Part shown: in pieces, positions 1 to 64,000 of the stretch | Position numbering within the stretch: position 1 is the stretch's first letter | Layout of the letters: each line of letters starts with the position of its first letter | Source of the DNA: Gammaproteobacteria bacterium | GTDB lineage: Bacteria; Pseudomonadota; Gammaproteobacteria; JABABF01 | Direction of reading: 5' to 3' | Length of the DNA: 64,000 nt | Assembly (NCBI GenBank): GCA_965237805.1 | Contig: OZ250153.1 | Location: 992,001 to 1,056,000 of the forward strand | Notes under the pieces: generated by a model | The model's input: only the letters and a program-made list of their open reading frames with translations | Told to the model about the DNA's origin: nothing | Databases searched by the model: none | Made by a program: the position numbers and the translations under genes

Positions 1-282
1 GTGCATTTGATGGTGGAAGTGCCGACGGTGGATGAGGTCGGCCACTGTTTGGAGCGTGTCAACGAACGCGGCATCCACATCTTCTCGACGCTGGGACGGC
101 ACAGCAACGACCACATGCTGTCCTTCTATATGATGACCCCCAGCGGTTTCGCGCTGGAATACGGTTGCCAAGGCCGGCTGATGGACTGGGGCGACTATCA
201 GCCCAGCATCACCAGCGGGCGTGGCAGCCTCTGGGGGCACGCTTTCCAAATGCCAGAGATGCCCGAGGCAGCGGACGGTTGA
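1..282 (+). CDS. Extradiol ring-cleavage dioxygenase (VOC family, BphC/HsaC-like), C-terminal part, truncated by window edge
   Basis: HLMVEV...LGRHSNDHMLSFYMMTPSGFALEYG and WGH motifs, typical of the type I extradiol dioxygenase C-domain. Confidence 0.85.
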   Translation: MHLMVEVPTVDEVGHCLERVNERGIHIFSTLGRHSNDHMLSFYMMTPSGFALEYGCQGRLMDWGDYQPSITSGRGSLWGHAFQMPEMPEAADG

Positions 283-393
283 GGCTGCACGGCGCACCCG
301 GATGCGCCGCCAAATGGCGCAGCAGCCATCGCAGACCGTGCCTCCGTCAGCGCAATCGCGCACAATAGGCAATTCTGCTTAGAGCGGGCAACC

Positions 394-1170
394 ATGGGTC
401 TATACGCAGTCACGGGCGCGGCCAGCGGTATCGGCAACGCCGTGTGCACCGCCTTGCGGGCAGCCGGACATGAAGTGATCACTATCGATCAACAGGACAG
501 CGATATCGTCGTCGATCTGTCCACCGCCGAGGGTGTGGCCGAGGCCATCGCCGGCGTCAAGGCACGGGCACCGGACGGCCTCGACGGCTATGTGCCCTGT
601 GCTGGCGTCGGACCAGCAGTGGAGCCGGTCAAATTGGCAAGCATCAACTACTACGCGGTGGTCGACACCGTCAACGGCCTGCGCGAACTGCTGGTCAAGC
701 GCAGCGGGCGCGTGGTGCTGATCTCCTCCAATTCGGCACCGATGGACTTCCAAAACGAGGAATTGGCGCAGGCTCTGCTGAATGGCGAGCGTGCGGCAGC
801 CGAACAACTGGCCGTCTCTGTACACCAGGTGATGAGCGCTGTCTACGGTGCCACCAAGCGGGCGCTGGCGCGCTGGATGCGCCATAACTGCGCGGCATGG
901 GCTGCCGACGGTGTTTCCATCAATGCGGTGGCACCGGGGATGACGCGCACCCCGCTGGTCACCGAACAGATGGATGGCGGCAGCCAAGAGCTGCAAAACG
1001 CGCTGATGGAGTACGAGAAGTCCATCCCCTTACAACGCATGGCCGATCCCTCGCAGATCGCCAATGCCGTCGAGTTCCTGCTCGATGCCAAGCGCGCCAG
1101 CTACTGCTGCGGCACCTTGCTATTCGTGGACGGCGGCTCCGATGCCGTCGCCCGACCCGAAGACTTCTAA
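394..1170 (+). CDS. SDR oxidoreductase, 3-alpha-hydroxysteroid dehydrogenase/carbonyl reductase-like
   Basis: TGAASGIG cofactor motif, YGATK catalytic motif, NAVAPG; DLSTAEG, CAGVGP and SINYY segments resemble Comamonas HsdA. Confidence 0.8.
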   Translation: MGLYAVTGAASGIGNAVCTALRAAGHEVITIDQQDSDIVVDLSTAEGVAEAIAGVKARAPDGLDGYVPCAGVGPAVEPVKLASINYYAVVDTVNGLRELLVKRSGRVVLISSNSAPMDFQNEELAQALLNGERAAAEQLAVSVHQVMSAVYGATKRALARWMRHNCAAWAADGVSINAVAPGMTRTPLVTEQMDGGSQELQNALMEYEKSIPLQRMADPSQIANAVEFLLDAKRASYCCGTLLFVDGGSDAVARPEDF

Positions 1171-1188
1171 AGGCTCCACCCCCGGGCG

Positions 1189-2082
1189 ATGGCGGCCTCT
1201 TTCACCCCGCGTGGGAGCATCGTCGCCCTCGTCACACCGATGACAGCGGACGGCGCACTGGACTGGTGTGCATTGCGCCGCTTGGTGGACTGGCATGTCG
1301 AAGCTGGCACAGCGGCTCTCGGCGTGGCGGGCACCACCGGCGAATCGCCGACGCTGGATGTGGACGAGCACTGCGAGCTGATACAGCGCTCGGTGGAATA
1401 CGCCGCCGGTCGCCTGCCCGTGCTGGCGGGAACCGGTGCCAACGCCACCGCCGAGGCGATGGTGCTGACGCGGACAGCGCAGGCGGCGGGTGCGGATGCC
1501 TGCCTCAGCGTTGTCCCCTACTACAACCGCCCCATGCAGGAGGGCTTGTACCGACACTACCGTCAGATCGCCGAATCGGCCGACATACCGCAGCTGCTCT
1601 ACAACGTGCCAGCGCGCACCGCCTGCGATCTGATGCCGGACACCGTGATGCGCTTGGCTGAGCTGCCGGGCATCATCGGCATCAAGGAGGCCAGCGGCGA
1701 TGTGGCGCGGTTGCGCGCCCTGCTGGCCAGGCGTCCCTCAACTGATTTTTTGGTCTATTCGGGCGACGATCCCACCGCCACGCAGGCGATGCTGGACGGT
1801 GCCGACGGCGTGATCTCGGTCAGCGCCAATGTCGCGCCCACGCAGCTGGCCGAACTGTGCGCCGCCGCCTTGAGCGGCGACGAGGCGCGCAGCCGAGCAC
1901 TGGATGCCCAGCTCGCAACGCTCTACCATAGCTTGTTCGTGGAGAGCAACCCGATTCCGGTCAAGTGGGCACTGAGTGAGATGGGACATATAGAGCGCGG
2001 CATCCGCCTGCCGCTGACAGCACTGTCGGAAGTGCATCACGCCACATTGCGCCAAGCCCTCAATGACAGCGGGGCGCTGTGA
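1189..2082 (+). CDS. dapA: 4-hydroxy-tetrahydrodipicolinate synthase
   Basis: [34 protein letters not shown]. Confidence 0.97.
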
Positions 2083-3128
2083 ACAGGCGCAGCACCGCAG
2101 TGGCGGCGACACTGGCAGCTGTGCTGGGGCTACCCGCCTGCTCGTACTTGGGGCTGGATCGGCTGTTGCACGACTACTCCAAAGACTACCTGTCCGCCTC
2201 GTCGGTCGAGCTGATGCGCATGCCGCCGGGACTGGATGCGCCCACCACCGACCCAAGCCATCCGGTGCCCGGCGATGCCAACCAGCCAGAGTCGTCCGCC
2301 CCTCCCTTTGAGCTGGGTCCACCGCAGCGGCTGTTTAACCCCGCCTTGGGGGAAGTGCGCATGCAGCGCCTCGGCGAGCGCTTTTGGATTGTGGTCGATC
2401 TGCCCCCCGACCGCGTTTGGCCCTTGGTGAGAGCCTTCTTCAGCGACAGCCAATTGCCGCTGGCCAAGATCAATACCCGCAGCGGCAGCTTGGAAACCGG
2501 CTGGCTCAAACCCGAGCATCATCCGCCAGAGCGCTACCGCCTGAAGCTGATTCCCGGCTTGCGCCCCGACAGCTCCGAAGTGATATTGGTGCAACACAAC
2601 GGCAAGGGCACCAGCTGGCCTGAAAGCGCCAGCGACCCGGCACGCCGCGACGAAATGCTCAAAGCCTTGGCGACTTATATGGTGGATGCCCCCACCGCCA
2701 AAATCTCCCGCCTCGCCGCCAGCCTGACGCTCGCCACCGAGCGCTCACGCATCGAAGACAATGCGGCGGGCCACCCCCAGCTGTTGATCGATCTGCGTTA
2801 CGACCGCGGTTGGGCGACCCTCGGCTTTGCCCTTGAGCACGCCGAATTTAAAATCGTGGATCGCGACCGCAGCACTGGCATCTACTATCTGGAACAGCCC
2901 TCGAATAAGCCCAGGCTGTCGCCCTTGCGCCGACTGCTACCGCAGCGCCGCAAGAGTCAGGGCAAAGAGCAATCAGCCGATGTCGACCAGCTACCCCCCG
3001 AGCGCCGCTTGGAGCTGCGGGTGCAGCGCGACGGCGACGAGCGGGTGCGCAGTTCCTTCCACGGCCCCAACTTGACAGCAGATGTGGCGAGGGTCTTGCT
3101 CAAGCGCCTGCGTCGGAAACTACCCTGA
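2079..3128 (+). CDS. bamC: Outer membrane protein assembly lipoprotein BamC (NlpB/DapX)
   Basis: Lipobox LPAC; VWPLVRAFF and [10 protein letters not shown] segments; canonical position between dapA and purC. Confidence 0.85.
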
Positions 3129-3175
3129 GTCGGGCGCGGCAAGGCCGACCGCCCACGCGACGACAGAGAAGCGAC

Positions 3176-3916
3176 ATGTCGGCAACAGAGCGGAATCCAC
3201 AGCGAGGCGAGCTGCTGAGCGAAGGCAAGGCCAAGACACTGTACGCGACTGACGACCCGCGCCTGCTGGTCATGCACTTCCGCGACGACACCACCGCCTT
3301 CGACGGCGCCAAACGCGCCAGCTTGGCGGGCAAGGGCGAGATCAACAACCGCTTCAACGCCTTCATCATGCAGCAGCTCGCTCAGGCCGGGGTGCCGACC
3401 CATTTCGAGCGCCTGCTGGCCAGCCAAGACAGCGCGGTGCGCCGTTTGGACATGTTGGCGGTGGAATTCGTGGTGCGCAACATCGCGGCGGGCAGCCTGT
3501 GCAAACGCCTCGGCTTTGAGGCGGGCGCCACGCTGGACCCACCACTACAGGAGTTATTCCTCAAAGATGACGCGCTCGGTGATCCGCTGATCAACGAGCA
3601 GCACGCCATCCGGCTCGGCTTGGCGACCATGGAGCAGCTGCAGCGAGGTGCCGAGTTGGCGCTGCGCGTCAATGAGATCTTGGCACCACTGATGGCCGAG
3701 GCCGGAATGTTGCTGGTCGACTACAAACTGGAATTCGGGATGGCTGGAGACGAGCTGCTACTCGGCGACGAGTTCACCCCCGACGGTTGCCGCCTGTGGG
3801 ACACCAAGAGCCGCGAGAGCTTGGACAAAGACCGCTTCCGCCAAGACTTGGGCAACATTGTCGAATCCTACCGTATCGCCGCCGCACGTTTGGGAGTGGA
3901 AGGAGCGACGGCCTGA
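3176..3916 (+). CDS. purC: Phosphoribosylaminoimidazole-succinocarboxamide synthase
   Basis: EGKAKTLY, FRDDTTAFDG, VVRNIAAGS, DYKLEFG, DEFTPDGCRLWD, DKDRFR. Confidence 0.97.
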   Translation: MSATERNPQRGELLSEGKAKTLYATDDPRLLVMHFRDDTTAFDGAKRASLAGKGEINNRFNAFIMQQLAQAGVPTHFERLLASQDSAVRRLDMLAVEFVVRNIAAGSLCKRLGFEAGATLDPPLQELFLKDDALGDPLINEQHAIRLGLATMEQLQRGAELALRVNEILAPLMAEAGMLLVDYKLEFGMAGDELLLGDEFTPDGCRLWDTKSRESLDKDRFRQDLGNIVESYRIAAARLGVEGATA

Positions 3917-3994
3917 GCAGTGGTGCAGCACCCAGCGCGGCGCCAATCGCGCGGACAGACAGCGGGTGACATAATGCAATCGTGCAATTGGATA

Positions 3995-4084
<90 letters not shown>

Positions 4085-4228
4085 GGGGTTCTGAGCAACA
4101 ACATTCAGCTCGTGCGGGCAAGAAGGGTCTGAGAAATCTTAGTGCTAGGCTAGACGGCACTACGAACGATCTGCCGAATAGATTTTTCTGTATCAACGCT
4201 CCGCATAATTCTATTGACCATTATGTCC

Positions 4229-5275
4229 CTAAGGTGCCATCCCCCCCACCGTCAGCCCCTGCGTCTCCGGCAGGCCGAACATCAGGTTCATATTCTGTAG
4301 CGCTTGGCCCGCCGCGCCTTTGACCAAATTGTCGATCACCGACAACACCACCACCACCGCACGTCCCTGTGGGCGGTGCACCGCCAAGCGGCATAGATTG
4401 CCGCCGCGCACATCGCCGCTGCGCGGGTGCCCGCCCGGCGGCAACACATCGACAAAGGGCTCGTCGGCATAGCGCCCCTGCAGGGCACTGCACAGCGCCT
4501 CGTCATCCATCGATTCATCGGCCAGCACGGCACACAATGTGGCGTGGATGCCGCGCGCCATCGGCCCCAAATGCGGCACAAAGGTCAATTCCGCCGCCCC
4601 GTCCTGCCCGCGCAAAGCCTGCTCGATTTCTGGCAGATGGCGATGGCCCTGCACCCCGTAGGCTCCGATGCCACCACCGGCCTCGGCCAGCAGTTGCGGT
4701 ACCGCCGGAGCACGGCCGGCACCGCTGGTGCCGGAGACGGCGCTGGCAAAGAGTGGCGCGGGGCGCACCAAGCCCAGCTCCAGCAGCGGTGCCAAAGCCA
4801 AGATCACCGCCGTCGGGTAACAGCCGGGGTTGGCGACCAAGCGCGCTGTGGCGATGGCCTCGCGGTGGTACTCCGGCAAGCCGTAGACCGCCTCGGCCAA
4901 CTGCTCTGGTGCCGTGTGCGGCTGGCCGTGCCAACGCTGCCACTCGGCACCGTCCCGCAGGCGGAAATCGGCCGAGAGATCGACCACTTTGAGCGCTGGG
5001 TTCAGCGCCAATAGTTCTGGCACAAGGCGCATGGCGACGCCGTGTGGGGTCGCGGTGAACACCACATCGCAGGCCGCCAAGCGCTCGGCATCCACCGCGC
5101 TGAAGTCCAAATCGACGACACCGCGCAGCTGGGGATGCGTCGCGGCCACCGCCTCGCCTGCCAGCTCGCGCGCCGTCACATAGTCGAGGCGCAGCTCGGG
5201 ATGCCCCGCTGCCAAGCGCATCAACTCGGCACCGGTATAGCCAGTGCCGCCGACCAGACCCACCGCTATCGTCAT
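4229..5275 (-). CDS. argC: N-acetyl-gamma-glutamyl-phosphate reductase
   Basis: [35 protein letters not shown]; start placed at MTIAV. Confidence 0.97.
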
Positions 5276-5470
5276 TTGGCCTCCCGTCGGGCGTGTGGCA
5301 CCAAAGCGCAGTATCGGTCGTCCAGCAAGCTGGAGCGATGCCACCACACGAGGCACCGCGACTCTGGTCGGCCATTGTCGCGCCGCTCAGACAGCCACTA
5401 ACGCCTGCGCTCCTAGTCTATAATTTGGCTCAAGCTCCATGATAACAGCCTGTAAAGGCACCGAGCCGCC

Positions 5471-5890
5471 ATGCTCTGGATCAAAGCACTGCATCTCGTC
5501 TTCGGCATCAGCTGGTTTGCTGGCCTTTTTTATTTGCCACGCCTATTCGTTTATCTGGCCGATTGCGAGCACGAGGAGACCCGGCAACAGTTGCTGCTGA
5601 TGGCGCGTCGCCTGTACCGCTTTTCCTTGCTGCTGATGGTGCTGAGTTTGGTCTTCGGCCTGTGGCTGGTGCTGCTCAACAGCTCCGTCTATATGCAGGC
5701 GGGCTGGTTTCACGCCAAATTGACATTGCTGGTGCTGCTGATCGGCTACCACCATGTCTGCGCACGCTTCCTGCGCCAGTTCGAACAGGGCGACAACCAA
5801 CGCGACGCACGCTTCTACCGTGTCTTCAACGAAGTGCCCGCCCTGCTCCTGCTCGCCATCGTAGTGCTCGCCGTCGTTCAACCCTTCTAA
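5471..5890 (+). CDS. hemJ: Protoporphyrinogen IX oxidase HemJ
   Basis: WIKALHL, WFAGLFYLPRLFVY, WFHAKL, FNEVP; four hydrophobic segments; adjacent to hemL. Confidence 0.92.
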   Translation: MLWIKALHLVFGISWFAGLFYLPRLFVYLADCEHEETRQQLLLMARRLYRFSLLLMVLSLVFGLWLVLLNSSVYMQAGWFHAKLTLLVLLIGYHHVCARFLRQFEQGDNQRDARFYRVFNEVPALLLLAIVVLAVVQPF

Positions 5891-5899
5891 GCTAGACCC

Positions 5900-7201
5900 A
5901 TGGCCGCCACTGCCGCGGAATTGTTCCGGCGCGCCGAGCGCCATTTGGTCGGCGGTGTCAATTCGCCGGTGCGAGCCTTCACCGCTGTCGGCGGCACCCC
6001 GCCGTGCATCGTGCGCGGTGACGGCCCCCGGCTCTACGACAGCGAGGGGCGAGAATACTTGGACTATGTCTGCTGCTGGGGGGCGGCACTGCTCGGCCAC
6101 GCCCACCCCGCCGTGCTGAGCGCCTTGCGCGAGCAGCTGCAAAACGGCCTCGGCTTCGGCGCACCCTCTCCAGGCGAGATAGAGCTGGCAGAGCTGCTGT
6201 GCGAGGCTGTGCCGACCATGGAGCAGCTGCGGCTGGTCAGCTCCGGCACCGAGGCCACCATGAGCGCCATCCGCCTCGCCCGCGGTGCCACCGGTCGCCC
6301 CATGTTGCTAAAATTCGCCGGTGGCTACCACGGCCACGCCGATGCGCTGTTGGTGGAGGCTGGATCCGGCGCACTGGGACAACCGGCCTCGGCCGGTGTC
6401 ACAGTGGATGTCGCCAAACACAGCTTGGTGGCCGACTACAACGACATCGACACCGCCGCCGCGCTCTTCCAGCGCCACAGCGAGCAATTGGCCTGCGTCA
6501 TCGTCGAGCCGGTGGCGGGCAATATGGGCTGTATCCCGCCGCGCCAGGGCTTCCTCGAAGGGCTGCGCGAGCTGTGCGACAACAGCGGCGCACTGCTGAT
6601 TTTCGACGAGGTGATGACGGGCTTCCGCCTCGGCTGGGGCGATGCCGGGCAACGCTTCGGCGTGCGTGCGGATCTGGTGACGCTGGGCAAAGCCATCGGC
6701 GGCGGCCTGCCGATCGGCGCTTTCGGTGGACGGCGGGAGCTGATGGCCGAACTGGCACCGCTGGGCCCGGTCTACCAAGCTGGCACGCTGTCGGGCAACC
6801 CGCTGTCGGTGTGCGCCGGTCTCGCCACACTGGCTGAGGCACGCCGGGAGGGTTTCTATGAAGCCTTGCAAGCGCGGGCAGAGCAGCTGGCCGATGGCCT
6901 GCGGGCGCGGGCACAGGATGCTGGCGTAGCGTTGATGGTGACGCAAATCGGCGGCATGTTCGGGCTGTTCTTTGGTGCCTCGAAGCCGGTGTGGAATCTG
7001 CGCGACATGCAGGCTGGCGACAGCGATGCTTTCCGTTGCTTTTTCCATGCCATGCTGCGCGACGGTATTTATCTGGCACCGGGTACCGCTGAGGCCGGCT
7101 TTATCTCCGCCGCCCACGGCACGGCAGAGATCGATGCAACGCTGGCGGCAGCGGAGCGGGCTTTTGCTGTCGTCGCGGCGCAGCGGGAGGCGGCGGCATG
7201 A
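5900..7201 (+). CDS. hemL: Glutamate-1-semialdehyde 2,1-aminomutase
   Basis: GGVNSPVRAF, SGTEATMSAIRLARG, FDEVMTGFR, GKAIGGGLP, YQAGTLSGNP. Confidence 0.97.
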   Translation: MAATAAELFRRAERHLVGGVNSPVRAFTAVGGTPPCIVRGDGPRLYDSEGREYLDYVCCWGAALLGHAHPAVLSALREQLQNGLGFGAPSPGEIELAELLCEAVPTMEQLRLVSSGTEATMSAIRLARGATGRPMLLKFAGGYHGHADALLVEAGSGALGQPASAGVTVDVAKHSLVADYNDIDTAAALFQRHSEQLACVIVEPVAGNMGCIPPRQGFLEGLRELCDNSGALLIFDEVMTGFRLGWGDAGQRFGVRADLVTLGKAIGGGLPIGAFGGRRELMAELAPLGPVYQAGTLSGNPLSVCAGLATLAEARREGFYEALQARAEQLADGLRARAQDAGVALMVTQIGGMFGLFFGASKPVWNLRDMQAGDSDAFRCFFHAMLRDGIYLAPGTAEAGFISAAHGTAEIDATLAAAERAFAVVAAQREAAA

Positions 7202-8199
7202 GCGCTGCCGGTCGCTATCCGCGCACCCGCCTGCGCCGCAGTCGCCGCAACGCCGCGCTGCGGGGACTGCTGCGCGAGACCCAACTCAGCCCATCACAGC
7301 TGATCTGGCCGCTATTCGTGCGCGAAGGAGAGGGGGTCGCAGAGCCGATAACGACCATGCCCGGCCAGCACCGACTCAGTGTGGATCGACTGGTGGCGTC
7401 GGCACGCGAAGCAGCGGGGCTGGGCATCGCGGCCATCTGCCTGTTCCCAGTGGTGCCAACAGCCGCCAAGAACGAAGCTGGCAGCGAAGCGGCAAACCCA
7501 GACGGCTTGGTGCCGAGGGCGGTGCGGGCGCTGAAAGAGGCCATCCCGGAATTGCTGGTGATCACCGATGTCGCGCTGGATCCCTACACCAGCCACGGCC
7601 AAGATGGCTTGGTCGATGCCACCGGCGCGGTGCTGAATGACCCGACCGTGGCCGCGCTGCGCTCCCAAGCGCTCTGCCATGCCAATGCTGGTGCCGACAT
7701 CGTGGCACCATCGGACATGATGGATGGGCGCATCGGCACCATCCGCGACGCGCTGGAAAGCGAGGGCTTCCAAGATACCTTGATCCTCGCCTATGCCGCC
7801 AAATACGCCTCGGCCTATTACGGTCCATTCCGCGATGCGCTGGGCTCGGCGGCGGCGCTGGCTGGCGGTGACAAGCGCAGCTACCAGATGGATCCGGGCA
7901 ATCTCGACGAGGCCGTGCGCGAATGTCGCTTGGATTTGGAGGAAGGTGCCGACATCCTGTTGATCAAACCCGGCATGCCCTGCTTGGATGTGGTGCAACG
8001 CGTCAAGCGCGAGTTGTGCGCCCCGCTCTTCGCCTATCAGGTCAGCGGAGAGTACGCCATGCATGTCGCCGCCGCCGAGCGCGGCATGATCGACCGCGAA
8101 GCCGCGCTACTGGAGTCGTTGCTGTGCCTGCGGCGCGCCGGAGCCGATGCCGTGATCAGCTACTTCGCCTTGGAGGCGGCCACGCTGCTCGCGGCTTGA
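7198..8199 (+). CDS. hemB: Porphobilinogen synthase (Asp-rich, Zn-independent type)
   Basis: DVALDPYTSHGQDG, APSDMMDGR, KYASAYYGPFRDA, IKPG, AYQVSGEYAM. Confidence 0.97.
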   Translation: MSAAGRYPRTRLRRSRRNAALRGLLRETQLSPSQLIWPLFVREGEGVAEPITTMPGQHRLSVDRLVASAREAAGLGIAAICLFPVVPTAAKNEAGSEAANPDGLVPRAVRALKEAIPELLVITDVALDPYTSHGQDGLVDATGAVLNDPTVAALRSQALCHANAGADIVAPSDMMDGRIGTIRDALESEGFQDTLILAYAAKYASAYYGPFRDALGSAAALAGGDKRSYQMDPGNLDEAVRECRLDLEEGADILLIKPGMPCLDVVQRVKRELCAPLFAYQVSGEYAMHVAAAERGMIDREAALLESLLCLRRAGADAVISYFALEAATLLAA

Positions 8200-8834
8200 T
8201 GCCGCCTCAGCGCGATATGGTCAGCGACACCTCAATGCGAAAGCCGCCCCCGACACCCAACTGGCAACGACAGCGCCAACCACCCCGCCTCAGCCGCGGC
8301 CTCGGCCCCGCCGCCTGCCTGCTGTCACTATTGCTACTGTATGGCTGCGCCCCGGAGTGGGTATGGGCTGAAGACACCACCACCATCGCATGCACAGGCA
8401 ACAAGACGCCCGCTATATTTTCCTACAGCGTCGCGGCGCAAGGGATTCAATTTCCCGGGATGAACACAATGCTCAAGCGCGACATCCCCACATGGGTGCA
8501 ATATCTGTGGGTGGAAGAAAACCGATTTCTGGTGATTTACAGTTCGCGCAAGCTGCACTGCGACAATCTTGCTGCAATGAAGCGCAATCCCTCCACCGTG
8601 GGCTGCGAGGGCCATCGCGCCGTCAGCGGACACGAGATGCTGAAATACTCCGACGGACGCATGCGCCATTGGGATCCGGCAGGTGCGCGGCTGTTCTTCG
8701 CCAGCAATATCGATTTTGAACCCGTTGAGGCACCGATCTTCACCGCAACGGATTGTAAAAAGAAATTCAGTTATCTCTACACGCTATTCCACAGCATACG
8801 ATGGCAGCTATGGGATTTGGCCCGCCAATTTTGA
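8199..8834 (+). CDS. Hypothetical protein, putative lipoprotein
   Basis: ATG overlaps the hemB stop; hydrophobic stretch ending in LLYG-C; fills the hemB-murL gap; no family recognised. Confidence 0.6.
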   Translation: MPPQRDMVSDTSMRKPPPTPNWQRQRQPPRLSRGLGPAACLLSLLLLYGCAPEWVWAEDTTTIACTGNKTPAIFSYSVAAQGIQFPGMNTMLKRDIPTWVQYLWVEENRFLVIYSSRKLHCDNLAAMKRNPSTVGCEGHRAVSGHEMLKYSDGRMRHWDPAGARLFFASNIDFEPVEAPIFTATDCKKKFSYLYTLFHSIRWQLWDLARQF

Positions 8835-8910
8835 GGCTCATCATCGACCAAGCAACCAACCGACGAGACAGCGCGCGGCGAGGGGTGCACAGCGCGCACG
8901 ACCACTGGGC

Positions 8911-10269
8911 ATGAGCGTTGCGGTTGCACGGGCGCAGCGCATGCTGTTCGAAGCCTGCGAATACGACCCCGTGCGCGGTGAGGCCGTGCTGCGTTACCGC
9001 TTGGATCGGCAACCCTTTGTCGAGCGCCTGCGTTTTGTCGACGCACCGACGATCGGCGGAGCACGGCTGGCGGCTCTGCGCCATGCGCTGGGCTATCTGC
9101 ACCTCGCTGCCGGAGTCAGCTATTACAAGGCGCTACTGCCGCGGCAGCTGGAGCTGGCGGTCGAGCTGCCATCGGCACGCTGTGCTGCGTTCATGCGTCG
9201 CTTCTACCGCGAGGGCCTCGCCGAGTTCGCATGGCGCAATGGCGTGGATTTAGGCGATGGACCGGCGTTCCCCGCCGGGGCGGGGGGTGCAGCGGCGGCA
9301 ACCCAATCGCCACCACTGCGCCGCCTGACGGCAGCGGCCTGCGGCGGCGGCATCGGCTCCGCTGTCACGCTAGAGGCTTTGAAGCAAGTCAGAGAGCCGT
9401 TGACCGCGATCACCGTCAACTGCCATCCCGCCGCAGAGCATGTGGCCAGCACGGCGGGGGTGCCGCTACTGCGTCTCGAACGGCACTTGGATCCAGCGCT
9501 GAGTGCGCTGAACCGCCGCGGGGCTTGGAACGGCCATGTGCCCATCACTGGCATCCTCAGCTTCGCCATGGTGGCAGCCGCGCTGATCTACGACTTTGAT
9601 GCCATCGCCATGTCCAACGAAGGCTCGGCCGATGAGGGTAATTTCCCCGCCGGAGCCGATGCGAGGGCACTTCAGATCAACCACCAGTGGAGCAAATCCC
9701 AAGCCTTCGAAGCCCCGCTGCGGGAATTGCTGGCGGCCGAACTGTGCCCAGGGCTGGAGTACGCCTCTGTGCTGCGGCCATTTGACGACTTGCAAGTGAT
9801 GCGCCACTTCGCCACAGCACAAGAGATGCAACGCTACCACAGCGCGACACTCAGCTGCAATCGCGCTTTCAGAACGCATAGTACGAACCGACATTGGTGT
9901 GGTGATTGCGACAAATGTCGTTTTGTTTTCCTCGGTTTGGCCGCCTTCATGGGGGCAGAGCAGTTGCTGGGGATTTTCGGTGCCGACCTGTTGGGGCAGC
10001 CCACACAGCGCGATGGTTTCAGGCAATTGCTCGGCCTTGGCGAACACAAGCCTTTCGATTGCGTGGGCACTGTGGCCGAGTGCCGCTCCGCGTTGGCGCT
10101 GGCACGGCAGCAACCAGATTGGGCTGGCCACGCACTGCTGGGAGAGTTGGCGGCCGATTTGGCCACAGCTGGCATCGACCCCGGTTCGGCCGAGCTGCCA
10201 AGCGGTGTCGACCAGCAGGCGCAAGCAGCTTTGCCAACGCGCTGGCGTGTGGCACTGAATACCAGATGA
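8911..10269 (+). CDS. murL: UDP-MurNAc-L-Ala-L-Glu epimerase MurL-like
   Basis: LHLAAGVSYYKA, GAWNGHVPIT, MSNE.SA, NHQWSKS, SCNR.F, WCG.C.KCRFVFL, HKPFDCVG; directly upstream of a MurD-family ligase as in Xanthomonas. Confidence 0.85.
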   Translation: MSVAVARAQRMLFEACEYDPVRGEAVLRYRLDRQPFVERLRFVDAPTIGGARLAALRHALGYLHLAAGVSYYKALLPRQLELAVELPSARCAAFMRRFYREGLAEFAWRNGVDLGDGPAFPAGAGGAAAATQSPPLRRLTAAACGGGIGSAVTLEALKQVREPLTAITVNCHPAAEHVASTAGVPLLRLERHLDPALSALNRRGAWNGHVPITGILSFAMVAAALIYDFDAIAMSNEGSADEGNFPAGADARALQINHQWSKSQAFEAPLRELLAAELCPGLEYASVLRPFDDLQVMRHFATAQEMQRYHSATLSCNRAFRTHSTNRHWCGDCDKCRFVFLGLAAFMGAEQLLGIFGADLLGQPTQRDGFRQLLGLGEHKPFDCVGTVAECRSALALARQQPDWAGHALLGELAADLATAGIDPGSAELPSGVDQQAQAALPTRWRVALNTR

Positions 10270-10285
10270 GCGCGACAGCGGCGAA

Positions 10286-11695
10286 ATGAGCCGCTCCCCG
10301 CTGCGACTCGTCGAGCTGATGGATCGCCGACTGGCGATCTGGGGGCTGGGGCGCGACACCACTGCTTTGCTGCGATTGTTGCGCCAGCGCGGACTGCGCC
10401 AACAGGTCACTGTATTCGATGCACAGCCGCCGCATCTCCAAAGGCAAGGGCAATTGGAGGCAGCGCTCGGCCCGCTCAGCTTCGCCGCGCCGCCAACACC
10501 CCCGACGGAGGCCTTGGCCAATGCAGAGATCCTGTTGAAAGCCCCCGGTGTGCCGTTGCACAGCGGGGCCTTGCGCGACACTTTGCGTTGCTGTCCGCAA
10601 CTGCGCCTCACCTCGCCCTCTTCGCTGTGCTTGGCCGAACCCGGCGTCGCCTCCGCCGCCATCGGTGTCACCGGCACCAAGGGCAAGAGCACCATCGCGG
10701 CTTTATTGCATCACGCCCTGCGCGGCCTCGGCGCGGATGCCCAACTGGGCGGCAACATCGGTACACCGCTGGCAGCTCTGCTGGAGGGAGCAAGCACGTG
10801 TGCCGACACGCTGTGGGTAGTGGAGTTATCCAGCTACCAGATCGCCGATCTGGAAGTGATGCCCCGCATCGCCGTGCTCAGCAATCTGTCGCCAGCTCAC
10901 CTGCCATGGCACGGCGATGCGGCACGCTACTACCAAGATAAATTGCGCCTGCTACGCCCGGCACCTGGCCGCATCGTCCTGCTCAATGCGGGCGACGCGA
11001 CGACGCGGCAACTGTGCGCCGACTGGGAGGGTGTGCGCTACTACCAAACGGCACGCGGTGCCCACACCCGGGGTGGGCTACTGTGGCACAACACGCAGTG
11101 CCTCGGCGCGCCCCCCCCGACCCTGCTCGGTCGCCACAACCTGCTCAACGCCTGTGCCGTGTTGGCAGTGCTGGAGGCACAGGGACACGAGCCGCAGAGA
11201 GCTTGGCAGGCGCTGGCCGATTATCCGGGTCTGCCACACCGCCAACAGCAGCTGGGGCAACGCGGGGGGCACCACTATGTGGATGACAGCGCTGCCACCG
11301 TGCCGGAAGCCAGCATCGCCGCGCTACGGCATTTTCGCCGATGCCACAAACAGCCACTAACACTGCTGGCTGGCGGGCAAGAAAGCGGTCTAGATTATCT
11401 GCCGCTGGCACGCGAGCTGGGGCGACGCAGCGGTGATACCGTGATCACCATGTACGAGGGTGGCGAAGGGTTGCGGGTCGCCTTGGCGGCAGCAGTGGGC
11501 CATGGGCAATGCCATGCGGGGGTGGCAGATTTGGCCTCGGCGCTGGCACGGGCACGGGAACTGACGCCAGAGGGCGGGCTGATCCTGCTATCGCCCGGAG
11601 CGCCAAGCCGGGATGCCTTCGCCAACTACCGCGAACGAGGGCGGCTATTTCAGACGCTGGCGGGCTTCGACCCGCTGCCCGAGGACGCGGGCTGA
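10286..11695 (+). CDS. murD2: MurD-family ligase, probably MurD2 (UDP-MurNAc-L-Ala:L-Glu ligase)
   Basis: GVTGTKGKST, GGNIG, VELSSYQ, GLPHR, LSPGAPS...F.NY.ERG; DDSAATV replaces canonical NDSKATN; paired with murL outside the dcw cluster. Confidence 0.8.
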   Translation: MSRSPLRLVELMDRRLAIWGLGRDTTALLRLLRQRGLRQQVTVFDAQPPHLQRQGQLEAALGPLSFAAPPTPPTEALANAEILLKAPGVPLHSGALRDTLRCCPQLRLTSPSSLCLAEPGVASAAIGVTGTKGKSTIAALLHHALRGLGADAQLGGNIGTPLAALLEGASTCADTLWVVELSSYQIADLEVMPRIAVLSNLSPAHLPWHGDAARYYQDKLRLLRPAPGRIVLLNAGDATTRQLCADWEGVRYYQTARGAHTRGGLLWHNTQCLGAPPPTLLGRHNLLNACAVLAVLEAQGHEPQRAWQALADYPGLPHRQQQLGQRGGHHYVDDSAATVPEASIAALRHFRRCHKQPLTLLAGGQESGLDYLPLARELGRRSGDTVITMYEGGEGLRVALAAAVGHGQCHAGVADLASALARARELTPEGGLILLSPGAPSRDAFANYRERGRLFQTLAGFDPLPEDAG

Positions 11696-11734
11696 GCTGG
11701 CGCGAGCCATCCCGTCAAGCCTCCGAGCTCGGGC

Positions 11735-13666
11735 TCAGGATGTGGCTGTGGCATCCTGCAGCCATTGGGTCTGTGCCCCGTCGGCGAGATGGCCACTCTG
11801 CTCTAGCCAATGGCGCCGCTCGGCGACTCGCTTAGCGCCGAGCAGACAGTCGAGCAGAGAGTCGGTCTCGTCCTCGTCCGCCAATGTCAGCTGGATCAGG
11901 CGACGGCTGGTCGGCAACATAGTCGTCTCCCGCAACTGAGTCGGATTCATCTCTCCCAAGCCCTTGAAACGCTGCACATGTATCTTCGCTGCAGGCGAGC
12001 GCTCTCGCAGACTTGCCAAAATGTGGTCGCGCTCAGATTCGTCGAGCGCGTAGCGCGCCGCATTGCCAATGTCGATGCGAAACAGCGGCGGCATCGCCAC
12101 AAAGACATGGCCGGCGTCGACCAACTGCCGGAAATGCCGCAGGAACAGTGCGCATAGCAACGTGGCGATGTGGCGACCATCGGGGTCGGCATCGGCAAGG
12201 ATGCATACCCGCCCATAGCGCAGGCCATCGAGCTGTCCCCCACCAGCTTCGATGCCCAAAGCGATGGTGATATCGTGGATTTCTCGTGACTTCATCGCGC
12301 TGACTGCGTCCAGCTCCCAAGTGTTGAGGATCTTGCCCCGCAATGGCAGGATGGCTTGGAACTCTCGATCCCGCGCTTGGCGCGCCGAACCGCCAGCGGA
12401 GTCGCCCTCGACCAAAAACAATTCGCTGCGCGAGCGGTCGGCACTGGCGCAATCAGCCAGCTTGCCGGGTAGCGTCACGCCTCCGCGCGGGCGCTTGAGC
12501 GCCGCCGCCCGGCTGAGACGGCGGCGCACTTGGGCGCGCTCCACCGCCAGCGCCGCCAATTGATCGCCCGCTTCAGTGTGTTGATTGAGCCACAGCGCCA
12601 AGCTGTCGCGCACGGCACCGCACACCAACGCGATGCAGCTGCGGGTGGCGCAGCGGTGCTTGGTCTGCCCGCTGAATAGCGGTTCTGGAATGCGCACCGA
12701 CAGCACATAAGCCAAGCGTGCGCTGACATCCTCGGTTTTCAACTTCAGGCCGCGCGGCAACAGCTTGCGCAGTTCGCAATACTCGCGCACCGACTCGAGC
12801 AAGCCGGTGCGCAGACCGCTGACATGGGTGCCACCCTCTGGGGTCGGCACCAAATTGACATAGCTTTCCATCAAGGGCTCGACACCATCGTCCATCACCC
12901 ACTGTAGCGCCCAATCAACATAGGCCTGCCCATCTGCCGCCGCATGGTGCCCGACCAGTGGCTCCGACGGCAAGGCCGCCGACCCCACCGCCCCGGCCAG
13001 ATAGTCACAGAGGCCATCACGGTAGCACCACTGCTGGCGCTCGCCACTCGCTTCCTGGAGCAAGGTGGTCTCCAAGCCGGGGCACAAGACCGCCTTGGCT
13101 CGCAATAGATGGCTGAGCCATGCGGGATTGATCTGCGCCGTGTCGAAGTAGGACGGATCTGGCAGGAAACGCAGCAAGGTGCCCGTGGTGCGCGCCCCGC
13201 AATCGTCTACTCGTTCGAGTTCCGAGCGCTTCTCGCCATTGCCATAGCGCATGTGGTAAACACCGCCTCCGCGCCACACGGTGACATCGAGCTCCAACGA
13301 CAGGCCGTTGACTACCGACACGCCGACGCCATTGAGCCCCCCCGAGAAACGGTAGTGACGATCCGAAAACTTGCCACCAGCGTGCAGAGTTGTCAGGATC
13401 AGCTCGACACCGGAACATTGCTGCTCTGGGTGCTGATCGACTGGCATGCCGCGGCCATTGTCGCGCACCGACAGACTGCCGTCGCTGTGCAGCGTCACCA
13501 GAATGCGGCTGGCATGGCCCGCCAGCGCTTCATCGACTGCGTTGTCTATCACCTCTTGGGCAAGGTGGTGCGGCGAACGCGTATCGGTGTACATACCGGG
13601 GCGCTTGCGCACCGGTTCCAGCCCCGTCAGCAGCTCGATGGATGCCGCATCGTAGCTGTCAGTCAT
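11735..13666 (-). CDS. parE: DNA topoisomerase IV subunit B
   Basis: GLEPVRKRPGMYTDT, DEALAGHA, ELFLVEGDSAGGSA, PLRGKILNTWE, QRFKGLGEMNP; ~640 aa without the GyrB insertion. Confidence 0.95.
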   Translation of the reverse strand: MTDSYDAASIELLTGLEPVRKRPGMYTDTRSPHHLAQEVIDNAVDEALAGHASRILVTLHSDGSLSVRDNGRGMPVDQHPEQQCSGVELILTTLHAGGKFSDRHYRFSGGLNGVGVSVVNGLSLELDVTVWRGGGVYHMRYGNGEKRSELERVDDCGARTTGTLLRFLPDPSYFDTAQINPAWLSHLLRAKAVLCPGLETTLLQEASGERQQWCYRDGLCDYLAGAVGSAALPSEPLVGHHAAADGQAYVDWALQWVMDDGVEPLMESYVNLVPTPEGGTHVSGLRTGLLESVREYCELRKLLPRGLKLKTEDVSARLAYVLSVRIPEPLFSGQTKHRCATRSCIALVCGAVRDSLALWLNQHTEAGDQLAALAVERAQVRRRLSRAAALKRPRGGVTLPGKLADCASADRSRSELFLVEGDSAGGSARQARDREFQAILPLRGKILNTWELDAVSAMKSREIHDITIALGIEAGGGQLDGLRYGRVCILADADPDGRHIATLLCALFLRHFRQLVDAGHVFVAMPPLFRIDIGNAARYALDESERDHILASLRERSPAAKIHVQRFKGLGEMNPTQLRETTMLPTSRRLIQLTLADEDETDSLLDCLLGAKRVAERRHWLEQSGHLADGAQTQWLQDATATS

Positions 13667-13761
13667 AGCGGGACGCTCCAATAAGGTGGGGCGCACCACG
13701 CCGCAAGGTCAAGAGAACGCTCGTGGCCAGCACCGTGCCCCGGCAGCGGAGCCCCCAACTA

Positions 13762-14655
13762 TCAGAGGGCGGCGATGCGCTCGAAGAAAGGCGGAAAATC
13801 CTCTGGCGCACGCACATACATATAGGGCAAAAACTCGATGTGCGTGGCACCGGCCTCAACTAAGGGCTCCACCACTTCCTCCACGCGATCGAGATCCGGC
13901 TCGCCCTGAGCATTGAGCGCTGGTGGCGCAACCGCACGCACGCACAATGTGGACGGGTCTCGGCCCGCGGCTTCAAAGGCTGCGCGGATCAGGGAACTGC
14001 CCTCCCTGATGAATTTCCGGCTACCTTTGATCGGCACCCAACCATCGCCAAATTCGGCGATACGACGGGCATTTTCCTCCGTCGGACTGATGCCAAACCA
14101 CAGCGGCACCCCGCCCTCCTGCACTGGCAACGGCAGGCTGTAGAGTTGCTCGATATTGACTGTCTCGGAGTGGAAAGTGACTGGTGACCCGCTCCACAGC
14201 GCACGCATGGCCCGCACTTGATCGTCCAAGCGCGCCAAGCGCCCTTCGAAGGGCAGGCCACAAGCATCGTACTCCTCGCGTTGCCAGCCAGTGCCAACGC
14301 CGAGGTCTAGACGCCCGCCCGACAGCACATCGAGCGTGGCCGCCATCTTGGCCAACAGAGCGGCCGGGCGCAGCGGGGCGATCAACACCCCAGTGGCGAC
14401 GCGCACACGGCTGGTGCAGCCAGCGATCATCGACATCAGCACCATCGGCTCGAACCACGGATATTGCGGTGCCACTGGGAAGTCGCCGAAAGGGTAGACG
14501 CCTGTGTTCTCGCTCATGATCACATGGTCGGTGAAATTCAACTGGTCGATGCCCGCCGCATCAGCTTGGCGCGCCAAGTCCAGCAGCTTTCTGGGATCGC
14601 CGCCAGCAAGATCATGCGTTCCCCACATGCCAATACTCTTTTTGTATGTCGCCAT
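13762..14655 (-). CDS. LLM-class (luciferase-like) oxidoreductase, probable F420-dependent subfamily
   Basis: DHVIM, GVLIAPLRP..LLAKMAATLDVLSGGRLDLGVGTGWQREEY, GDGW. Confidence 0.85.
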   Translation of the reverse strand: MATYKKSIGMWGTHDLAGGDPRKLLDLARQADAAGIDQLNFTDHVIMSENTGVYPFGDFPVAPQYPWFEPMVLMSMIAGCTSRVRVATGVLIAPLRPAALLAKMAATLDVLSGGRLDLGVGTGWQREEYDACGLPFEGRLARLDDQVRAMRALWSGSPVTFHSETVNIEQLYSLPLPVQEGGVPLWFGISPTEENARRIAEFGDGWVPIKGSRKFIREGSSLIRAAFEAAGRDPSTLCVRAVAPPALNAQGEPDLDRVEEVVEPLVEAGATHIEFLPYMYVRAPEDFPPFFERIAAL

Positions 14656-14707
14656 CTTCGTGTCCTCGCTGTCGTGTTGCGGATGCTCTATGTGCGCTGC
14701 CAGTGTG

Positions 14708-15145
14708 CTAGACCGCACCGTCCCCGATCTCGGCGACCGGACGCTGACCGCCGCAGAGTATCTCAGTGACCAGCTCTGTGTCCATGTACTCTTTGAGGCG
14801 CAATAATTTCCTGCGCCGGAATTCGAGCAGGAAATGGTAATGGTTGTTGTACAGCTTCCCCGAGGAATGGCGACCGCGAGACTCGGCCTCCACCGCCACC
14901 CGATCGCCCTCGGCGGTCATGGCGTGAATGGTGAAGTCCAAGCCTTCGGGGAAAGCCTCCAACACGGCACCAGCACCAGCGCGGATCTGCTCCTTGCTCA
15001 AGGTGCCGGAGATCAGGGTGCGCCCGGAAGTCCAGCAGCTGCCATCCTCATCGTAGGCATCGACAATGGCTGCCACATCACCGCGACTAAGCGCTTCAAA
15101 AAACTCCCGCGTCAGGCGTCGGTTGGTGTCTTCCAGCGTGGACAT
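14708..15145 (-). CDS. NTF2/SnoaL-like (ketosteroid isomerase-like) protein
   Basis: AEGDRVAVE, YNNHYHFLLEF, KEYMDT. Confidence 0.85.
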   Translation of the reverse strand: MSTLEDTNRRLTREFFEALSRGDVAAIVDAYDEDGSCWTSGRTLISGTLSKEQIRAGAGAVLEAFPEGLDFTIHAMTAEGDRVAVEAESRGRHSSGKLYNNHYHFLLEFRRRKLLRLKEYMDTELVTEILCGGQRPVAEIGDGAV

Positions 15146-15237
15146 GATGGCCTAGTCTGCAAACCCATTGATTGCCCGCAATATAACACAAAGTGATGGG
15201 GCAATGGCGGCCATCAGAAACCGGTCGCACGGTGCAT

Positions 15238-15675
15238 TCAACTCGATGGTAGTGGCGGCGCACCCAAACCCAATGGCTGGCCGTAGCTGAACTCCACATG
15301 GTTGCCATTGGGGTCGCGCAACCCGCAGTAATAACCGACCGGGAACGGCTCCTGTCGCGGCGCCCAGATGAGGCAACCAGCGGCGGTGCCGCGCTCGGCG
15401 ACGGCGTCCACTGCCTCGTGCGACGCCATGGCGAAGCCAAAATGGCGGTAATCATCTGCTGGCAACGCCAAGTCCCGCCCTCCATCCATCAGCACAAAGA
15501 CCATGTCGCGCTCGCGCTTGGGCTCGGCGAGCCAGACGATGCGCTGGTGCCCGGCGCGGCGCTGGTGTACAACCCGCAAGCCGCAGAAATCCCGGTAGAA
15601 AGCGAGGCAGGCCGACAGATCGCGCACATGCAGCGCCAAATGTGTCAGACGCGGCGTGGCATGGGAGGGGGGCAT
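15238..15675 (-). CDS. VOC/glyoxalase family protein
   Basis: THLALHVRDL..CLAFY, HFGFA, RDPNGNHVEFSYGQ. Confidence 0.9.
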   Translation of the reverse strand: MPPSHATPRLTHLALHVRDLSACLAFYRDFCGLRVVHQRRAGHQRIVWLAEPKRERDMVFVLMDGGRDLALPADDYRHFGFAMASHEAVDAVAERGTAAGCLIWAPRQEPFPVGYYCGLRDPNGNHVEFSYGQPLGLGAPPLPSS

Positions 15676-15773
15676 CTCTAGCTATCCCGCTCGGCGGCGC
15701 GGCAGCTCAAACTGTAGGGTCAAACATGGCACCAGGTCAAGGCCGCCCAGCACGGCGGCTGGCCGCCAGCGAA

Positions 15774-18700
15774 CTAGTGGTACACCGGTGTCAGGTCGGC
15801 GTAGCCCGCCTTGACCCCCTTGGGCTTGAACAGCCGGATGTGGTCTATTTTCATGTAGATGGGGTCGAGCCCAGTATGCAAGTGAGCAGCGGGCATATTG
15901 AGGCGCAGGAGCAATGGGGAGTGGGGGATGCCGCATGTGATGTAGGGGTTGCGATTGACGCTGTGCGGATATTGATTGCACTCCACTCCTATAGGATTTG
16001 GATGAAATTGATTGCTGCCATTATTGATGAACTTGCCGTTAAAAAAGAATTTGTAGCCCGCTGGCGTTATCTCGTAACCCATTTTGTATGATTTCTTGGT
16101 GGCCGGATCGTTATCATTGATGCCCCATTTCTGGCCGTAGACCCGCGTGGCCCCTGCAATGGGCCAAGACCACGAGTCGCCCAATGCGACCGCGTCCGCT
16201 CTGCCTACCGCATCTAGCCCCCCGAGATGGTTGACTAGGAACTGTAAGCCCCCTCCGCTCCCGCCAGCAGTATATATGGTTGTTTCGTGATTTTCAAAAA
16301 GATCCACCTCGGTTCCTTGCAGCTCCAACTGCTCGCGCGCCGTGTTCGGGAACATGAAGACCGGCATCCCCACCATCGCGGTGGAGTTTGGCACCGAGCG
16401 TTGCGCCGTGCTGCCCGCAGCCCCCTCAGCCAACCAGTAGGCCCTTACGTCAGCTCCCACAACAGCTGGATAGCGCGCATGCAAAACAAGCCCCGAAGCG
16501 GGCGTGTCCGAACCATAGACGATCGGCGCTTCCATGGCTGGCAGGGTGTCCGCGACCTGCACTTCGAAGTAGCCGTATTTGAACTCCACCTCGCTGGCGA
16601 GAGTGGCCGCAATATGTGAGCAACCCGCCGTCTGAGTGCTGGTGCAGGGCAATGCGGAATAGCGAGGGGGACGCCGCGCCACGCCCAGCCACAACTCGCC
16701 GTCCCGCACATCCAGCGCACGAGTCCATGCCGTCGGGTAAAGTTGCTCAATCAATGCGTGCCGATCGCCATACCGCTCCTCATACCATGCTGGCAGCAGG
16801 CCGATGCGCCGCAGGTATTCGATGACGGTTTCGGCCTCCTCGTCGTAGTCGTTGAACTCTGCAGACCACACCAGTTCGTAGTGCTCTTTGGCATAGCTGA
16901 GCCCGGACTGCAGATCGGCGAGGATGGCTGCCCGCTCGGCATGGTCCAGCGCTGAGCGCCGGACATCCAGCGCTTCCGGCATCCACGCCCGCATCCAGCA
17001 TTGCCGCTTCTCTGCCCGGCTCATCTGGTCGAAGGCCGCCGATACCATGTAGGGTGAGTGCGACGCGCAGGGATTCAGACTGAAACTGCCAACAAAGGCC
17101 AGTGTGCCCTCCAGCACCGCATCCTCGTAAACCAACCGCAACGACAGCTCCGCGCCCCTCAGCAGCTGCTGTTGCGAGGCCGTCAGCGTCGTATCCGTCC
17201 AGATGCCCCCTTGCCGATCGATCCGGAAGTGGAAGGTCTGCCCCCCTCTCGTCAACTCCGCCACCATCAACTCCCAACGGAGCGGCGCACGCTTCACCTC
17301 ATAGCGCGCCAGCAATCCAGTGATATCCGAGGCGGCTGGCAAATAGACGCTTTGCCGCATCGTGTGAAACTCGGAGTAGGGCGAGTCCTTCACCGTGATC
17401 AACAGTTCGGTCTCCACCACTTCCGAGCTGTTAGCCACCCGCAAGGTCACGCGGTGCTCTCGCCACTGCTCGTAATCCAACTCCCCCTCAATGCGCAGCC
17501 AATGGCTCTCCCCTTGCTGTTCGATACTGAAAGCCGTCGCAGGCAGCGCCGACTCCACCGATCCCAGCGACCAGCTCAACTCGTCGCCACCCGCATCCCA
17601 TGCCAGCAACGGCCCGCAGCGGCGCACCGCAGACTCGCCATCGCGCTCCTCAAAAGCACAGCTGGTCGGCCCTGAGTAAACCGGTAGCGCATGACCGTCA
17701 TCCAGCACCCGCAGCAGCAACCGCTGTTCGGCAGTCTCGCCCCAGCGATCGGTCACCGTCAGCACCAAGCGGTGTAGAGAGGACTCCTCGTAGTCCAGCC
17801 GCCCCGCTATCTGCAGAGCCGCCGTCTGATCCGCTGTACTCACCGGCACCACCGAGAAAGCGCCAGCCCCCAACACCGAATCCTCCACCGCGACCGAGAA
17901 ATGCGTGTAATCCAAGGACGCTGGCCAAGCGTCCACCGCGCTCAGCCCCCCGACGACGGCAGTGCTCTGACCCGCCCCTTCCAAGACGGAATACTCTGTC
18001 CAACCGGTGTAGACCGGATCGGGGCGGTCGCGCACAAGTAGCAGCAGTGAAACCTTGGTGGGCTCCCCCTGCGCATCGGTCACCGTCAGCACCAAGCGGT
18101 GCTGCGAGGACTCTTCGTAATCCAAGGCCGGCGAGGCCTTCAGATAGGGGGTGAACTGATCGCCGCTCCACCGCACGATCGTGAAGCCATCAGCCGCCAG
18201 CACCGAGTCCTCCGCCACGACCGAGAAATGCGTATAGCCCACAGCCGCCCCAGCCGCATCCTGCGCCGACAGCCCGCCAATCCAGCGCGCTCCCTCGTCG
18301 ACAGAAATCTCTGTCAAGCCGGTATAGACCACCGCCCCGGGGCGGTCGAGTACCCGCAGCAGCAACCGCTGTTCGGCAGTCTCGCCCCAGCGATCGGTCA
18401 CCGTCAGCACCAAGCGGTGTAGAGAGGACTCCTCGTAGTCCAGCCGCCCCGCTATCTGCAGAGCCGCCGTCTGATCCGCTGTACTCACCGGCACCACCGA
18501 GAAAGCGCCAGCCCCCAACACCGAATCCTCCACCGCGACCGAGAAATGCGTGTAATCCAAGGACGCTGGCCAAGCGTCCACCGCGCTCAGCCCCCCGACG
18601 ACGGCAGTGCTCTGACCCGCCCCTTCCAAGACGGAATACTCTGTCCAACCGGTGTAGACCGGATCGGGGCGGTCGCGCACAAGTAGCAGCAGTGAAACCT

Positions 18701-21700
18701 TGGTGGGCTCCCCCTGCGCATCGGTCACCGTCAGCACCAAGCGGTGCTGCGAGGACTCTTCGTAATCCAAGGCCGGCGAGGCCTTCAGATAGGGGGTGAA
18801 CTGATCGCCGCTCCACCGCACGATCGTGAAGCCATCAGCCGCCAGCACCGAGTCCTCCGCCACGACCGAGAAATGCGTATAGCCCACAGCCGCCCCAGCC
18901 GCATCCTGCGCCGACAGCCCGCCAATCCAGCGCGCTCCCTCGTCGACAGAAATCTCTGTCAAGCCGGTATAGACCACCGCCCCGGGGCGGTCGAGTACCC
19001 GCAGCAGCAACCGCTGTTCGGCAGTCTCGCCCCAGCGATCGGTCACCGTCAGCACCAAGCGGTGTAGAGAGGACTCCTCGTAGTCCAGCCGCCCCGCTAT
19101 CTGCAGAGCCGCCGTCTGATCCGCTGTACTCACCGGCACCACCGAGAAAGCGCCAGCCCCCAACACCGAATCCTCCACCGCGACCGAGAAATGCGTGTAA
19201 TCCAAGGACGCTGGCCAAGCGTCCACCGCGCTCAGCCCCCCGACGACGGCAGTGCTCTGACCCGCCCCTTCCAAGACGGAATACTCTGTCCAACCGGTGT
19301 AGACCGGATCGGGGCGGTCGCGCACAAGTAGCAGCAGTGAAACCTTGGTGGGCTCCCCCTGCGCATCGGTCACCGTCAGCACCAAGCGGTGCTGCGAGGA
19401 CTCTTCGTAATCCAAGGCCGGCGAGGCCTTCAGATAGGGGGTGAACTGATCGCCGCTCCACCGCACGATCGTGAAGCCATCAGCCGCCAGCACCGAGTCC
19501 TCCGCCACGACCGAGAAATGCGTATAGCCCACAGCCGCCCCAGCCGCATCCTGCGCCGACAGCCCGCCAATCCAGCGCGCTCCCTCGTCGACAGAAATCT
19601 CTGTCAAGCCGGTATAGACCACCGCCCCGGGGCGGTCGAGTACCCGCAGCAGCAACTCTTGCTCACGGTAGGCTCCCCGCGCATCCGATACCCGCAACAC
19701 CAGGCGGTGGAGCGAGGATTCCTCGTAGTCCAAGACCCGCAAAGCCCGCAGATAGGGGGTGAACTGATCTTGACTCCACGGCACGATCGTGAAACCCTCA
19801 GCCCCAAACACTGAGTCCTCCACCCGTACTTCAAAATGCGTCCAGCCCAAGGCGACGCCATATTGATCCGTCGCACCCAACCCGCCGACTGCACGCACCC
19901 CCTCCAGCGCCGAGTGCTCTGTCCAACCCGTATAGCTGGGCGGCACGCTGTCATCTGGTAGCACCCGCAATGTCAATGGTACCAGCACATGACCGCCGCC
20001 ACCACCGGCAATATCGTCGACGCGCAACACCAAGCGGTGCAGCGAGGACTCGGCATAGCTCAACACCTGCGAGGCTCGCAGATAGGGGGTGAACTGATCG
20101 CCGCTCCACCGCACGATCGTGAAGCCATCAGCCCCCAGCACCGAGTCCTCCACCGAGACCGAGAAATGCTCCCAACTCAAGGCCGTGCCATCCTCACCCT
20201 CAGCGCTCAGGCCGCTGAGCCAACGCGAGTTTTTGGCAGCGAGCTCCGTCCACCCCGTGTAGAAGGGGCCGGGACGATCGAGCACCCGCAGCAGCAATGC
20301 CTGCTCGTGGTAGGCTCCCCGTGCATCCGATACCCGCAACACCAAGCGGTGTAGCGAGGACTCCTCGTAGTCCAAGACCCGCGAGGCCTCTAGCACCGGC
20401 GTGAAACCATCGCTGGGCGCAGCCACCACCGCAAAGCCGTTTGCACCCAGCACCGAGTTCTCCACCTGCAGCGCAAAGCGCGTGTAGTCCAAGGCGACGC
20501 CGTACTGATCCGTCGCGCTCAACCCATCGACCAAACGCGCACCCTCTAGCACCGAGAGCTCCGTCTGGCCAGTGTAGCTGGGCGGCACACTGTCATCGGA
20601 CAGCACCCGCAACGTCAATGGCACCAACACATAGTCACCACCGCCGCCAACAATGTCGTCGACGCGCAACACCAAGCGGTGCAGCGAGGACTCGGCATAG
20701 CTCAGCACCTGCGAGGCTCGCAGATAGGGGGTGAACTGATCGACGCTCCACGGCACGATCGTGAAGCCATCAGCCGCCAGCACCGAGTCCTCCACCGAGA
20801 CCGAAAAATGCTCCCAACTCAAGGCCGTGCCGCCCGCATCTTCAGCGCCCAAACCGCCGAGCCAACGCGAGTTTTTGGCGACGAGCTCCGTCCATCCCGT
20901 GTAGAAGGGGCCGGGGCGATCAAGCACCCGCAGTGTCAAGGTGGTCTGCACATAGTCGTCGCCACCGGCAATTCCGTCCCCATCGACGCGCAGCACCAGG
21001 CGATGCAAAGCGGACTCCGCATAGTACAGAACCCGCGAGGCTTGCAGATAGGGGGTGAACTGATCGCCGCCCCACGGCGCCACCGTGAAGCCCTCAGCCC
21101 CCAACACAGATTCCTCTACTGAGAGCGAGAAGTGCCGCCATCCCAAGGCATTGCCCTGAGTATCCTCAGCGGCCAGCCCGGCAATCCAGCGCCGACCCTC
21201 GGTGATAGAAATTTCCTGCAAACCGGTGTAGCGCGGCGGCTGGTCGTCGTCGTCCAGCACCCGGATCAGCCACTGCACATCGACATAGTCCCCCTGCGCT
21301 GCCGTGATGCGACCCACCACCCGGTGCAGCGAGGAAGCCAAGTAATACAGCGGCCCCTCAATCCGCAGCGTCACCGAGGCCGGATTCGCCGCATCCGGTA
21401 CCAGCGAAAACGCCGCCGAGCCCAACACCGAGTCCACCGACCACAACTGGTAATGCGAGAGGCCCAACTCGATACCGTCAGCGTCCAAGGCCACGATACG
21501 ACCGGCGGACGCGCCGCCACCCAAGATGCGCGTCGGTGCCCCCCCCTCCAGCAACTCGAACTCCAAATCACCCACATAGCGCGGCGGGGCACCGCCGACA
21601 TCCAACACCCGCAACTCCCCCACCCAATCGAAGTGATCTCCCAGTGCGTCCGTCGCCCGCACTGTCACTTCGTGGCGCGTCGAACTCTCGTAGTCCAACG

Positions 21701-23300
21701 CCACATCCAACAGCGTCAGGCCCCACTGCTGCGCCGCACCTGCCACGTGCGGATACAGCGCCATGCGCACCGAGCCCGCGCGCAGCGGCGGTGCCACCCC
21801 CGTCACCTCCAAACTCACTGTGCCCCCCTCGTGATCCGACACCGACAGCGGGCCGCAAAAGTGAAACGATGCCGTCTCCTCCATCACGCAGTCCCAATCC
21901 CCAGACACCACTGGCAAGTGGTTCACCGACAACTGCAATATTCGTTCCGTGCGGTTCCCCGCGCTGTCCCGAAGCTCCAGCGCCAGCGCGTAACTGTCGC
22001 CTGCAAACTCCGCCCCCGCCAGCGCCCACAACCGACCGCTCTCGCTGTCCACCCGGAACAGGCCCTCCTCGGCACCGGCCGCCAAGTGGTAACTCAGCGC
22101 ACCGCCATCCGGATCCATCCCGCTCAGCCGACCCAGAGAGCGATCTACCGACAGCCGCCTCGGCAGCACCGACACTTGCAGGCCCGCGCCCAACATCGGC
22201 CCGCCCAGGTCGCCGACCTCTCTCACCGCCGCCCGCAGCCGCAACAACACCTCCTTCGCATTCAAATACGGCAGACCCAGCACGACCGACTCCGGCTGCA
22301 AGCCAGCACGGTGCGCCGTGTAAACAATGTAGCGACCGATCAGCAGACCGTCATCCGCCCCTACCGCCCCATCTCCCGTCACATCCCACAGCCCCTCCAC
22401 CGCCGCCACTGGCGCACGCCGCAGCTTGTCCATCAACACCAACTCCGCATCCAAACTGTCGGTACGACCGTCTTTGTTTACATCCAAATCGCCGCCCGAA
22501 CCCCGCACCAGCAACTGCACCTGCGCTGGTGCCAACGCCGCGCCGCCCACCTGCTCCACCGTCAACTCCACGCTCCCATGTAGTGCGTCCTGATCGTGCA
22601 ACACCGCCGTCAACTCCACGCTCAGCGTGCCGTAGGCACCACCGATCAAAGTCGTCTCGCCAACTATCCCCCCGTGGAAGGATGGTGTCGTCCCAGTGGA
22701 TGTCACCTTCTGCGACACCCGTACCCGGTAACTGCCATCCACCTCCACCACGCAGGGCAGGGTCGCAGCGCGCAAATGGCACGTCGCGTCCCCCGCCACC
22801 GCATGCACCGCCAGCTTCACCGTCGAGCGCTCGCCATGCCCCACACGACCACCCATCACCACCACCAGCAAACGCTCCGCCGTCACATCCACCGCTGGCC
22901 CCCTCGCCGCCGACAACCAGCCGCCCAAGGACACCGAAAACTCCCCCGCACCGCCATCGCTGGTCGGCCAATAGCGCAACTGCAAGCGCGCCATATGCGG
23001 CGCTCCGGTCAACGCTTCCAACTGCACGCCGGACACTCGACCCCGATCCACCTGCACCGACAGGCTGGGAGCCAACGCGGCTATATCCACCGACGTATCC
23101 ACGTCGCCTGAAGCGTCAGATACCCACAACTTCCAACTCAGCAGTGCGCCGCCCAACTCGCGCGACGCTGTCTCCTGTGCGCTGAACTCCGCCGATAACT
23201 GCAAGGCAGGCGGCGCTGCCCACGCCCCATTCACCAGTAGCGGAGACGGCAACAGCACAGCTAGCACAGCCAGCACAAGACCCACTCGAAGCACAGACAT
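15774..23300 (-). CDS. Giant secreted protein: signal peptide, dockerin-like pair, about 15 cadherin-like domains, C-terminal GH16-like domain
   Basis: Signal peptide MSVLRVGLVLAVLAVLLPSPLLVNGAWA; DVNKDGRTDSLD and DVTGDGAVGADD; repeated LDYE, A.D..G, V.V.D and RVLD..P.Y cadherin motifs; YELVWSAEF, FKYGYFE, EVDLFE, FFFNG, MKIDHIRLF. Confidence 0.8.
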   Translation of the reverse strand: MSVLRVGLVLAVLAVLLPSPLLVNGAWAAPPALQLSAEFSAQETASRELGGALLSWKLWVSDASGDVDTSVDIAALAPSLSVQVDRGRVSGVQLEALTGAPHMARLQLRYWPTSDGGAGEFSVSLGGWLSAARGPAVDVTAERLLVVVMGGRVGHGERSTVKLAVHAVAGDATCHLRAATLPCVVEVDGSYRVRVSQKVTSTGTTPSFHGGIVGETTLIGGAYGTLSVELTAVLHDQDALHGSVELTVEQVGGAALAPAQVQLLVRGSGGDLDVNKDGRTDSLDAELVLMDKLRRAPVAAVEGLWDVTGDGAVGADDGLLIGRYIVYTAHRAGLQPESVVLGLPYLNAKEVLLRLRAAVREVGDLGGPMLGAGLQVSVLPRRLSVDRSLGRLSGMDPDGGALSYHLAAGAEEGLFRVDSESGRLWALAGAEFAGDSYALALELRDSAGNRTERILQLSVNHLPVVSGDWDCVMEETASFHFCGPLSVSDHEGGTVSLEVTGVAPPLRAGSVRMALYPHVAGAAQQWGLTLLDVALDYESSTRHEVTVRATDALGDHFDWVGELRVLDVGGAPPRYVGDLEFELLEGGAPTRILGGGASAGRIVALDADGIELGLSHYQLWSVDSVLGSAAFSLVPDAANPASVTLRIEGPLYYLASSLHRVVGRITAAQGDYVDVQWLIRVLDDDDQPPRYTGLQEISITEGRRWIAGLAAEDTQGNALGWRHFSLSVEESVLGAEGFTVAPWGGDQFTPYLQASRVLYYAESALHRLVLRVDGDGIAGGDDYVQTTLTLRVLDRPGPFYTGWTELVAKNSRWLGGLGAEDAGGTALSWEHFSVSVEDSVLAADGFTIVPWSVDQFTPYLRASQVLSYAESSLHRLVLRVDDIVGGGGDYVLVPLTLRVLSDDSVPPSYTGQTELSVLEGARLVDGLSATDQYGVALDYTRFALQVENSVLGANGFAVVAAPSDGFTPVLEASRVLDYEESSLHRLVLRVSDARGAYHEQALLLRVLDRPGPFYTGWTELAAKNSRWLSGLSAEGEDGTALSWEHFSVSVEDSVLGADGFTIVRWSGDQFTPYLRASQVLSYAESSLHRLVLRVDDIAGGGGGHVLVPLTLRVLPDDSVPPSYTGWTEHSALEGVRAVGGLGATDQYGVALGWTHFEVRVEDSVFGAEGFTIVPWSQDQFTPYLRALRVLDYEESSLHRLVLRVSDARGAYREQELLLRVLDRPGAVVYTGLTEISVDEGARWIGGLSAQDAAGAAVGYTHFSVVAEDSVLAADGFTIVRWSGDQFTPYLKASPALDYEESSQHRLVLTVTDAQGEPTKVSLLLLVRDRPDPVYTGWTEYSVLEGAGQSTAVVGGLSAVDAWPASLDYTHFSVAVEDSVLGAGAFSVVPVSTADQTAALQIAGRLDYEESSLHRLVLTVTDRWGETAEQRLLLRVLDRPGAVVYTGLTEISVDEGARWIGGLSAQDAAGAAVGYTHFSVVAEDSVLAADGFTIVRWSGDQFTPYLKASPALDYEESSQHRLVLTVTDAQGEPTKVSLLLLVRDRPDPVYTGWTEYSVLEGAGQSTAVVGGLSAVDAWPASLDYTHFSVAVEDSVLGAGAFSVVPVSTADQTAALQIAGRLDYEESSLHRLVLTVTDRWGETAEQRLLLRVLDRPGAVVYTGLTEISVDEGARWIGGLSAQDAAGAAVGYTHFSVVAEDSVLAADGFTIVRWSGDQFTPYLKASPALDYEESSQHRLVLTVTDAQGEPTKVSLLLLVRDRPDPVYTGWTEYSVLEGAGQSTAVVGGLSAVDAWPASLDYTHFSVAVEDSVLGAGAFSVVPVSTADQTAALQIAGRLDYEESSLHRLVLTVTDRWGETAEQRLLLRVLDDGHALPVYSGPTSCAFEERDGESAVRRCGPLLAWDAGGDELSWSLGSVESALPATAFSIEQQGESHWLRIEGELDYEQWREHRVTLRVANSSEVVETELLITVKDSPYSEFHTMRQSVYLPAASDITGLLARYEVKRAPLRWELMVAELTRGGQTFHFRIDRQGGIWTDTTLTASQQQLLRGAELSLRLVYEDAVLEGTLAFVGSFSLNPCASHSPYMVSAAFDQMSRAEKRQCWMRAWMPEALDVRRSALDHAERAAILADLQSGLSYAKEHYELVWSAEFNDYDEEAETVIEYLRRIGLLPAWYEERYGDRHALIEQLYPTAWTRALDVRDGELWLGVARRPPRYSALPCTSTQTAGCSHIAATLASEVEFKYGYFEVQVADTLPAMEAPIVYGSDTPASGLVLHARYPAVVGADVRAYWLAEGAAGSTAQRSVPNSTAMVGMPVFMFPNTAREQLELQGTEVDLFENHETTIYTAGGSGGGLQFLVNHLGGLDAVGRADAVALGDSWSWPIAGATRVYGQKWGINDNDPATKKSYKMGYEITPAGYKFFFNGKFINNGSNQFHPNPIGVECNQYPHSVNRNPYITCGIPHSPLLLRLNMPAAHLHTGLDPIYMKIDHIRLFKPKGVKAGYADLTPVYH
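17707..19656. repeat. Three 645-bp tandem copies (plus 15 bp), each encoding two cadherin-like domains (215 aa)
   Basis: ACCCGCAGCAGCAAC recurs at 17707, 18352, 18997 and 19642; the translated units are identical. Confidence 0.95.
19657..20930. repeat. Two diverged 642-bp tandem copies (214 aa, two cadherin-like domains each)
   Basis: AGAAGGGGCCGGG at 20261 and 20903; the RPGPFYTGWTEL.AKNSRWL unit is repeated with substitutions. Confidence 0.85.
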
Positions 23301-23825
23301 CGTCTGCAAAACCAATCTCAATACTTAGCGCGGGAACACCGCGCCACGGAGATCCTCACAGTCACTGGCAGACACAACGACCAGCCAGCTCCATGCCGCT
23401 CCGCGACTTAGGCGGCCAGACCGCATGGCTTTGGGACATACATAATATGCCGTGATCCCCCCAAAAAATCTATTTACTATAACACCACACCGTGGACCAT
23501 ACAAGCGACAATGTGAAGAATGATCGCATAGCGGCATGCCGCAAAATTCTATATTGCAAGGTGTGGCAAAGCAGCTGTAGCGAGGAGTCGCCTCAGGGGC
23601 GGAACAACTCTAACCAAACAATGTGGTGCCTTGTCAAAGCCATTCTTCGCGCCAAGCTTGGCCTTAGCTTGAGGCAACCGACCCCCTTAAAGGAGGCATC
23701 ATCAAGGATCGTGACGGCAACATTTCAACACCAATTGACATGCTAACATAGCGTGGATGCGGTCAATAGCACCAAGCAATTATGGGAAGATTGGCAACAA
23801 CTCTGCCAGCGCTCAGGGGCGCGGC

Positions 23826-25121
23826 GTGACTGCCGCCCTGCCGCAGGACACCATGGCGTTGCGGCAGCTGGAAGCAGAGTTAAGCGCGTCGTATGTAGCG
23901 TGGCGACAACGCGGCCTCAAGCTGGACTTGACACGCGGCAGGCCCGGACCGGAACAAGTCGCCTTGGCCTCGGCGCTGGACGGTGTGCTGGGTGGCGATT
24001 TTTGCACCGAGAGCGGCACCGATACCCGCGGTTACGGCGGTTTGCTCGGCATTCCCGAAGCGCGACGCCTATTGGGCGAGCTGTTGCAGGCACCCCCCGA
24101 GCAGAGTTTGGTCGGCGGCAACAGCAGCTTGGAGCTGATGTATCGTTGCCTCAGTTTCGCCTATCTGCACGGCATCGGCAACCAGCCACCATGGCGCGAG
24201 CAGGGGACGGTGCGCTTCCTGTGTCTGACACCGGGCTACGATCGCCATTTCCGCATCTGCGAGGCATTGGGCATTGAGATGACAGCCGTGCCTTTGGGCG
24301 CGGCAGGTCCCGACATGGATGTCGTCGATGAAGCCGTCGCCGACCCAGCGGTGAAGGGCATCTGGTGCGTACCGCGCTTCTCCAACCCCTCTGGCATATG
24401 CTACAGCGAGGAGACCGTGGTGCGCATGGCTCGGCTCGGGCAACGCGCGGCCCCGGATTTCCGCCTGTTCTGGGATCTGGCCTACGCCATACACGCTTTC
24501 TCCCCAGACGCACCCGAGCCACCCTCGGGACTGCTCGGCTTGTGCAGCCAAGCTGGCACCGAGGACAGCGCACTGCTGTTTGGCTCCACCTCGAAAATCA
24601 GCTTCGCCAGCGGCGGGGTGGCAGCCTTGGCCAGCTCGGCAGGCAACCTCGAGTGGTTCAGCCGCCACTTGGCGGTGACCACCGTGGGACCAGACAAAGT
24701 CAACCAGCTGCGCCACACACGGCTCTTCCCAAACCTCGATGCCCTGCGCGAGCATATGCGCGGCCACGCCGCCCTGTTGCGCCCGCGCTTCGCCGCCGTG
24801 GACAGCGTGTTGAGCGCCGAATTGGGCGATCGGGAGCAGAGCCCCTACGGACGCTGGAATGCACCGTGCGGCGGATACTTCGTACTATTCAACACACTCC
24901 CCGGCTTGGCCACCACCGTGATCCAGCTGGCCGCCGAGGCGGGCCTCGCGCTGACACCGGCCGGTGCTACATGGCCGCTGGGCTTAGATCCGGCCGACAG
25001 CGACATCCGCATCGCTCCCACCGTGCCGAGCATCGCCGAACTCGAGCAAGCCATGGCGCTGTTCGCAAACTGCGTGCGCCTCGCCACCGTGCGGGCGGCG
25101 CTGGCCGAGCGCGGCGGCTGA
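23826..25121 (+). CDS. PLP-dependent aminotransferase class I/II (Rv3722c/Corynebacterium AspT-like family)
   Basis: LKLDLTRGRP, GGNSSL, PGYDRHF, WCVPRFSNP, STSKISF, GPDKVNQLRH, IRIAPT; start uncertain. Confidence 0.88.
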   Translation: MTAALPQDTMALRQLEAELSASYVAWRQRGLKLDLTRGRPGPEQVALASALDGVLGGDFCTESGTDTRGYGGLLGIPEARRLLGELLQAPPEQSLVGGNSSLELMYRCLSFAYLHGIGNQPPWREQGTVRFLCLTPGYDRHFRICEALGIEMTAVPLGAAGPDMDVVDEAVADPAVKGIWCVPRFSNPSGICYSEETVVRMARLGQRAAPDFRLFWDLAYAIHAFSPDAPEPPSGLLGLCSQAGTEDSALLFGSTSKISFASGGVAALASSAGNLEWFSRHLAVTTVGPDKVNQLRHTRLFPNLDALREHMRGHAALLRPRFAAVDSVLSAELGDREQSPYGRWNAPCGGYFVLFNTLPGLATTVIQLAAEAGLALTPAGATWPLGLDPADSDIRIAPTVPSIAELEQAMALFANCVRLATVRAALAERGG

Positions 25122-25184
25122 GCGCCATCTCAACAAGACCAGCCAAACCGAATCATTGCGCCGATGCGGGGCGCGCAAGCTGGC

Positions 25185-25562
25185 TCAGTTGTTGCCATCC
25201 CGATTCGGCAGCTTGGACAGTGAGCTCGGCAAGGGCAAGCGGGTGATATTACTCTGATCGCTATTCTTGCCATCGGTGATGCGGGCAGTGCCGCGACGCT
25301 CGACCTCGTCGATGCGCAATACCGATGCGATCGGCAGGAAAACCCGCCCCACATCTTGAAATTCGGCTCGCAAACGCTCCTCAGAAGTATCGACAATCGT
25401 GCGGCCGCGCTCACCGAATAAAAACTCCTCCACTTCGATGAAGCCGTAGAGGTCGCTCTGGTAAACCCCGCGCACATAGACCTCGTAGACTCGACCCTGT
25501 TGCGCGAACAGTACGCGGTAGACGGGGTTGGGTTCTTTTTTCTTGCTACGGCTTTCAGCCAT
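25185..25562 (-). CDS. DUF1820 family protein
   Basis: YRVLF.QQGRVYEVY, GFIEVEEFLFGER, D.SEERL..EF, RIDEVE. Confidence 0.8.
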   Translation of the reverse strand: MAESRSKKKEPNPVYRVLFAQQGRVYEVYVRGVYQSDLYGFIEVEEFLFGERGRTIVDTSEERLRAEFQDVGRVFLPIASVLRIDEVERRGTARITDGKNSDQSNITRLPLPSSLSKLPNRDGNN

Positions 25563-25699
25563 CTTGCAATGCACTCCGGCGAGTTAAGGATTTGACACTG
25601 CGGCACCCCGCCGCCACTACAGACTCTCTGAAGCCTGCGGCAAGGCGGCAATAACGCACCGCAACACCGTTGAATTCTAGCACAAAGCGGCGCTTGAGT

Positions 25700-26125
25700 T
25701 CAGCCGCTCATCGACGCGTGGTGGATGAATTGCACCGAGCTGCCATCCGGGGCGCAGCAATAAAAACTGCGTGCCCCGTCGCGGTGAGTGGCGGGTGGCT
25801 TCAGCAGTTGCACACCGGCCGCGCACAGATAATCGTGCCAGCAATCCACGGCCTCAGCACTGACCATGGCGAAGCCGATATGATCCAAGGCTCCGGGCGG
25901 AACCGCCCCCCGCCGCCGGTGCAGGGCCAGATTGTCGCTACCCGAACACAGATAGGCATTGTCCTCGTCAGGACGCCATTCCACCGCCATGCCCACCAAG
26001 CGCGTGAAGAAGTCCAGCGTCGCCTCGTAGGCATCATCGGACACATAGAGAGCGACATGTCGCAGACCCAGTAGCCCCCCGGGGCGGGACGCCCCCAGCT
26101 CAGCGGGTACCGTGCGCGCGCTCAC
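25700..26125 (-). CDS. VOC/glyoxalase family protein
   Basis: GLRHVAL, DNLALH, LDHIGF, HRDGARSFY..PDG. Confidence 0.88.
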   Translation of the reverse strand: MSARTVPAELGASRPGGLLGLRHVALYVSDDAYEATLDFFTRLVGMAVEWRPDEDNAYLCSGSDNLALHRRRGAVPPGALDHIGFAMVSAEAVDCWHDYLCAAGVQLLKPPATHRDGARSFYCCAPDGSSVQFIHHASMSG

Positions 26126-26553
26126 TCAGCCACCAGCTCGTAGGAGTGGCTGATCGCAACACCAGCCGCCGCGAGCATGATGGAGGCTGAGCAATAGCGC
26201 GTGGCCGATAGCTCCACGGCACGGGCCACGCGATCCTCGCGCAACGCCTTGCCACGCACCGAGAAATGCATGCGCAATGCGGTAAACACCGCCGGTTCGG
26301 CCTCCGCACGTTCGGCCTCGATGCGCAGCTCGCAAGCGCTGACCTGTTGGCGCGAACGGCGCAGGATGTGGACGATGTCAAAGGCGGCACAACCGCCGAC
26401 ACCAAGCAACAGCGTCTCCATCGGTCGCGGACCTCGATTCTCACCGCCGTGGGTGGGCGGCCCGTCCATGCGCAACGTGTGTCCACTACCGCTCTCGCCC
26501 TCGAAGCAGGCTGCACCGCGCCAGTGCACGGTGGCACTCATCGTCTCGCCCAT
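26122..26553 (-). CDS. OsmC family protein (YhfA-like)
   Basis: SGH.L.MDG, GPRPME.LL.GVGGC, ELS..RYCSAS; GGAGGAG RBS upstream. Confidence 0.92.
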   Translation of the reverse strand: MGETMSATVHWRGAACFEGESGSGHTLRMDGPPTHGGENRGPRPMETLLLGVGGCAAFDIVHILRRSRQQVSACELRIEAERAEAEPAVFTALRMHFSVRGKALREDRVARAVELSATRYCSASIMLAAAGVAISHSYELVAE

Positions 26554-26646
26554 CGCTCCTCCGCCCGGCACCTCAAGTTCAGTCGAGCATAGCGCAAAGC
26601 GGGCAGAAGTGTCGGCAAACCGTCCCCAAGCCTGCGCAGCCTAGGC

Positions 26647-27474
26647 TCAAGCAGGCCCCAAGTTGTCACCGAACAATGCATGCAGGGCATCCCCCGGCAT
26701 CTCGGCACGCATCAGCGCTTCACCGACCAAAAAGCAATGTACCTCGCGGGAGCGCATGGCGACGACATCTGCCACTTTGGCAATGCCGCTCTCGGTCACC
26801 GCCAATCGCCCCGGCGGCAAATGCGGTAGCAGCTCCCAGGTGGTTTCGAGCCGGATCTGAAAATTGCTCAGATCGCGGTTGTTGATGCCGATCAACGGTG
26901 TCTCAACACCATGAGCAACGGACATCTCAGCTGCGCTGTGCACCTCCAACAATACATCGAGGCCGAGCTCCGCGGCGTGCGAAGCCAACGCTGCCAGCCG
27001 CTCCGGCATGTCAGTGAAGGCCGCGGCAATCAGTAGCACACAGTCGGCACCCAAGGCACAACTCTCGTAGAGCTGATACTCGTCGACGATGAAATCCTTG
27101 CGCAACACCGGCAACGCCGTGGCGGCGCGCGCCTGCTCAAGATGCGTGTTGGCACCGTGGAAGAAGTGCTCATCCGTCAACACCGACAGCGCCGCCGCGC
27201 CGTGCGCCTCATAGTCGGCGGCGATGGCGGCGGGCCGGTAATCCTCCCGCAACACTCCAACGCTGGGCGAAGCCCGCTTCAGTTCGGCGATGACCCCCAC
27301 CGCGCCAACCTCCAGTCGTTGCCGCAAGGCATCGGCGAAGGGGCGGCGGTCACGGCGGCGCGCCGCCCGACGCTCCAACGCAGCCCGCGGCTCAGCGGCG
27401 GTGCGGGCGGCAACTTCGCGGCGCTTGTGCGCGATAATGCGCGCCAACATACCGTCCGGCGGGGCGGCGGTCAT
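26647..27474 (-). CDS. trpC: Indole-3-glycerol phosphate synthase
   Basis: IAELKRASPS, LSVLTDEHFF, LRKDF, LEVH, GINNRDL, TESGI, LVGEALM. Confidence 0.97.
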   Translation of the reverse strand: MTAAPPDGMLARIIAHKRREVAARTAAEPRAALERRAARRRDRRPFADALRQRLEVGAVGVIAELKRASPSVGVLREDYRPAAIAADYEAHGAAALSVLTDEHFFHGANTHLEQARAATALPVLRKDFIVDEYQLYESCALGADCVLLIAAAFTDMPERLAALASHAAELGLDVLLEVHSAAEMSVAHGVETPLIGINNRDLSNFQIRLETTWELLPHLPPGRLAVTESGIAKVADVVAMRSREVHCFLVGEALMRAEMPGDALHALFGDNLGPA

Positions 27475-28529
27475 GCGTCCTCGGTGCTGTCCTCTGCCAG
27501 CACCCGCGTAAAAGCCGTCAACTCGCGCAGCTTCTCGGCCGCTTGGCCGGTGGCAAGCAGATCCCGCGCCAATTCGCAACCCAGCGCCATGCTGTCCGTG
27601 ATGCCGCCCAGATAGAGCGCCGCGCCACCGTTCAGCGCCAAGATCTCGGCGGCATCCGATGCCTTGCCCGCCAGTGCGGCACGCAGCAACTGAGCACTGT
27701 GAGCCGGGTCGCGCACCGTCAAAGCAGCCAGCGAGGCCCCCTCGCAACCCAGTGCCTCCGGGCGCAACTCGTATTCGCGAATGTCGCCATCGTCGCACAA
27801 TTCGGCCACCGCTGTCGGTGCGGCGGAGCTGATCTCATCCAAACCATCGTGCGAATGGACGACCAAAGCGCGCTCCGCACCCAGCTCGCGCAACACCTCG
27901 GCCATCGGCACCAGCCAACGCGCCGCGAAGACTCCCACCAGCTGGCGCCGCGCACCGGCCGGGTTGGATAGCGGGCCGATCAAATTGAACACCGTGCGCA
28001 ATCCCAGTGCGCGCCGCACCGCGCCGACATGGCGCATCGCACCGTGGTGGTGCGGCGCAAACAAGAAGCCGACACCGACTCCCTCTATGCAACGCGCCAC
28101 CTGAGCGGGACTCAAAGTCAAATGCACCCCCAGCGCCTCCAGCACATCGGCGCTACCACTGTTGCCACTGGCGGCGCGGTTGCCGTGCTTGGCGACAAAA
28201 GCGCCGCCAGCCGCCGCCACCAGCGCCGCACCGGTCGACACATTGAACAGCTGGGCACCATCCCCACCAGTGCCGCAAGTATCCAGCAAAGGACCTGGCA
28301 CATCGACTTGCACCGTGGTCATCAGACGGCGCAGCTCCAACGCCGCCGCCGCGATCTCTGCTGGCACCTCGCCTTTGATGGACAGTGCTGTCAGCAGGCC
28401 GCCCAGTGGCACCGGATCGGCCTCGCCCGCCATGATCTCCCGCATCACCGTCGCCATCTGCTCGCGTGACAAGTCGGCACCACCCGCCACCCGTGCCAGT
28501 GCATCCTGCAGACTGTAGGCCGCTGCCAT
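27471..28529 (-). CDS. trpD: Anthranilate phosphoribosyltransferase
   Basis: DTCGTGGDG, FNVST, KHGNR, GSADVLEALG, RTVFN, DGLDEIS. Confidence 0.97.
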   Translation of the reverse strand: MAAAYSLQDALARVAGGADLSREQMATVMREIMAGEADPVPLGGLLTALSIKGEVPAEIAAAALELRRLMTTVQVDVPGPLLDTCGTGGDGAQLFNVSTGAALVAAAGGAFVAKHGNRAASGNSGSADVLEALGVHLTLSPAQVARCIEGVGVGFLFAPHHHGAMRHVGAVRRALGLRTVFNLIGPLSNPAGARRQLVGVFAARWLVPMAEVLRELGAERALVVHSHDGLDEISSAAPTAVAELCDDGDIREYELRPEALGCEGASLAALTVRDPAHSAQLLRAALAGKASDAAEILALNGGAALYLGGITDSMALGCELARDLLATGQAAEKLRELTAFTRVLAEDSTEDA

Positions 28530-28540
28530 CGCGCCCCGCC

Positions 28541-29137
28541 TCAGTGTGCCGACACGGCAGGCAGGGTGTCGAGGAAATTGCGCAACATCGCGTGGCCCCA
28601 TTCGCTGGCGATCGATTCGGGATGGAATTGCACGCCCTCCATCGGTAACTCCCGATGGCGCAAGCCCATGATCTCGTCGACATCGCCGTCTTCGTCACAA
28701 GTCCAAGCGCTGATCTCCAGACAGTCTGGCAGCCCCTCGTGCGCCACCACCAAAGAGTGGTAGCGAGCAGCTGTGAATGGACTCGGCAACCCCCGGAAGA
28801 CACCGCGGCCATCGTGGCACACCTCCGAGGTCTTGCCATGCATGACACGGCGTGCGCGCACCACACGCCCGCCCAGCGCTTGGCCGATGCTCTGGAGACC
28901 GAGGCAGATGCCGAACAGTGGCAGCTGACCGCTGTGGCGCACCGCCGCCATTGAGACCCCCGCCTCGTTCGGCGTGCAAGGTCCCGGCGAGAGCACAAGG
29001 CCGCGTGGCGCACGGTGCCGGATATCCTCCACTTCTATGGCATCGTTGCGCACCACCTCAACTTCAGCACCCAGCTCCTCCAAGTACTGAACGATGTTGT
29101 AGGTAAAAGAATCGTAGTTGTCGATGACTAGCAGCAT
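28541..29137 (-). CDS. trpG: Anthranilate/ADC synthase component II
   Basis: [33 protein letters not shown]. Confidence 0.95.
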
Positions 29138-29543
29138 GGTGCCCTCCAGCCCGCGTAGCGCTCAAAGTGCGGGACGATGGGGTGGCTCTAGTGTAGCGCC
29201 CTAGGCAATGGCAGTGGTGACGGCGCAAGCGGGCAAGCGCCTCTGCCCAAATCGAGCCCCACTTCTCAAATGATGGAGCGGATAGCTCGTTTGATGCTGG
29301 TTGACGCGATCAAGCTGATCTGCAGCTATCAACCAATCTGCCGTCACAAGTCGAGCAACATCTCAACTGCTCCCCAGCTCCCGTCGCACCACCGCAACCG
29401 CCTTGCTGGGTGCCTGTGAATATCGCATGATCTGTGGATGAATGCGGTGACCGATGATCGGCACCGTCGATCTCAGGCGGGTGGAACGGTAGCCAGCGCA
29501 AAGTGTAGCGCCCCGTCAAGCGGCCACGGGCGGGGGACGCGAC

Positions 29544-31031
29544 TCAGCTGGCGGCGCTGCGAGCCATGGCCACGGCACGCAGCATCACGCGAGCCTTGCT
29601 CGCGGTCTCCTCCCATTCCAGTGCTGGCACCGAATCGGCAACGATGCCGCCACCGGCCTGTGCGAAGACGGTGCCATCCTTGACCACCGCCGTGCGAATC
29701 GCCACCGCCGTGTCCATATCGCCCTGCCAAGAGAGGTAGCCAACGGCACCGCCATACATACCGCGCCGCACCGGCTCCAATTCGTCGATGATCTGCATCG
29801 CTCGTATTTTGGGTGCCCCGCTCAGGGTGCCCGCTGGCAGGATGGCGCTCAGCACGTCAAGGGCATCGCTGTCCTCGCGCAGCTGGCCAATCACCGTGGA
29901 GACGATGTGCATGACATGCGAATAGCGCTCCACCACCATGTACTCCGACACCGCTACCCGCCCGGGACGTGCGATACGCCCGACATCGTTGCGCCCCAAA
30001 TCCACCAACATCAAGTGCTCGGCCACCTCCTTGGGATCGGCCAGCAATTCGAGTTCCAAGGCGCGATCCTCCGCCGCATCCCGCCCGCGTCGTCGGGTTC
30101 CTGCGATCGGGCGCGTCAACACCGTGCCACCGCGGCAACGCGCCAAGCTTTCCGGCGAAGAGCCGACAATGTGGAAATCCCCAAAATCAAAGAAATAGAG
30201 ATAGGGTGAGGGATTCAACTGGCGCAGGGCGCGGTAAAAATCCAGCACACTTGCACCGAGCGGCAAGGACAGACGGCGCGAGGGCACCGCCTGCATGATG
30301 TCGCCGGCGATGATGTACTCGCGGATGCGCTCGATACCAGCCTCGTAGACTTCCCTGCCAGTGCCGCAGCGGGCCTCGTCCTCAATCGCCGCATCGGTAG
30401 CGACAGCGGCGTCCAGCGGTGCCAGAGCTGGCCGTGCCACTGTCAGCTGCTGCTCGAGCTCGTCGAGGCGACGGCCAGCGCGATCCCACGCTCCCGACTC
30501 CTCCGTGTCCGCGTGTACCACAAGGCGCAGACGGTCGCGGCGGCGGTCGAAGACCACCAGCTCACGGGCGACGATCAGCAAGGCATCCGGCGTGCCAAGG
30601 GGGTGTGCGGCCGGTGCGGTGACAGCCAGCCGCGGCTCCACATAGCGCAACATATCGTAGGCAAAGTAGCCGGCGAGGCCACCGCAGAACGGCGGTAGAT
30701 CGGGCAACGCTGGCGCTTTGTGACAGCTCATCCAGCGGCGTAGTAGCTGCCACGGGTCGCCCTCCCACCGCTCTGCCAGCTCGCCATCTCGATAGCGGTG
30801 CAACTCCCCCTTGTCCACTACCAAAGTATCCCGGGCAGGCAACAACACGATGGAATGATGACCCCAGCGCTCGCCACCGCCGACCGATTCCAGACAACCG
30901 GAATTGGGGCCTTGAGCCAACTGCGCGTACAGCTCGCAGGGTTCGTGCTGCCCGCGGGGCAGGTCGCGGATGCGCGGAACATAGCGAAAGCCTTCGCGAG
31001 CCAGCCGTGCGTAGTCGGCAGCGCTGGTCAT
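29544..31031 (-). CDS. trpE: Anthranilate synthase component I
   Basis: NPSPY, GSSPE, PIAGTR.RG, EHLMLVDLGRND, PAGTLSGAPKIRAM, QAGGGIVADS. Confidence 0.95.
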   Translation of the reverse strand: MTSAADYARLAREGFRYVPRIRDLPRGQHEPCELYAQLAQGPNSGCLESVGGGERWGHHSIVLLPARDTLVVDKGELHRYRDGELAERWEGDPWQLLRRWMSCHKAPALPDLPPFCGGLAGYFAYDMLRYVEPRLAVTAPAAHPLGTPDALLIVARELVVFDRRRDRLRLVVHADTEESGAWDRAGRRLDELEQQLTVARPALAPLDAAVATDAAIEDEARCGTGREVYEAGIERIREYIIAGDIMQAVPSRRLSLPLGASVLDFYRALRQLNPSPYLYFFDFGDFHIVGSSPESLARCRGGTVLTRPIAGTRRRGRDAAEDRALELELLADPKEVAEHLMLVDLGRNDVGRIARPGRVAVSEYMVVERYSHVMHIVSTVIGQLREDSDALDVLSAILPAGTLSGAPKIRAMQIIDELEPVRRGMYGGAVGYLSWQGDMDTAVAIRTAVVKDGTVFAQAGGGIVADSVPALEWEETASKARVMLRAVAMARSAAS

Positions 31032-31288
31032 GACAGTACACCGTAGGCGGCATGGAGGGCGGTTCGGCACGCTGAGTGGCCACAGGCACCGGCATCGCGA
31101 CATTCCCTGATAGGGGCGCTGACAGACATGGTGGGCATGGCTTCGTCGACGCGGCGAGGATAGTGATCGGTGGCAGAGAGGGTCGGCACCGACCGAGACC
31201 AACGGCGTGCGAGATGCCGGGAAAGTGACCGAACGGCGCACTAAATTGTAGCGCACAGCGGTGATGGTGCCCTGTAGAATGCTCCACT

Positions 31289-32785
31289 ATGGGCGTTTTT
31301 GAGCAACTGCCTGACACTGCGCCGGTACTGGTTGGCGTCGGCTCGGTGACGCGGCGCGACGGCCCGCCGGAGCAAGCCCCCGAAGCGGTGGCGCTAATGG
31401 CCGAGGCACTGCGCCGCGCCGAGGCCGACGCCGACGCACCGGGGCTGTTGGCCGAGGCCAACTCAATCCGTGTGCCGCGCGGCTTCTGGGGTTACCGTGA
31501 CCCCGGCCACCTGCTGGCCCAAACCCTGCGAGCCCAGCGCTCGCGCAGTGTGCTGGCCGAGATCGGCATCTTGCAGCAGAGCCTGATCAGCGCCGCCTGC
31601 GCAGACATCGCTGCTGGCGAGGAAGAGGTGGTGCTGGTGGTGGGCGGCGAGGCACGCCACCGGGCGGCGCAGGCAAGACGCGCTGGCGTGGCGGTGGCCG
31701 AGCACGAGCAGGGGGAGGACATTGAGCCAGATCAGACACTGCGTCCGAGCAGCGATTTCGGCTTCAGCTGGGAGGGCGAGCGCGGCCTGATGCTGCCGGT
31801 GACCTGCTACGCCGTACTGGACAATGCGCTGTCCGCCCATCTGGGGCTGTCCGCCGCAACACATCGACAGGAGCTGGATACGCTCGGCGCGGCGCTGAGC
31901 GCGGTGGCGGCAGACAACCCCGAGGCGTGGAGCCGCGAGGCGCTGGACGAAGCGGCACTGCATCCGGGTGCCGACAACCCCTACTTAGCCTATCCCTACA
32001 CACGACTCGACGCCTCGCAGTGGAATGTGGACCAAGCGGCGGGACTATTGCTGTGTTCGGCGGCGACGGCGCGGCGCCACGGCGTGGCCGAGCAACGCTG
32101 GCTATTCCCGTTGGCCGCCGCCGAAAACAATCATATGACCACTTTGCCAGCACGCGCCGAGCTGCACCGCTGCCACGGCATGCGGCTGGCCGTGGAGCGC
32201 ACGCTGGACAACGGCGGCACGACGCTGGCCGAAGTGGATCTCTTGGATCTCTACAGCTGCTTCCCGTCAGCTCTGCGCTTGCAGCTGGAGGAACTGGGGC
32301 TGGGGCGCGGACTCACACCGCCACCCACCATCACTGGCGGCATGCGCTTCGCTGGCGGGCCGCTCAACAACTATGTATTGCAAGCCACAGCGCGCATGGC
32401 CATGCGCCTGCGCGGTGGCGATGGTCGCCGCGGCCTGATCAGCTGTGTCAGCGGTATCCTGCACAAGCAGGCGGCGGCGCTGTGGGGCACCCAAGCACCG
32501 ACAGCACCATTCCGGAACGAAGAACTCGGCGCGGCGGTGGCCGCGACAGAGACAACGCGCCCGCAGCGTCCCGACTACTGCGGGGCAGCCACCGTGATCG
32601 GCCACACCGTCAACTTCAGCCGCAACGGCGAGCCACAACAGGCAGTGGCCATCTGCGAGGGCAGGGGTGGCGAGCGCACTGTCGCCTGCTCCGAGGATGT
32701 GGCGCTAATGGCCGCCATGATGGCCGAGAACTGGTGTGGCCGCGCCGTGGCGATCAGGACGGCGGGACGGTTGGAAGCTGCCTAA
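31289..32785 (+). CDS. Thiolase-like protein (acetyl-CoA acetyltransferase family with extra C-terminal domain)
   Basis: PVLVGVG, NVDQAAG, DLYSCFPSA, TGGMRFAGGPLNNY. Confidence 0.8.
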   Translation: MGVFEQLPDTAPVLVGVGSVTRRDGPPEQAPEAVALMAEALRRAEADADAPGLLAEANSIRVPRGFWGYRDPGHLLAQTLRAQRSRSVLAEIGILQQSLISAACADIAAGEEEVVLVVGGEARHRAAQARRAGVAVAEHEQGEDIEPDQTLRPSSDFGFSWEGERGLMLPVTCYAVLDNALSAHLGLSAATHRQELDTLGAALSAVAADNPEAWSREALDEAALHPGADNPYLAYPYTRLDASQWNVDQAAGLLLCSAATARRHGVAEQRWLFPLAAAENNHMTTLPARAELHRCHGMRLAVERTLDNGGTTLAEVDLLDLYSCFPSALRLQLEELGLGRGLTPPPTITGGMRFAGGPLNNYVLQATARMAMRLRGGDGRRGLISCVSGILHKQAAALWGTQAPTAPFRNEELGAAVAATETTRPQRPDYCGAATVIGHTVNFSRNGEPQQAVAICEGRGGERTVACSEDVALMAAMMAENWCGRAVAIRTAGRLEAA

Positions 32786-32881
32786 GGCCTCGGGCAGACC
32801 AGCCAGCTCTTGGTGCACAGTGGCTCGGTGGCAGCGCATCGCGACAGCTGATGCGCCCGCACTAAGCGGGCGGTGTCACCC

Positions 32882-33880
32882 TCAACCGCCCACCCGCACC
32901 GACAGCCGGCCACGCTGCTCGCCAGCCAGTAGTGCTGCCGCCCGTCCCGACACATCGGCCAGCGCCAGCTCCTCCGAAGCGATGGCATCCAGTGCTGCGT
33001 CGGGCAGTTCTGAGGCCAAGCGGTGCCAAGCGGTGCGGCGCAGCTCGGCCGAGCAGCTGACCGTGTCCACCCCCTGCAGGCGCACGCTGCGCAGGATGAA
33101 GGGCATCACATTGCCAGGCCATGCCGTCGCCCCGGCCAAGCCGCATGCCGCCACCGCGCCGCCATAGTTGGTCTGCGCCAATAAGCGCGCCAACACCAAG
33201 CCACCCACCGTATCCACCGCCCCGGCCCAACGCTGCTTCTCCAAGGGTCCCGAAGGGGCCTCGGCTTCCTCGCGCGACAGCAGTGCGGTGGCACCGAGGC
33301 CACGCAGATAGTCCCCCAAGGCTGAGTGACGCCCGCTGAGCGCCGTCACCTCATAGCCCAGCGCCGCCAGCAAAGCCACCGCCACACCACCGACACCACC
33401 GCCAGCACCGCTGACCGCCACCGCGCCCGCTGCCGGCCGCAGACCCGCATCCTCCAGGGCCATCACACAGAGCATCGCCGTCAGGCCAGCGGTGCCCACA
33501 CGCATCGCCCAACGCGCATCGCGACCCGGCGGCACCAGCGTCAGCATGGCCGCTGGCAAGCGGGCACGCTCGCTGTAACCGCCCCAACGCCGCTCGCCCA
33601 AGCCCTGTCCGGTGGCCAGCACCTGCGCACCCACCGGATAGTCCGCCACCGAGGACACCAGGACCTCGCCAGCCAGATCGATGCCCGGCACCATCGGGTA
33701 GTGGCGCACGATGCCCGGACGCCCGACCAGCGCCAGCGCATCCTTGTAATTCAGTGAGGAGTGACTAACCGCCACCAGTACCTCGCCCTCGGCGGCCTCG
33801 TCCAAGGCTCCGGCATCCAAGCGACGCAAGGCGGCAACCTCGCCCTCGGCCTCCAACACCAAGGCCTGAAAAGTGGTCAT
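32882..33880 (-). CDS. acuI: MDR oxidoreductase, AcuI/YhdH (acryloyl-CoA reductase) family
   Basis: SSLNYKDALA, PGIDLAG, GTAGLTAMLCV, GGVG, DTVGG, PFILR. Confidence 0.85.
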   Translation of the reverse strand: MTTFQALVLEAEGEVAALRRLDAGALDEAAEGEVLVAVSHSSLNYKDALALVGRPGIVRHYPMVPGIDLAGEVLVSSVADYPVGAQVLATGQGLGERRWGGYSERARLPAAMLTLVPPGRDARWAMRVGTAGLTAMLCVMALEDAGLRPAAGAVAVSGAGGGVGGVAVALLAALGYEVTALSGRHSALGDYLRGLGATALLSREEAEAPSGPLEKQRWAGAVDTVGGLVLARLLAQTNYGGAVAACGLAGATAWPGNVMPFILRSVRLQGVDTVSCSAELRRTAWHRLASELPDAALDAIASEELALADVSGRAAALLAGEQRGRLSVRVGG

Positions 33881-33908
33881 CGTGCCGCGCAGCGCGGCGG
33901 TGCAACGC

Positions 33909-34328
33909 TTAGAAAAGGACGATCAGCAACACCGCCACCGCCAAAGCGAAGTTGCTGAAAAATCCCACAGCGAAGCAGAGCGAGCGCAGCGGTGGCCGGT
34001 TGGCAGCGTAGGCCGCCCAGTGCCCGACGCGAGCCACGACATAGACACTCGCCGACAGGTTGACCCAGAATGGATCGACCGCGAAGATGATCGCGAGCGC
34101 GATGGTGACGATGAAGGCGCCGAAGTTTTCGAGCGAGTTCCCAAAACTTCGCGCCAAGCGGTAGGAGGTGTCGGCGTGGTCTGGCTCCACCAAAGAGCCG
34201 GGCACATGCGTACCTTGGCTGGCGCTATGCCGGATTGAGGCGCTGGTGATGTTTTGCAACATCACCATGAGCACCAACACAGATACGGCGATCAAGGACA
34301 AGGAGTAGGGGGAGACTAGTTCATGCAT
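33909..34328 (-). CDS. MAPEG family membrane protein
   Basis: RLARSFGNSLEN and YVVARVGHW motifs; four hydrophobic helices; GAGGA RBS 8 nt upstream of the ATG. Confidence 0.8.
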   Translation of the reverse strand: MHELVSPYSLSLIAVSVLVLMVMLQNITSASIRHSASQGTHVPGSLVEPDHADTSYRLARSFGNSLENFGAFIVTIALAIIFAVDPFWVNLSASVYVVARVGHWAAYAANRPPLRSLCFAVGFFSNFALAVAVLLIVLF

Positions 34329-34801
34329 GATTGGATTCCTCGCTACCGATCGGCGAGGGTCCTCGCCGTTCAGATATGCCCCAGTATAGGCAATAGTGTC
34401 ACTGGGTGCTACCGAGTGGAAGTAGTTAATGGCATCGGCCAGTTGCCACACAGGGAGTAGGGCACCAGTTGGCGGTGATAACGATTCCTGTGCCCATGCC
34501 GTGCACCCTCACAGAACCAAGCTTCTCGGTTCCAAGCGTTGCCCCAAGCCACCACAGCCCCGCGAACAGCCCCTAACATCACGGGAGTGGTGATGCGTTC
34601 CCAAGGCAGTGTGTGGTGTAGAATATTTCCAACTGTGCCCGCCACGCCTCTCTGCACTTGCCTAGCGCAAGTCATGATGCGCACCTCGGCGGGCCTTTTC
34701 ATATCCCCGAACCGCGCTGGATGCTGCCCGCACCATCCATATGATGAGCCTTATTCTAGGGCGGTGGCAGAGCTTTTATCCCGACTATAGCACCACCCCC
34801 T

Positions 34802-36766
34802 TCAACCAACCCCCAACTCCTTCGCCCCCGCCACCAACTGCTCCACCACCGCCGGATCGGCTAGGGTCGAGATGTCGCCCATATTGTCGAACTCGCCAGC
34901 GGCGATGTGGCGCAGGATGCGGCGCATGATCTTGCCGGAGCGGGTCTTCGGCAAAGCCGGTGACCACTGCAAGCGCTCCGGTGTGGCAATCGGCCCGATC
35001 TGCGAGCGCAGCCAGTCGCGTAGCTTGGCCCGCAACGCCTCACTGGGCTCGGCATCGGCCACCAAAGTCACATAGACATGTAGCGCCTCTCCCTTGACCT
35101 CGTGCGGGCAGCCGACCACCGCCGCCTCGGCCACCTGCGGGTGCGCCACCAGCGCACTCTCCAACTCGGCGGTGCCCATGCGGTGTCCGGAGACATTGAG
35201 CACATCGTCCACGCGGCCGGTGATCCAGTAATCTCCGTCGGCATCGCGGCGGGCACCATCACCGGTGAAATACAAGCCCTCAAAAGTGGAAAAATAGGTG
35301 TCGATGAAGCGCTGGTGGTCGCCGTAGACCGTGCGCATCTGCCCCGGCCAGCTGTCCGTCAACACCAACTTGCCCTCGGCCTCGCCCTCCAAGCGCCGCC
35401 CGGCATCGTCCACCAAGGCGGGCTGAATGCCAAAAAATGGACGCGTGGCGGCACCGGGCTTGAGCGGCGTCGCCCCCGGCAATGGGCTGATCATGATGCC
35501 GCCAGTCTCGGTCTGCCACCAAGTGTCGACGATCGGGCAGCGTCCCCCGCCCACCACCTCGTGGTACCAGCGCCAAGCCTCCGGATTGATCGGCTCGCCG
35601 ACCGTGCCCAACAGCCGCAGCGAGCTGAGGTCGTGGCGGCGCACCGGCTCCTCGCCCTCACGCATCAACGCACGGATGGCGGTCGGGGCAGTGTAGAAGA
35701 CATTGACTTGATGGCGCTCGCAGATCTCCCAGAAGCGGCTGGCGTCGGGATAGTTCGGCAAGCCCTCGTAGACCACCGTGGTGGCCCCGTTGGCCAAGGG
35801 GCCGTAGACGATGTAGCTGTGGCCGGTAATCCAACCCACATCGGCTGTGCACCAGTACACCTCATCGTTCTGATAATCAAAGACATGCTGGTGGCTCAGC
35901 GAGGCATAGACCAAGTAGCCGCCGCTGGTGTGCAACACCCCCTTGGGGCGACCGGTGGAGCCGGAGGTATAGAGGATGAACAGCGGGTCCTCCGCCGACA
36001 TCGACACCGCCGGGCAGTCGGCGGGCAAGCTGGCGGACAGCTCGCCATAGTCGACATCGCGCCCCTCCTGCCACGGCACATCGGCACCGGTATAACGCAC
36101 CACCAGCACCTTTTCCAGCGACTCGACACGCGGGTCGGCAACCGCCTCGTCCACCGTCGTCTTCAGCGGCACCGGGCGACCGCCGCGGCGACCCTCATCG
36201 GCGGTGACGACGAAGCGCGAACCGCAGTCGGCAATGCGCCCGGCCAAGGAATTGGCGGAAAAGCCGCCGAAGACCACCGAGTGCACGGCACCGATGCGCG
36301 CACAGGCCAGCATCGCGTAGACCGCCTCTGGGATCATCGGCAGGTAGAGTGTGACGCGGTCGCCGCGCGCCACACCGATGGCCAGCAAGGCATTGGCGAA
36401 ACGGCACACCTCGGTGTACAGCTGGCGGTAACTGATGGAGCGGCTCTGCCCCGGCTCATCGCCCACCCACAACAACGCCGTGGCATCACCGCGCTCGGCC
36501 AAGTGGCGGTCGACGCAGTTGGCGCAGACATTGAGTTCGCCGTCGCTGTACCAGCGGATACGCAGGTCTTTGCTGGCGAAGGACACATCTTTGACCTGCC
36601 GATAGGGCTTGATCCAGTCGAGACGACGCCCCTGCTCGGCCCAGAAGCCCTTGTTGTCATCCACCGATTTGCGGTAGAGCTCCCGATAATCCTCCGCCGT
36701 CACCGCGGCGCGCTCTGCCATCTCCTCTGGCACCGGGTAGATCCGTTGCCGTCCATCTGCCGCCAT
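34802..36766 (-). CDS. acs: Acetyl-CoA synthetase
   Basis: [56 protein letters not shown]. Confidence 0.97.
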
Positions 36767-36910
36767 CGTCTAAGTCTCCCAAGCCAGTGCGAACGGACAT
36801 GTTGCCGCATATGGCCGACAGACGCAACGCAAAGCATGGGCGGCGGCACGCAAGGGGGATCTTGCTAAAATGGCGCTTTGAACAATACAGTGCGACATCT
36901 GGAAAGCGCT

Positions 36911-37522
36911 ATGGAAATCGCCTTGATCTGCGGGAGCCAACGACCGGACTCTGAGAGTGCGCGTGTGGGGCATTTTCTGGAACGGCGGCTGCATGAGGAG
37001 GGCTTGTGCGAGGCGACTTGGCGGCTGGAGCTGGGTGAGACGCCGTTGCCGCTGTGGCGACCCGGCGTGCAACAAGATCCAGCACATGGCGAGCGGCTAG
37101 CCGAGCTCGGAGAGCGGCTGGCAGCGGCCGACGGCTTGGTCATCATCAGCCCTGAATGGTGTGGCATGGTGCCCGGAGCACTGAAAAACTTCTTCCTGCT
37201 CTGGGGACCAGATCAACTCGCCAACAAACCAGCTCTGCCAGTGGCGGTCTCCAGCGAAGACGGCGGGGCCTATCCCATCGCCGAGCTGCGCATGAGCAGC
37301 TACAAAAACAGCCGCCTGCTCTATGTGCCCGAAAACCTGATCGTGCGCTGGGTCGGCGAGCGACTGCACAAGACCTTGTCCGCAGAGCATCCCGAAGCCG
37401 ACCGGATGCTACGCGAACGCGCCGACTACGCCTTGGGGCAACTGTGCGCCTACGCCAAGGCGCTGGCCCCGCAACGAGCCAGCGGCGCACTCGATGTCGG
37501 CAACTACGATAGCGGTATGTGA
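36911..37522 (+). CDS. NAD(P)H-dependent FMN reductase (flavodoxin-like)
   Basis: GSQRPDSES, ADGLVIISPEW.GMVPGALKNFF, KP. Confidence 0.88.
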   Translation: MEIALICGSQRPDSESARVGHFLERRLHEEGLCEATWRLELGETPLPLWRPGVQQDPAHGERLAELGERLAAADGLVIISPEWCGMVPGALKNFFLLWGPDQLANKPALPVAVSSEDGGAYPIAELRMSSYKNSRLLYVPENLIVRWVGERLHKTLSAEHPEADRMLRERADYALGQLCAYAKALAPQRASGALDVGNYDSGM

Positions 37523-37539
37523 GTGCCCAGACACAGCGA

Positions 37540-38442
37540 TCAGGGCGCGGCGGTGGCCCCGTCGTGAGCAGCGTCGGCCGCGGCCGCTTGCCGCGCTCTC
37601 TCTCGCAGCGCCTCGCCTTTGACATAGCGCTCGTAGCGCTCGTGCGCGACCAAGTAGTCGACAACGCGCAGCATCTCCTCCATGTCGCGGCTGGCGCGCA
37701 CTTGGTAAGTGCCAGCGATGATCATGGCCGGCGTGCCGCCGATGGCGTGGGCGCGCATGCGCGCCTCGGCCTGAACCGGTGACCTAGCGACGCTGAAAGA
37801 TGACCACGCCCGCTCGAAATCCGCGCGCGGCACACCGGCCTTGACAAAGAAATCAGCCAGTGCCGAAGCCGTGTGCAATGGCTGTTGTTGCATCGCCAAG
37901 GCGCTGAACAAGGCCTCGTGGATGTCATCCAAGCGCCCCAGCGCCTTGGCCGTGTAATAGGCGCGCGCATGCGGCTTCATCAGATCGCGCCAGACAGCCG
38001 GTGCCGCGCTGAAGCGCACATCGGATGGCTGGCGGGTCACCCAGAGACGCAAGATTGGCTCGAACAGCGCACAGTGCGGACAGCCATACCAGAAAAACTC
38101 GATGACCTCAATGCGTTTGGATGAGCTGGGCTGCGGAGTCTGCAACCGGGCATAGTGCTCGCCCTCATGGTAGATTTCTTCCGGTTTGGGCGGTGGTGTA
38201 CGACGGGAGGGGGGGGCGCGCTTGGCGACTGGCGCGGCGCGGCGCGTCTGCTGCTGGCGGACAACAGCGGGCTTGGAAGCGGGCTCGGCGGCTTCCTGTT
38301 GTGGCACCTTGGCTGGCCCAAAAAAATCGCCCGCCCAAGCCGGGGCGGCCACCAGCCCCATCAACAAGGCGACCGGAACCAGCACCCCAAATGGCCGCTG
38401 CACCGGGGAAGTGCGCCGCAGCTCAGCGCAGACCTTGGGCAT
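37540..38442 (-). CDS. dsbA: Thiol:disulfide oxidoreductase DsbA with Pro-rich N-terminal extension
   Basis: EVIEFFWYGCPHC, cis-Pro loop GGTP, signal peptide ending AWA; downstream of cytochrome c4; start uncertain. Confidence 0.9.
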   Translation of the reverse strand: MPKVCAELRRTSPVQRPFGVLVPVALLMGLVAAPAWAGDFFGPAKVPQQEAAEPASKPAVVRQQQTRRAAPVAKRAPPSRRTPPPKPEEIYHEGEHYARLQTPQPSSSKRIEVIEFFWYGCPHCALFEPILRLWVTRQPSDVRFSAAPAVWRDLMKPHARAYYTAKALGRLDDIHEALFSALAMQQQPLHTASALADFFVKAGVPRADFERAWSSFSVARSPVQAEARMRAHAIGGTPAMIIAGTYQVRASRDMEEMLRVVDYLVAHERYERYVKGEALRERARQAAAADAAHDGATAAP

Positions 38443-39052
38443 AATTGGCCACCGCCTCCATCTCGCTTTCACTGAGGAATTGTACTACCCCGGCCATCAC
38501 CTCGGCAGTGGCATCATGAAGACGCCGACGCTCACGGTAATCCTTGAGTCTGGCAACAATGTAGTCGGCGTGCTGGCCAGCGATGCGCGGAAACCCCGCC
38601 GGCGCGTTGCCAGCTCCGTGCGGTGAATGGCAGGCGCTGCAAGCTGGCACACTCTTCGCGGCGATGCCAGCACGGTAGATGCGCTCGCCGAGCGCCAACT
38701 GCTCGCGCCGCGCAACACCGGCACTCATCGCCTGGCTCGCGAACCATGCCGCTATATCGCGCAAGTCTTGCCCGTCCATGCCATCCAACTGGCCAGCCAT
38801 GCTTGGCACCGGATAGGTGCCGCTCTGGATGGCGCGCAGCTGCCGTAGCAAATATTTCGTGTTTTGACCCGCCAGCTTGGGGAAAATCGGGCTCAGGCTG
38901 TTGCCGTCGACATTGTGGCAGGCGACGCAGGAAGCGGCCTTGACGCGGCCAGCGGCAGCGTCCCCACCGTCGGCAGCCGATGCATCGACCAGAACTAACG
39001 CGCCGCACAAGGCAAAGACCATCGAGCAGGGCGCTGGGATCGTACGCCTCAT
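38423..39052 (-). CDS. Diheme cytochrome c4
   Basis: CVACH and CSACH, PKLAGQ and PRIAGQH, signal peptide. Confidence 0.93.
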   Translation of the reverse strand: MRRTIPAPCSMVFALCGALVLVDASAADGGDAAAGRVKAASCVACHNVDGNSLSPIFPKLAGQNTKYLLRQLRAIQSGTYPVPSMAGQLDGMDGQDLRDIAAWFASQAMSAGVARREQLALGERIYRAGIAAKSVPACSACHSPHGAGNAPAGFPRIAGQHADYIVARLKDYRERRRLHDATAEVMAGVVQFLSESEMEAVANYAQGLR

Positions 39053-39417
39053 CGCTGGGATTCCATCATGTAGACAATTAACAGGCGCAGATCTTCGTCG
39101 GCGCAATCGGGGCAAGCGCCCATCGGCGGCATCGCATTATACCCCTGCCGTACATTGGCCACGAGCGCCGCCATGCCCTTTTGAGCCACCAGTTCCCCCC
39201 AGCGCGGGTCGCCGAGGCGCGGCGCATTGGCGACACCAGCAGCGTGGCAAGTGATGCAGCTGCTGAGGAAAAGCCCCTCGATGCGCGCGCTCTCGGTGGC
39301 ATCCTCGACACCAGCACCCACCGACCCAGCCCGCTCGCCACAGCTGGCGGCCAGTGTCAACGACAGGGCGAGGCCGAACAGACCGCCGCGCTGAACCGAG
39401 CGCGGCAAAGCGATCAT
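39049..39417 (-). CDS. Cytochrome c5 family, possible lipoprotein
   Basis: CITCH, GVANAPR, MPPMGACPDC; LAASC lipobox-like. Confidence 0.9.
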   Translation of the reverse strand: MIALPRSVQRGGLFGLALSLTLAASCGERAGSVGAGVEDATESARIEGLFLSSCITCHAAGVANAPRLGDPRWGELVAQKGMAALVANVRQGYNAMPPMGACPDCADEDLRLLIVYMMESQR

Positions 39418-40508
39418 CCCTGTCGCCCCTGTGCCAGATACTCCCGCGAGCGCATTTCCACCAGTCGGCTACGAGTGCGCTCAAACTCCGCCGCCAAGCG
39501 CTCGCCGACATACAAGTCCCCCAGCTGCACCGCCGCCGACAGCACCAAGTTGACGCGGCTGTCATAGAGCACATCGACCAAGTTGACGAAGCGCCTCGCC
39601 TGATCGTCGCTGGCCGCATCCAAGCGTGGCACGCCGCTGAGGAACACCGTGTGGCACTCCTGAGCCAGCTCCAGATAGTCGTGTTGTGAGCGCGGGCCAT
39701 CGCACAGCGCTGCAAAATCAAACCACATGACATCGTCACCCGCTCGCCGCAGCGCGATCTGGCGACCGTTGAGTTCGACCGAAGCCCCGGGCTGGTCGGC
39801 GTGCGGGCCACCCGGCGAGATCCCTTGAAAACGCTCGGCCAAAGCTTGCTCGGCACACTCATCCAAGGGGCTATGGTACAGCGATACTCCGGCCAAGACC
39901 CGCAGGCGGTAGTCTTCGCCCGCCGCCATATGGTGCACTTCGCATTGCTCGCAGAGCAGCTTGATGGCGGGCAGGAAACGCGGTCGTTGCAAGCCGTCCC
40001 GGTACAAGTCGTGCGGCGCTATATTGGAGGTGGTCACCAACACCACATCATTGTCGAACAGCGCCTGTAACAAGCGCTTGAGGATCATCGCATCACCGAT
40101 GTCGAGAACCAAGAACTCATCTAGGCACAGCACCCGCGCCCGCTCGGCGATGCGCTCCGCCACCGATGCCAATGGATCGGCCCGCCCAGACAACTCGCGC
40201 AACTGACCGTGCACACCGCGCATAAAGCGGTGAAAGTGCTCCCGTAACCAAAGATCAGCGGGCAGGCAATGGCACAACAGATCCATCAGCCGCGTCTTGC
40301 CGCGACCGACGCCGCCAAAGAGGTAGAGTCCGCACGTCGACGACTGGCCGCGCTGGAAATACCGCCAGATGCGGTGCGCAAAATTGTCCGGCAAGACTTC
40401 GCTGTAGACCCGCTGTATGCTCTGCATCGCCAGTCTTTGCGCAGGATCTGGCCGCAACTCACCACTGTGCAGGGCGCGGCGGTAGGCTTGCGCTGGATTT
40501 GTCGACAT
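39414..40508 (-). CDS. zapE: AFG1/ZapE family ATPase
   Basis: GLYLFGGVGRGKT, HFHRFM, CLDEF, TTSN, DGLQR.RFLP, RTRSRL.EM. Confidence 0.93.
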   Translation of the reverse strand: MSTNPAQAYRRALHSGELRPDPAQRLAMQSIQRVYSEVLPDNFAHRIWRYFQRGQSSTCGLYLFGGVGRGKTRLMDLLCHCLPADLWLREHFHRFMRGVHGQLRELSGRADPLASVAERIAERARVLCLDEFLVLDIGDAMILKRLLQALFDNDVVLVTTSNIAPHDLYRDGLQRPRFLPAIKLLCEQCEVHHMAAGEDYRLRVLAGVSLYHSPLDECAEQALAERFQGISPGGPHADQPGASVELNGRQIALRRAGDDVMWFDFAALCDGPRSQHDYLELAQECHTVFLSGVPRLDAASDDQARRFVNLVDVLYDSRVNLVLSAAVQLGDLYVGERLAAEFERTRSRLVEMRSREYLAQGRQG

Positions 40509-40677
40509 GTTTAAACGCCCGCGCCGATGCCGGACTACAACGATTGGCGGGTACCGAACAGAGCGGATGCAATGCGAGGCGAGGGACACCGAAGCATGCG
40601 GCATGGCCATGGCACGACAGGATTAGACTGTAGACACGGCGGCGCAACTATAGCACAGGGAGGGGGTGCAGGATCCG

Positions 40678-41439
40678 TCAAACCGGATTGTCGATGTCGA
40701 TGTTCTGGTGCTCAATGCCAAGCGCATCGGCCAAGTAGTCGCCGACGGCACGCGCACCGCCACGCTCGGTGGCGTGGTGCCCAGCCGCATAGAAATGCAT
40801 CCCGCTCTCGCGCGCCAAATGCACCGTCTGCTCAGAAACCTCACCGCTGAGATAGGCATCGACACCATGCGCGAGCGCTCGCTCGGCCAGTGACTGCGCC
40901 GCACCGGTACACCAAGCCACCGTGTGCACCATGGCATCACCATCGCCGATATGCAATGGTACGCGCCCCAAGCGCTCGCTCAGCTTCACGGCGAAGGCCG
41001 CTGCCGTTATCGGCTCGGCCAAGCGACCGACTGAGCCGGGCGTCGACGGGTCGTCGGCCACCAGCGGCCCATCGGTCTGCAAGTCGAGCATGAGCGCCAA
41101 TTGGGCGTTGTTACCATAGCGCGGGTGCGCGTCCAGCGGCAGGTGGTAGGCCAAAAGGCTGATGTCGTGCTGCAACAGCAACGCGATGCGACGGCGCTTC
41201 ATGCCGACCAGCTGCGGTGCCTCGCCGCGCCAAAAGTAGCCATGATGCACAAACAGCGCGTCGGCCTCGACAGCCACGGCCGCTTCGATCAACGCTTCGC
41301 TCGCCGTCACCCCGCTGACCAAGCGCCGCACCTGCGAGCGCCCCTCCACCTGCAGGCCGTTGGGACAGTAGTCATTAAAACGCTGCGGCTCCAGCAACTT
41401 GTCAGCCGCCGTCACCAAGGTTTGCAAAGCTGTGCTCAT
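40678..41439 (-). CDS. Nif3-like dinuclear metal protein (YbgI/DUF34)
   Basis: DYCPNGLQVEG, VHHGYFW, YHLPLDAH, AGHHATE, DNPV. Confidence 0.95.
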   Translation of the reverse strand: MSTALQTLVTAADKLLEPQRFNDYCPNGLQVEGRSQVRRLVSGVTASEALIEAAVAVEADALFVHHGYFWRGEAPQLVGMKRRRIALLLQHDISLLAYHLPLDAHPRYGNNAQLALMLDLQTDGPLVADDPSTPGSVGRLAEPITAAAFAVKLSERLGRVPLHIGDGDAMVHTVAWCTGAAQSLAERALAHGVDAYLSGEVSEQTVHLARESGMHFYAAGHHATERGGARAVGDYLADALGIEHQNIDIDNPV

Positions 41440-41458
41440 GGTGCTTTCGCCCTCTTTT

Positions 41459-42589
41459 TCATACGTCCAGACGCACTGGTCGCATCGCCAAACATTCCCC
41501 CAGCGCCCGCAGAAAGGTGGCATTCTCCGCCGGTGCACCGATGGTCACCCGCAGACAGCCGCCGAGTGCCGGATGACCGCCATGCAGGCATTTGATCGAC
41601 ACCCCGCGTTCACGCAAGCCCTCCCACAGCGCCTCGACACGCTCGGCATCGACCCGAAACAGCAGAAAATTCCCCGAGCTGGGCCACACCTGCACCCCGG
41701 ACATTGAGGCCAGCGACGTACACAGCGCCTCGCGCTCTTCACACAGCATCTCTGCTCGGCGACGAAACTCCCCGTAATGCTGTAGCGCCAGCTCGGCCGC
41801 CGCCTGCGTCAGCGCACTCAAATTGTAGGGCAGGCGCAATTTAGCAATCTGCTCCAGTGCCGCAGGTGCCCCGACCAAGAACCCCAGCCGCAGCCCGGCC
41901 AAGCCCAGCTTGGACAGCGTGCGCAACACCAGTACATTGCGGTAATCATCGAGCAAGGGCAGGTGATCCACGCCGCTGAAGACCATATAGGCCTCATCCA
42001 AGACCACCAAGCCGGGAGCCGCCTCAATCAACCCGCGCAGCTCGGCCAGCGGTAACAACGCACCGCTGGGATTGTGCGGCAACGCCAGCAAAGTCAGCGC
42101 GGGCCGCCGTTGCTGCAGAGCCGTGCGCAGAGCCGCACTGTCCAGTTGAAAGTCCGCATCCAGCGATACACCGCAATAGCTGGCACCAGCGGCCTCAGCC
42201 AAAATGCGGTACATGGCAAAGCCGGGCTCCGGACTCAACACACAGCGCCCCGGTCCGGCCACTGCCACCATCAGCCATTGCAGGATTTCATCCGAGCCGT
42301 TGCCGAGCAACAGCTGCCAGCGCTCTGGTATATCCAAGGCAGTGCGCAAAGCATGGCGCAGCTGCCGCGCCTCGGGATCTGGATAGCGGTTGATCGGCAC
42401 CGAGGCGAGCCGCTCGCGCCACGCCGCGACCAACGCCTCGGGCCAACTCCACGGGCTCTCCATCGCGTCGAGGCGCAGGGTCCCGGCGGGCGGCGGGGGC
42501 AAGGCACTATAGGCCTTGAGCGCACGCAGCTCGAGCCGCAACCACTGCTCTGGCCCCGGGCCGCTACCGGGGGCCGCCTCAGCACACAT
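41459..42589 (-). CDS. hisC: Histidinol-phosphate aminotransferase
   Basis: NRYPD, GNGSDE, PHNPSG, DEAY, RTLSKLGLAGLRLG. Confidence 0.95.
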   Translation of the reverse strand: MCAEAAPGSGPGPEQWLRLELRALKAYSALPPPPAGTLRLDAMESPWSWPEALVAAWRERLASVPINRYPDPEARQLRHALRTALDIPERWQLLLGNGSDEILQWLMVAVAGPGRCVLSPEPGFAMYRILAEAAGASYCGVSLDADFQLDSAALRTALQQRRPALTLLALPHNPSGALLPLAELRGLIEAAPGLVVLDEAYMVFSGVDHLPLLDDYRNVLVLRTLSKLGLAGLRLGFLVGAPAALEQIAKLRLPYNLSALTQAAAELALQHYGEFRRRAEMLCEEREALCTSLASMSGVQVWPSSGNFLLFRVDAERVEALWEGLRERGVSIKCLHGGHPALGGCLRVTIGAPAENATFLRALGECLAMRPVRLDV

Positions 42590-42650
42590 ATTGGACAGCC
42601 AGACTCAGCACAGCACGAGGCACCTCCCTCTGCCGCCGGATGCTGGCACC

Positions 42651-43979
42651 TCAGCGACGGCGAGCATCTGCGCTGCGGGCATGTGCTTCCAAGCCCTCGG
42701 CCCGCGCCAACTCGGCCGCCGTCGGTGCCAGTGCCGCCGCCGCTTGGGCTCCGCAACGCAACAACGAGCTGCGGCGCAGGAAATCGCGCACCCCCAGTAC
42801 CGATGCGTAGCGCGCCGCGCCTCCCGTCGGCAGCACATGACTCGGCCCAGCGCAGTAATCGCCCAAGACCTCGGCCGCGCTGTGCCCCAACATCACCGCG
42901 CCAGCACAACGCACTGCTGGCAACAGTCGCTCCGGGTCGGTGACACAAAGCCCCAAATGCTCGGGTGCCAAGCGATTTGCCAAGGCCACCGCCCGCTCTA
43001 AGTCGGCGACTTGAATCAAGGCACCGTGGCGGCGCAGCGACTCGGCGATGATATCCCGCCGCGGCAACTGCTCGAGCAATTGCCCGAGGCGCTTGAACAC
43101 AGCCGCAATCAGCCCGGCATCGGGACTCAATAGCAAAGCACGCGCCTCGACATCGTGTTCCGCTTGAGCACAAAGGTCCAGAGCCACCCAATCGGGATCA
43201 GCACTACCATCGGCGATGATCAGCACTTCCGAGGGACCGGCCTCGGCATCCAAACCGACATGGCCATAGACCAAACGCTTGGCGGCGGCGACATAGCGGT
43301 TGCCGGGGCCGACAATCTTGTCCACCCGAGGCACGGTCTCGGTGCCAAAAGCCAGTGCCGCCACCGCCTGCGCACCGCCGATACAAAACAGACGATCCAC
43401 CTCGGCCAAAGCGGCGGCGGCAAGCAGTAGCGGAGCGGGCTCTCCAGCCGCTGTCGGCGTGGTGACGACGATCTCGCCAACCCCCGCCACCCGAGCTGGC
43501 AAGGCCGTCATCAGCACGGTGGAGGGGTAGGCACCGCGGCCACCCGGCACATAGATGCCGACCCGCTCCAGCGGCAGCTGGCGCAGACCCGTGGCCACGC
43601 CCTCGGCATCGGCCTGCAGACTCAAGCCCTCGGCATCGGCGGCAGCGCGCTCGCGCTCGTGAAAAACGCGGATGCGGGCAGCCGCATGCTCCAGCGCCTT
43701 AGATTGCGCTGCCGGCAAGGCCGCCAAGGCCTCTTGGCAACGCGTTGCAGGCAGTTCGAGCTCGGCCACGCTGGCCGCCACCACGCCGTCGAGCTCAGCG
43801 GTGTGCTCCAGCAGGGCGGCATCGCGTCGGAGGCGCACATCGTCGACAATACGCGCCGCAATACGCGCAGCATCGGCATCGTGTACATCCGACACCGCCA
43901 GCAGAGCTGCCAAAGCGGCATCGAAATCCGCTGACGAGGCATCCAAGCGACGCACCGGCTCGACAACGACAGTCGCCAC
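42651..43979 (-). CDS. hisD: Histidinol dehydrogenase
   Basis: [43 protein letters not shown]; GTG start inferred. Confidence 0.96.
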
Positions 43980-43989
43980 TGTCCCGCCC

Positions 43990-44649
43990 TCAGTCGCCGG
44001 CACCGCCCACCGCCTCGGCAAGGCGCTCGCACAGGGATTCGACCGCCTCGGTATCGACGCGCAATGCCGCCTTATTGACAACCAAACGGGCGCTGACGCA
44101 AGCGATTTCCTCCACCACCTGCAGCTCGTGACGGGCCAGCGTGGCCCCGGTATCGGTGATGTCCACAATCTCGTGTACCAAGCCGCAGAGCGGCGCCAAT
44201 TCCATCGAACCGTGCAATTTGATGAGCTGCGCTTGGATGCCGCGCTCGGCATAGAAGCGGCGTGCCACCGCAATGTATTTGCTGGCCACACGGCGTAGCC
44301 CCGGCGGTGCCTGATCTACATCGACCCGCGCCGCCCGCACCAGCCGACAACGGGCGATGCCCAAGTCCAGCAGTTCACACAGCCCAGCACCGCTGTCGGC
44401 AGCGATGTGCTCAAGCAGCATATCGCTGCCGATCACTCCCAGCTGAGCAGCACCCAGCTGCACATAAGTGGCAACATCGGCTCCGCGCACCACCAGCAGG
44501 CGGTGGGCACCATCAGCGCTGTCCAGACAGAGCGCGGCACCCGTCCCGGCAGCAGGGACGGGCAGCTCCACACCCGCCGCCGCCAACAGCGGCAAGCTCT
44601 GCTCGAGCAGGCGCCCCTTCGCCACAGCCACCGTCAATGGGCGCGCCAT
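43990..44649 (-). CDS. hisG: ATP phosphoribosyltransferase, short form (HisZ-dependent)
   Basis: AVAKGR, DVATYV, ASKY, GSMELAP, DITDTGATL; ~220 aa with no regulatory C-domain. Confidence 0.95.
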   Translation of the reverse strand: MARPLTVAVAKGRLLEQSLPLLAAAGVELPVPAAGTGAALCLDSADGAHRLLVVRGADVATYVQLGAAQLGVIGSDMLLEHIAADSGAGLCELLDLGIARCRLVRAARVDVDQAPPGLRRVASKYIAVARRFYAERGIQAQLIKLHGSMELAPLCGLVHEIVDITDTGATLARHELQVVEEIACVSARLVVNKAALRVDTEAVESLCERLAEAVGGAGD

Positions 44650-44655
44650 CACAGA

Positions 44656-45939
44656 TCAACCCGGGGACAGCGCATCGGGCCGACGCTGGATCTGGGCACC
44701 GAGGCGGCTCATCTTTTCCTCGATCCACTCGTAGCCGCGGTCGATGTGGTAGATGTGTTCGATCGTCGTCTCGCCAGATGCCACCAAGCCAGCGATCACC
44801 AAACTGGCCGAAGCGCGCAAATCGTTGGCCGCCACCCTGGCCCCATGGAGCACAGAGCCGCCCCGCATCCGGGCCTCATTGCCCACCACCTCGATGTCGG
44901 CACCCATGCGGCGCAGGTATTGAATATGGATGAAGCGATCCTCGAAGATGCGCTCGACGATGCGCGACGGCCCCTTGGCGATGGCGTTCATAGCTGTGAA
45001 CTGAGCCTGCATATCCGTTGGAAAGCCCGGATAGGGTGCCGTTTCGATGTCCACCGCCCGCGGCACCTGCCCGCCCATATCCAGCGCCACCCAGCGATCG
45101 CCAGTCGTCAGCTCCGCGCCGGTCTGTTCCAAATGGTGCATCACGGCTTGGATTGTGTCGACGCGGGCATTCTCGAGACGCACCGAGCCACCGGTGACAG
45201 CGGCGGCCACCAAGTAAGTGCCGGTTTCGATGCGGTCGGGCATCAAATCGTAGTCGCAGGCACTGAGGTGATCCACGCCCTCGACGGTCACCGTCGAGGT
45301 GCCGATGCCATCAATGCGCGCCCCCATCGCCTGCAGACAACGCGCCAGATCGACGACCTCCGGCTCGCAGGCCGCATTTTCGATGCGCGTCTCGCCGCGC
45401 GCCAGCACCGCCGCCATCAAAATGTTCTCGGTACCGCCCACCGTCGGGCCATCAAAGCGGATCCGAGCACCATGCAGGCCAGCCGCCGCCCGCCCGATCA
45501 CCTGCCCATCGCTCAGTTCGAAGGAAGCCCCCAAGGCTCTCAAAGCACGCAGGTGCATGTCCACAGGACGCTGGCCTATAGCACAACCGCCGGGAAGTGA
45601 CAGGCGCGCTCGCCCAAAACGCGCTAGCAATGGCCCGAGCACCAAGAAGGAGGCGCGCATGGTGTTGGCCAACGGCTCCAGCATGATGCCATCGCTGCGT
45701 ACTGCATCAGTGCGCAGTTGCAAACGGCGGTGATCATCGGCAAATTCCACAGTGGCTCCCATCGCCATCAACAACTGGTTCATGGTTGTGATATCCGCCA
45801 AATGCGGCAGATTGCCCAGCGAGATCGAATCATCGCTGAGCAGGCTCGCCGCCATGATCGGCAGGGCGGAATTTTTCGCCCCCGAGATCTTGATAGTGCC
45901 GGAAAGACGGTTGCCGCCTTGAATGATCAGGCTATCCAC
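44656..45939 (-). CDS. murA: UDP-N-acetylglucosamine 1-carboxyvinyltransferase
   Basis: SGAKNSALP, LPGGCAIGQRPVD, PDRIETGT, PYPGFPTDMQAQ, DLRA, HIDRGYE; GTG start inferred. Confidence 0.97.
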   Translation of the reverse strand: MDSLIIQGGNRLSGTIKISGAKNSALPIMAASLLSDDSISLGNLPHLADITTMNQLLMAMGATVEFADDHRRLQLRTDAVRSDGIMLEPLANTMRASFLVLGPLLARFGRARLSLPGGCAIGQRPVDMHLRALRALGASFELSDGQVIGRAAAGLHGARIRFDGPTVGGTENILMAAVLARGETRIENAACEPEVVDLARCLQAMGARIDGIGTSTVTVEGVDHLSACDYDLMPDRIETGTYLVAAAVTGGSVRLENARVDTIQAVMHHLEQTGAELTTGDRWVALDMGGQVPRAVDIETAPYPGFPTDMQAQFTAMNAIAKGPSRIVERIFEDRFIHIQYLRRMGADIEVVGNEARMRGGSVLHGARVAANDLRASASLVIAGLVASGETTIEHIYHIDRGYEWIEEKMSRLGAQIQRRPDALSPG

Positions 45940-46561
45940 GCACCCCTCCCGTCCGCGCTCCGGCTGCCACAGCATCGCCAGCCTGCAGCCAAATCCACGG
46001 CACCAATAGCAGGGTACCAAGTGTGCCGTAGAGGTGGGCGGCAACTACAACATCCATCTGCAACAAATCCGAAGTGCCGGGAGTGGCCCCGAACAGATAC
46101 TCCCACAACAGTTTGCAGGCGATCGACAACAATAGCAGCAAGCCGGTCCAATCACCCAGCTGGCGCCAACGGTAGAATCCCAGAATGGCCGCAATGCCGT
46201 GCAGGGGGCCGGAGAAACCGACGACCCAGTCCAATCCGGGGTTGAAAAAATAAAGGCCGAGACCGCAAGCGCTACTGGAAATGAGCGCCGTCAGCACCCA
46301 GATCGACACCGGCACTGCGCCTTGGGCGTAAGCGCACAGCAACAGCCAAGCCGCCAAATTCAACAGCAAGTGCCCCAGTTCGGTGTGCGCAAAATGGCCT
46401 GAGATAAGCCGCCACCACTCGCCAGCCGCGACCAAGTCGCGGCGATAAAAAAACCACTCCTGCCATTCGCTGCCAAATAGCGATGCCATCAAAACCACTG
46501 GCACCGCAACGACAAGACACTGGGCGACAAACCCTCCCCGCCAACAAATCGACTGCGGCAC
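45932..46561 (-). CDS. Rhombosortase (rhomboid-family intramembrane serine protease)
   Basis: GEWWRLISGHFAH...HLLLN, GFSG.LHG (catalytic Ser), K..WE..FG, VVVAAHLYG (catalytic His). Confidence 0.82.
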   Translation of the reverse strand: MPQSICWRGGFVAQCLVVAVPVVLMASLFGSEWQEWFFYRRDLVAAGEWWRLISGHFAHTELGHLLLNLAAWLLLCAYAQGAVPVSIWVLTALISSSACGLGLYFFNPGLDWVVGFSGPLHGIAAILGFYRWRQLGDWTGLLLLLSIACKLLWEYLFGATPGTSDLLQMDVVVAAHLYGTLGTLLLVPWIWLQAGDAVAAGARTGGVRG

Positions 46562-46571
46562 CGCGCTGCCC

Positions 46572-47429
46572 TCAGCGCGTGGCACCAGTGCCACGTGACG
46601 GCTTGGCCTTCTCTGCGGAACGCCCGCCGCCTGACGCCTCGGTCTGCACTGTCTCTAATTGCGACCATTTCCCGATCACCTGGTCCAGATCGCCATCATG
46701 CTCTGCTGACAAGGCGTAGAACTGGGAGCGGAACAACTTGCCGAAGTTCAATTTGTCCAAGGCGATGTTGAGCAGCTCCCAGCGTCCTTCTGCTTGGCGG
46801 CGTTGCAGGCGGTAATAAATGTGGATCGGCTCGCTACCGACGCCGGCGACCAACTGCTCGACCGTCACTTTGCCAGTGGCACTCGCCGCCTTGCCAGGCA
46901 GAGTTTCGACTGTGATATCACCCAAGCGCAGCACCGTGAGGAAGATGCCACCGTAGTTGCGCACCAACCCGACGAGGAACAGCTCGGCAAATCGGTCGAT
47001 TTGGGCGGCACGCAGCTCGAGCTCAGCAGGCGACAGTGCCGCCAAGGACTTGGCGCTACCATAGACGCCCATCACGCCGAGCGCGAAGTGGCGGAAACTC
47101 ACCATTTCGGTCATCGTCTGCGCTATTTGAGCAAAAAATATATCTTGATCGCCGCCGTCTTTGATCTGGGCGCGACTCTGTGCCAACAGGTATCCGGTGA
47201 GCTCGCGCACGACGAGCTGTGCCTCCACCGCCAAATCCGCTGCGGGCGAGGGCTTGGCCGCGACCGCCGGTTTCGCAGCTGGCGATACTTTGGTCGGGGG
47301 GTTGGCTCTATCCACCGCACGGGTAGTAGGGCTGAGGCTCAACACCACTGCCATCGCCACGGCGCACAGACCGACAGCATGGCCTCTCGCCGACCAAATT
47401 CCCTTGCCACGCAGTTGCATGCCCGCCAT
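46572..47429 (-). CDS. mlaC: MlaC/Ttg2D-family periplasmic phospholipid shuttle
   Basis: Signal peptide; F..FALGVMG.Y, Q..RF..LF..GL..NY, I.YRL, W.L.NI, NFGKLFRSQF, LD.VI..W; position upstream of murA. Confidence 0.8.
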   Translation of the reverse strand: MAGMQLRGKGIWSARGHAVGLCAVAMAVVLSLSPTTRAVDRANPPTKVSPAAKPAVAAKPSPAADLAVEAQLVVRELTGYLLAQSRAQIKDGGDQDIFFAQIAQTMTEMVSFRHFALGVMGVYGSAKSLAALSPAELELRAAQIDRFAELFLVGLVRNYGGIFLTVLRLGDITVETLPGKAASATGKVTVEQLVAGVGSEPIHIYYRLQRRQAEGRWELLNIALDKLNFGKLFRSQFYALSAEHDGDLDQVIGKWSQLETVQTEASGGGRSAEKAKPSRGTGATR

Positions 47430-47482
47430 TATACGCACCAACCATGGCCATACCGCTAAAGTAAAATAGCTATTGCACACTC

Positions 47483-48424
47483 ATGTACATGAACATACTC
47501 ACAGCACTGGCGGGTCTCGGACTATTGATCTGGAGTGCCGAACGCCTACTCAATGCCTCATTGGGTATCGCGGCACGGCTACGGCTACCCCCTGTCGCCA
47601 TCGGTGCCACCGCCCTCGCACTGGGCACCTCCTTGCCGGAGGTGGCTGTGGCGATCAGCGCCGTATACGGCCAGCACAGCGACATCGCGGTCGGCAATGC
47701 CATCGGCTCCAATATCGCCAATATCGGGCTGGCTCTCGGTGTGACCGCGCTGTTGGTGCCGCTGTCTGTGAATGCTGCCACGCTACGGCATGTCTTACCG
47801 TTGTCGCTGTTAGCGGTTGCGGTGACCTGCGCCGTGCTGGTCGACATGCAACTCAGCCGCATCAATGGCTTCGCCTTGCTCGCCGGATTCGCATGCGCCA
47901 CTTGGCTGATGCTGAGCCCCTCCGAGCCCCCCGTGGATGCCGACGAGCACGGTGGGTGGTCGGACTGGTTGTGGTTCGCCATCGGCGTGGCCATGCTGGC
48001 CTTGGGTGCCAAGCTGTTGGTGGCCAGCAGTTCGCAGCTGGCACTGGATTTCGGCGTCAGCGAATTGGTCGTCGGTGTCAGCGCCGTGGCCATCGGCACC
48101 AGTCTGCCAGAACTCAGCACCTCGCTACACGCGGCGCGGCGCGGTCAGCACAGCATCGCCTTCGGCAATATCTTGGGTTCCAATGTGTTCAACCTGTTCG
48201 GCGTGCTCGGCTTGACGGCTGTGATGTCACCGTGGCAAGCAACCGACAATACTCTCCTTTACCGCGATATCAGCGCCTGTCTCGTGCTGAGCATGGCCAT
48301 TGCCACACTACTGTGGATACAGCAATGGCGCGGCATCGCGCCGCTGCGACTGGGGCGCTTTACAGCCATCTTGTTGTTGGGCTTCTACGCTGGCTACCTT
48401 GCAGTGCTGCTGACCCCCCACTGA
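47483..48424 (+). CDS. Calcium/sodium antiporter (YrbG-like)
   Basis: Two GTSLPE repeats, GNAIGSNIAN and GNILGSNVFN. Confidence 0.93.
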   Translation: MYMNILTALAGLGLLIWSAERLLNASLGIAARLRLPPVAIGATALALGTSLPEVAVAISAVYGQHSDIAVGNAIGSNIANIGLALGVTALLVPLSVNAATLRHVLPLSLLAVAVTCAVLVDMQLSRINGFALLAGFACATWLMLSPSEPPVDADEHGGWSDWLWFAIGVAMLALGAKLLVASSSQLALDFGVSELVVGVSAVAIGTSLPELSTSLHAARRGQHSIAFGNILGSNVFNLFGVLGLTAVMSPWQATDNTLLYRDISACLVLSMAIATLLWIQQWRGIAPLRLGRFTAILLLGFYAGYLAVLLTPH

Positions 48425-48429
48425 GCCGA

Positions 48430-49416
48430 ATGGTGCACACCACTAGCGACCCCGCCACGCTGGTTGAAATCGGGCGCCGCACGTTGCGCCTTGAGCGCAA
48501 TGCCATGGCGCAGCTGGAGCAACGCATCGGCGCAGACTTTGCACAGGCCTGTGAGTTGATACTGCACTGCACGGGGCGCGTCATCGTCGCCGGTATGGGA
48601 AAATCTGGACATGTGGCACGCAAAATTGCCTCCACACTGGCCAGCACTGGCACACCAGCAGCATTCCTCCATCCGGCGGAGGCCTGCCACGGCGACTTGG
48701 GTATGGTCATGTCCACTGACTTGGTCATCGCGCTGTCACAGTCCGGCAGGGCGGCGGAGCTGCTCACTGTGGCACCACTACTCAAGCGCCAGCAGATCCC
48801 CTTGATCTGCATGTCCGGCGACGGCAGCTCGCCGCTGGCCCAAGCCGCCACACTCTGGCTCGACACCAGCGTCGAGGCGGAGGCCTGCCCCTTGGATCTA
48901 GCGCCGACCGCCAGTTCCACCGTGATGTTGGCCTTGGGTGATGCCCTCGCCATCGCGCTGTTGGAGGCGCGCGGCTTCACCCGCCAAGACTTCGCTTTGG
49001 CTCACCCGGGAGGTGCCTTGGGGCGCAGACTGCTGCTCCAAGTCGACCAACTGATGCAGAGCGCCGAGAAAATGCCCCGGGTGAGCCGCAATGCCAGCTT
49101 GGCCGATGCCATCGTCGAGATGAGTGCCAAGGGGCTCGGCATGACGACCATAGTCGATGATGACGGCATGTTGCTGGGAGTGTTCACCGACGGCGACCTG
49201 CGACGCGCTTTCGACACCAACTTGGCACCGCAACAAGTGCCGATCCGCGAGCTGATGACCCCTGGCGGACGCACCATCGCCCTCGACACACTGGCGGCGA
49301 CGGCAATGGCAGAAATGGAACGCCATCGCACGACATCGCTGGTCTGCGTCGATGGCTCGGGGCGGCCAGTTGGCGTCGTCCATCTGCACGCGCTACTTAA
49401 TGCCGGTGTCGAGTGA
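48430..49416 (+). CDS. kdsD: Arabinose-5-phosphate isomerase
   Basis: GMGKSGH, HPAEA.HGDLG, EACPLDLAPTAS, HPGGALG, CBS pair with FTDGDLRR. Confidence 0.95.
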   Translation: MVHTTSDPATLVEIGRRTLRLERNAMAQLEQRIGADFAQACELILHCTGRVIVAGMGKSGHVARKIASTLASTGTPAAFLHPAEACHGDLGMVMSTDLVIALSQSGRAAELLTVAPLLKRQQIPLICMSGDGSSPLAQAATLWLDTSVEAEACPLDLAPTASSTVMLALGDALAIALLEARGFTRQDFALAHPGGALGRRLLLQVDQLMQSAEKMPRVSRNASLADAIVEMSAKGLGMTTIVDDDGMLLGVFTDGDLRRAFDTNLAPQQVPIRELMTPGGRTIALDTLAATAMAEMERHRTTSLVCVDGSGRPVGVVHLHALLNAGVE

Positions 49417-49966
49417 TCGCGATGCGGCGGCGCTAGGTGCCGCCGCATCGCTGGATCGTTGCCCCCCCCAGCTGCGGCAGCGACTGGCGCGCATCCGTTT
49501 GCTGTCGCTTGATGTCGACGGCGTGCTGACCGACGGTCGCCTCTATCTCAGCGGCGATGACGAATTCAAGGCCTTTAATGCCCGTGACGGTGTTGGCATC
49601 ATGGCGGTGCGCCGCGCTGGCATCGAAGTCGCGATCTGCTCTGCCCGCCCCTCGGCCGCCACCGTCGCCCGCGCCCGCGACTTGGGCATAGAGCACCTGA
49701 GACAAGGCGATGAAGACAAGGCTCAGCTGTTGCTGGCACTGTGCCAGCAGCTGAGTATCGATCCCAGCTGCGCCATTCATATGGGTGACGACTTGGCCGA
49801 TTTGTCGGCGCTACGCTGTGCCGGGATCGGTGCCACCGTCGCCGACGCCCACCCCGCTGCACTGGCCACAGCCGAGTGGTGCAGCATGAAAAAAGGTGGT
49901 CACGGTGCCGTGCGCGAGCTGTGCGACCTGCTGCTGGCAGCCCGCGAAGCCGAGGACAAACCCTGA
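49400..49966 (+). CDS. kdsC: KDO-8-phosphate phosphatase
   Basis: DVDGVLTDG, F.ARDG.GI, GDDLAD, GGHGAVRE. Confidence 0.95.
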   Translation: MPVSSDRDAAALGAAASLDRCPPQLRQRLARIRLLSLDVDGVLTDGRLYLSGDDEFKAFNARDGVGIMAVRRAGIEVAICSARPSAATVARARDLGIEHLRQGDEDKAQLLLALCQQLSIDPSCAIHMGDDLADLSALRCAGIGATVADAHPAALATAEWCSMKKGGHGAVRELCDLLLAAREAEDKP

Positions 49967-51066
49967 GTCGTTTTGGCCGCACGACGCTCGGCTTGGCTTG
50001 GGTCGTTGCAATCGCCGCCGCACCCGATGCCACCAGCGCAGATGGTGTTTTCCATGGTGTGGAGCTGTTGCGCTTCAAGCATAAGCAGGGCACGGCGACG
50101 CAATTGCTCGCGCAACGTGCACGGCAGTTGCCCCGAGATGATGCGTGGCGGGTGGAGCAGCTGCAACTGCGTGGTTTGGATGCCCACGGCGCGCCTTGGC
50201 AGCTGAGTGCGGCAACTGGCGAGCTGCGCTCAGGCGACGCCCTACAGCTGCGCGGTGATGTCGTGATGGAGGGTCGCGGGCCGGACGGTGCGGCGCTGCA
50301 TCTCAACGCCCCGCAGCTACTTTTGCAACTGGAGCGGCAACACGGTAGCGGGGATGGTCTGCTGGAGTTGCGCTGGGGCAATCGTCGATTGCGCGGGTAC
50401 GGCTTTGAATTCTCCCTTGCAGAGCGGTGGCTGCAGTTGTCGCAGGATACGCAGAGTTGGATCGGAGATGCAATGGCAACGCAGCATAGCGGACATGCGC
50501 TGGAGCTGCGAGCCGACTCCGCACGCTGGGAATGGCGCCCAGCTGGGCATCTGTTGCGCTACGATGGCCGTGTGCACTATGTGGATGAAGCGCTAGAATT
50601 GCATGCGAAACAACTGTCGCTCCGACATCGAGAGGATGACGCCGCGGTCGTGCAGAGCGCCGTCGCCACTGGCGATCCGGTACATTTCCGCCACACTACC
50701 ACCGAGCTCGGCAAGGTGGTGGATGGCTATGCGCGGCACATAGAATACGATCGCCAACAACAGCGCATTGTGCTGCGCGGCGGAGCGCGTCTGCAGCACG
50801 GAAAACGCTGGCTGGAGGGAGCACGCATCGACTACCACGAAGCCACCATGCATGCCGTCGCCACCGGCACCCCAGCACGCTTCCACCACATGCCGACGGG
50901 TCATGGCAAGGTAGTAGACGGCCAAGCGCGGCGCATAGAATACGATCACCGTCTGCAACGCATCGTGCTACAAGATGCCGCTCGCCTGCGGCGCGACGAA
51001 CGCTGGCTGGAGAGCGAGCGTATCGACTACCACCTGCCCACAACCACGCCGGGTGCCGCGCCATGA
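49963..51066 (+). CDS. LptC-LptA fusion protein with duplicated LptA C-terminal half
   Basis: Single ORF between kdsC and lptB. The N-half is LptC-like (PWQLSA..G, L.L.GDV, RG.G.E.SL); the C-half is LptA/OstA-like (L.ADS, Y.G.V, A.ATG.P..F, G.A..IEYD, I.L.G.A.L, G.RIDY). Start uncertain (CTG 49963 or TTG 49993). Confidence 0.75.
   Translation: MSRFGRTTLGLAWVVAIAAAPDATSADGVFHGVELLRFKHKQGTATQLLAQRARQLPRDDAWRVEQLQLRGLDAHGAPWQLSAATGELRSGDALQLRGDVVMEGRGPDGAALHLNAPQLLLQLERQHGSGDGLLELRWGNRRLRGYGFEFSLAERWLQLSQDTQSWIGDAMATQHSGHALELRADSARWEWRPAGHLLRYDGRVHYVDEALELHAKQLSLRHREDDAAVVQSAVATGDPVHFRHTTTELGKVVDGYARHIEYDRQQQRIVLRGGARLQHGKRWLEGARIDYHEATMHAVATGTPARFHHMPTGHGKVVDGQARRIEYDHRLQRIVLQDAARLRRDERWLESERIDYHLPTTTPGAAP
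50659..51033 (+). repeat. Diverged 195-bp tandem duplication (65 aa) inside the LptA-like part
   Basis: GCCGTCGCCAC at 50659 and 50854; ATCGACTACCAC ending at 50838 and 51033; GKVVDG.AR.IEYD twice. Confidence 0.9.
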
Positions 51067-51770
51067 TTTCATTGACTGCCGACGCCCTGCACAAATCCTA
51101 TGGCAGCCATACAGCGGTGCAGGGCTTGTCGCTGCAGCTGCGCGGCGGCCAAGTCTGCGGCCTGTTCGGCCCCAACGGTGCAGGCAAGACCACCGCCTTC
51201 CAAATGATGGCGGGCCTGATCACCCCGGACAAAGGGCGGGTATTGCTCAACGACCAAGACATCACCGCTTGGCCCCTGCCCCGGCGTGCGCGCCGGGGCA
51301 TCGCCTATCTGCCGCAAGACCCTTCAGTATTCCGCGGGCTGTCGGCGCGGGATAACCTCTTGGCCGTGCTCGGCAACACGCGCCACACCCGGCGGGATGC
51401 CGACGAATTGCTGGCACGCTTCGAGCTCGATGCCCACCGCGACACGATGGGTGGCCAATTGTCCGGCGGCGAGCGGCGGCGGCTGGAAATTGCCCGCGCC
51501 ATCGCCTTGGCACCTGATTTCCTGCTGTTGGACGAGCCGCTGGCGGGTATCGACCCGATTGCGGTCGAGGGCATTAAGACCTTGATCGAGCAGTTGCGCC
51601 AAGAGCGGGGCATCGGCATCCTGATCGTCGACCACAACATTCACCAAGCGCTGGCGATGTGCGACCACAGCTGGATTCTGAACCACGGTGCCGTCATCGC
51701 CGAAGGTGATACCGACACCGTGGCGCACTCGGCAATAGTGCGCAAACGGTATCTAGGGGAGGATTTCTAG
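51063..51770 (+). CDS. lptB: LPS export ABC transporter ATPase
   Basis: GPNGAGKTT, YLPQD.SVFR.LS, LSGGERRRLEIARA, LLDEP.AGIDP, YLGEDF. Confidence 0.95.
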   Translation: MISLTADALHKSYGSHTAVQGLSLQLRGGQVCGLFGPNGAGKTTAFQMMAGLITPDKGRVLLNDQDITAWPLPRRARRGIAYLPQDPSVFRGLSARDNLLAVLGNTRHTRRDADELLARFELDAHRDTMGGQLSGGERRRLEIARAIALAPDFLLLDEPLAGIDPIAVEGIKTLIEQLRQERGIGILIVDHNIHQALAMCDHSWILNHGAVIAEGDTDTVAHSAIVRKRYLGEDF

Positions 51771-51839
51771 GGTGTCGCTTTGCCGAATGGGGCGCGCAAG
51801 CACCGGCACCATACAGCGGTTTGACCTCGCCTCGACAAC

Positions 51840-52721
51840 ATGAACGCAGAGACCGAGCCACAACTGATCATCATCAGCGGGCGCTCCGGCTCAGGCAAGA
51901 GCGTCGCCCTGCGGGTCTTGGAAGATGCAGGCTACTACTGTGTGGACAACCTACCCGCCAGCCTGCTCGACGCGCTGATCCACGCCACACTCGGCGACAG
52001 CAGCTCGCCACATCACAAAGTCGCCGTGTCGATCGATGCGCGCAATGTTGGTGAGGACACCCGCGCCATTGTCAAGCAGATCCAACACCAAAAGAAACGT
52101 TTCGCGAATATAGCGATCTATTATTTGGATGCGGCCAACGATATCTTGGTGCGACGTTTCAAAGAAACCCGTCGGCGCCATCCGCTGAGCTCGACGCGCA
52201 TCAGTCTCAAGCAGGCCATCGAATGGGAAGACTCGTTATTGGAGTCGCTGCGCGAAAATGCGTCGCTACTCATTGATACCAGCACGACCAACCTACCCGA
52301 ATTCCGCCAATCCATCATAGATCGCATTGTCAAGCAAGACGGCTTTAGCGAAATCGCCCTACGGCTGATTTCCTTTGGCTATAAAAAAGGTCTGCCGATA
52401 GATGCCGACATGGTGTTCGATGTGCGTTGCCTGCCCAACCCCTACTGGCGCGAGGCGCTACGCGAGCTCGATGGATGCGACCGCGCCGTGCAGGCTTATT
52501 TGAGCAAGAACCGTGATGTTATCAAAATGCGCAAAGGGATCGAGAGTTTCATCAGCGACTGGATCCCCGCCTTCCAGCGCGAGCATCGGCATTACCTATC
52601 CATCGCCATTGGCTGCACCGGCGGGCAGCACCGCTCGGTGTATCTGTGCGAGGCACTGGCCAAGCAATTCCGGCGTCAATTGGGCAATGTCAGCGTCCAA
52701 CACCGAGAATTGATGGGCTGA
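51840..52721 (+). CDS. rapZ: RNase adapter RapZ
   Basis: SGRSGSGKS, VDNLP, ETRRRHPL, SFGYKKG, DVRCLPNPYW, GCTGGQHRSV. Confidence 0.96.
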   Translation: MNAETEPQLIIISGRSGSGKSVALRVLEDAGYYCVDNLPASLLDALIHATLGDSSSPHHKVAVSIDARNVGEDTRAIVKQIQHQKKRFANIAIYYLDAANDILVRRFKETRRRHPLSSTRISLKQAIEWEDSLLESLRENASLLIDTSTTNLPEFRQSIIDRIVKQDGFSEIALRLISFGYKKGLPIDADMVFDVRCLPNPYWREALRELDGCDRAVQAYLSKNRDVIKMRKGIESFISDWIPAFQREHRHYLSIAIGCTGGQHRSVYLCEALAKQFRRQLGNVSVQHRELMG

Positions 52722-52792
52722 TCGCGGCCAGTCAGTGTGCGCATTTGTGTATACTATGCAAAGCTGGCGGCACGAAATACGGCATTTTAGCG

Positions 52793-54169
52793 ATGGCTAA
52801 AGCGTTATCTCAAAAGTCCGGCTCGAAGAAAAAATCGCTCGAACTCCTTGCCAGCGCATTGGGCGAGCGTACCGAAACTATAGAAAAAGTGCGGGATTTG
52901 CTGCGTGGCTTGGTGCCACATCGCACCGCACAACTATTGGAAACACTCCCGCAAGCTAGCCGGCTCGTCGCTTGGGAGGTGCTGCCGCTGCACCGGCAAA
53001 CCGAGGTGCTCCAATTCCTGCGCCAAGATATGCGCGACCAATTCCTGCGCAACGCCAAAGTCGAAGACCGCGCCACCCTGTTTGCCAACATCCCCCAGCG
53101 CGAGCTGGCCGAGGTGATACGCAAGATGCCGCAAAAATTGGTGCCGGAGGTGTTGGACACGCTCGACGAGCAGGAAAAAGATCGCATCAAACGCGTGTTG
53201 TCCTTCGACGAGCAGCAAGCGGGCTCCCTGATGCGCACCGATGCGGTCACCGTGCGCAAAACCTTGAGCATGGAGGTGGTGGTGAAGTTCCTGCGCCGCC
53301 ACGCGGCTCTCCCAGAGAGCTTCGAGTATCTCTTCGTCGTCGATCGCACAGGGCTGTTGCTCGGCATGCTGCCTTTGCCGGAAGTGTTGCGGAGCACCCC
53401 CGATGAGACCGTCGAGCAGCGGATGACGCCAGCGGCAGATATCTTTCCCATCCTCGGCGACTCACTGGCCGATGAAGCCGCCCAACTGTTCCAGCGTCAT
53501 GAGTTGAAAGCCGCGCCAATCGTCGACGAGCAGGGAATCTTCGTCGGCTACCTGAGCTCCGACGATGTCAGAAACTATGCGCGCGACAACGCCGACCAGA
53601 TGATGCGACGCCGTGGCGGCATCAGCGATGATGAAGCCGATACCTTTGCCCCGGTGTTGATGGCAGCACCGAACCGCATTATTTGGCTGTGCATCAACTT
53701 GGCGACGGCGATCATCGCCTCGGCGACGATCCGAGTGTTCGAGGACACCTTGGCAAAAGTAGTCGCTCTCGCCATCTTGATGCCGATCGTCTCAAGCATG
53801 GGCGGCATCGCTGGCACCCAAACCCTGACGGTGATGATTCGTGGCCTCGCTCTCGGCAATATCGCCCAACACAACACCCTATGGCTGATCAATCGCGAAC
53901 TGTTGCTGAGCGCGCTCAATGGTTTCGCTTTGGCCAGCTTGGTGGCGATCGGCGCGGCATGGTGGTTCGATGACCCCCTGCTCGGCCTGATCATTTCCTC
54001 CGCCCTGTTGATCAACCTGATGACAGCTGGTCTCGCCGGAGCCTACCTACCGCTGATGTTGAAAAAAATGCGCATCGATCCTGCCGTCGCCAGCGGGGTG
54101 ATCTTGACGACTATCACCGATGTGGTCGGCTTCGCATCCTTTCTCGGCTTGGCCACCATCGCCTACTGA
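52793..54169 (+). CDS. mgtE: Magnesium transporter MgtE
   Basis: AGSLM plus CBS pair, MPIVSSMGGIAGTQ, IDPAVASG, TTITDVVG. Confidence 0.95.
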   Translation: MAKALSQKSGSKKKSLELLASALGERTETIEKVRDLLRGLVPHRTAQLLETLPQASRLVAWEVLPLHRQTEVLQFLRQDMRDQFLRNAKVEDRATLFANIPQRELAEVIRKMPQKLVPEVLDTLDEQEKDRIKRVLSFDEQQAGSLMRTDAVTVRKTLSMEVVVKFLRRHAALPESFEYLFVVDRTGLLLGMLPLPEVLRSTPDETVEQRMTPAADIFPILGDSLADEAAQLFQRHELKAAPIVDEQGIFVGYLSSDDVRNYARDNADQMMRRRGGISDDEADTFAPVLMAAPNRIIWLCINLATAIIASATIRVFEDTLAKVVALAILMPIVSSMGGIAGTQTLTVMIRGLALGNIAQHNTLWLINRELLLSALNGFALASLVAIGAAWWFDDPLLGLIISSALLINLMTAGLAGAYLPLMLKKMRIDPAVASGVILTTITDVVGFASFLGLATIAY

Positions 54170-54219
54170 AGGCAGCTGCCACTGGCAGAGGATGCGGCTC
54201 ACTTTGGGTGCCGCTCGAC

Positions 54220-57132
54220 TCAGGGCTCTGTCAGCTCGGCATCCGCAGCTTGCTCGGATAACACAGCGGCCGTCTCTGCGGGCGGTGGCTCAGCCTGTCG
54301 CTTGCCCAATTCCAAGTCTGCCCACGGCCCCTTGATGGTATAGACAACATGTGCCAAGCGGTTCACCCCAGAGCCGACAATTTTGCTTGCCAGCCAAGTG
54401 CCAGCAAAAAGCAACGGCACACTACCGACAGCAATCAGCGCCATCAACGGTAGATTGTCGGCCAAATACAGCGTCACATCCAGCTCGCCATCGACAGTCC
54501 CCGCAACCAAGTCAGCCTCGCCACGCAACACAAACTTTCCCTCATTGGCACCGACTGTGGTGCCGTAATCGGGGTCGAAGTGCAAGCGGCCATCCGCCAT
54601 AAAGGCGCGTGCCTGCACTTCCTGGAAGCGCAGGCCATGGCTCTCCAGAGAGCGCAGGCTCGGCAACACGCCACGCAAGATATTGCTGAAGCTGAGCAAG
54701 CCGATCACCTTGAGTATTCCCGGTCGCTCGACATCGGGGAACTCGCCCCGCCCCAGCTCGAAGCGTATGTCGCCGCGCAATGTTTGCAAATCGAAGTCGG
54801 CCAGCTCCCCGGGCCAAGAGAGTGTGGCGAGCAAATGCCCGTCTTTGCCTGTCACGACTGGAGCCACGCCCAGCTGTGTGAACAACTCGCCCATATCCGG
54901 TATTTCCAAGCCGCCTTCAAACAGCGTTGTCCAGCCATCTTCGTCCAGCCATTGCACCATCTTGGCACCGGTGCCGTCTGCGGCACTGCTGCGTAGGGTG
55001 ATCCCCGCTTTGTCCGCGTACATGTTTTCTACCAGCATCCGGCGCACACCCGCATAGACATCGAAACGCCAAACACCGAGATCGTACTTGCCCATGTGAA
55101 ATGAATCGACCGTGACTGGCACCCACACCGTATCGGTAGATTCCGGCAGACGGCTGGGTCGGAAGGTCCTCATCGCAGTGGTGGTCACCGACGGCAGTGT
55201 TGACTGCGCTATCGCCAACAAATTGGGCAGGCGGACGAATTCACAATGGCCGTATACCTGCGCATCGCCATAGCGCTGCGAGAAAACCGCACGGGCATAA
55301 GGAGCCTCTATGCTGAGGGTCCAGCTGCTCTCCGTCGTGCGCAACACGCCGAGCCCACTAGGCATCGGGGCTCGGAATATCTCGGCCGCGTCATAGTTCA
55401 TTGTCACTGCGCCTAACACCCCATCGAAATCGATAACCCCCGATATGTTGTCGAAGATCAGCCCGCGGATGATCATCAGATCCCAATTGTCGTAATGCCC
55501 CGTGACCCGGATGCGATTGGACACATCCAAGATATCCCCCGGTTTGTCCAGCGCCATGTCCACAGACAGTTCGCGCAATACACCTGCGCTGGTGCCCGTG
55601 GCAAACCACTCTGGCATCACTTCGTCAAAGGCCGCGATGGGCATATGGTTTATCAATTCGATGAACTCCAGCTCGCGAATATTTGCTTGGCCTGATACGC
55701 TGTCCAATTCGCCGGTGTTCGACAGCCGCAATTGGAGATTGCTCACCGTGGCGACGCCGTCGCCCTGCGACATGTGCAGCTGGGCCGAAGGGATTTCAAC
55801 CACCGCCGCATCCTCATAGAAATTGATGTGCACTTTGGCATCAAACTCACGATAAGGCAGCACGGTGCCGTAGACCGCAGGCACCCAAAGTGCCAGCTGC
55901 ATCCCCTCCAGCGACCTCCCTGCCAGCTGCGACCCTTCCAGCTGCAACCCCTCCAGCTGCGACCCCTCCAGCTGAGCCCGGATCAAGCCCGGCACGGCCA
56001 ACAGCTCGCCGGACACACCGGCAAAGCCCGGCACACCAGCGATCAAGGGGACGGCTTGCAGCCCCTTGAAGCGCATGGAGATTTCCGGCAGCAACGGTTT
56101 ACCCGGTCGGCTGCGGCTCAGCGACAGCCGCAGTTTGCTCACCGTGCCGCCAATCTGCAGTTGCTTCAGTGCAGACCAGCCCAAGGCCTCCGCCATACCG
56201 GAGTCGGACAAAGAGGCGGCCAAAGTGCCGAGATCCAAATTGTCTATGTACATGCTGTAGAGATCGGCATTAGGCCATGCGACCGGGATATCCGGCACCC
56301 GCACCGAACGCCCCAAGTAGTCAAAACGCAGCGCACGCAGACTACCGCGCCAAGTGTCCCGCCCCGAGCTGAAGCCATCGACAGTACCCTCCACCGCGCT
56401 GGCCGCCATCTCGGCTTCGCCCGAACGCAACGTCAGTTGCGGGCTGTTAAAAGCGGCGGCCCGCGTGGTGATGCGGTGCCAGAAGGGGCCCGCCCGCCCG
56501 CTGCGTAGATAGACATGCAAAGCGGGGGCATGTAAAGAGGGCGCAGCATCACCACTACCAAACTGCATTGCGATGCTGCCACGCAAGGAGCTGTGCCAAG
56601 ACAAAGGCCCCAATGGTGCGTTTAATGCCTGCTCGATCGAAATGCGCAGCTGCGCACCGCCCTCCTGCTCGACATGCAGGCGGCAGTCCCGCAGCTCGTG
56701 GTTGGTAATATGCAACCGTCGTAGCAGCTCCCCAACACCCCATGCGGACTGCTTGCTCGCAGCGGACGCGCTCGGTGCCAGAGCTAAGTTCAGCTGGCAA
56801 CCACGCACCACCACGTGGCTCAGCGATAGGCTCCGCGTCCACAAACTGCGCAACAAATTCACTCGCAGCTCGATATATGCGCTGCTAAAAATCCCACTGG
56901 GAGCGGTGATATGGAGATTGCGCAATACAATGCGTGGGTGCCATTGAAAGCCGTCTGTTTCCACTTCGGCAGCGAGGGAAGCTCCGGCGTGTACGCGTGC
57001 GGCTGCGACCAATTCATCCCATCCATCCTCAAGACTGTGGACGTAGACTCGAGCCAAGTTGACCGCTACCGCCCCCAAAGCCAGCACCAGCACTAGGCTG
57101 ATCAGAGCTAGGCGTAATGAAAATTTGAACAT
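54220..57132 (-). CDS. yhdP: YhdP/AsmA-like intermembrane phospholipid bridge protein (~970 aa, short)
   Basis: N-terminal TM helix, WHPRIVL, LLRSL, PGFAGVSG, LSWPG, G.DL...T.D, YTIKGPW.D (AsmA_2-like end); expected locus; GTG at 57156 is an alternative start. Confidence 0.8.
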   Translation of the reverse strand: MFKFSLRLALISLVLVLALGAVAVNLARVYVHSLEDGWDELVAAARVHAGASLAAEVETDGFQWHPRIVLRNLHITAPSGIFSSAYIELRVNLLRSLWTRSLSLSHVVVRGCQLNLALAPSASAASKQSAWGVGELLRRLHITNHELRDCRLHVEQEGGAQLRISIEQALNAPLGPLSWHSSLRGSIAMQFGSGDAAPSLHAPALHVYLRSGRAGPFWHRITTRAAAFNSPQLTLRSGEAEMAASAVEGTVDGFSSGRDTWRGSLRALRFDYLGRSVRVPDIPVAWPNADLYSMYIDNLDLGTLAASLSDSGMAEALGWSALKQLQIGGTVSKLRLSLSRSRPGKPLLPEISMRFKGLQAVPLIAGVPGFAGVSGELLAVPGLIRAQLEGSQLEGLQLEGSQLAGRSLEGMQLALWVPAVYGTVLPYREFDAKVHINFYEDAAVVEIPSAQLHMSQGDGVATVSNLQLRLSNTGELDSVSGQANIRELEFIELINHMPIAAFDEVMPEWFATGTSAGVLRELSVDMALDKPGDILDVSNRIRVTGHYDNWDLMIIRGLIFDNISGVIDFDGVLGAVTMNYDAAEIFRAPMPSGLGVLRTTESSWTLSIEAPYARAVFSQRYGDAQVYGHCEFVRLPNLLAIAQSTLPSVTTTAMRTFRPSRLPESTDTVWVPVTVDSFHMGKYDLGVWRFDVYAGVRRMLVENMYADKAGITLRSSAADGTGAKMVQWLDEDGWTTLFEGGLEIPDMGELFTQLGVAPVVTGKDGHLLATLSWPGELADFDLQTLRGDIRFELGRGEFPDVERPGILKVIGLLSFSNILRGVLPSLRSLESHGLRFQEVQARAFMADGRLHFDPDYGTTVGANEGKFVLRGEADLVAGTVDGELDVTLYLADNLPLMALIAVGSVPLLFAGTWLASKIVGSGVNRLAHVVYTIKGPWADLELGKRQAEPPPAETAAVLSEQAADAELTEP
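55891..55974. repeat. About six imperfect 15-bp tandem units encoding QLEGS-QLEGL-QLEGS-QLAGR-SLEGM-QLA
   Basis: (C/T)(T/G)CCAGC-starting units at 55891, 55906, 55921, 55936, 55951 and 55966. Confidence 0.85.
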
Positions 57133-57342
57133 GGTGCTCCACAGCTGCTTAAACACCCTGAGAACAAATGTCGGATCGGGCCAATCCACCGCTCGACACA
57201 CCGCAATGCGAACAAAATATGGCTTGCGCCAAAGCACGTCGGGCTCGGCTGGCTATTTTACAATAGACGCTGATTGCATCGCATATACTTTAGTCAGAAA
57301 ACGCAATGTCTCAGCAACCATATCAGGGCAATCACGCCGATC

Positions 57343-57651
57343 ATGTCCCAAGGTGACGCATTGCCTCCCGATGAGTTGGATCGGCTCCAACAATTTGCCC
57401 GCCTCCGGTTGGAGGAACGTGACGTGGCGATCTTGCGCAACGACATCGCCGCCATCTTGCGCATGGTAGATCAGATGCGCGATGTCGATACCGACGGCGT
57501 GGAGCCGCTGACTCATCCATTGGAATTGCACCAACGCCTGCGCGACGACCACAGCCAATCGCTTGATCCCGGACAGGCTGAAGCGGAGCGACGGCAAAAT
57601 ACTTCGGCGTTGCGTCAAGGCTTCTACTTGGTGCCCCGAGTCGTGAGCTGA
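57343..57651 (+). CDS. gatC: Asp/Glu-tRNA amidotransferase subunit C
   Basis: FARL, DTDGVEPLTHP, LRDD, YLVPRV; upstream of gatA. Confidence 0.92.
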   Translation: MSQGDALPPDELDRLQQFARLRLEERDVAILRNDIAAILRMVDQMRDVDTDGVEPLTHPLELHQRLRDDHSQSLDPGQAEAERRQNTSALRQGFYLVPRVVS

Positions 57652-57664
57652 GCGGCATTGCGCC

Positions 57665-59119
57665 GTGGCCGCAACTGAGACCGCCACCCAGCTGCTTGCA
57701 GGGTTGTGCGACAAGACCTTCAGTAGCGAAGAGCTGACCCGGTACTATCTGGATCGGATCAAGGATCGCGCCGCTCGCTACAACTGCTTCATCACGCTCA
57801 ATACCGAGGCCGCAATGACACGGGCCAAGGCGATGGACCGCGCTCGCGCAGTTGGTCGGGGCGGTGCGCTGTGCGGGCTGCCGCTGGCGCACAAAGACAT
57901 CTTCTGCACCAAGGGCTTGCGCACCAGCTGCGGTTCACGCATGTTGGCGGATTTCGTGCCGCCTTACGATGCCACCGTGGTGCGCCGACTCGATGCAGCC
58001 GGTGCCGTCATGCTGGGCAAGACCAATATGGATGAGTTCGCCATGGGATCGTCCAACGAGACCAGCCACTTTGGTCCTGTGCGCAACCCTTGGGATGTAG
58101 AGCGTGTACCCGGCGGCTCTTCTGGCGGCTCAGCCGCCGCCGTCGCTGCCGGGCTCACACCGGCCGCCACTGGCACCGATACCGGCGGCTCCATACGCCA
58201 ACCGGCAGCGCTGTGTGGCATCACCGGCTTCAAGCCCAGCTATGGTCGCGTCTCGCGTTATGGCATGGTGGCTTTTGCTTCTAGCTTGGATCAGGCCGGG
58301 CCGCTGAGCCGCAGCGCCGAGGATGCCGCGCTACTGTTCAGCACCATGGCAGGCTTTGATCCCATGGATTCGACCAGCATCAATGCGGCGGTCCCCACGC
58401 CGAGCGAGCTGCTCGATAGCGCGGGTACCGCGCCGCGCATCGGCTTCATCCGCGAGCAGTTGGAAGAGGATCAGCTGCACCCCGCCGCAGCGCAGGCGGT
58501 ACGCGAAGCCATGGCGCTACTGGCTGGTGACAACGGGGGGCAAACGCTCAGCCTGCCACACGCCAATCTCGGCATCGCCGCCTACTATGTCATCGCCTCG
58601 GCCGAGTGCTGTAGCAACCTCGCCCGCTACGACGGTGTGCGCTACGGCCACCGCAGCACCTCGGCACAGGACAGCATCATGTTGACAGAGCGCAGCCGCA
58701 CCGAGGGATTCGGACTCGAGGTCAAGCGCCGCATTCTGTCGGGCAACTATGTGTTGTCTCAGGGTTACTACGAGGCCTATTACCGCAAGGCGCAGAAATT
58801 GCGCCGCCTGATCCAGCAAGATTTTCAGCGCGCTTTCGAAACGGTCGATCTGCTGATCGGGCCGACGGCTCCCGGCCCCGCTTTCCGCCTCGGGGAGCAG
58901 GTCGACCCCCTGAGCATGTACCGCCAAGACCTCTACACCATCCCGGCCAGCCTCGCCGGACTACCCGCCGTATCGGTGCCAGCTGGCTTCGCCGACGGCC
59001 AGCCGCTAGGCCTGCAAATCATCGGCCCCTACCTAGGCGAGGCGCAAGTGTTGGCGGCCGCACACCGCTTTCAGCAGCGTAGCAATTGGCATCTGCAATC
59101 ACCGGCTGCGGCGGCATGA
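57665..59119 (+). CDS. gatA: Asp/Glu-tRNA amidotransferase subunit A
   Basis: KDIF, GKTNMDEFAMGSS, PGGSSGGSA, GTDTGGSIRQPA, SNLARYDGVRYG. Confidence 0.97.
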   Translation: MAATETATQLLAGLCDKTFSSEELTRYYLDRIKDRAARYNCFITLNTEAAMTRAKAMDRARAVGRGGALCGLPLAHKDIFCTKGLRTSCGSRMLADFVPPYDATVVRRLDAAGAVMLGKTNMDEFAMGSSNETSHFGPVRNPWDVERVPGGSSGGSAAAVAAGLTPAATGTDTGGSIRQPAALCGITGFKPSYGRVSRYGMVAFASSLDQAGPLSRSAEDAALLFSTMAGFDPMDSTSINAAVPTPSELLDSAGTAPRIGFIREQLEEDQLHPAAAQAVREAMALLAGDNGGQTLSLPHANLGIAAYYVIASAECCSNLARYDGVRYGHRSTSAQDSIMLTERSRTEGFGLEVKRRILSGNYVLSQGYYEAYYRKAQKLRRLIQQDFQRAFETVDLLIGPTAPGPAFRLGEQVDPLSMYRQDLYTIPASLAGLPAVSVPAGFADGQPLGLQIIGPYLGEAQVLAAAHRFQQRSNWHLQSPAAAA

Positions 59120-60567
59120 TGGCTTGGGAAACGGTCATCGGGCTCGAGGTGCATGTCCAACTGGCAACCGCCAGCAAGCTGCTCTCCAGCACACCGACCA
59201 CCTTTGGCGCGGCACCCAACGAACACGCCAACCATTTTGATCTGGCACTGCCCGGCACCCTGCCAGTGGTCAATGCTGAGGCGGTGCGTTGCGCCGTGCT
59301 GTTCGGCTTGGCAGTCGATGCCGAGCTCGCGCGACGCTCTGTTTTCGCCCGCAAGCACTATTTCTATCCGGATCTGCCCAAAGGCTATCAGACCAGCCAA
59401 TACGAACAGCCCATCGTCGGCCGGGGCACGCTCTGCGTATCGCTTCCGGACGGGCGTGAAAAGATTGTCGGCATCACCCGCGCCCACCTCGAAGAAGACG
59501 CCGGAAAATCTCTGCACGACCGCTTCGCGGGCCAGACTGCGCTCGATTTCAATCGCGCTGGCGTGCCATTGCTGGAAATCGTCTCGGATCCTGATATGCG
59601 CTCGGCAGCAGAGGCGGTCGCCTATCTGCGCAGCCTGCACGAGATCGTCCGCCGCATCGGCATCTCCGACGGCCGTATGGCCGAGGGGTCGATGCGCTGC
59701 GATGTCAATATTTCGCTGCGTGAAGCCGGGCAGCTCAGCTTGGGCAAGCGAGCCGAAATCAAGAATGTCAACTCATTCCGTTTTGTGGAACAAGCCATCG
59801 AACACGAAACCAAGCGCCAGCGGCTACTGCTGGAGAGCGGCGAGACACCGCGGCAAGAGACCAGACTCTACGACCCGGGCCGCAATGAAACACGCGCTAT
59901 GCGCAGCAAAGAGGAGGTGAACGACTACCGTTATTTCCCCGACCCCGACCTGTTGCCAGTGGTGCTGTCTGAGGAGTACATTGAGAGCTTGCGCCAAGCG
60001 CTGCCCGAGCTGCCAGCCGCATCTCGACAGCGGCTGCGCGAACAGCACCAACTCAACCCGCAAATCGCCGCACAGCTGGCCGACGACAGTGCCACGCTAC
60101 GCTTCTTCGACGCGGTGGCCGACAGCTGTGGGCACAGCACCCTAGCCGCCAACTGGGTGACTGGTGCACTGCTGGCCAAGCTCAGGCACCATGGCCTCGA
60201 TATCGCGCACAGCCGGGTGAGCGCAACACATTTGGCCGAGTTGTTGCGGCGGCTCGCCGACGGCAAGATGTCGAGCAAAATGGCCAAGGAGGTGTTTGCC
60301 GCCATGTGGGAACAGCAATGTGATGCTGGGCGCATTATTGAGCAGCAGGGCTTGTCACAGATCTCGGACGAAAGCGAGCTCGACACGCTGATCCAGCAAA
60401 TACTGGCAGAGCACGCCGCGCAGGTGGAGCAATACCGGGCGGCCGCCCCGGAGAAACGCAAAAAAATGCTCGGTTTCTTTGTCGGCCAGTTGATGCGAAA
60501 AAGCAGCGGACAGGCCAACCCATCCCTCGCCAACACCCTTTTTCTGCGCCGCTTGGAAGTCAACTAG
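59116..60567 (+). CDS. gatB: Asp/Glu-tRNA amidotransferase subunit B
   Basis: VIGLEVHVQL, YFYPDLPKGYQ, HLEEDAGK, MRCDVN, MRSKE, YRYFPDPDL. Confidence 0.97.
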   Translation: MMAWETVIGLEVHVQLATASKLLSSTPTTFGAAPNEHANHFDLALPGTLPVVNAEAVRCAVLFGLAVDAELARRSVFARKHYFYPDLPKGYQTSQYEQPIVGRGTLCVSLPDGREKIVGITRAHLEEDAGKSLHDRFAGQTALDFNRAGVPLLEIVSDPDMRSAAEAVAYLRSLHEIVRRIGISDGRMAEGSMRCDVNISLREAGQLSLGKRAEIKNVNSFRFVEQAIEHETKRQRLLLESGETPRQETRLYDPGRNETRAMRSKEEVNDYRYFPDPDLLPVVLSEEYIESLRQALPELPAASRQRLREQHQLNPQIAAQLADDSATLRFFDAVADSCGHSTLAANWVTGALLAKLRHHGLDIAHSRVSATHLAELLRRLADGKMSSKMAKEVFAAMWEQQCDAGRIIEQQGLSQISDESELDTLIQQILAEHAAQVEQYRAAAPEKRKKMLGFFVGQLMRKSSGQANPSLANTLFLRRLEVN

Positions 60568-60570
60568 ATC

Positions 60571-60867
60571 ATGAAAAAGGACAAGCGGGTAGTCATCGAC
60601 GAGGTGTGGACAGAGCAGAGGGTGCGGGGATTTTTGCGGCTACAGGCACCGGTAGGCGTGGATGGTGATTTTTTCACACTACTGCGCGCCTACCAGAGTA
60701 TGCGGCTTGAGGATTTTGAGCGGTTCATCGACTTTTTCCAAGCTGAACAGCGCAATCTCAGCGCTCGCTCGCAACATGGTGAGACCATCCTCAGCATCAT
60801 CTCAAAGCACCGCCGCAGCGGAGCCTATGCCGAGCTGTTGCAACGCGCGGGAGCGACGGGCGGGTAG
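60571..60867 (+). CDS. Conserved hypothetical protein (PA4642-like)
   Basis: KDK..VIDE, DF..LLRAY.SMR..DF.RF, GET pattern recalled from a Pseudomonas family. Confidence 0.7.
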   Translation: MKKDKRVVIDEVWTEQRVRGFLRLQAPVGVDGDFFTLLRAYQSMRLEDFERFIDFFQAEQRNLSARSQHGETILSIISKHRRSGAYAELLQRAGATGG

Positions 60868-60938
60868 CGCCCCCGGCAATGGCGACCAGACAAGGCAAAC
60901 TCTGGCAGAGTTTGCCACCACGGCAGCGGGACGCGGCG

Positions 60939-61955
60939 CTACATTTTGGGAGGCAAAAAATCCTCATTTAATTGTCTGCAGATCTGCTCCGTCAACCGCC
61001 CCCCATGGAGCTTCGCCAAATGCGCTGCGACATAATTGGCAAAATTCCCCGCATGCAGCAGCGAGTAGCCCCTGATCAGGCTGTAGAGAAAAACGCCGGC
61101 AAAGGCATCGCCAGCGCCGTTGGTGTTGATGGGCACAACGGGGTGCGGCTCAATCTGAGTCGTCTGCCCCTCATGTATCAGTATCGCGCCATCCGCACCA
61201 GCGGTGACAACGACACAGCGTGCGAGCGCGGCCAACGCCGGCGATGCGCTCTCCAGCGTGTCGGCACCGCTCCAAGCCAAGGCCTCGGCGCGATTGCAGA
61301 ACAGCAAGTCGACGCCATCGTCTCCGAATAGCTGGTCTAGGCCCTCGCGACAATGTTTGACGATATTGACATCGGACAAGCTGATGGCGATTGGGACAGC
61401 AGCGGCGGTGGCCAAGCGGCGCGCATGCAATGCCACTTCCAAGCCGTTTTCAGAGCCGACCAAATAGCCTTCTATATAGGCGTAGCGGGATGCGGCCAAG
61501 GCTGCGGCATCGATGTCGTCGGGAGCGATGTCCAGATTGGAGCCGAGTGCCGTCTGTAGCGTGCGCTCGGCATCACCGGTGAGTAGAACCAAGCAACGTC
61601 CGGTAGGCTGACCACCCTGCACCCCACCCAGAGGACGGTATCCGATTCCAGCCTGCGCGAGGCCGCGCAAAAAGATCTCACCCATCGCGTCGTTGTCGAC
61701 ACGGCAGGCAAAGTAGGCATTGGCACCCAAGTGGCTGGCCGTGATCACCGCATTGGCCGCCGAGCCGCCACAGGACTCACCGTATATCTTGCCCTGTGCA
61801 CCGAGCTGTTCGATATTCCGTTGCACGTCCTCATGACTACTGAGCGTCATGGATCCCTTGTCCAAGCCAAGCTCGGACAACAAGGGGGCGTCGACATGGC
61901 ATTCTATGTCGAGCAAGGCGGCACCCACGCCAAATAAATCGTAGCGACCGACCAT
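60939..61955 (-). CDS. PfkB-family kinase (adenosine kinase-like)
   Basis: G.ALLD, KGSMTL, GGSAAN, ERTL, EGYL, FCN..EA, NTNGAGDAFAG. Confidence 0.92.
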   Translation of the reverse strand: MVGRYDLFGVGAALLDIECHVDAPLLSELGLDKGSMTLSSHEDVQRNIEQLGAQGKIYGESCGGSAANAVITASHLGANAYFACRVDNDAMGEIFLRGLAQAGIGYRPLGGVQGGQPTGRCLVLLTGDAERTLQTALGSNLDIAPDDIDAAALAASRYAYIEGYLVGSENGLEVALHARRLATAAAVPIAISLSDVNIVKHCREGLDQLFGDDGVDLLFCNRAEALAWSGADTLESASPALAALARCVVVTAGADGAILIHEGQTTQIEPHPVVPINTNGAGDAFAGVFLYSLIRGYSLLHAGNFANYVAAHLAKLHGGRLTEQICRQLNEDFLPPKM

Positions 61956-62118
61956 CTCAAGCAACCCAGACAATCGCGGAATAAGCGTTTTAGTATAGCA
62001 ATGCAACAGTGCAAGGATCGGTGCCCATCATGGTGATAGGTGCCGAGCACGTCCAGCTGGTAGCGTGTGGCGCACCGGACACAGACCGCAACCAAGGCCG
62101 AGCCAAAGCGGCGTCAAG

Positions 62119-62192
62119 TGGCTACGGGTGGACTTGAACCACCGACCCCGGCATTATGAGTGCCGTGCTCTAACCAACTGAGCTACGTAGCC
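62119..62192 (-). tRNA. tRNA-Met(CAT), elongator type
   Basis: GGCTACGTAGCTCAGTTGGTTAGAGCACGGCA-CTCATAA-TGCCGGGGTCGGTGGTTCAAGTCCACCCGTAGCCA; followed by CTT rather than CCA. Confidence 0.95.
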
Positions 62193-62308
62193 GCTCGGTA
62201 GCAGCTGATTAAGAGTTTAATTGTCGCCACTGGCAGGTCACCATGTCAAACCGCCATGACCTCAACCGGTTGGTATTCCCGCCGCAGTACAGCGTCGCTC
62301 GCGGCGAG

Positions 62309-63007
62309 CTATCCGTCACTGAAGCGGGGGTAGATATCAAAGCGCACCAGTTTGCCCCGCAAACTGTGGGCGGGCGGGTGACCCGACAACGGTGGCGAGC
62401 GCAGGGGGCGTTTGACCACCACTCGATAGCGTGCGCTGCGCAGTGCCAAGGCCAACAAGGCATCGTCCTGCGCTGACTCGACAGTGCTGGCAAGCGCCCA
62501 CAGAGCGCGCGCCGACTTTTTTGTCAGCGCAACCTTGCGTCGCAATGGAAACATCGGATCCAAATAGACCACATCAAAGCGGGTGTCGGGCAATAACAAG
62601 TGCGCATCGCAAACCCGCAAGGACATGCGCGCCGCAATCGCCGCCAGCTTGCCGCTGGCCGAACGAGCACGGCTCAAAGCGTCTAACAACAGGGTGGCGA
62701 CCACCGGATGCCGCTCACACATGGCCACCCGGCAACCGGCCGAGGCCAGCACATAGGCATCTGTGCCGAGGCCAGCCGTCGCGTCCAGCACTTCGGGTGC
62801 CCGGCCACCAACGGTGCCGACGGCGCGGCGCAACAAGCTCGCCCCTTGGCTGCGCCGCCGCAAATTGGGGGCGCTGAAATCTTGGCGCAGCGAGGCGGCA
62901 ACACCGCTGTCATCGCACAGCACCAATCCTTCCGGGTGCAAGCCCAAGCGCCAACCTGCACCGGGCGAGCTGGCGATGCGGGCATCGCGCCGACGGCTCA
63001 GGAGCAA
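62309..63007 (-). CDS. rsmJ: 16S rRNA m2G1516 methyltransferase
   Basis: VLDATAGLGTDA, ERHP, DVVYLDPMFP, RVVVKRP, RFDIY; start uncertain. Confidence 0.9.
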   Translation of the reverse strand: MLLSRRRDARIASSPGAGWRLGLHPEGLVLCDDSGVAASLRQDFSAPNLRRRSQGASLLRRAVGTVGGRAPEVLDATAGLGTDAYVLASAGCRVAMCERHPVVATLLLDALSRARSASGKLAAIAARMSLRVCDAHLLLPDTRFDVVYLDPMFPLRRKVALTKKSARALWALASTVESAQDDALLALALRSARYRVVVKRPLRSPPLSGHPPAHSLRGKLVRFDIYPRFSDG

Positions 63008-64000
63008 CCCTCCCAGACCGCCCGCAACGCTGGCTCATCGTCAAACTCGAGCAAGCGCGAGCTACCGATGGCATCGAGCAACACCAGACGCAACCGCCCC
63101 GCACGCCGCTTTTTGTCTTGCCACATGGCCGCGATCAACGCATCCGTCGCCAAGCCGGGCGGCGGGCGCACTGGCAAGTCCAGCGTCGACAACAGCGCCT
63201 CAATACGCTCCGCCGCTGCACTGTCCAACATGCCGCAGCGCACCGACAGGCGAGCGGCGAGAGCCATGCCCACCGACACTGCCTCGCCGTGCCTAAGCCC
63301 TCGGTAGGACTCCACCGTTTCGATGGCATGCGCAAAACTGTGCCCGAGATTGAGCAGAGCACGACGACCACCTGTCTCGCGCTCATCAGCGACGACGATG
63401 TCCGCCTTGTGCGCGCAGGAACGCCGTATCGCCTCGAGCTGAGCTCCCGCTTCCCGCTGCAACAGCGCCTCGCTATGGCCTTCCAGCCAGCCGAAGAAAA
63501 CGGCATCTCCCAACAAACCGTACTTGATCACCTCGGCGAGGCCAGCGCGGTAATCGCGTAGCGGCAGGCTGGACAGCGTGTCGACATCGGCGATCACGCA
63601 ACGCGGTTGATGGAAAGCGCCGATCATATTTTTGCCAGCGAGATGATCCACCGCTGTTTTGCCACCCACCGAGGCATCCACCTGCGCCAGCAGCGTGGTC
63701 GGCAATTGCAAATAGTCGACGCCGCGCAGATAGGTCGCGGCGGCAAAACCACACATATCGCCGACCACGCCGCCACCCAAGGCCAATAAGCTCACATCGC
63801 GGTCGGCACCGGCCTCAATCAGGGCGTCGTAGATGCGTGCCAAGCCGGTCAAATTCTTGTGCTGTTCGCCATCTGGCAACACCAGTGCAGCGCAACGTAG
63901 CCCCGGCAACGACGACAGCACCGCCCGCAACGGCTCCAAGTACAAGGGTGCCACCCGTTCATCGCTGACGACCATGGCCAGCGGCCCCGGTATCGCCGCA
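62998..64000 (-). CDS. aroB: 3-dehydroquinate synthase, 5' end beyond window
   Basis: DGEQHK, GGGVVGD, PTTLLAQVDASVGGKT, KNMIGAFHQP, LNLGHSFAHAIE, HGEAV. Confidence 0.97.
   Translation of the reverse strand, partial: AAIPGPLAMVVSDERVAPLYLEPLRAVLSSLPGLRCAALVLPDGEQHKNLTGLARIYDALIEAGADRDVSLLALGGGVVGDMCGFAAATYLRGVDYLQLPTTLLAQVDASVGGKTAVDHLAGKNMIGAFHQPRCVIADVDTLSSLPLRDYRAGLAEVIKYGLLGDAVFFGWLEGHSEALLQREAGAQLEAIRRSCAHKADIVVADERETGGRRALLNLGHSFAHAIETVESYRGLRHGEAVSVGMALAARLSVRCGMLDSAAAERIEALLSTLDLPVRPPPGLATDALIAAMWQDKKRRAGRLRLVLLDAIGSSRLLEFDDEPALRAVWEGCS

Follow-up and report, generated by a model that had tools for sequence, protein, structure and literature searches.

Among the long repeat adhesins that carry a ligand-binding tip are proteins built on cadherin or Ig arrays as well as RTX adhesins such as LapA and MpIBP. 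The protein described here shares with these adhesins an anchor end, a repetitive extender, a distal glycan-recognising domain and expansion by tandem repeats. In contrast to the long RTX adhesins, it has a Sec rather than a type I signal, lacks RTX repeats, ends in an enzyme-type tip and bears a dockerin-like module near its N-terminus. Glycanases with comparable accessory domains have been described in Saccharophagus degradans, where Lam81A is composed of a lipobox, CAD and GH81, and Lam16A of GH16, CBM6 and TSP3 (PMC2386152); dockerin-like and cohesin-like ORFs have also been noted in that genome (PMC2386152; PMC3124978). As far as the consulted portions of that report extend, these glucanases represent the same general type, a secreted gammaproteobacterial glycanase with cadherin-like or Ca-binding modules, but they have a single cadherin against about 15 here, and no dockerin-cadherin-GH16 order is described (PMC2386152). 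S. degradans also possesses full sugar catabolism, several genes of which were not found in the genome analysed here.

Dockerins outside cellulosomes are known, according to the parts of the reports consulted, from the planctosome (PMC6461901), from cohesin/dockerin adhesins of syntrophic SRB (PMC10553843) and from Omnitrophota, which encode dockerin-bearing giants with sugar-processing domains (bioRxiv 10.1101/2023.11.21.568195). The common feature is that secreted enzymes and adhesins of diderm bacteria bear dockerin-like modules, and the Omnitrophota dockerins lie near type II secretion genes, which are also present in our genome. In contrast to these systems, no recognisable cohesin is present here and each protein carries one module as a terminal tag; the available text of the Omnitrophota preprint contains no occurrence of either cadherin or GH16. 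Neither a dockerin-cadherin-GH16 protein nor the GH16 branch described below was found in the openly accessible article texts searched. The suggestion in the initial annotation that the locus represents a new system was nevertheless too strong, because proteins combining cadherins with glycoside hydrolases, non-cellulosomal dockerins and giant dockerin adhesins already appear in the consulted parts of published work (PMC2386152; PMC6461901; PMC10553843; bioRxiv 10.1101/2023.11.21.568195). The novelty lies in the GH16 branch and in where the dockerin-like tag is placed; the general design and its parts were already known.

The window analysed, a 64-kb stretch of 64,000 nucleotides to which all unprefixed coordinates refer, belongs to an uncultured gammaproteobacterium with a small genome (G000; single contig, 1.73 Mb, 61.6% G+C, 97% complete). 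The ORF (15774..23321, minus strand) is intact with no internal stop, and encodes 2515 aa from a TTG at 23321; the likelier start is the ATG at 23300, which gives 2508 aa and agrees with the start of the orthologue in a genome of the same genus (G001). The product is of a secreted type, with about 2,500 residues arranged as a signal peptide, an N-terminal cassette, a dockerin-like module, cadherin repeats, a linker domain and a GH16-type tip. Both ends of the ORF have orthologues in G001, located on two separate contigs, and the full-length join of the two ends was seen in G000 only. The ORF is flanked by unrelated housekeeping genes in G000, different genes lie downstream of the G001 orthologue, and no transporter or sugar gene adjoins it in either genome. 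Values of dN/dS against G001 were 0.23-0.32 across every part of the protein; purifying selection acts on it. Our preferred reading, to which we assign a probability of roughly 55%, is that the protein is a long adhesin of the cell surface headed by a GH16 domain, which binds, and probably cuts, a matrix or host glycan for purposes other than food. The domain architecture and the rod-plus-head arrangement proposed in the initial annotation are supported, as is a predicted GH16 fold that contains both catalytic Glu residues.

Export and the N-terminal dockerin-like module

The Sec-type signal peptide (23217..23300, minus strand; residues 8-35, with A-W-A at its end) is kept in G001. Hydrophobic windows of 19 residues above KD 1.6 start at residues 1-18 only, and the signal peptide is therefore the sole hydrophobic stretch, in agreement with the earlier proposal of a Sec signal and of a protein devoid of a transmembrane anchor, RTX repeats, an autotransporter barrel or GlyGly-CTERM. 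The whole protein contains no GGxGxD motif, its C-terminus is the GH16 domain, with neither a barrel nor a transmembrane tail, and NCBIfam gave no match for the whole protein or for the tip alone. Since a Sec signal is present, the features of RTX or type I-secreted adhesins do not apply; the protein is neither an RTX adhesin nor an autotransporter, and is a cellulosome component only as a putative reading. A gsp cluster of type II secretion, centred on the secretin (PF00263 at G000:213222), was located at 210.8-222 kb of G000 and is gspC-N-like, gene names other than that of the secretin having been read by eye. Signal peptide and type II system thus occur together, as they would for a type II secretion substrate, and in the proposed mechanism Sec would export the chain and the type II system would carry it across the outer membrane. 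Two extra secretin-containing clusters of type IV pilus-like character (G000:C1:1355000-1366500 and 1555000-1574000) encode very long pilin-like proteins of 674-891 aa.

The N-terminal cassette (22512..23216, minus strand; residues 36-270) contains one Cys pair and is 72% identical to that of the G001 orthologue. It is followed by a paired Ca-loop dockerin-like module with a helical tail (22212..22511, minus strand; residues 271-370), which had been recognised by its paired loops and which was matched by Pfam Dockerin_1 (PF00404) at residues 280-332, with 24.8 bits against a cut-off of 22.9 for the N-terminal piece and 21.6 bits within the whole protein. The duplicated Ca-loop plus helix of type I dockerins was found, and a profile of the dockerin-like family matched solved cellulosomal dockerins in the PDB (best 2y3n_B, E 5.8e-5). 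With this profile, five ORFs bearing the module were detected in six frames of G000, four with the module at the C-terminus and only the present gene with it at the N-terminus. Among the G001 loci fetched, a non-exhaustive set, the module lies 17 residues or fewer from the stop in 11 of 12, the exception being the orthologue of this gene; nine seed rows of the profile, besides this gene, came from G000 and G001. Two near-terminal copies were found in G003 and two terminal copies in G124, an unrelated member of the class, giving 19 terminal against two N-terminal modules overall (this gene and its G001 orthologue). The 235 residues that precede the module recur directly before the terminal module of three G001 proteins, with 33-36% identity. 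On these sequence grounds the N-terminal cassette is taken to be a relocated form of a C-terminal tag of this lineage.

In the proposed mechanism, the cassette and the Ca-loop module would hold the protein at or near the cell surface via a partner, and the module may thus act as an anchor. Indirect support for the N-terminal tethering originally suggested comes from other secreted proteins in the lineage that terminate in the homologous cassette. The module resembles a third class of terminal signal, beside ends with a barrel plus SPOR-like domain and GlyGly-CTERM-like ends. Several giant genes of G000 carry such ends. One Ig-repeat giant of about 22 kb (G000:C1:1596946-1619330, plus strand) ends in a dockerin-like module and is read in frames of 855, 6151, 312 and 137 aa, the breaks being either true frameshifts or assembly artefacts. 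Two paralogous giants of 1914 and 2346 aa (G000:C1:258523-264264 and 270564-277601, minus strand) end, by eye, in an outer-membrane barrel-like region and a SPOR-like domain, and a broken paralogue of the N-terminal cassette lies upstream of them at G000:C1:277905-278669. The tails of two tandem giants of 1561 and 1896 aa (G000:C1:1331635-1342121, minus strand), one of which has CARDB-like and M23-like parts, are GlyGly-CTERM-like by eye.

Pfam cohesin (PF00963) was found in none of five genomes, a point against the proposed tethering. When a pattern which we take to be cohesin-like was searched, its only match was the protein encoded after cysM (G000:C1:1315718-1317016, plus strand; L058:4719-6017), a single-copy product of 433 aa with a signal peptide. 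Its cohesin-like first domain is followed by Ig-like repeats that stop at the same mid-repeat point in G000 and G001, and the gene is syntenic in G001 (L061), where the product is 49% identical. These properties, together with the match of the module profile to solved cellulosomal dockerins, are what a cellulosome-like display would draw on, in which the dockerin-like tags dock on a divergent cohesin, possibly this very protein; precedents exist in the planctosome (PMC6461901) and the SRB adhesins (PMC10553843), as described in the parts of those reports consulted. However, the candidate has no Pfam cohesin match, no PDB match and no visible membrane anchor, nor was it recovered from G003 or G124, both of which bear the module; we regard such docking as distinctly improbable. 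The predicted complex of module and candidate scored 0.01, to which no weight was given either way. The terminal tag, borne by many secreted proteins of a genome in which no cohesin is recognisable, offers a testable route to the surface retention of type II-secreted giants in Gram-negatives.

The cadherin array

The module is followed by a first, divergent cadherin-like domain (21924..22199, minus strand; Pfam Cadherin E 0.028, own profile E 0.0013) and by 14 cadherin-like repeats of about 108 aa each (17376..21923, minus strand), recognised by Pfam and by our own profile. Pfam Cadherin (PF00028) matched nine stretches with 173 bits (E 1.5e-51), and the profile built from the protein's own repeats resolved 14 clear units (residues 467-1982) and one weak unit (residues 375-439), in line with the approximately 15 repeats counted at the outset. 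A linker domain of about 100 aa (17067..17369, minus strand), 63% identical in G001, joins the array to the tip and is possibly a degenerate cadherin repeat. Within the array, 1305 consecutive bases are identical at a period of 645: a 645-bp unit of two repeats stands in three identical copies (17707..19656, minus strand), which together make up six of the repeats and are a recent expansion.

Complete interdomain calcium sites of cadherins consist of the motifs PE, LDRE, DxD and DxND. The array does not carry this complete set: LDYE is present in 10 of 14 repeats and DxND in none, so that the linkers are only partly canonical, and judging from these motifs calcium stiffening of the array is plausible but partial. 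The array of about 15 repeats would reach some tens of nanometres, with a length tunable through tandem duplication. Another surface gene that encodes cadherins, its repeats being related to these (G000:C1:849627-854993, minus strand), is distributed over three frames of 642, 1005 and 334 aa.

A divergent GH16 tip

The tip (15777..17051, minus strand; residues 2091-2515, 425 aa) carries an intact EVDLFE motif, as stated in the initial annotation, at 16293..16310 on the minus strand (residues 2338-2343), in which E2338 would by homology be the nucleophile and E2343 the acid/base. Pfam recognised no family over the C-terminal 558 aa, and PF00722 had no match elsewhere in G000 either; the Pfam check proposed earlier was therefore borne out for Cadherin and Dockerin_1, but not for the tip. 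In the ESM Atlas, GH16 clusters ranked first (0.96) and the ten best family matches all fell within one clan. PDB sequence searches returned nothing significant, the best GH16 being 9ijc with E 0.089. When profiles of the tip family and of two ordinary GH16s from G004, a sister-family genome, were compared, they aligned over 93 N-terminal columns with a probability of 88.7 (E 2.5e-6).

A tip model from a seven-row alignment had a mean pLDDT of 47.8 and a pTM of 0.59, with residues 190-319, including the motif, below 50, so that the modelled geometry of the active site is tentative; the single-sequence model had a pLDDT of 32.5. Foldseek with the tip model gave 29 matches at E<=0.001 (best 1.0e-5), and with VIA-align the ranks 1-29 were GH16, some of these family labels being our assumption, led by 8va4 (Z 13.1, rmsd 3.6, 200 aligned residues), with other jelly-rolls from Z 9.0 downward. 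The GH16 jelly-roll on which the earlier proposal had staked its reading was thus recovered in the model by both programs. Likeness to GH16 extends to the jelly-roll itself (Z 11-13), a WxxEF start, an FKYGYxE strand, ExDxxE and a closing IDxIR strand, in comparison with laminarinases (6xqf, 8va4), a porphyranase (4awd), an endo-beta-galactosidase (1ups), mucin O-glycanases (6t2n/6t2r) and carrageenases (9ijc/5ocq). By modelled fold and by motif, the tip is accordingly placed in GH16. In contrast to these members, it is only 9-20% identical, is missed by PF00722 and NCBIfam, has 100-190 extra residues and a Cys-bearing N-terminal helical extension, and belongs to a branch in which the middle motif residue is D, E or Q. 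Its unusual length and Cys content, also pointed out in the earlier reading, are apparent from 425 aa and five Cys against 231-330 aa for most GH16 matches. The tied best rows of the fold search span laminarinases, porphyranases, carrageenases, an endo-beta-galactosidase and mucin O-glycanases, and therefore no substrate can be read from the fold; the top Z values are likewise tied across GH16 subfamilies, with none to which the tip could be assigned. Because standard profiles miss this GH16 branch, enzymes of this kind escape current annotation, and the substrate may be new.

The branch is small. A search of 1.84 billion representatives gave five matches, namely this protein, two short fragments, P0005, which combines CARDB domains with the tip, and P0006; four further metagenome proteins also have it. 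A genome-wide count found no paralogue in G000. Within the order, the tip occurs in two of five genomes (G000 and G001), G002 and G003 being tip-less, and it was found in none of the 399 other sampled genomes of the class that were scored. The G001 tip also stands behind cadherin repeats and is about 57-60% identical to that of G000. A small spirochaete order has the tip in all three genomes, each with between one and three genes for lipoprotein-like products of 670-825 aa, of which one copy is frameshifted, and in a sample of the spirochaete phylum two of 401 genomes had it, the second with broken copies. In the spirochaetes, P0005 and P0006, the tip is preceded by a signal that looks lipoprotein-like by eye, which suggests surface anchoring by a different route there. 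The tip genes of spirochaete G041 are preceded by a 962-aa Cys-rich repeat lipoprotein (L006:2350-5238), and spirochaete G042 has three tandem tip genes with the middle one frameshifted (L020:6100-12618).

JGI metagenome scans and a viral scan gave no confirmed relative; viral fold matches were generic GH16s and were discarded, as was a G005 match with internal stops. Word-index searches with the tip alone and for longer proteins returned nothing, a weak result, the longer-protein search having missed P0005 although it is in the collection. Judged on sequence, the tip appears as a divergent, small and patchy GH16 branch, otherwise encountered chiefly in a handful of spirochaetes.

The two gammaproteobacterial tips form one branch (support 99/99) in a midpoint-rooted tree from which P0012 was left out and which gives neither donor nor direction of transfer. 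Against G001, dS is 1.43 for the tip versus 0.64-0.80 in other parts, and the tip is about 60% identical versus 80-84% for GspD, GspE and CysM, which, for this single genome pair, hints at exchange or faster change of the tip relative to the rest of the protein. GC3 of the tip is 0.71, close to the genome median of 0.72, and there is thus no sign of recent transfer. The patchy spread over one gammaproteobacterial genus and a few spirochaetes suggests that these bacteria have a niche glycan in common. A more elaborate scheme, in which the module is a display tag docking on an unrecognised receptor and has moved to the N-terminus, leaving the C-terminus free for a GH16 subfamily that is new, targets a glycan of an animal host and is exchanged horizontally with co-resident spirochaetes, is in our estimate doubtful.

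Both catalytic Glu and a downstream His are invariant in the ten aligned branch members, despite identities of 22-29% between gammaproteobacterial and other tips, whereas the middle motif residue varies among the 14 intact members, with Asp in three, Glu in five and Gln in six. This natural variation between two invariant Glu provides a ready test of the role of the middle residue. It also lends itself to the view that the tip uses its GH16 scaffold as a lectin and hydrolyses little or nothing, which would make the protein a pure adhesin and with which the sugar-catabolism searches and the altered GH3 described below are equally in keeping. The invariance of the Glu pair and His, and the canonical Asp retained in this copy and its G001 orthologue, speak against such a lectin, which we hold to be unlikely. 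In the preferred reading, the tip would bind a beta-linked glycan in the surrounding matrix or on a host surface, and probably cut it through the retaining mechanism of GH16, in the service of attachment, release or penetration and not of food.

Sugar catabolism and the role of the tip

HMM searches found no glucokinase (PF02685) in G000-G003 or G041, no ROK in G000-G004, and no Eda or G6PD in G000-G003, the latter two being present in G004, the sister-family genome with two ordinary GH16s. An enzyme scan by sequence motifs was rejected because it missed universal enzymes such as GAPDH and enolase, and the absence of pathways rests on the HMM searches. The failure to find glucokinase, ROK, G6PD and Eda favours adhesion or matrix trimming over feeding, so that the head is more likely to hold on to a surface or trim it than to nourish the cell. 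A PfkB-type kinase was noted by eye within the window (60939-62006), and sugar use may proceed via PTS or PfkB routes.

The only GH3 of G000 and of G001 is a full-length, BglX-like, membrane-anchored protein (G000:C1:538128-541046; G001 L067:351-3188). In both, the usual nucleophile Asp, located with what we take to be the GH3 nucleophile motif, is replaced, so that on sequence the protein is a possible pseudo-enzyme. GH3 was found in G000, G001 and G041, and not in the tip-less G002 and G003. This co-occurrence would suit a released nutritional glycanase, whose cadherins bind polysaccharide and whose dockerin-like module serves as a tag for secretion or folding instead of as an anchor. The absence of a membrane anchor from the protein and of Pfam cohesin from the genomes, the S. 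degradans glucanases with cadherin-like and TSP3 modules (PMC2386152) and the polysaccharide binding reported for cadherin domains (PMC10947273, citing Fraiberg), as far as the consulted parts of these papers go, point the same way. We nevertheless give a released enzyme little credence, given the failure to find glucokinase, ROK, Eda and G6PD, the lack of an adjoining transporter or sugar gene in either genome, and the presumable cost of a 1,600-residue rod to a 1.7-Mb genome. Genome size and content would suggest an animal host such as a sponge, and cadherin domains are stated to be enriched in sponge microbiomes in the part of the report consulted (PMC10947273).

Follow-up and report, generated by a model that had tools for sequence, protein, structure and literature searches.

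A gammaproteobacterial gene between kdsC and lptB encodes a natural LptC-LptA fusion with an extra LptA half module

The DNA analyzed here (the window) is a 64,000-nucleotide stretch of the complete gammaproteobacterial genome G000. Between kdsC and lptB, where Escherichia coli carries lptC and lptA as two genes (kdsD-kdsC-lptC-lptA-lptB), one open frame without any stop extends over 49876..51066 on the + strand. The same gene order, kdsD-kdsC-lptC/A-lptB, is found in G001, a member of the same genus, and in G002 and G003, which belong to the same family but to other genera. The features of the locus are listed below. Residues of the fusion are numbered as in P0001, whose residue 1 lies at 49963.

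49352..49966, + strand: kdsC (KDO 8-phosphate phosphatase, HAD family), the upstream gene; Pfam Hydrolase_3 and Hydrolase
49921..51066, + strand: fused lptC-lptA gene, 381 aa from GTG 49921; Pfam LptC and LptD_N; public gene call P0002
49921..50040, + strand: basic N-terminal region with a short hydrophobic core, then a small-residue site immediately ahead of DGVF, from hydropathy comparison
50041..50460, + strand: LptC beta-jellyroll, residues 27-166, from Pfam, AlphaFold2 and Foldseek
50461..50499, + strand: 13-residue polar linker, residues 167-179, aligning with the tail of the free LptC P0145; pLDDT ~64
50500..50658, + strand: LptA N-terminal half, residues 180-232, starting precisely where the mature free LptA of a relative starts; pLDDT 89-97
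50659..50853, + strand: LptA C-terminal half, copy 1, residues 233-297; pLDDT >89
50854..51048, + strand: LptA C-terminal half, copy 2 (extra half module), residues 298-362; second profile match
51063..51770, + strand: lptB (ABC ATPase); Pfam ABC_tran; its own ATG shares 4 nt with the TGA of the fusion

A first-pass annotation of this DNA had placed the start of the fusion at CTG 49963, a codon that overlaps the kdsC stop. Comparison of the sequences indicates that the gene likely starts at GTG 49921 and not at this CTG. The public gene call P0002 (381 aa) begins at the GTG, and the fusion gene of G001 also has a GTG with an identical 46-nt overlap with kdsC and identical first residues.

Contigs of two public sequencing runs span 49900-51100 in one piece, with zero indels, zero stops and three substitutions. 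Two of the differences, at 50238 and 50493, are silent, while the third (50473 A>G) changes Met171 to Val within the linker. The contigs were built independently, with word depths of 64.5 and 24.4 at the fusion, and they support the junction proposed in the first-pass annotation, both contig sets being derived from one sample that is possibly the source of the G000 assembly itself. This common origin and the single assembly are what an assembly or sequencing artefact would have in its favor, i.e., a false frame created by an indel or a collapsed stretch between truly separate lptC and lptA genes. We regard such an artefact as extremely improbable. The independently built contigs of the two runs agree without any indel, an artefact would not excise exactly a 21-residue signal peptide in frame (see below), and G001, which comes from a different assembly, and four other genomes carry fused genes as well. 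None of the listed public runs that contain the fusion stretch is an RNA run.

Within the frame, the Pfam LptC family PF06835 matches residues 19-164 with 46 bits (cut-off 21; profile positions 25-171 of 175), followed by two stretches matched by the LptA/LptD_N family PF03968, the best of which covers residues 196-294 with 77.7 bits (cut-off 20.4). The natural LptC-LptA fusion put forward in the first-pass annotation is thereby borne out, as both families score above their cut-offs on the same uninterrupted ORF. No signal peptide lies at the junction: the sequence that the annotation had quoted is present there, and residues 167-179 are polar and lack a hydrophobic core. With no signal peptide of its own, the LptA part can only be exported by way of the LptC part's N-terminus.

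An AlphaFold2 model of the fusion, calculated from a 38-row alignment, reached a mean pLDDT of 83 and a pTM of 0.77. The pLDDT was ~83-97 over residues 31-170, ~64 in the linker and 89-97 over residues 181-300, and it was 40-68 for residues 311-367, leaving the fold of copy 2 at low confidence beyond residue 310. Another model from a 134-row alignment (pLDDT 66) was set aside, as its LptC rows were misaligned. Foldseek matched the LptC part to 6mit_C, 4b54_A, 3my2 and 9doq_C (target-normalised TM 0.74-0.85) and the LptA part to the LptA/LptH chains 2r1a, 2r19 and 4uu4 (0.72-0.83), and a sequence search of solved structures with the fusion returned weak LptA matches only (E 0.04-0.15). Structure prediction, proposed earlier as a way of looking for a continuous groove, thus recovered both the LptC and the LptA fold but did not fold copy 2 with confidence.

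The N-terminus of the fusion contains an uncharged run of 15 residues, and its best 19-residue Kyte-Doolittle mean is 1.29, in agreement with the short and signal-like hydrophobic stretch described before. Of 12 comparison proteins with ordinary LptC anchors, 10 reach 19-residue means of 1.8-2.8, and the remaining two score 1.01 and 1.53. In all four sequences of the genus (G000, G001, P0005 and P0145), a short core is followed by a small-residue site directly ahead of the first LptC strand. Judged by hydropathy and small residues, on which the predicted cleavage is based, the fusion N-terminus probably serves as a Sec signal peptide that is cut off, and not as the membrane anchor usual for LptC.

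In the closest relatives, which stem from a metagenome, the two proteins are split into the LptC P0145 (173 aa) and the LptA P0003 (209 aa). Each of them is encoded on an 8045-nt contig, and the equal size suggests that they share the same one. P0145 is identical to fusion residues 27-166 at 107 of 140 positions (76%), and its tail aligns with the linker. P0003 matches residues 176-367 at 148 of 192 positions (77%) and aligns ungapped from its residue 22 onward; it bears a 21-residue signal peptide, exactly the piece that is missing from the fusion. LptC and LptA have the same fold and belong to the same Pfam clan, and short single proteins in the related G002 and G003 combine LptC and LptA signals. 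This might suggest that a duplication within LptC, and not a fusion with lptA, gave rise to the LptA-like half. The high identity of residues 176-367 to a signal-bearing free LptA and of residues 27-166 to a free LptC refutes this origin.

According to the alignment with P0145, the linker is the former C-terminal tail of LptC. Reconstructed from the proteins, the fusion event would have been an in-frame deletion of the last lptC codon, the stop codon and the whole lptA signal peptide. The argument of the first-pass annotation against a simple lost stop codon is upheld, as the LptA signal peptide is gone in its entirety and the linker corresponds to LptC. Two other candidates, SGHA in the linker as a leftover of the signal-peptide end and a frameshifting 31-nt deletion as the cause of the fusion, were dropped because the P0145 tail matched better.

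A maximum-likelihood tree places G000 together with the split 8045-nt pair (support 100/99) and the fused G001 outside of this group. This placement points to two independent fusions within the genus, in G000 and in G001. The G001 locus was the sole return of a scan of genome contigs, and a scan of metagenome contigs with the LptA alignment gave 105 pattern matches and no relative. The loss of precisely the signal peptide, on two occasions within a single genus, would neatly illustrate how two secreted partners become one protein.

The first-pass annotation had also described a tandem duplication of the last 65 residues of LptA (195 bp), which we can confirm: residues 233-297 (50659-50853) and 298-362 (50854-51048) are identical at 39 of 65 amino acids and 135 of 195 nucleotides. 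Tandem Repeats Finder reported no repeat at a score of ≥30 in the fusion because the two copies have diverged, and the duplication is visible by alignment only. The genus LptA profile matches the fusion twice, with the second match covering profile positions 56-127 of 127. A comparison of G000 with P0003 gave 42/53, 50/65 (copy 1) and 51/65 (copy 2) identical positions for the three LptA segments, i.e., 77-79%, whereas copy 1 and copy 2 agree at just 35-39 of 65 positions in these two proteins. Equal conservation of the three segments, together with the distance between the copies, indicates a long-standing extra half that is subject to constraint. As the free LptA P0003, with its own signal peptide, also carries both half copies, the duplication predates the fusion. 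The idea that the duplication was tuned to the fusion is therefore abandoned. From these comparisons, the order of events was a half-module duplication in a free LptA and then the fusion, the latter in the G000 lineage only. A bridge of fixed length, with its span set by the duplication, is conceivable, as is an altered response to thanatin.

With 1.73 Mb, G000 is a small genome, in which the fusion ORF is the sole LptC match by Pfam. The claim that no other lptA exists also holds: a second LptA was found neither with Pfam at E≤0.01, a search in which PF03968 also missed the LptD N-terminal domain of G000 itself and which is thus not fully sensitive here, nor with the genus LptA profile at E≤1, for which 19 candidates were scored. 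LptB, LptF, LptG and LptD (776 aa) are intact, and LptE matches weakly (21.5 bits vs a cut-off of 23). Downstream, ptsN is absent between lptB and rapZ, where relatives have it. The reduced genome, the missing ptsN, the LptE score below cut-off and the low-confidence fold of copy 2 would all fit gene decay, in which the fusion is tolerated or harmful and its LptA part or extra half has lost its function. We consider decay unlikely, however, for a gene that provides the only LptA and LptC next to an otherwise intact pathway, that has kept its frame open for 1.1 kb with LptA segments conserved alike, and in which two of the three run-contig differences are silent. Moreover, in four other lineages a fused gene is likewise the sole source of LptA.

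Fused genes were detected in 5 of 400 sampled Gammaproteobacteria, distributed over four families and each without a free LptA found; this includes G039, G056, G194 and G402, the four other genomes in which a free LptA was searched for. A representative library yielded fused LptC-LptA in 7 of 142 hits. The real fusions were found with a profile built from fused proteins. Long open frames around LptC were rejected as a sign of fusion: among the 150 listed of 402 LptC matches, seven frames were at least 320 aa long, and all seven had LptA in another frame. By sequence, natural LptC-LptA fusions are rare but recurrent. For the first-pass annotation, fusions already widespread and described would have counted against its reading. 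These counts show that the fusion is not unique, yet no printed description was found; our literature search for a natural LptC-LptA fusion returned an engineered one only.

Like the G000 protein, the fusions in G001, G039, G056, G402, G194, P0024, P0032, P0034, P0060, P0063 and P0094 combine LptC and LptD_N in one chain of 310-400 aa. G001 is 46-48% identical to the G000 fusion, the other natural fusions 17-25%. Among the N-termini read or scored, these other fusions have a long hydrophobic N-terminal anchor and one LptA module, with the exception of P0063, which as called has no anchor. The extra half is restricted to G000 among the natural fusions compared. Lengthened LptAs also exist as free proteins in public data: P0009, P0081 and P0083 have two LptA domains and P0065 has four, and P0015, P0028, P0051, P0106 and P0109 show two partial matches. 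These long or tandem LptAs are free and result from whole or partial duplication of the jellyroll, whereas in G000 a lengthened LptA is in addition joined to LptC.

Taken together, it is highly probable that the G000 gene is a real one-chain fusion that supplies both LptC and LptA of the LPS bridge, and the protein probably represents a functional variant of this bridge. The chain would consist of a short, probably cleaved Sec signal, the LptC jellyroll, the 13-residue linker, mature LptA and a second copy of its last 65 residues. By analogy to the known Lpt system, the LptC end would dock edge-to-edge onto the periplasmic jellyrolls of LptF and LptG, the LptC and LptA jellyrolls would stack head to tail within the chain, and the LptD N-terminal jellyroll would receive the C-terminal edge. 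A single covalent groove of ~2.5 modules would then carry the sliding LPS, with no free LptA pool. In comparison to E. coli LptC and LptA, with which the two Pfam families, the jellyroll folds and the position between kdsC and lptB are shared, G000 has one polypeptide, an extra 65-residue half, no free LptA, an LptA part without its own signal, and an LptC N-terminus that looks more like a signal than a transmembrane anchor.

Complex prediction lent weak support to this docking: the LptA part scored 0.58 when paired with LptD residues 100-272 (best of three controls 0.00), a result for what is a textbook pair that may just mirror solved complexes. Of 80 solved complexes, 58 attained the mark applied, as did 2 of 110 mismatched pairs, and at scores of ≤0.60 it was attained by just 7 of the 80 plus both mismatches. 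The LptA-LptD runs shared at least 94% of contacts, with a partner pLDDT of at least 77.

A functional fusion of variable length is possible but would be our second choice by a wide distance. Here, the N-terminus would stay in place as an anchor, for which the core of 15 uncharged residues might still suffice, or chains would add head to tail, the LptA edge of one contacting the LptC edge of another. Natural chains with two and four LptA domains and the other long LptAs indicate that length is flexible. On the other hand, the short core and the small-residue site ahead of the first LptC strand recur in 4/4 genus sequences, and in the known Lpt system the partner of the LptC N-terminal edge is LptF, not LptA.

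How many LptA copies make up one LPS bridge, and whether dynamic assembly is needed, are questions about a pathway that is an antibiotic target. The G000 fusion suggests that, in nature, a bridge segment joined covalently can take the place of free LptA. Five of the 400 sampled genomes carry such a fusion, two of which are complete on a single contig, and they suggest that one LptA module per LptC can suffice for life. Fused proteins could provide structural studies of the whole bridge with stable LptC-LptA units that already exist, and the 2.5-module chain of G000 together with the ~one-module chimeras of its sister genera would offer a natural length series against which periplasm width and LPS size can be set.

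An engineered E. coli LptC-LptA fusion is described as binding LptB2FG stably and handing LPS to LptD in vitro in a way that requires ATP (PMC12065857). As presented there, that protein is man-made and has E. coli domain lengths, whereas the G000 fusion is natural, is the sole LptA, uses the LptC tail as linker and contains 1.5 LptA modules. Two further reports describe E. coli lptF suppressor mutants with an LptC-independent six-protein bridge, which has lost LptC and has LptA bound directly to LptF (PMC9972910, PMC4986956). Both these mutants, as described there, and G000 have fewer separate periplasmic bridge components, but G000 keeps both modules and joins them.

On a more tentative note, and with the odds in our view slightly against it, LptC and LptA may have merged repeatedly in small-genome Gammaproteobacteria, and in at least three ways within one family: by a clean fusion in G000, by an independent clean fusion in G001, and in G002 and G003 as a membrane-anchored single protein of ~200 residues that is LptC-like at its N-terminus and LptA-like at its C-terminus, with no other LptA found. 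If this is true and the proteins span the whole periplasm, the bridge would comprise ~1 to 1.3 modules in G002 and G003, 2 in G001 and the other fusions, and 2.5 in G000, and half-module duplication would be a way of adjusting its length.

Both Pfam domains expected of a natural LptC-LptA fusion, as proposed by the first-pass annotation for 49963-51066, lie above cut-off on one ORF. The frame is uninterrupted as claimed; its start is not, since the codon at 49963 is CTG and overlaps the stop of kdsC. Translation likely begins at GTG 49921, giving a 381-aa product with the same start as the public gene call P0002. The homologue in G001, a second genome of the genus, also starts at GTG and overlaps kdsC by 46 nt, as in G000, the genome studied here. 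Residues below follow the 367-aa form counted from the CTG (P0001).

49876-51066, plus strand: uninterrupted open frame
P0001 residues 19-164: LptC Pfam domain (46 bits, cut-off 21)
P0001 residues 196-294: best of two stretches matching the LptA/LptD_N Pfam domain (77.7 bits, cut-off 20.4)
50659-50853 and 50854-51048 (residues 233-297 and 298-362): copy 1 and copy 2 of the LptA C-terminal half, a tandem duplication

Upstream, Pfam matches and gene order place murA, a rhomboid gene, MlaC, a Na/Ca exchanger, kdsD and kdsC; downstream they place lptB, rapZ, mgtE and yhdP. Only position and the appearance of the translations underlie the names murA and kdsD. By E. coli gene order this is the classical yrb/lpt locus. 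At 51770-51840 rapZ directly follows lptB; a ptsN-like gene, named by the look of its translation without a family search, is absent here, though present after lptB in G001 and in G002 and G003, genomes from two other genera of the family. Neither rpoN nor hpf was found at the lpt locus of these four genomes.

Two public runs, which represent one sample and maybe the assembly's own source, gave independently built contigs that span 49900-51100 unbroken, free of indels and of a stop at the junction. These contigs differ from the assembly by three substitutions, two silent and one replacing Met171 in the linker by Val. At this codon (50473), which has GGAG 5 nt upstream, the assembly reads ATG and the contigs of both runs read GTG; the site is polymorphic or else the consensus is wrong. 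G001, a separate assembly of 290 contigs, encodes a collinear fusion of 313 aa, identical at 136/289 positions, that lacks the extra half. Given the intact run contigs and this second fused gene, an assembly artefact is very unlikely.

The G000 genome is a single contig of 1.73 Mb, 97% complete. Its sole match to PF06835 is the fusion ORF, which is also the sole match, twice, to PF03968 (E≤0.01) and the sole match to a genus LptA profile (E≤1, 19 candidates scored); the PF03968 search missed the genome's own LptD N-terminal domain. By these two LptA searches, the earlier interpretation that no free LptA exists holds for this genome. LptD is encoded by a full ORF of 776 aa followed by surA (named from translation), LptF and LptG were found, and LptE gave a weak match (21.5 bits, cut-off 23).

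Among 15 billion public proteins, the closest relatives of the fusion are split genes. P0003, a free LptA of 209 aa, is identical to P0001 residues 176-367 at 148/192 positions; it carries a typical 21-residue signal peptide, matches without gaps from LELRADS on and contains both half-module copies. P0145 is a stand-alone LptC of 173 aa whose jellyroll is identical to the fusion at 107/140 positions. Both lie on contigs of 8045 nt and thus probably on the same one. P0145 ends in SWITDAAARRGGHAP, and the fusion linker reads SWIGDAMATQHSGHA, followed directly by LELRADS, so that the join falls at the mature LptA N-terminus. Comparison of these proteins suggests that the fusion arose when the final codon of lptC, its stop and the whole LptA signal peptide were lost. 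The entire absence of this signal peptide at the junction agrees with the earlier argument against a simple lost stop.

The proposed tandem duplication of the last 65 aa (195 bp) is present, though diverged: the copies share 39/65 aa and 135/195 nt, too few for Tandem Repeats Finder, which did not report the repeat. The genus LptA profile has two matches on the ORF, of which the second covers profile positions 56-127 of 127; the duplicated unit is the LptA C-terminal half. Identity between G000 and P0003 is 42/53 in the LptA N-half, 50/65 in copy 1 and 51/65 in copy 2, and the two copies within P0003 share 35/65. As each copy is more similar between lineages than to its neighbor, the duplication is older than the G000/P0003 split and than the fusion. 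Both copies have been retained under similar constraint since then, and the extra half is a trait of this clade's LptA, not a post-fusion adjustment.

A second split pair, P0005 (LptC, 185 aa) and P0006 (LptA, 132 aa as called), was found on 40702-nt contigs. Identity to the LptC part of G000 is 76% for P0145, 67% for P0005 and 56% for G001; for the LptA part it is 80% for the 8045-nt relative, 63% for the 40702-nt relative and 47% for G001. In a maximum-likelihood tree of concatenated LptC and LptA rows (second repeat removed from two rows, distant G004 of the next family as outgroup), fused G000 and the split 8045-nt pair form one group, with support 100/99, outside which fused G001 falls. 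The T/A-rich G001 linker resembles the P0005 tail, unlike the G000 linker, and the signal-peptide ends of P0003 and P0006 are alike, indicating that the split state is ancestral to both. The simplest reading is two independent fusions in one genus, each removing the signal peptide and joining at the LE that opens mature LptA.

The N-terminal hydrophobic stretch is short, as first described, with an uncharged run of 15 residues in G000, 11 in G001 and 20 in P0005, and 19-residue hydropathies of 1.29, 1.08 and 1.59. Comparison LptCs and fusions range from 1.8 to 2.8 in 10/12 cases, the exceptions being 1.01 and 1.53. Small residues (TSA, TAA and AAA, respectively) directly precede D-G-V-F, the start of the first LptC strand, and P0145 displays the same pattern by eye. 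This pattern suggests that the signal is probably cleaved and the product soluble. E. coli LptC is functional without its membrane anchor.

An AlphaFold2 model from a curated 38-row alignment reached a mean pLDDT of 83 and a pTM of 0.77. Ten-residue block means were ~83-97 over residues 31-170 (LptC), 64 over 171-180, which make up most of the linker, and 89-97 in LptA (181-300). Copy 2 past residue 310, covered in the alignment by P0003 alone, is uncertain at 40-68. Foldseek matched the LptC part to solved LptC (6mit_C, 4b54_A, 3my2, 9doq_C) and the LptA part to solved LptA/LptH (2r1a, 2r19, 4uu4), and found no solved chain covering both halves. Given this and the low pLDDT in copy 2, a continuous groove through the join and copy 2 is hypothetical. 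Residues 176-367, predicted as a complex with LptD residues 100-272, scored 0.58 (best of 3 controls 0.00, no interface given), with contact agreement ≥94% and partner pLDDT ≥77. The mark is reached by 58/80 solved complexes and 2/110 mismatches, scores ≤0.60 comprising only 7/80 and both mismatches; for this textbook pair the pass may reflect likeness to solved complexes, and it weakly supports contact.

The single-contig genomes G002 and G003 (95-96% complete) carry a sole gene between kdsC and lptB, whose product (196 aa or 204 aa) has a normal membrane anchor.

G002, L014:1285-1875, minus strand: LptC/LptA-like single protein between kdsC and lptB
G003, L006:1093-1707, plus strand: LptC/LptA-like single protein between kdsC and lptB

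In the G002 protein, the G000 LptC part aligns with residues 21-128 and the LptA C-half with residues 140-193, both at E 3e-6. The G003 protein matches Pfam LptC over 11-118 and LptD_N over 89-197, each near 1e-10, and its residues 85-194 align with LptA of the G000 fusion. Searches of both genomes for a further LptA yielded just LptD (PF03968 E≤0.1; genus profile E≤1), and PF06835 gave no other LptC above its cut-off. In contrast, G004 has ordinary separate LptC and LptA. The short proteins look like chimeras that begin as LptC and end as LptA, and about one module may possibly stand in for both.

In a phmmer search of 1.84 billion representatives, 7 of the 142 hits at E≤0.001 hold LptC and LptA in one chain: P0004 (the G001 protein, domains checked on its full-length form), P0024, P0032, P0034, P0060, P0063 and P0094. 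The same list contains P0065 (547 aa) with four LptA domains and P0009, P0081 and P0083 with two each, all natural covalent LptA oligomers, as well as long LptAs with two partial matches (P0015, P0028, P0051, P0106, P0109). We also scored 400 genomes, drawn evenly from the class, against a profile built on eight fused proteins; one more genome was unscored, and the tallies take in four unpublished genomes (G043, G145, G311, G299), specific claims resting on others. Among the best 150 matches, with 299 weaker ones beyond, those spanning both domains without a stop came from G000 and four further genomes, all confirmed as LptC-LptA fusions by ORF reading and Pfam (332-350 aa, three families).

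G039, C10:79889-80833: fused LptC-LptA ORF
G056, C1:262270-263181: fused LptC-LptA ORF
G194, C148:6888-7781: fused LptC-LptA ORF
G402, C1:1512329-1513132: fused LptC-LptA ORF

These four yielded no further LptA (PF03968, E≤0.01), only LptD-size frames. Fusions thus occur in at least 5/400 genomes and 4 families among the best 150 matches, and all five genomes are small (1.6-2.0 Mb, rounded sizes). In six others (G054, G213, G345, G211, G323, G347) lptC and lptA share one reading frame with one or two stop codons between them; these are one step from read-through, and a working fusion would additionally need signal-peptide loss.

The architecture recurs, in the library hits as in the genome sample, and is rare. 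As to the earlier refuting condition that such fusions are already widespread and described, they are not unique to this genome, and the full-text literature searches turned up no description of a natural one. The one fusion they returned is the engineered LptC-LptA protein of PMC12065857, made since free LptA oligomerises; it is man-made, unlike the natural G000 fusion, and is reported to bind LptB2FG stably and to permit ATP-dependent LPS delivery to LptD, which speaks for the feasibility of the proposed one-chain mechanism. As best explained, the G000 gene makes a functional LptC-LptA(1.5) segment of the LPS bridge in one chain. The fixed bridge length, the tuning of its span by the duplication and the altered response to inhibitors such as thanatin, all raised in the first-pass annotation, would be hypothetical consequences.

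The YhdP-family protein at 54220-57237 (minus strand) seems short, with 1005 aa against 1224 Pfam model positions; YhdP is another envelope-spanning lipid-transport protein, and its apparent shortness may be relevant beside a lengthened LptA when periplasm width is considered. The 302-aa MlaC homologue at 46572-47480 (minus strand) matches Pfam only over residues 106-273 and carries an Ala/Pro-rich N-terminal extension of ~100 residues.
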